DNA of 18,024 bases from Promethearchaeati archaeon (GTDB lineage: Archaea; Asgardarchaeota; Heimdallarchaeia; JABLTI01), in the NCBI GenBank assembly GCA_013166835.1, contig JABLTI010000048.1:1-18024 (forward strand). Direction: 5' to 3'. Shown piece after piece: positions 1-18,024 of the stretch (its first letter is position 1; every line of letters begins with the position of its first letter). The notes under the pieces were generated by a model that saw only the letters and a program-made list of their open reading frames with translations, was not told the origin of the DNA and made no database searches. The translations under genes and the position numbers were made by a program.

Positions 1-219
1 CAATTTGCTGGAAATCAATTTGTGGCTTGTTCCAAGTGTGGAGCGATTTATGCTACGGTTGATATTCTCGAGGAAATTAAAGATGAATTCGAGTTAATCG
101 ACTCGAAAATAGTTTCTCTATGTCCTGTGTGTAGAAGAGAACAAGTTGGGGAGGATTATGTGAATCTAAGTAAATACCTTATCTCAGCTAATCTAGCAAC
201 AGAGGAGGAAGTTAAATGA
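1..219 (+). CDS. 5'-truncated iron-sulfur/Zn-finger protein (C-terminal CxxC...CPxCRR module) of the hdr cluster
   Basis: Frame 1 is open from base 1 (QFAGNQFVACSKCG...), so the gene probably starts upstream of the window rather than at the GTG at 22. CSKCG-x~26-LCPVCRR resembles the C-terminal tail of HycF/NuoI-like and other ferredoxin-type proteins. The stop overlaps the hdrC start (ATGA, 216-219). Confidence 0.6.
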   Translation, partial: QFAGNQFVACSKCGAIYATVDILEEIKDEFELIDSKIVSLCPVCRREQVGEDYVNLSKYLISANLATEEEVK

Positions 220-704
220 TTTTCGATGAAACTGCGTGTTATATTTGTGCTAAATGTACTAGTGGGTGTCCAACAGCTGTCTATGATCCTTCGTTCAAAC
301 CACATGTAATTGTTGCCCGATCAAAAGTGGATAGAGATGAATTATTGAATGATGAAAATATGTGGTATTGTGTTTTATGCAAAAGATGTGAGCGTCGCTG
401 TCCACAAAATGTCTCTCCCCTTCTAATTGTAACAGAGCTAAAGAATGAAAGCTACAAATGTGCGAAAGCACATGTTCCAAAAGGATTCGAGGTCTTGAGC
501 AGACTTCTTAGAGAAACAGGCTTATCTTCTAAGGAAGAAATTATCATAACCGAAGATTTTGATGAATATAATCGAGAAGAGATAGGATTACCACCTCTTC
601 CGAAAGTTAATACGAAGGCTATTACAGAAGCCTTAACTGAGCTTGGCTTTTTCGATACCGGATGTGAAGACAAGAAAGCCAAAGCAGGAACTACGGAGGA
701 ATAA
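216..704 (+). CDS. hdrC: Heterodisulfide reductase subunit C-like protein (2x[4Fe-4S])
   Basis: Motifs CYICAKCTSGCP and WYCVLCKRCERRCPQNV; directly upstream of hdrB; GAGGAGG upstream of the ATG. Confidence 0.9.
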   Translation: MIFDETACYICAKCTSGCPTAVYDPSFKPHVIVARSKVDRDELLNDENMWYCVLCKRCERRCPQNVSPLLIVTELKNESYKCAKAHVPKGFEVLSRLLRETGLSSKEEIIITEDFDEYNREEIGLPPLPKVNTKAITEALTELGFFDTGCEDKKAKAGTTEE

Positions 705-706
705 CC

Positions 707-1552
707 ATGGACAAAGCCTATCTTTACTTAGGGTGTAAAGTACCTACTTCCCAATATGCCTTTGAGTTATCTGTTCGAACAATTATAAAAGAGCTAAATC
801 TACCAATTGAAGTACAAGAAGAATTCAATTGTTGTGGTTTTCCATTTATATCATTAGATAAAACTGCCTGGCTTTATCTTGCAGCCAGGAATATGGCTGT
901 AGCCGAAAAAGAAAAAAGAAATCTTATTCCCATATGCAATGGTTGCTTTTTATCTTTCAATGAAGCAAGAGCAGAATTACTTGTGGATTCGGAAGTACGT
1001 AAGAAGATAAACAAGCAATTAGCCAAAGAAGGTCTCACATTTAAAGGAAAACTAAGGATTGTTCATCTTGTAGATGTCTTTTACGAAGCTCGAGAGGAAA
1101 TAAAAGCAAAAGTAACTAAAGAATTCTCGAAAAAGAAAATTGCTGTACATTTAGGTTGTCATGGCGAGGAAGAACGTGGCGAAGAACAAATTGATGGAAT
1201 TCCTCGATTAGAAAAAATGATGACTATTATGAAAGATATTGGATTAGAAACTGAAGCATATCCTACTCTTCATGAGTGCTGTGGAGCAGGTGGCATCATA
1301 TCAGAACATGAAATGCCATTTAGAATGACTGGTAACAAACTTACTGAGCTCATGGAGATGGGCTATGAAGGAATGGCAACTATTTGTCCTTTCTGCCAAA
1401 GTCAATATGAAACAAAACAAGCTGTTATCTCACAGATAATTAAGAAGGAAGTGAAACTTCCAGTTTATTATCTCACACAACTTATGGGGATGGCTTGGGG
1501 TTTAGATGAAGAATCACTAGGATTACACCTAAATTCATCCCATACACAATAA
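707..1552 (+). CDS. hdrB: Heterodisulfide reductase subunit B-like protein (two CCG domains)
   Basis: YLGC...FNCCGFP...CNGCF and HLGCH...ECCGAGG...ICPFCQSQYE, ending LPVYYLTQLMGMAWG. All ten CCG-domain cysteines are present. GGAGGA upstream of the ATG. Confidence 0.92.
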   Translation: MDKAYLYLGCKVPTSQYAFELSVRTIIKELNLPIEVQEEFNCCGFPFISLDKTAWLYLAARNMAVAEKEKRNLIPICNGCFLSFNEARAELLVDSEVRKKINKQLAKEGLTFKGKLRIVHLVDVFYEAREEIKAKVTKEFSKKKIAVHLGCHGEEERGEEQIDGIPRLEKMMTIMKDIGLETEAYPTLHECCGAGGIISEHEMPFRMTGNKLTELMEMGYEGMATICPFCQSQYETKQAVISQIIKKEVKLPVYYLTQLMGMAWGLDEESLGLHLNSSHTQ

Positions 1553-1568
1553 ATGAACAAGTAATATA

Positions 1569-2288
1569 TCAGAGAAAGTTAAATAATTCTTGCAGAGTAG
1601 TAATTGTTTTGAAATTATGATCCGGATCTTCAAAAACAACCATTTGCTTTTCTCTTCTGATTATTAGTACATTTATGTTATGTTTCATTGGACCAAATCC
1701 ATCACCCATTACGTCATCCCCAATATGAAGTATTTCTTCTGGTTTTAATTGTGACAGATCTAATAAAACTTGATAATTATCAGTCTTTTCTGTAAAATAT
1801 TTGTCAACAGTTATGATTTCTTCAAAAGAATCAAGAATACCTGCTTGGTCTAACAATTCAGTTATATCATCTGAATGATTTCCAGATAAAATATAGACCA
1901 TCTTACCCAGTTGTTTCAATCTAATTATAGTCTCAACAACATCATCATAGAGAATTTTTTTTTGTGTTGAAAAAATCTTTTCTACTAACCAATTTTTTAA
2001 TTCTTCCAAATCATCTCCAGAATATGTTAAATCAATCATATCTACTCTAGCTCGATTATATTCCTTGAGGAATTGTTCTCTTTCTTCTTTTGGAAGTGTT
2101 CCATATTTGCTAAACCTATCTACTAAATGCTCAGGCATATTTTTTCGCAAATAAATTGAGTGCTGTAAAAACTCTTCTACTGAGACATTTATCCCTTTCT
2201 GAGCAAGTAGTTTAGGAACAAAATGATGTGTTAATGGCGTAACATGTGATATTGTCCTATCAAAATCAAAACTTATACATTTAATCAA
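1569..2288 (-). CDS. HAD-superfamily hydrolase (subfamily IA)
   Basis: Motif I FDFDRT, motif II LSGN, motif IV HIGDDVMGD; TTG start preceded by GAGGA. Confidence 0.85.
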   Translation of the reverse strand: MIKCISFDFDRTISHVTPLTHHFVPKLLAQKGINVSVEEFLQHSIYLRKNMPEHLVDRFSKYGTLPKEEREQFLKEYNRARVDMIDLTYSGDDLEELKNWLVEKIFSTQKKILYDDVVETIIRLKQLGKMVYILSGNHSDDITELLDQAGILDSFEEIITVDKYFTEKTDNYQVLLDLSQLKPEEILHIGDDVMGDGFGPMKHNINVLIIRREKQMVVFEDPDHNFKTITTLQELFNFL

Positions 2289-2328
2289 ATTATTATCCTC
2301 TAATTAATCAGTAAACTAATTCATTTCA

Positions 2329-3411
2329 TTAATTTTGTTTAAATTTTCGCTTTACTCGCCAACTTGGTTTCATCATTTTCTTCTCTGGGTCTAGAAAGAC
2401 AAGACTATCAATTACTGCTTCTTCAGGAGTTACTAGATATTTAAAACCGAGTTTTTCTAATTTTTCTGTATTATAGATGTATGTTTTTCCAACATATTTA
2501 ATCGTGATTGGAGAAAGTGCAGTTTTAATTAACTTTATCTTTGGAAAAATTTTATGTAAAACACGAAGTAAAGGTAAAAGTGATTTGAAGAACCAAAATG
2601 TGATTGAAAATTTCGGTTGTCTCCTTTGGTAATAATCAGCAATGATATTCATAATTCTTCGATAAGAGATTGGTTCATGAGCAATATTATAAACTTCTCC
2701 TGAAATATCTCCAGTATACTCAGCTAGGAATATTTGCCCTCTTGCAATATCTCGAGCAGAAGTAATTGCAAACAAATGTTTCCCACGATTAATTAGTTTC
2801 GGAAGTAGTCTGTATCTCATTACTTGTACCATAGATGGTATTGTTTGTCTGTCACCCGCCCCGATTATTGGCCCCAATCTGGTAATAATGATTGTTTTAT
2901 TTGGATTCTTCTTTGCATAGTCCCTAACAAGATTTTCAGCTATTCTCTTCGTTACTTGATATGGTTCTCCCTCAAGCTCACCTAATGGACTGTTTTCATC
3001 TAAATTATAGTATCTTTTTTTCCCATTGAATGCTTGATACACTGCAATTGAGCTTGTATAAATGAAGCATTTTGCTTCTGATTTAACAAAAGCATCAAGC
3101 ATAATTCTTGTACCTAAAACATTTGGAGCATACATTTGATCATATGTTTGATTCAGAAGAATGTTTGCTGCGATATGAAACACAAAATCTATACCGTTTG
3201 CCATCACGTCAGTTATAGTATCACTATCTTGTAAATCACCTTTTATTATGGTGACTCCTGATAGTTTCAGTCTATGAGCTTTCTTTGGGTTCCTTACCAG
3301 GCAAATAATATCAGATGGGGTTGTTACACTTAGTTTTTTATCAGCTAGAATATGCTCTACAACATGCATACCAACTTGCCCAGTTGCTCCTGTAACAAAC
3401 ACTTTTGCCAT
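2329..3411 (-). CDS. NAD(P)-dependent epimerase/dehydratase (extended SDR, 3-beta-HSD/HpnA-like)
   Basis: Rossmann motif VFVTGATGQVG, VFHIAA, NVLGT, YTSSIAVY and catalytic YxxxK (YQVTK). Confidence 0.88.
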   Translation of the reverse strand: MAKVFVTGATGQVGMHVVEHILADKKLSVTTPSDIICLVRNPKKAHRLKLSGVTIIKGDLQDSDTITDVMANGIDFVFHIAANILLNQTYDQMYAPNVLGTRIMLDAFVKSEAKCFIYTSSIAVYQAFNGKKRYYNLDENSPLGELEGEPYQVTKRIAENLVRDYAKKNPNKTIIITRLGPIIGAGDRQTIPSMVQVMRYRLLPKLINRGKHLFAITSARDIARGQIFLAEYTGDISGEVYNIAHEPISYRRIMNIIADYYQRRQPKFSITFWFFKSLLPLLRVLHKIFPKIKLIKTALSPITIKYVGKTYIYNTEKLEKLGFKYLVTPEEAVIDSLVFLDPEKKMMKPSWRVKRKFKQN

Positions 3412-3508
3412 AGACTATCCAACGTTTTGTTTTATTAGAGCGAATAAAAAAATCGCTTGAATGAAATGTAAATTTAGTTGTCTTGAACTTTAATAAAGTT
3501 TGTATATT

Positions 3509-4549
3509 TTACCCATACAGTTTATGCAGAGTTTCTAGGATATATTCAATATGTTCTTTTTCGATTCCATAATGAGTAACAAAGCGAAATATGGTATCCC
3601 AACGACTGCTTGTTATAATATTGTGTTTCGCCAAATCAGCTTTAAATTGTTTACCTGTTATTTTTAAACCACTTATATCGGTGAATAAAATATTTGTTTC
3701 ACAGTCTCTTGTTGTTATACCGTTAATCTCTTCCAATCCTTTTTTCAGTAATTGTGCATTTTTATGATCGTCAGCTAATCTGTTAATCATACTATCTAAT
3801 GCAACGATTCCTGGAGCAGCAATAATTCCTACTTGCCTCATTCCTCCACCTAACATTTTCCGAGTTCGTAACGCTTTATCTATAAATTCCTGACTACCAA
3901 CTATCATAGATCCAATAGGACAAGCTAATCCTTTACTTAAACAAAACATTACGCTATCAGCCCCTTTTACGAGTTCGCTTACTGGAACCCCAAGTGCAAT
4001 TGCAGCATTGAATATTCGTGCACCATCAACATGTATTTTTAGGTTTTTTTTCTTGGCAGCAGAAAAAATATCATTCAACTCAGTTATTTTCCAGGGTTTT
4101 CCTCCTGCCATATTATGTGTGTTTTCAATTGTAACTAGAGAGCTAATTGGATAATGAACATCAGGACTTCTTACTAAATCGTCTAACATCTCTGGTGTAA
4201 GTAAATAATCATTCTTCCCAGAAAACGTTCGAAGCTGTAAACCACCAATTACAGCAGATGATGCAACCTCATGCAGAAAAATATGTGAATTCTTTTCTAA
4301 GATAACTTCATCTCCCTTATTGGTTTGACTCACTAAACCACAAATATTCCCCATAGTTCCTGAGCTAACAAAAAGAGAAGCTTCCTTACCTAGGAGTTTT
4401 GCTGCCTTCTCTTGCAGTTCTATTACAGTTGGATCGTCACCAAATACATCATCCCCTAGTTTTGCATTTTTTATAGCTTCCATCATCTCTTCTGTAGGAT
4501 GAGTTACAGTATCACTTCTTAAATCGATTTTTTCTTTTATCATTTGCAT
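3509..4549 (-). CDS. ltaE: Low-specificity L-threonine aldolase (PLP-dependent)
   Basis: IDLRSDTVTHPT, GDDVFGDDPTV, SGTMGN, IENTHN, HVDGARIFNA, CLSKGLACPIGS (PLP lysine), GGGMRQVG. Start uncertain among 4552, 4549 and 4543. Confidence 0.93.
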   Translation of the reverse strand: MQMIKEKIDLRSDTVTHPTEEMMEAIKNAKLGDDVFGDDPTVIELQEKAAKLLGKEASLFVSSGTMGNICGLVSQTNKGDEVILEKNSHIFLHEVASSAVIGGLQLRTFSGKNDYLLTPEMLDDLVRSPDVHYPISSLVTIENTHNMAGGKPWKITELNDIFSAAKKKNLKIHVDGARIFNAAIALGVPVSELVKGADSVMFCLSKGLACPIGSMIVGSQEFIDKALRTRKMLGGGMRQVGIIAAPGIVALDSMINRLADDHKNAQLLKKGLEEINGITTRDCETNILFTDISGLKITGKQFKADLAKHNIITSSRWDTIFRFVTHYGIEKEHIEYILETLHKLYG

Positions 4550-4628
4550 CACTTTTATCTAATAAGACAAATTTAGTAATTATTCTATATAATACTTTTA
4601 TAGATTATGTGAGTTATCTATATGTCTA

Positions 4629-4643
4629 GAAAAAACTTTAAAG
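4629..4643 (+). promoter_or_regulatory. Candidate archaeal BRE/TATA element for the Lrp-TRASH gene
   Basis: GAAAAAA followed by CTTTAAAG in the divergent ltaE/Lrp intergenic region. The AT-rich background makes this weak. Confidence 0.3.
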
Positions 4644-4712
4644 CATTAATCGTCTAAAGTATCGAGTATTAATAAAAATTGAGTTATTATATAGAGTTTG
4701 AGGGTAATTCTA

Positions 4713-5366
4713 ATGCATAAGCTTGACAAAACAGATCTTCGGATTTTAACTACACTTTTAGAAGATGCTAGAACAAGTTACGCTGCTTTAGCCCGAGAAA
4801 CTAATTTGACTATTCCATCTATTAAAACCAGAATTCAAAAATATATTGACACTGGTTTGATTGAGAAGTTCACAATAATCTTAGATGAACACATGATTAT
4901 GAAAGGTACATCTATGACTTTTCTTCTAAAAGTTAAACCAGGTGATTTAGACAAAATTTCTAAAGATATCTATGAGAGTCCTTACATAGCAAATCTAACC
5001 ATAACTTCAGGTCACTATAATCTGCTTATTGTTACTCATCCAATGAGTGACAAAGACAAATTAGAATTCATTAAGGCAGTAAATTCACTCCCAGGAGACT
5101 CGATTATAGAGCTTGTTTCATCAATTAATCTTGAGACTTTCTTGTGCAAACCTATTGAATTGCCAAAAACACCAGTCAATCTACTAATACGATGTGATTA
5201 TTGTCATAGGGAATTTTCTGGTGAAGTATTTTCAAAAGCTGTTCTTGGTAGAAAACGGTATTTCTGCAGTCCCATTTGTCAAGAAAAATATGAGGAACGT
5301 GCTAAGAAATATATTCGTGGGGAATTATTCCAGCACCCAGATGAAGAAAAAGCAGCTGAAAAATAA
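4713..5366 (+). CDS. Lrp/AsnC-family transcriptional regulator with C-terminal TRASH metal-binding domain (CopR/CopT-like architecture)
   Basis: N-terminal HTH LDKTDLRILTTLLEDARTSYAALARE...GLIEKFTI, then a RAM domain, then CDYC...RYFCSPICQEKY. ATG at 4713 preferred over TTG at 4698. Confidence 0.88.
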   Translation: MHKLDKTDLRILTTLLEDARTSYAALARETNLTIPSIKTRIQKYIDTGLIEKFTIILDEHMIMKGTSMTFLLKVKPGDLDKISKDIYESPYIANLTITSGHYNLLIVTHPMSDKDKLEFIKAVNSLPGDSIIELVSSINLETFLCKPIELPKTPVNLLIRCDYCHREFSGEVFSKAVLGRKRYFCSPICQEKYEERAKKYIRGELFQHPDEEKAAEK

Positions 5367-5451
5367 ATAGATACTTTATCTCGAATTTTTTTTCTCGCCA
5401 AAAGAGGTTTATATGTTAAAGACATTTATTACTTCACAGGAGATATCGCGT

Positions 5452-6174
5452 ATGGTGAAGAAGGACAAATTTGACGCGATCTTTTTTGATCTCGATGATA
5501 CTTTATTTAATAGCTCTCTTATGTCACAAACCGCCAGAAGAAATGCAATTCGTGCATTAAAAGAAGCGGGAATAGAGCTTGATGAGGATACAGCTTTTGG
5601 CATTTTATTAGATATAGTTGGCAAATATGGTTCAAATTACAATGAGCATTTCAATCGGTTGATTGAGGAACTAGGATATGAAGTACATCCAAAGCTTATT
5701 GCTGCTGCAGTTGTTGCCTACCATAACACAAAATTTGGATTACTCCGCGCCTTTCCAGGAGTGATACTAACTTTGCTAACTTTAATGAAATCAATCAAAA
5801 TTGGAATTATTTCAGATGGAATTAAATTAAAACAATGGGAAAAACTAACTTATCTAGGTATACAGCACTTCTTCGATGTTGTTGTTATCAATGATTTACC
5901 TAGTCAGTGGAAACCATCAGTTTTCGGATTTAAGGTTGCTATGAAAAAATTAGAATTAACTGATCCATCTCGAATTATCTATGTTGGAAATAAAACAGCA
6001 ACTGACATTTTAGGTGCTAACAATATGGGAATCGTTAGTGTTTTATTTGATCCAAATAAGTATGTTGATATTGAAAAACTTTCTAAGAAAGAAAAACCCA
6101 AATTCGTGATTCACAAATTTACTGAAGTGGCAGAAATTGCTGGCTTTAAACAAATCATGTGGAGATTTAGTTAA
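5452..6174 (+). CDS. HAD-superfamily hydrolase, archaeal TIGR02253-like family
   Basis: AIFFDLDDTL, ARRNAI, YGSNYNEHFN, AAAVVAYHNTKF, ISDG..KQWEKL..LG, KP. ATG at 5452 follows AGGAGA; the ORF track start is 5413. Confidence 0.88.
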   Translation: MVKKDKFDAIFFDLDDTLFNSSLMSQTARRNAIRALKEAGIELDEDTAFGILLDIVGKYGSNYNEHFNRLIEELGYEVHPKLIAAAVVAYHNTKFGLLRAFPGVILTLLTLMKSIKIGIISDGIKLKQWEKLTYLGIQHFFDVVVINDLPSQWKPSVFGFKVAMKKLELTDPSRIIYVGNKTATDILGANNMGIVSVLFDPNKYVDIEKLSKKEKPKFVIHKFTEVAEIAGFKQIMWRFS

Positions 6175-6186
6175 AAAATGAAGTGA

Positions 6187-6215
6187 AGGGATGAAAATCC
6201 CTATTGTTTTTGTTT
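6187..6215 (+). terminator. Hairpin plus T-rich tract after the HAD gene
   Basis: AGGGAT-GAAA-ATCCCT (6-bp stem, GNRA loop) followed by ATTGTTTTTGTTT. Confidence 0.55.
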
Positions 6216-6226
6216 ATGGATGGAAA

Positions 6227-6255
6227 GTGAGGGGGGAAATTAATCCCCGGTTCAC
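6227..6255. terminator. Second stem-loop between convergent genes
   Basis: GTGA-gg-GGGGA-aattaa-TCCCC-ggt-TCAC; GC-rich inverted repeat in an AT-rich spacer. Confidence 0.45.
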
Positions 6256-6297
6256 CTATTTCACATATTTTTAATAAAAGCAAAAATGAATTGATCA

Positions 6298-6564
6298 TTA
6301 GGCTTTACCAATAAATGGTTTAGCTTTTGATCCATCGCTGCATGTTGGAACTTCCATTGTTTTTCCACAGTCTGGAACAACACAGATCAATTGGTCACCT
6401 TCGAGTTCCATCGATTCTCCACAGCAAATAGGCCATTCAATAATTGATCCATCTGGGCATTTGAATTGGAGTTTCATTTCTGATTCTTGCGCTTTAGTTT
6501 TTGTTTCTTGTAGTTTTACGCCTTTTAGATCATCTTCTGATACTTGCATATCTTTATCTGACAT
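6298..6564 (-). CDS. Small Cys-rich metal-binding protein with beta-thymosin/WH2-like N-terminus (hypothetical)
   Basis: 88 aa; six Cys (CPDGS, PICCGESM, CVVPDCG, CSDGS); fills the gap between two hairpin-bounded genes; GGTG-type RBS upstream. Confidence refers to the CDS; the function is inferred. Confidence 0.8.
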   Translation of the reverse strand: MSDKDMQVSEDDLKGVKLQETKTKAQESEMKLQFKCPDGSIIEWPICCGESMELEGDQLICVVPDCGKTMEVPTCSDGSKAKPFIGKA

Positions 6565-6682
6565 TGGTAGATAAACACCATCCTTCCCTATTGGGACTCT
6601 TGATAGTTATTTAATATTATGTTATTGACAATTGAAATATAAAATTAATTCAAAGGATTATATTGTCGAGACAAAAATAAGG

Positions 6683-6710
6683 AAAAAAGGTTGAAAAATT
6701 GTCTCAACCT
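6683..6710 (-). terminator. Hairpin plus oligo-T terminator of the amidohydrolase gene
   Basis: Minus strand AGGTTGA-gacaatttt-TCAACCT followed by TTTTT, about 20 nt after the stop codon. Confidence 0.6.
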
Positions 6711-6729
6711 GTTCATTCAACAATAAAAA

Positions 6730-7920
6730 CTAACTTGTTAGATATTTTAGAGCTGTTAAGGAAAGAATAGCACAACCTAATGGAAGGGCATCCTCATCAA
6801 TATCATACTTGGGATTATGACCTGGATGGATTATTCCTTTATCCTCATTTCGAATCCCTAACCAGAACATAGCTACCGGAAGACGATTATTTTCACTAAA
6901 TTCATAGAAATCTTCAGCACCCATTGTTGGATTTTCCGCTAAGAGAACTTTATCTTCGCCAAACAAAGCTGATGTTGCTTCCTTTATTAGAATGTTTAAT
7001 TCAGGACTATTATATCCCGGTGCATATCCTCTTTTTATGCCGGGAGTGATTTTAGCTCCAAAGGCTTTAGCTACACCTTCAGCTATTCTTTTCGCACTTT
7101 CAAAAGTTGCATCTCGTACTTCTTGTTTTAAAGCTCTAATTGTTCCTGTCATGTGAGCTGTTCTTGGAATAACATTATAGACAGTACCAGCGTTAAAAGT
7201 TCCAATTGTGAGAATAACTGGATTTACTGGATCAGTATTTCTTGATGAAACAGTTTGAAATGCAGTAACAAGATGTGAACCAACTACAATGGGATCTATT
7301 GTTTCATGTGGAGAAGCTGCATGACCACCTTTTCCTTCTATTTCAAACATTATTTTATCAGCACTTGCTGTAAAACTCCCATCTTTTACTTCAATATGTC
7401 CAATAGCTACATCATCAGCCATATGGAGAGCAATAACTGCTGATACATCTGGATTTTTGAGAGCCCCTTCTTGAACCATTGGTTTAGCACCACCAAGACC
7501 CTCTTCTGCTGGTTGAAAGATTAATTTTACATTTCCCTTTATTTTATCTTTCATTTTAACAAGTATCTTCGCGACTCCGAGTAGAATAGCAGTATGAGCA
7601 TCATGACCACAAGCATGCATTTTTCCATCATGTTTTGATTTGTATGGAACGTCATTTTCTTCCTGCATTGGTAAAGCATCCATATCTGCACGAATACCAA
7701 TAGTTTTTCCTTCACCACCAGTTCCTTTTATAAGACCAATGACGCCAACTTTTGCTACATTTGGAGTGACTTCTATACCTAATTCTTTTAATTTCTCAAT
7801 AACAAATTCAGAAGTTTTCACTTCTTCAAACCCTAATTCCGGGTACATATGAAAATGTCTTCGATATTCAATTACTTCTTTCTCAATCTCTTTTGCAATT
7901 TTCCATACTTCATCTTTCAT
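6730..7920 (-). CDS. M20D-family amidohydrolase (aminoacylase/carboxypeptidase-like)
   Basis: RRHFHMYPELGFEE, IRADMDALP, MHACGHDAH, FQPAEEG, GKGGHAASPH, MGAEDF, HNPKYDIDE. ATG at 7920 preferred over 7932. Confidence 0.93.
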   Translation of the reverse strand: MKDEVWKIAKEIEKEVIEYRRHFHMYPELGFEEVKTSEFVIEKLKELGIEVTPNVAKVGVIGLIKGTGGEGKTIGIRADMDALPMQEENDVPYKSKHDGKMHACGHDAHTAILLGVAKILVKMKDKIKGNVKLIFQPAEEGLGGAKPMVQEGALKNPDVSAVIALHMADDVAIGHIEVKDGSFTASADKIMFEIEGKGGHAASPHETIDPIVVGSHLVTAFQTVSSRNTDPVNPVILTIGTFNAGTVYNVIPRTAHMTGTIRALKQEVRDATFESAKRIAEGVAKAFGAKITPGIKRGYAPGYNSPELNILIKEATSALFGEDKVLLAENPTMGAEDFYEFSENNRLPVAMFWLGIRNEDKGIIHPGHNPKYDIDEDALPLGCAILSLTALKYLTS

Positions 7921-8006
7921 TTTGCTGACCAACTATCAAAATAATTCATTTACTTAATTATCCAAATCGGATTTGCAAGAATGAGAATAAATTCCCTTGT
8001 ATTAAA

Positions 8007-8300
8007 TTATTTCCTTCGAGTTTGATACTTTTTTATGGTATGCATTAAAGCCTTTTCAATATCAATCTCTAAACCTCTACCTAATGCAATGACAGCAAAG
8101 AACAAATCTCCGAATTCTTCTTCCAATTTTTCTTTAGTAGTGGATTTTCCAGGATGTAAGCCTGCATCTATTTGTAATTCCTTCGAAAATTCTCCTAGTT
8201 CCTCCATAACTGGTTGGAGCAACCATTCTTTAGCCCAGTAACCTCCTAAAGAATCAATTAAAGCATCTACTTTCTCACAAATAATCTGCAACTCTGTCAT
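8007..8300 (-). CDS. MazG-like (YpjD-type) nucleotide pyrophosphohydrolase
   Basis: GGYW...MEELGEF...LEEEFGDLFFAVIAL, the ExxE/ExxD metal-binding pattern of all-alpha NTP pyrophosphatases. Confidence 0.85.
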   Translation of the reverse strand: MTELQIICEKVDALIDSLGGYWAKEWLLQPVMEELGEFSKELQIDAGLHPGKSTTKEKLEEEFGDLFFAVIALGRGLEIDIEKALMHTIKKYQTRRK

Positions 8301-8376
8301 TTAGATCAAGTTGTTAAAAGTGATTTATAATGAATAAATGTTCCTTATCATTTATGAAAAATGAATCTACTTAGCT

Positions 8377-10410
8377 TTATTCTGTTTGATATTCAGAGGC
8401 ACTTACTAACCAGAATGTCTCCTTTAGAAATACTAAACCTTCTTCAAGATATGAATCACGTATCTTTTCAAATTTTGTTTCATCTATTTCTTTCTTTTGA
8501 AGCTTTTGAAGTACTTTTAATTCTGTTTTAATGATATCTACAAACTTGAACATTCCTAATTCTTCAGCTAATTCTACTGCTTCAGTTAACTCTTCAATTC
8601 CATCCTCTATTTCATTCTTATAAGTTAAAACTTTTGCTAGAACTTTCTTTGTATACATTGTTAATGGTAAGAACTCTAAATCAAGTGAAATAAAGAGCAT
8701 GTCATCCATAGATTGTAGAATTTCTTCGAGAACCAAGTCATCCTTACTTTCTAAAAACTTCATGAATAAGACTACAGCTTTTTCTACTAATATCAACGCC
8801 ATTGTTAACGGTGAAGGAAAATCTTGTGCCTGCTCAAAGACAATTGCAATTAACTTTTCTGCTTCGTCTAATTCTCTCTTTTGAATCAAAAATCTAATTC
8901 GTGATATCAATGCCTGAGCATTTTCCTCTTTTGAATTATGAATTGATGCAAAGAGATCAGCTCTACTCATATATGATTCTGCTAAAGGTAATTTGTCTAA
9001 AGCAGTTGAGATTTCAAATAACCAATTCAAAATATCAAAATAAATATCATCTTTTCTATTGAGTTCCATACAGTAATTCAATGCAATTTCAAATTCACTG
9101 AAAGCTGAATCTAAATTACCAACTAAGGCATTTAATTGTCCGAGTTTCATTCGTTCCATTAATAAATCATCAGCAGAATAGCCAAGTTTTTCTTTGAAAA
9201 TTGTTGATTTGCTTCTATTTTCAACAGCCGACCAGAAATCTCCTGAAATGAAACTTACATGTGCTAAACCATCATAAATTGAAGGTAATAAATAATCAAA
9301 GTTGTTTTCTTTTGCAATTTTCAAGACATTGTTAAAGGTTTCAGCAGATTCAGCATACTGACCTCGTTTATAGGCTATTCGTGCTAGAGAAGTAAGAGCA
9401 ACTGCCATCCCATAATAATCAGTCATTTTTTCAGAGATTGAATAAGACTCGTTGAAATATTGTTCTGCCTTGTTTTGTTGGTCTTGAAGTTCTGCAAGCT
9501 TGGCTAATCTTGAAACGCAGGCAGATACACCAATCTGATCTTTAAGCATTTTATAAGCTTCTTTTGCTCCGAGATATGATTTTTCAGCTCGTTCATATTC
9601 TCCTTTTCTTTCCAAATATTGCCCTTTAATGCGTATAGCTTTTGCTTCTAATGCTGGAAATTTAATTGTCTGTAATGTTGCGAAAACTTTATTCAAATAA
9701 TTATCAGCTTCTTCAAGATTGGAAGACAAAACATACGCTTGAACTAAATCTAATTCATAATGGGCAATCCAATATTGATCTGGAATTTTCTTTGCGAGTT
9801 CATATATTGGCAAAGTTTCTTCTAGTATCTCTTTAGGGGCAAGTTGCTGAGCATTAATCCTACATTTAATCAGGTAAGCTGGCATGAACATATGTTCAAA
9901 TCCGGGAATTTTACCTTGATTCGCTTCTTTAAACTCATCAATTTTTTCCATAATCTCTGCTAATTTTTCCTTTCCCTTTATCCCACTAATAGAGTATAAT
10001 TGAGCTAGAATACCTAATAATTCAATATATAGTAGATAATCATTATCTTGTTCTGTAATTTCCTTTATTCGCTCAAGTGCCTTAATTGCATCTTCTATAT
10101 TTCCTTGAGCAGCCATCGTTAATGAATGCCAAATTCTAGCTCCATGGTTATGGGATTCTTTTTCTTCAAAGTACTCAGTAGCAAAGTAATCATAATCTGA
10201 GAGAAAATATGCAACCTTAGAGGCTAAGTACCAAATTTCATAATCATCAGGAGGTAATGTTGGAGATTTTGATATTTTTAGAAAACGATTTAGGAATGTT
10301 TTAGTGTCTGTAGAGTCTTGATCAAGTCTCTCAAACTGAAATTCAATAGTATCTAGAGATTCTTTTGTTAATCGGGATTCATGTAATTGAAAGTCTTTTG
10401 GAAGTACCAC
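8377..10410 (-). CDS. Long tetratricopeptide-repeat protein
   Basis: Repeated ~40-aa helical units with small/aromatic patterns (KGQYLERKGEYERAEKSY, LARIAYKRGQYAESAETF, LGQLNALVGNLDSAFSEFEIAL). No catalytic domain recognised. Confidence 0.85.
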   Translation of the reverse strand: MVLPKDFQLHESRLTKESLDTIEFQFERLDQDSTDTKTFLNRFLKISKSPTLPPDDYEIWYLASKVAYFLSDYDYFATEYFEEKESHNHGARIWHSLTMAAQGNIEDAIKALERIKEITEQDNDYLLYIELLGILAQLYSISGIKGKEKLAEIMEKIDEFKEANQGKIPGFEHMFMPAYLIKCRINAQQLAPKEILEETLPIYELAKKIPDQYWIAHYELDLVQAYVLSSNLEEADNYLNKVFATLQTIKFPALEAKAIRIKGQYLERKGEYERAEKSYLGAKEAYKMLKDQIGVSACVSRLAKLAELQDQQNKAEQYFNESYSISEKMTDYYGMAVALTSLARIAYKRGQYAESAETFNNVLKIAKENNFDYLLPSIYDGLAHVSFISGDFWSAVENRSKSTIFKEKLGYSADDLLMERMKLGQLNALVGNLDSAFSEFEIALNYCMELNRKDDIYFDILNWLFEISTALDKLPLAESYMSRADLFASIHNSKEENAQALISRIRFLIQKRELDEAEKLIAIVFEQAQDFPSPLTMALILVEKAVVLFMKFLESKDDLVLEEILQSMDDMLFISLDLEFLPLTMYTKKVLAKVLTYKNEIEDGIEELTEAVELAEELGMFKFVDIIKTELKVLQKLQKKEIDETKFEKIRDSYLEEGLVFLKETFWLVSASEYQTE

Positions 10411-10428
10411 TTTTTAACCTCTATAAGG

Positions 10429-10500
10429 TATTTCTTAGTAATCTATTATAGCCTAAAAAACAAGATTCCTATTATATGGATATTTCTTAGGGTTTCTTAG
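10429..10500. repeat. Three direct copies of TTTCTTAG
   Basis: Copies at 10431-10438, 10483-10490 and 10493-10500; the first two extend to TATTTCTTAG. Confidence 0.6.
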
Positions 10501-10647
10501 AGTATTTAATTTATGGTGCGGACTTTATTAAAGTTTATTTTTAAACAAAAAGTATCATCAAATGTATTTATATAGCAAGAAATCACTTTATCAGATAAAT
10601 TTCCCTATCTAAAAGATAATAAGGAAGTTTTACAGTTTTTTCTATAA

Positions 10648-10663
10648 TGAAAAAGCTTTTTCA
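10648..10663. promoter_or_regulatory. Perfect 16-bp palindrome overlapping the likely BRE/TATA region of the coiled-coil gene
   Basis: TGAAAAAGCTTTTTCA, 40 nt upstream of ATG 10704; GGTGA RBS at 10693-10697. Confidence 0.5.
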
Positions 10664-10703
10664 AATAGTATGATAACAAGTTCTCGGAGTTTGGTGAATA
10701 ATT

Positions 10704-12200
10704 ATGAGTGAAGAAGCTAGCAATCTCAGTCAAAAGCAACTGGAAAAATTGATTAGTAAAGCTAAAGAAATGGGTTATTCCAATCTGGCATTCTTTATAG
10801 ATGATCTTGACATGCTTTTGCGTTCTGCTAACTTATTGAAGCAAAAAGATATGAAATATTTTGAATTAGAGAATTTAATTACCCTCTTAATTAACAAGGA
10901 TATCAGCCTCGGCATGGCGCCACGAATGATTAGTATGGTGTCAAAATATTCTGAAAGAAATGAGGAATTAGAAACAGAAAATGCTTCTATGAAGCAGTCA
11001 AATATCACCATGCAAAGTAAATATCAGACAGCTGAGACACAAGTAAAAGAGCTTCAAAAACAAATCAAAGAATTGTCAGCTGGTGCCAGGTCTGATGCAA
11101 AAATAAAAGAAGAAAGTATAAAGCTCTCTGAAGAAAACAAGTACCTAAAAATTACTAATAAATCACTATCTGACGACCTTAAGAAAACTAAAGAAAAATT
11201 AGACAAAAAATTAGAGGAAGCAAATAATCTTGAGGTAGAGAATAGTCAATTAGAATTGAAGATGAAGGATCTTCAAAGAGAACTAAAAGAAGTTGATCTA
11301 GAATTAACTGACGAAAAGAAGAAAGTTAAGGGTAGAGATGAGACTAGAAAGAAAATTGAAGATTTAATTGAAGAATTAGATGAATTGTATCCAACAACTG
11401 ATGATCCCTTTAAGAGAGAATTCATTGCATTTATGGGAGTAGAACTTTCAGAAATCGCTGATAATAGGAATATAACTAGACAAAAAATTCTCAATCAAAT
11501 AGCAATTCATGCAAGAGAAATTGAGAAAATCTTTGAGCCAAGAATGGCTACTATGCAACCAACGGTTCGTACACCTATGAGACAACCTACTCAAGTAGAA
11601 ACTCCTGTTGAGACCACACCAGTCAAAGTAGAACCTTTTGTAGAAGAAGTAAAGGAAGTAATTCCCGAACCTGTTAAAAGGCAACCAATTAAAGAAGAAC
11701 CTGTTGCTGAATTGGTTGAGGATATTGATGACAATGATGTAGGAAATAGGTATGTAAAACCAAGTGAATTCCTTAAAGGAAAAAGCATTCATTCAGGTGA
11801 AGCAAAAGAAGAAGCACCTAAAATTGAAGTAAAAGAAGAGGTTGTTGCAACTACAGCACCAGTTGAAAAAACAGAGGAAAAAGAAGAAGAAATTGCTATT
11901 CCAACACCAAAACCTGTTTCAATTCCCAAGAAAAAGAAAAAAGGAAAAGCTGAACCAATAGACAGAACTCCAAGTTCAGATCTAGTGAAAGTTTTCGATG
12001 TTTTCATTAAGTATCTTGAGGCTATAACTGACAATAGCTCATTCAACGATTTGTGTGATAAGCTTATCGAAGAGCTATACGAACATGTAGGTTCTCCTGG
12101 AATGACTAAAGTCTATAAGATCAAGAGTGGTGGAGTTAAAAGAAAACAAATGCTAATTGATCTTATTAAGAAATGGCAAGTAAAATTACCTGAGATGTAA
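10704..12200 (+). CDS. Hypothetical protein: long coiled coil, P/E/V/K-rich linker and small C-terminal helical domain
   Basis: Heptad-patterned E/K/L-rich region at about aa 82-228; Pro/Glu/Val/Lys-rich region at about aa 280-425; amphipathic helices in the last ~75 aa. Confidence 0.85.
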   Translation: MSEEASNLSQKQLEKLISKAKEMGYSNLAFFIDDLDMLLRSANLLKQKDMKYFELENLITLLINKDISLGMAPRMISMVSKYSERNEELETENASMKQSNITMQSKYQTAETQVKELQKQIKELSAGARSDAKIKEESIKLSEENKYLKITNKSLSDDLKKTKEKLDKKLEEANNLEVENSQLELKMKDLQRELKEVDLELTDEKKKVKGRDETRKKIEDLIEELDELYPTTDDPFKREFIAFMGVELSEIADNRNITRQKILNQIAIHAREIEKIFEPRMATMQPTVRTPMRQPTQVETPVETTPVKVEPFVEEVKEVIPEPVKRQPIKEEPVAELVEDIDDNDVGNRYVKPSEFLKGKSIHSGEAKEEAPKIEVKEEVVATTAPVEKTEEKEEEIAIPTPKPVSIPKKKKKGKAEPIDRTPSSDLVKVFDVFIKYLEAITDNSSFNDLCDKLIEELYEHVGSPGMTKVYKIKSGGVKRKQMLIDLIKKWQVKLPEM

Positions 12201-12215
12201 GAAAATAATGTTTCA

Positions 12216-12238
12216 GAGAGAAGAGTTTCCTCTCTCTC
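12216..12238. terminator. Stem-loop between convergent genes (possible bidirectional terminator)
   Basis: GAGAG-a-AGAG-tttc-CTCT-CTCTC in the 51-nt gap between the two stop codons. Confidence 0.5.
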
Positions 12239-12251
12239 AAACTCGTTTATT

Positions 12252-12818
12252 TTAAATGTGAATATCACCAATTAGATTTAATGCATGTGCTGACATACCT
12301 GCATTATCAAATCGTATTCTCACCTGTCTAGATTTACTCTTTCCATGTATACCAGTGACTACCCCTTTAGCTGTGGCTTCACTATCAGGAAATTCAAGAA
12401 CGAATTTCTTGCCTATCAATGCTTTATGATTACAATCATCTAATATTTTAGCAATAGCTTGATTGGTTGTTTGCAATCTATTATTTCTTCGATAACTTAG
12501 AATCTGAGCTTTTATAATTTTTAATTTTCTAGATCTAGGTTTTGCTGTGGTTGTTGGTTTTTTGGTTGTAGTTTTTGCTGCAGGTTTCTTGGTAACTGGT
12601 TTTTTAGCTGTTGTTGTTGGTTTCTTAGGTGTAGGTTTCTTTGCAGCGGTTGTTGGTTTCTTTGTAGAGGTTTTAGCACCAGTTGGTTTCTTCTTTGTTG
12701 CTTTTGTTGTTTTCTTCGGAGGAGATTTTTTACTTGTTGCTTTTTTTGCTGTACTTTTTGCAGCTTGTTTTTTAGCTGTTGTTTTCTTGGTTGTTGGTTT
12801 TTTGCTTTTTTCAGACAT
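12252..12818 (-). CDS. rpl35ae: 50S ribosomal protein L35Ae (eL33) with long Lys/Thr/Ala/Pro-rich N-terminal extension
   Basis: The C-terminal ~88 aa (IKAQILSYRR...LIGK...KGVVTGIHG...VRIRF..GMSAHAL) match the archaeal L35Ae pattern. ATG at 12818 follows GTGA; the ORF track start is GTG 12827. Confidence 0.88.
   Translation of the reverse strand: MSEKSKKPTTKKTTAKKQAAKSTAKKATSKKSPPKKTTKATKKKPTGAKTSTKKPTTAAKKPTPKKPTTTAKKPVTKKPAAKTTTKKPTTTAKPRSRKLKIIKAQILSYRRNNRLQTTNQAIAKILDDCNHKALIGKKFVLEFPDSEATAKGVVTGIHGKSKSRQVRIRFDNAGMSAHALNLIGDIHI
12538..12803 (-). repeat. Degenerate KKP(T/V/A)/AKK peptide repeats within the L35Ae extension
   Basis: KKPTTKK, KKPTGAK, KKPTTAAKK, KKPTPKK, KKPTTTAKK, KKPVTKK, KKPAAK, KKPTTTAK; seen on the + strand as recurrent GTTGGTTT and TTTTTAGCTGTTGTT. 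Confidence 0.75.
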
Positions 12819-12865
12819 AAAAATCACATTTTAGTATTCTCTAATTTAGGGGACAAAGGGTCTAC

Positions 12866-12899
12866 TCAAAAAGGTTTTCGCTATATTTGAATATTCAAA
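12866..12899 (-). promoter_or_regulatory. Candidate rpl35ae promoter with upstream perfect palindrome
   Basis: Minus strand reads TTTGAATATTCAAA (14-bp palindrome, 12886-12899), then tatag, then CGAAAA-CCTTTTTGA (BRE/TATA-like). Confidence 0.4.
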
Positions 12900-12928
12900 A
12901 AATATTCAGTAATATCTCTTGATATTAA

Positions 12929-14371
12929 TTATATGTCTTGATCTTTTTCTTCGCCTTTGAAATGATTCTCTACTGCCAATAGTGTTCTTTCTAGGGCTTC
13001 AAGAAATTCCTCAATTTCCTTCTTTTTAATTGAAATTACCCGACCAGATTGATGAACGAGAGTATTTCGCTTTTTACGAATTGTATCAAATGCTTTTTCT
13101 TCTTTTTCGGAAATCATTCCCTTTTCTTTTAAGAATTGAAGAATCATAGAAAAATTATTGTAAATTTCAATTGGGGCATCAAATCTATCTATAAGACTCT
13201 TGAACAATTGTTCTGTTGATCTAAACAGAAATACTAAAGCTGTTGCATGTTCTTCTTCCGATATTTTATCCCACAATTTCAATCGATTTTTTACATATTC
13301 AATATCTGTTTTGAGAGAGTTTACTTCATGTTCATAACTGAAAACATCTCGAGCAATCTCATAGATAGGGCTATCAAAAAACCTATCTTTTATTATCGCG
13401 GTTTGCTTTGCTGTTACCTTTAATTCATCTAGAATTGGTTTATAGATTCTCCAAGCTTGTTGTTTAGCAACTTGATTTCTTGAATAGACTCTCAATGCCT
13501 CACCAAGAGACTCAGAGAATTCTTGCTGATAAATTGGATCTATTCTTCTTGAGTGTTTTCTTAATAAGCGATCCCCAACAAGGCTTTCAATAGGAAATTG
13601 ACTCAAAGCACGAATGTAATTACTTTGCTTGATTCGCTCTTCTTCATCAATATAGATAACAATTGGAAGTGTTTCTAAGATTAACTTCCTAAGACGACCA
13701 ATGGAATATATTGCTATGATATTACTAAGAATTATGAAAATAATAAAGAGTGAAGCAAAAATAGCCACATTTATTGGATTATCAATTTTATCGATTATAA
13801 TGAAATCAAATGAAATTTCTCTAAAATGAAGAATTACTACTCCTACAAAATTTGCTACAGAAAAAATTGCCCAGATAACTGAGAAAAGAAGCAAAGATTC
13901 AAAGCTGCTAAGTAGGTTTTCTTTTTTACTTTCCTTTGTTCTACTGACGTAAGAGTCAATGTATAATCCTCTTACTTCTTTTACTAATTGTGGAATTAAT
14001 TTTTCCTCTATGGATTTTTCAATTTTAACTTTTTGTTTTGTGGATACTCCATCTACATCATCTGAAAAAATAAACAAAGAATCAACATTCTTCTTTAAAC
14101 TTGTTTCATACTCTTTTCCAATTCCACAGATAAAATAGATGAACATTGGTGATATTATATAGAAGAAAAGAGCCGGAGCAATGAAGATTAGAATCCAAAT
14201 GACTAAGTAAATCAACCATGTGACATCAAGCTTAACACCTCTTAATGCAGTATAAATTGCAAATACTAAGAATTCCAAGATTAGTGGTACGTAAACCCCA
14301 AGTAGGAATCTTTGATTGAATAATGCATTTGTAACTCTTTGTCTTGAGAAGCTCATGATTTTCACTAGCAT
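12929..14371 (-). CDS. Multi-pass membrane protein (about 4 TM helices) with putative C-terminal HEPN domain
   Basis: Hydrophobic segments at about aa 22-44, 52-83, 158-182 and 200-224. The C-terminus has ATALVFLFRSTEQLFKSL and RKKRNTLVH (Rx4H). Alternative start at ATG 14356. Confidence 0.75.
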   Translation of the reverse strand: MLVKIMSFSRQRVTNALFNQRFLLGVYVPLILEFLVFAIYTALRGVKLDVTWLIYLVIWILIFIAPALFFYIISPMFIYFICGIGKEYETSLKKNVDSLFIFSDDVDGVSTKQKVKIEKSIEEKLIPQLVKEVRGLYIDSYVSRTKESKKENLLSSFESLLLFSVIWAIFSVANFVGVVILHFREISFDFIIIDKIDNPINVAIFASLFIIFIILSNIIAIYSIGRLRKLILETLPIVIYIDEEERIKQSNYIRALSQFPIESLVGDRLLRKHSRRIDPIYQQEFSESLGEALRVYSRNQVAKQQAWRIYKPILDELKVTAKQTAIIKDRFFDSPIYEIARDVFSYEHEVNSLKTDIEYVKNRLKLWDKISEEEHATALVFLFRSTEQLFKSLIDRFDAPIEIYNNFSMILQFLKEKGMISEKEEKAFDTIRKKRNTLVHQSGRVISIKKKEIEEFLEALERTLLAVENHFKGEEKDQDI

Positions 14372-14445
14372 ACATACTAGAAAAGTAATTTAATAATTCT
14401 TCTTTAATGTTTATTGTAATATAGTATAATTGAATAGCTGGTCTG

Positions 14446-15855
14446 GTGATTAAGATACATCCAAAAAATTCCTTTATTAAAAATCATCAATCTCTGCTAG
14501 AGGTAGATTTTGATTCACAAACAATAGAAGCAAGAAAAATTGCGTTGGAATTATTAAATGAAGGAATAAAAGCAGCAGATCCAATAAAAGCAATTCATAA
14601 CTCTGTCAAACTGGTAAATGATGAAATCAAATTTATTAGTGGAAGTTGTTTTTTGCTCAACGATTTAAACAAGATATTCGTTATTGGAGCAGGTAAAGCT
14701 ACAGCAAAGATGGCTGAGGGATTAGAAGAAATTCTTGGTCAGCATATATATGCAGGACAAATCAACGTTTCAGAAAATTCAGTAAAGCAGAAACTCAATT
14801 TGAAAAACATTCAATATAATATCGCGGGTCATCCTTTAGTGACTAATGGAACAATTTCTGGAACCAAGAAGATTTTAGATTTGATTAAGGGATTATCAGC
14901 AACGGATTTAGTTATATGTTTGATAAGTGGTGGAGGATCTGCTTTACTCGAGATACCAGTAGAAGGAATAACTCTAGAAGATTTGAGTGAGTTATTTCAC
15001 ATACTAACAGAAGCTGGTGCAACAATACATGAATTGAATGCAGTTAGAAAACACATTTCTAAAATCAAAGGAGGAAAATTAGCTCAAATAATCCAACCAG
15101 CAAAAGTTATCTCTCTAATAATCAGTGATGTTATAGGTGATACTTTGGATACTATTGCTTCAGGTCCAACCGCTCCTGATTTAACAACTTGGTTTGGTAC
15201 AGAACAAATTATCAACAAATATGAAATAATGCATAAATTACCGCTTTCAGTTCAGCAAGTAGTTAAACAAGGATTAACTAAAGAGGTTAATGAGACTCTA
15301 AAACCAGATAATTCTACTTTTGCTAACGTTGAGAATATCATTATTGCATCTAATGCAAGATCATGTGATTTAATGAAAGAGTATGCGATTCAAAATAATT
15401 TTTCATCATCAATTATATCAACTAATGTCTCAGGGGAAGCAAGAGACATAGGCAGAGAATTTGCAGAGAAGATAAAGAGTATGAAAAAAAATACTGTTTT
15501 GTTAGCAGGAGGAGAAACAACAGTTACAATTCAAGGGAAAGGATTAGGAGGAAGAAATCAAGAATTAGCACTAGCTGCTAGTCAAGTAATTGCAGGGACA
15601 AAAGGTATTGTAATAGCTTCTATTGGATCTGATGGAATTGATGGACCAACTGAAGCAGCAGGTGCATTAGTTGATGGTTATACAGTTTTATCAGGATCCA
15701 AAATGGAATTAGATATAGATGATTTCTTAGAAAACAATGATTCATTTAATTATCTCAAACAAACAAATAATTTGATCATCACAGGTTCAACCGGTACTAA
15801 TGTAATGGATTTAATAGTAATAGTAAAAACTGGAAGAAAAAAAGCTAATTTGTAG
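14446..15855 (+). CDS. Glycerate 2-kinase (class II / MOFRL family)
   Basis: VIGAGKA, AGHP, LISGGGSALLE, ELNAVRKHISKIKGGKLA, SDVIGD...IASGPT, GGETTV, GGRNQE, DGIDG, TGTNVMD. Confidence 0.93.
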   Translation: MIKIHPKNSFIKNHQSLLEVDFDSQTIEARKIALELLNEGIKAADPIKAIHNSVKLVNDEIKFISGSCFLLNDLNKIFVIGAGKATAKMAEGLEEILGQHIYAGQINVSENSVKQKLNLKNIQYNIAGHPLVTNGTISGTKKILDLIKGLSATDLVICLISGGGSALLEIPVEGITLEDLSELFHILTEAGATIHELNAVRKHISKIKGGKLAQIIQPAKVISLIISDVIGDTLDTIASGPTAPDLTTWFGTEQIINKYEIMHKLPLSVQQVVKQGLTKEVNETLKPDNSTFANVENIIIASNARSCDLMKEYAIQNNFSSSIISTNVSGEARDIGREFAEKIKSMKKNTVLLAGGETTVTIQGKGLGGRNQELALAASQVIAGTKGIVIASIGSDGIDGPTEAAGALVDGYTVLSGSKMELDIDDFLENNDSFNYLKQTNNLIITGSTGTNVMDLIVIVKTGRKKANL

Positions 15856-15955
15856 CTCTATGCTTATATTAGCAGACTTTTATATAATAAAAGAACAAGG
15901 TATGGTTATTTCCAAGGATTTTTGTATGAAATCCCCGAATATTACATTTGCAAAT

Positions 15956-15972
15956 AATGGTAAATATATAAG
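15956..15972 (+). promoter_or_regulatory. Candidate TATA box for vps4
   Basis: AATGGTAAATATATAAG, about 40 nt upstream of the TTG start. Confidence 0.4.
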
Positions 15973-16009
15973 AGAGTTGCAAGTATAGAATATCGAGCGT
16001 GGTCGAAAG

Positions 16010-17197
16010 TTGTCAAATTCATCGTTGTACCAATATGCATCTAAATATGCACAAAAAGCATATGATCAAGATAAAGCTGGAAATTATAAAGCAGCTCATC
16101 AAAATTATTTGAAAGCTGCGGAAGTTCTTCAACAGCTTATTGGTTTTACAAGTAATCCCCAATTAAAGAATATGTACTATATTAAAGCTAAAGAGTACCT
16201 CGCACGTGCTTCTGAATTGAAAGATCAAGGATTACAGAGAGTAGATAGTGGAGGAAGAAAGAAAGGTTCTAAAAAAAGTAGCAAAAAAGGTCCTGATTCC
16301 GATACTGATGAAGAAGAGGATGAATTAGAAGAAGCAATTTCTGAAATAATTGTTGTTGAAAAACCAAATGTGAAGATGAGTCAAGTAGCAGGATTAGAAG
16401 AAGCGAAAAGAGCTTTGAGAGAAGCAATCATCCTTCCTATGAAACGTCCTGATTTATTTAAAGGAGCAAGAAATCCTTGGAGAGGAATTTTACTTTTTGG
16501 TGCACCTGGTACTGGCAAAACACTATTAGCTAGAGCTGTTGCTACTGAAGTAGATGCAACTTTCTTTAATGTAAGTGCATCTAGCATCATTTCAAAGTGG
16601 TTAGGGGAATCAGAAAAATTGGTCACACAATTATTTGAAACAGCTATTGATAAACAACCATCATTGATTTTCATTGATGAAGTAGATAGTATTGCTTCTG
16701 CTCGTGGTGGAGGAGAGCACGATGCTATGCGCCGTGTGAAAACCACATTAATGACACAAATGGATGGAGTAACTACAAAGAAAGAAGATCGAATTGTGGT
16801 CATTGGTGCAACAAACCTTCCATGGGAATTAGATCCTGCTTTTAGAAGCAGATTCGAAAAGAGAATTTATATCAACTTGCCTGATTTACCAGCAAGATCA
16901 AAAATCTTCGAAATCCACACGAAGGGTGTAGAATGTGATGCGTCTGTTGATTTTAGTTTGCTAGGTGAAACTAGCGAAGGTTATTCAGGACGTGACATTC
17001 AGATGCTTTGTCGTGAAGCTGTGATGATGCCTGTCAGAGAATTAGATATATCTGGAGCTTTAGATAATCCCGATATTAAAGCAAGAAATGTTATTATGCA
17101 AGATTTCATAACAGCAATGGAAAAAATTAAACCAAGTGTAGCTCCCGAAGAATTATTACGTCATCGTGGTTGGGCAGAAGAATTCGGAAGCATGTAG
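16010..17197 (+). CDS. vps4: Vps4-like AAA+ ATPase with N-terminal MIT domain (ESCRT-III disassembly ATPase)
   Basis: MIT domain (KAYDQDKAGNYKAAHQNY...KAKEYLARASELK), EKPNVK...VAGLEEAK..LREAIILP, Walker A GAPGTGKT, pore loop SKWLGESEK, Walker B FIDEVD, GATNLPWELD, GYSGRDI and C-terminal EEFG. Confidence 0.93.
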   Translation: MSNSSLYQYASKYAQKAYDQDKAGNYKAAHQNYLKAAEVLQQLIGFTSNPQLKNMYYIKAKEYLARASELKDQGLQRVDSGGRKKGSKKSSKKGPDSDTDEEEDELEEAISEIIVVEKPNVKMSQVAGLEEAKRALREAIILPMKRPDLFKGARNPWRGILLFGAPGTGKTLLARAVATEVDATFFNVSASSIISKWLGESEKLVTQLFETAIDKQPSLIFIDEVDSIASARGGGEHDAMRRVKTTLMTQMDGVTTKKEDRIVVIGATNLPWELDPAFRSRFEKRIYINLPDLPARSKIFEIHTKGVECDASVDFSLLGETSEGYSGRDIQMLCREAVMMPVRELDISGALDNPDIKARNVIMQDFITAMEKIKPSVAPEELLRHRGWAEEFGSM

Positions 17198-17322
17198 TAA
17201 TTCTAATACAAAGCAAACATAAAAACAAAACTCCGTAAGAATGAAACAACGGTTAAACTAAAAAATAAGATAGAATTAAATAAAATGACAGTGTGTGAAT
17301 AATATCTCAGTGGGATAGTTAT

Positions 17323-18024
17323 ATGTCAGTTAGAGAAAAGAAACCAAAATCTAAACCAAAGAAGAAGGAGAAATCCGGTTCTGTGAAGGAGAAGGTTAAA
17401 GAGAAAACTGAAGTTAAACCCACGAAAGAAACTAAAACTGAGACAAAACCTCCACGAGAAGCTACCGTTACTATTTCTTTAATAGAAAATCCTGTTACAA
17501 CAGAAGAGAAAATCTATAATGCTATGCTAAGGATTGAACAACTAATTCAATCAGATGTAGCAATATCTCGAGAGGATTTGTTCGATTTAGGACAAGATAT
17601 TGAAAGACAATTGAAAGAAATTCTGCCTGAATGGATAGATAAACCTTGGATGTATGTGACTCCAGAACACCAAAAACAACTGGATTCTTGGTGCTCTGAT
17701 TGGTCGAATTTTATCATAGAATATGCTCGAATTAATATCAAACATATCATTCACATTGAAGAGGAACGATCTAAATATCCATTCAACAACAAACAAACTA
17801 AGAAGAAATTAGATAGAGAGCAATTACAAGAAATTGGCGATTACATTGTAGCCCAAGAGATGGGAATTTGGTGGGATAAAAAGAAAATCCGACTTCGACT
17901 TTATTGGCGCACTCTTGATGAATGGGCAGATATTATTTATGAATGGAGTATTAAAACTGGTCGAGCTGCTGGTGCTGAGAGAGTCATGACTATTATTGAT
18001 ATTCAAGAAGCAGGTCAAACTTGG
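17323..18024 (+). CDS. vps25: ESCRT-II Vps25-like protein with ~100-aa N-terminal extension (3'-truncated; absent from the ORF track)
   Basis: Translated by hand: ATG 17323, 234 codons with no stop to the window end. QKQLDSWCS, YPFNNKQTKKKL and WWDKKKIRLRLYWRTLDEWADIIYEW parallel human VPS25 as I recall it (QKQLAAWCS, PLFNNVKLQRKL, WLDKSKSSFLIMWRRPEEWGKLIYQW). Confidence 0.9.
   Translation, partial: MSVREKKPKSKPKKKEKSGSVKEKVKEKTEVKPTKETKTETKPPREATVTISLIENPVTTEEKIYNAMLRIEQLIQSDVAISREDLFDLGQDIERQLKEILPEWIDKPWMYVTPEHQKQLDSWCSDWSNFIIEYARINIKHIIHIEEERSKYPFNNKQTKKKLDREQLQEIGDYIVAQEMGIWWDKKKIRLRLYWRTLDEWADIIYEWSIKTGRAAGAERVMTIIDIQEAGQTW

Follow-up and report, generated by a model that had tools for sequence, protein, structure and literature searches.

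A cysteine-rich Asgard microprotein with a conserved, predicted disordered tail and a relative at the C-terminus of heavy-metal ATPases

The window analysed here, a stretch of 18,024 nucleotides of DNA from a Heimdallarchaeia genome, contains a small minus-strand gene whose 88-residue product joins a strongly conserved N-terminal tail, predicted to be disordered, to a Cys-rich domain that is homologous to the C-terminal module of Asgard P1B heavy-metal ATPases. On balance, we lean towards a metal-binding microprotein whose tail serves as a docking motif for a partner protein. According to this proposal, residues 35-88 of the small soluble protein would bind metal in a two-site Cys knuckle module, a free-living relative of the Cys/His module on Asgard P1B-type ATPases, and the tail would carry a linear motif, made up of an acidic stretch, one hydrophobic residue, a Gly and L-x-x-[T/V]-x-T, that docks the metal module onto its partner.

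The gene, its relatives and its neighbours

The microprotein gene (CDS 6298..6564, minus strand, stop codon TAA at 6298-6300, from the ORF list and its translation) is real, as judged by 12 homologues, a low dN/dS and contigs from RNA libraries. Translation of 6298-6564 agrees with the 88-aa ORF and the N-terminus given in the first-pass annotation of this DNA; residues 1-23 are encoded by 6496-6564. The 12 close homologues, retrieved in a word-indexed search, share 70-95% identity and are labelled Heimdallarchaeota or Asgard where they are named. An exhaustive representative search added further relatives at 36-45% identity, the named members of the representative clusters being Hodarchaeales, Thorarchaeota and Promethearchaeota, and a profile search enlarged the family set to 28. 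Three long matches from the representative search (P0015, P0017 and P0018) were rejected as relatives, being repetitive or low-complexity sequences matched through their composition. One homologue from Micrarchaeia has 65 aa and lacks the tail, one cluster member is labelled Zixibacteria, and one tail carrier is labelled 'Bathyarchaeia'; the 31 tail-bearing relatives have Asgard labels save for two doubtful MAG labels. One relative goes by the name 'primosomal protein N'' in one source.

The family profile (A3) has matches in 177 of the 301 Asgard genomes searched. Tail and domain occur together in ORFs of ~87-160 aa in family f1 (11/11), in part of f4 (genus g7), in f7, in one genus of f2 and in f22, and the domain occurs without the tail in f11 (72/76 genomes) and f14 (58/68 genomes). 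In the host genome, which encodes three P-type ATPases, the module profile has no match besides the microprotein. The 88-residue protein belongs to Heimdall-type Asgard archaea and is encoded as a stand-alone gene. A literature search on the module and on Asgard zinc microproteins found nothing on this family or module.

Upstream, a terminator-like hairpin with a T-run (6688..6710, minus) sits behind an M20 peptidase gene and parts it from the microprotein gene; a 9-pair stem is followed by TTTTTCC, and the consensus scan observed 2 such sites against 0.6 expected. The leader between this hairpin and the gene (6576..6643, minus), as read from the sequence, contains an AT-rich, TATA-like stretch at 6616-6643 and a purine-rich GGGAAGGATGGTG at 6576-6588, 12-24 nt before the ATG. 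The span 6643-6616 was flagged by a sigma-70-type scan, a model outside which archaeal promoters fall, so that we treat it as a putative promoter. Downstream, 12 nt past the stop codon, an oligo-T tract TTTTTGCTTTT (6276..6286, minus), likewise read from the sequence, is a possible archaeal termination signal. Two read-length contigs of one metatranscriptome (run X13) match 6269-6563 with 99-100% identity; from another study (run X20), a 577-nt contig that represents a relative spans 6229-6668 at 90-95% identity. Such RNA contigs give no level, strand or ends and may stem from DNA carry-over; they are compatible with transcription of the microprotein gene and are not proof of it. The missing cover of neighbouring genes in run X13 was given no weight.

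The gene lies downstream of the M20 peptidase gene, in the same orientation, and is convergent with a HAD hydrolase gene; all 8 related MAG loci (8/8), which come from close kin, preserve the order TPR, MazG, M20, microprotein, HAD, AsnC, lyase, epimerase. M20 peptidase and HAD hydrolase are also the neighbours of the tail-bearing gene in family f1. At distant tail-bearing loci, the neighbours are instead a CitMHS transporter, an amidohydrolase with an Asn synthase, a longin-like protein with a Ras GTPase, hydrolases, or an aminotransferase with PfkB, and no actin, profilin, gelsolin or ATPase was present among the 13 neighbour proteins scanned there (0/13). Gene neighbourhood points to no consistent partner. 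As a whole the window looks Asgard-like, and Vps4 and ESCRT-II genes lie at its far end; a MIM1-type Vps4-binding motif in the tail, considered on account of this Vps4 gene, was rejected since the Leu/Arg spacing, compared by eye with the consensus, does not fit.

The N-terminal tail

The tail (residues 1-28; 6481..6564, minus) is an acidic/basic segment that is predicted to be disordered and is strongly conserved. Within the close family, 19 of the 34 positions of the tail and 24 of the 54 in the remainder do not vary, and dN/dS over 10 distinct genes is 0.131 for residues 2-28 compared to 0.196 for residues 35-88. Purifying selection on the tail is at least as strong as on the folded part of the protein, and the tail is functional.

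Alignment of 31 tail-bearing sequences places the core of the tail at L18-Q-E-T-K-T23 (6496..6513, minus). All 31 of these sequences retain the core motif: the core Leu is invariant, the Thr five residues on is kept in at least 90%, and L-x-x-[T/V] is present in 29, the remaining 2 carrying a one-residue insertion. The core in f1 is L-Q/K-E-T-x-T, mostly LKET, with LKKT in 1 of the 31 sequences; most other lineages have L-E-H-[V/T]-E-T, and L-T-R-V-E-T, L-A-K-T-E-T and L-T-H-V-E/D-T are rarer forms. The segment ahead of the core comprises an acidic stretch, a single hydrophobic residue that is conserved, and Gly or Ala; 5-9 residues separate the hydrophobic residue from the Leu. The first-pass annotation had singled out this motif and proposed to examine its conservation; it is indeed conserved, most close orthologues having LKET and one LKKT. 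The MSDK start and the register shared with thymosin are, however, confined to f1, older-looking relatives having L-E-H-V-E-T farther from the N-terminus, so that the family-wide feature is the short core and not a likeness anchored at the N-terminus. When a profile built from the tail alone was searched, unfiltered, against the six frames of the genome, this ORF was its sole match (E 1.9e-17; next E 3.1), and a protein-atlas feature search with the tail returned no usable match.

In the AF2 model of the window's protein (26 sequences), residues 1-5 and 13-28 have a pLDDT <50 and the tail helix comprises 3 residues at low confidence. In the model of P0040, a relative of the L-E-H-V-E-T type (31 sequences), the tail has a pLDDT of 57-74 and a helix spanning residues 13-20 (~74). 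The stretches at pLDDT 72-74 in P0040, with this short helix and an ordered strand that leads into the domain, suggest that the tail may be packed against the domain rather than docked to a partner; it would then act within its own molecule, as a lid or extra strand on the Cys module that tunes access to the metal sites. The tail is always found with the module and never on other proteins, which favours such a role, as does the His or Glu at motif position 3 that could approach a metal. Position 3, however, is H, E, K or R depending on the lineage and is thus not a fixed ligand, the tail of the window's protein falls below pLDDT 50, and the module occurs tail-free on ATPases and as free proteins of 53-58 aa; we regard an intramolecular role as unlikely and prefer a docking motif as the reading of this conserved segment.

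The C-terminal cysteine module and its relatives

The remainder of the protein is a Cys-rich, predicted metal-binding domain (residues 35-88; 6301..6462, minus) with six Cys (C36, C47, C48, C61, C66 and C75), no His and one Met, modelled by AF2 at a pLDDT of ~78-80 in the window's protein and 94-96 in P0040. In f1, eight Cys are present in 3 sequences and six in 9, and the two extra Cys, the second of knuckle 1 and the second of knuckle 4, are co-present or co-absent. From this joint presence and absence we infer that knuckles 1 and 4 make up an outer site and knuckles 2 and 3 an inner one. In the window's protein, the inner site would keep C47, C48, C61 and C66, and the outer site, after the joint loss of two ligands, would be down to two Cys, C36 and C75.

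The homology to the C-terminal module of Asgard P1B heavy-metal ATPases is seen in several comparisons. At their very C-terminus, large ORFs of f14 (L050-L052, 3/3 read) carry the module once or twice, and upstream of it they contain GMTCxxC, CPC, DKTGT (by eye) and YHS-like repeats; Pfam models for HMA, E1-E2_ATPase, Hydrolase and YHS match L050. On the ATPase C-termini, profile A3 reaches per-genome E values of 1e-8 to 1e-13, and in f14 and f11 it is the domain part alone that matches the family profile. An hhalign comparison of the close family with the ATPase C-terminus gave a probability of 94% (E 1.5e-7, 37 columns). The two modules share four knuckles in the same order and a central G-[D/N]-x-L-x-C. 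They differ in their ligands, the ATPase module having CxxC, HC, Cx5C and HH/HC with additional Met residues, whereas the microprotein has six Cys, no His and an added tail.

The module is also encoded on its own. Free module ORFs of 53-62 aa lie directly behind P-type ATPase genes (L046, L047, L048, L049 and L068). In f11, 0 of 12 free modules are within 3 kb of an ATPase gene; the cluster there consists of a 2x[4Fe-4S] ferredoxin, an acyl-CoA dehydrogenase, the module and a nitroreductase, as assigned by a Pfam run on L066 only, and two flanking gene clusters are each common to 11 of 12 loci. CopZ/Atx1-type metallochaperones are free copies of a pump's metal-binding domain, and by analogy the microprotein resembles them as a small soluble homologue of the metal-binding domain of a P1B pump. 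It differs from them in fold, Cys knuckles replacing the HMA ferredoxin-like fold, and in gene context, since pump genes do not flank the tail-bearing ones. This absence of ATPase genes from the neighbourhood of tail-bearing genes (0/13 neighbour proteins scanned) speaks against metal trafficking, and the position of the f11 free modules between acyl-CoA dehydrogenase and nitroreductase suggests that redox or structural roles may apply instead.

Pfam and NCBIfam contain no model that scores above its cut-off on the domain, the window's protein having two sub-threshold Pfam families and zero NCBIfam families. The commonest weak Pfam match, Desulfoferrod_N, was obtained for 5 of 15 members, below the 23-bit cut-off and with a best E of 9e-4, and the window's protein has no match to the desulforedoxin profile (PF06397). 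Neither of the two models used in fold searches had a match at E<=0.001 or Z>=5 (Foldseek E>=0.13; VIA Z<=2.6). The weak fold neighbours are the PriA Cys-rich region, Rpb9, MetRS knuckles, YfgJ, ribosomal-protein zinc ribbons and desulforedoxin; the PriA region is among the Foldseek rows of best probability (0.85-0.90), and the structural match to desulforedoxin 1cfw is weak (Z 2.1). With matches this weak, the fold assignment is limited to 'zinc-knuckle-like', and the models point to a domain that is probably a beta-rich, nested two-site Cys knuckle of the PriA-CRR, zinc-ribbon or desulforedoxin type.

Nested double zinc ribbons (PriA CRR, YfgJ) offer the closest parallel to the pairing of outer with outer and inner with inner knuckles that the joint loss of Cys suggests, but the scores against PriA CRR, YfgJ and desulforedoxin (PF06397) are below thresholds and the window contains no helicase or redox-enzyme context. 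The C(P)XCG zinc-finger micro-proteins of Haloferax volcanii, as presented in the accessible parts of two papers (PMC6562870, PMC11241148), are likewise archaeal microproteins built of CPxCG-like knuckles; as described there, they are without this tail, and the best sequence match, of one member to HVO_2753_ZBP, has an E of 3.

The same fold and profile neighbours (ribosomal-protein zinc ribbons, Rpb9, PriA CRR and desulforedoxin), together with the conserved f11 cluster (ferredoxin, acyl-CoA dehydrogenase, module and nitroreductase), would suit a zinc ribbon with a purely structural role or an electron carrier with an Fe(Cys)4 centre, that is, a regulatory or redox microprotein that binds, for example, nucleic acid, the ribosome or an enzyme. 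The acidic tail is unsuited to nucleic-acid binding, however, and the sole fusions found are to heavy-metal ATPases that also bear HMA and YHS metal domains. We therefore consider such a role improbable and favour a metal-binding module that is docked onto a partner by its tail.

Thymosin likeness and the actin question

The first-pass annotation had described the N-terminus as a beta-thymosin/WH2-like actin-binding motif. Checked by eye, the 8 ungapped identities in 23 positions that it had counted with thymosin beta-4 (M1, S2, D3, K4, K17, L18, T21 and T23) are correct; the thymosin sequence used for comparison is printed in the accessible part of PMC5988510. With M1 given, the probability of at least 7 identities in 22 positions is 2e-4 to 4e-3 at a per-site match of 0.06-0.10, a likeness that probably lies near chance level for a scan of very many N-termini. 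Both segments are disordered, begin with MSDK and have, in the same ungapped register, Leu18 followed by x-x-T-x-T. A beta-thymosin, however, is a wholly disordered peptide of ~43 aa with LKKTET, whose N- and C-terminal helices arise on actin, whereas the microprotein has 88 aa, LQETKT and folded residues 29-88. Beta-thymosins are a family of the animal lineage.

The microprotein does not belong to the beta-thymosin or WH2 families. No match to Thymosin or WH2 was found in Pfam at E<=10 in 9 of 9 members tabulated individually, the LKKT orthologue included, and neither family is among the matches listed (25 of 47 families) for 15 members. Neither the protein nor the family profile nor the 34-aa tail alone, used as HMMER queries against 177,635 PDB sequences, retrieved a thymosin, WH2 or other actin binder at E<=10. 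In genome scans, PF01290 leaves this ORF unmatched and has a sole match of 14.4 bits (E 0.16) on another contig, with similar noise in 6 of 14 control genomes; PF02205 also leaves it unmatched and picks up two other ORFs at 14 and 11.4 bits, with similar noise in 8 of 14 control genomes. By reading, these two ORFs are a PAS/GAF-type sensor and a membrane zinc-ribbon protein. A literature search combining thymosin or WH2 with Asgard found, in the accessible parts of the sources, no report of a free archaeal thymosin or WH2 protein. What stands of the first-pass reading is a stand-alone microprotein with Asgard-labelled relatives and a metal-type domain, the latter through the ATPase-profile link; thymosin/WH2 membership, with no HMM match, does not.

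Outside these families, the tail might still be an actin-binding motif resembling WH2 or the gelsolin linker, and the protein a metal-coupled binder of actin monomers, which we judge from the sequence to be quite unlikely. In that case a short helix would be expected close to the cleft of the barbed face, with L-x-x-[T/V] extending upwards along the surface of actin, the arrangement seen for thymosin, WH2 and the D1-D2 linker of gelsolin. The host has the components for this. Its actin is bona fide (379 aa, 448 bits, ~60% identical to eukaryotic actins) and it encodes a two-domain gelsolin, with Pfam Gelsolin matches on other contigs only. The first-pass annotation would also lead one to look for carriers that lack actin; among three carrier genomes, actin is present in two, including the 'Bathyarchaeia'-labelled one (447 bits), and the third, of 2.3 Mb, is possibly incomplete.

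Asgard gelsolins, as reported in the accessible parts of the sources, contact actin through comparable sequences: LRRV in the WH2-like linker of the Thor protein (PMC7444086), LKHV and LRRT in Heimdall linkers (PMC9433394), and LVDV in the Loki protein, in which the Asp bridges to actin Asp25 via Ca2+ (PMC9433394). The accessible part of a further report gives LKDV as the linker motif of the L. ossiferum gelsolin (bioRxiv 10.1101/2025.11.30.690169). With acidic motifs such as LVDV and LKDV in gelsolins, acidic variants such as LKET would be compatible with actin contact. The tail shares with WH2 (PF02205) and the Asgard gelsolin linkers a helix-prone stretch, a Gly and L-x-x-[T/V], and distant relatives have L-E-H-V-E-T where Heimdall-class linkers have L-[K/I]-H-[V/I]-[D/E]-x. 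More specifically, 19 of 29 Heimdall-class gelsolins have L-x-H-[V/I/F]-[D/E] in the linker (LIHVDT in the host) and 14 of 31 tail-bearing microproteins have L-x-H-[V/T]-[E/D], a pattern found 33 times in the 925,812 residues of host ORFs of at least 150 aa, or ~0.1% per 30-aa tail; this shared pattern is the strongest argument for actin contact, but it was defined after both sequence sets had been seen. The one orthologue with LKKT also fits, and a disordered yet conserved tail fits the look of such actin motifs.

Against these points, the window's protein has LQET, and all f1 microproteins lack the His even though f1 gelsolins retain it. As the first-pass annotation had cautioned, the lysine pair of LKKT is Q and E in LQET. 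Two lysines of thymosin beta-4 are reported, in the accessible part of the source, to be critical for actin (PMC2174335), and the critical lysines are missing here. A single conserved hydrophobic residue precedes the motif, at a spacing to the Leu of 5-9 residues, and one hydrophobic residue at variable spacing would make a poor cleft-binding helix. Compared to WH2, in which an amphipathic helix and a short linker lead up to L-[K/R]-[K/R]-[V/T] and the helix lends free peptides their affinity, the amphipathic helix of the microprotein is weak and HMM matches are absent at E<=10, as are sequence matches in the PDB; compared to the gelsolin linker, the motif is N-terminal to a metal module and not C-terminal to a gelsolin domain, and no gelsolin domain is attached. 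There are no actin-related neighbour genes, and the tail profile has no second copy on another protein of the genome. We thus still put a tail that attaches the metal module to a partner ahead of a role in binding actin monomers.

If the actin reading were true, Heimdall-/Hod-type Asgard archaea would couple the availability of actin monomers to metal or redox state, through an actin regulator without a eukaryotic counterpart whose metal module is borrowed from heavy-metal pumps. A free WH2- or thymosin-like binder would form a third class, for which this protein provides weak grounds. The microprotein family and the module are both currently nameless, and either outcome of the metal and actin questions would name the family. 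The analysis defines an Asgard microprotein family in which a disordered tail is as constrained as the folded part, and it exposes an uncurated Cys/His module, predicted to bind metal, at the C-termini of Asgard heavy-metal ATPases, which has been released as free small genes in several families.

Relatives of the microprotein and the host gelsolin

Among the relatives of the microprotein, several annotated entries (loci L012, L013 and L014 and the cluster of homologue P0006) are longer, at 113–161 aa, their annotated products beginning at an in-frame start farther upstream; the product that is conserved is the 88-aa form. Two microprotein carriers bear non-Asgard labels, namely locus L015 (Bathyarchaeia) and the cluster member P0027 (Zixibacteria). 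The Bathyarchaeia label of L015 looks wrong, because this locus has a Heimdall-type gene order and an actin is present, scoring 447 bits.

In two genomes of genus g7 (family f4), the gene for a tail-bearing microprotein lies between a longin-like gene and a Ras-family small GTPase gene (L040 555–2446; L041 377–2266). The longin-like neighbour was matched by Fuz_longin_1 below the cut-off.

The host encodes a two-domain gelsolin of 219 aa (locus L017 1426–2085, plus strand, corresponding to contig C235 of host genome G000), whose linker reads LIHVDT. The linker consensus of 29 Heimdall-class gelsolins is G-D-T-P-G-F-L-K-H-[V/I/F]-[D/E].

Other genes of the window

Near the end of the window lies a Vps4-type ATPase gene with MIT, AAA and Vps4_C domains (16010–17197, plus strand), followed on its 3′ side by an ESCRT-II subunit gene that is incomplete at the window end (17323–18024, plus strand); together, these genes (16010–18024) are an Asgard ESCRT cluster. 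At the opposite end, a 4Fe-4S dicluster protein gene (216–704, plus strand) directly precedes a CCG-domain protein gene (707–1552, plus strand), and this pair (216–1552) looks HdrD-like or like a glycolate-oxidase Fe-S subunit. Three other sizeable ORFs gave no Pfam match at E ≤ 0.001: one of 498 aa (10704–12200, plus strand), one of 191 aa (12252–12827, minus strand) and one of 480 aa (12929–14371, minus strand), the last with a sub-threshold DUF4145 match.

The Cys/His module on ATPases and as a free gene

In three Asgard P1B-type ATPases (L050, L051 and L052), a single chain bears as many as four kinds of metal domain: HMA at the N-terminus, a YHS/TRASH-like repeat that is present once or twice, and, at the C-terminus, the unnamed and putatively metal-binding Cys/His module in one copy or two, as in the gene at L052 3376–6579 (minus strand).

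The module also occurs as a free copy of 54–58 aa in 12 genomes of family f11 (L056–L067), inside a conserved same-strand cluster, for example at L066 709–5696 (minus strand). The order of this cluster is a 2×[4Fe-4S] ferredoxin, an acyl-CoA dehydrogenase, the module, a nitroreductase-family protein, an ORF of 121–137 aa and an ORF of ~410 aa; the acyl-CoA dehydrogenase gene cluster is common to 11 of the 12 loci, as is the nitroreductase gene cluster. This conserved ferredoxin, dehydrogenase and nitroreductase neighbourhood is a hint that the Cys/His module of family f11 may have a redox role.
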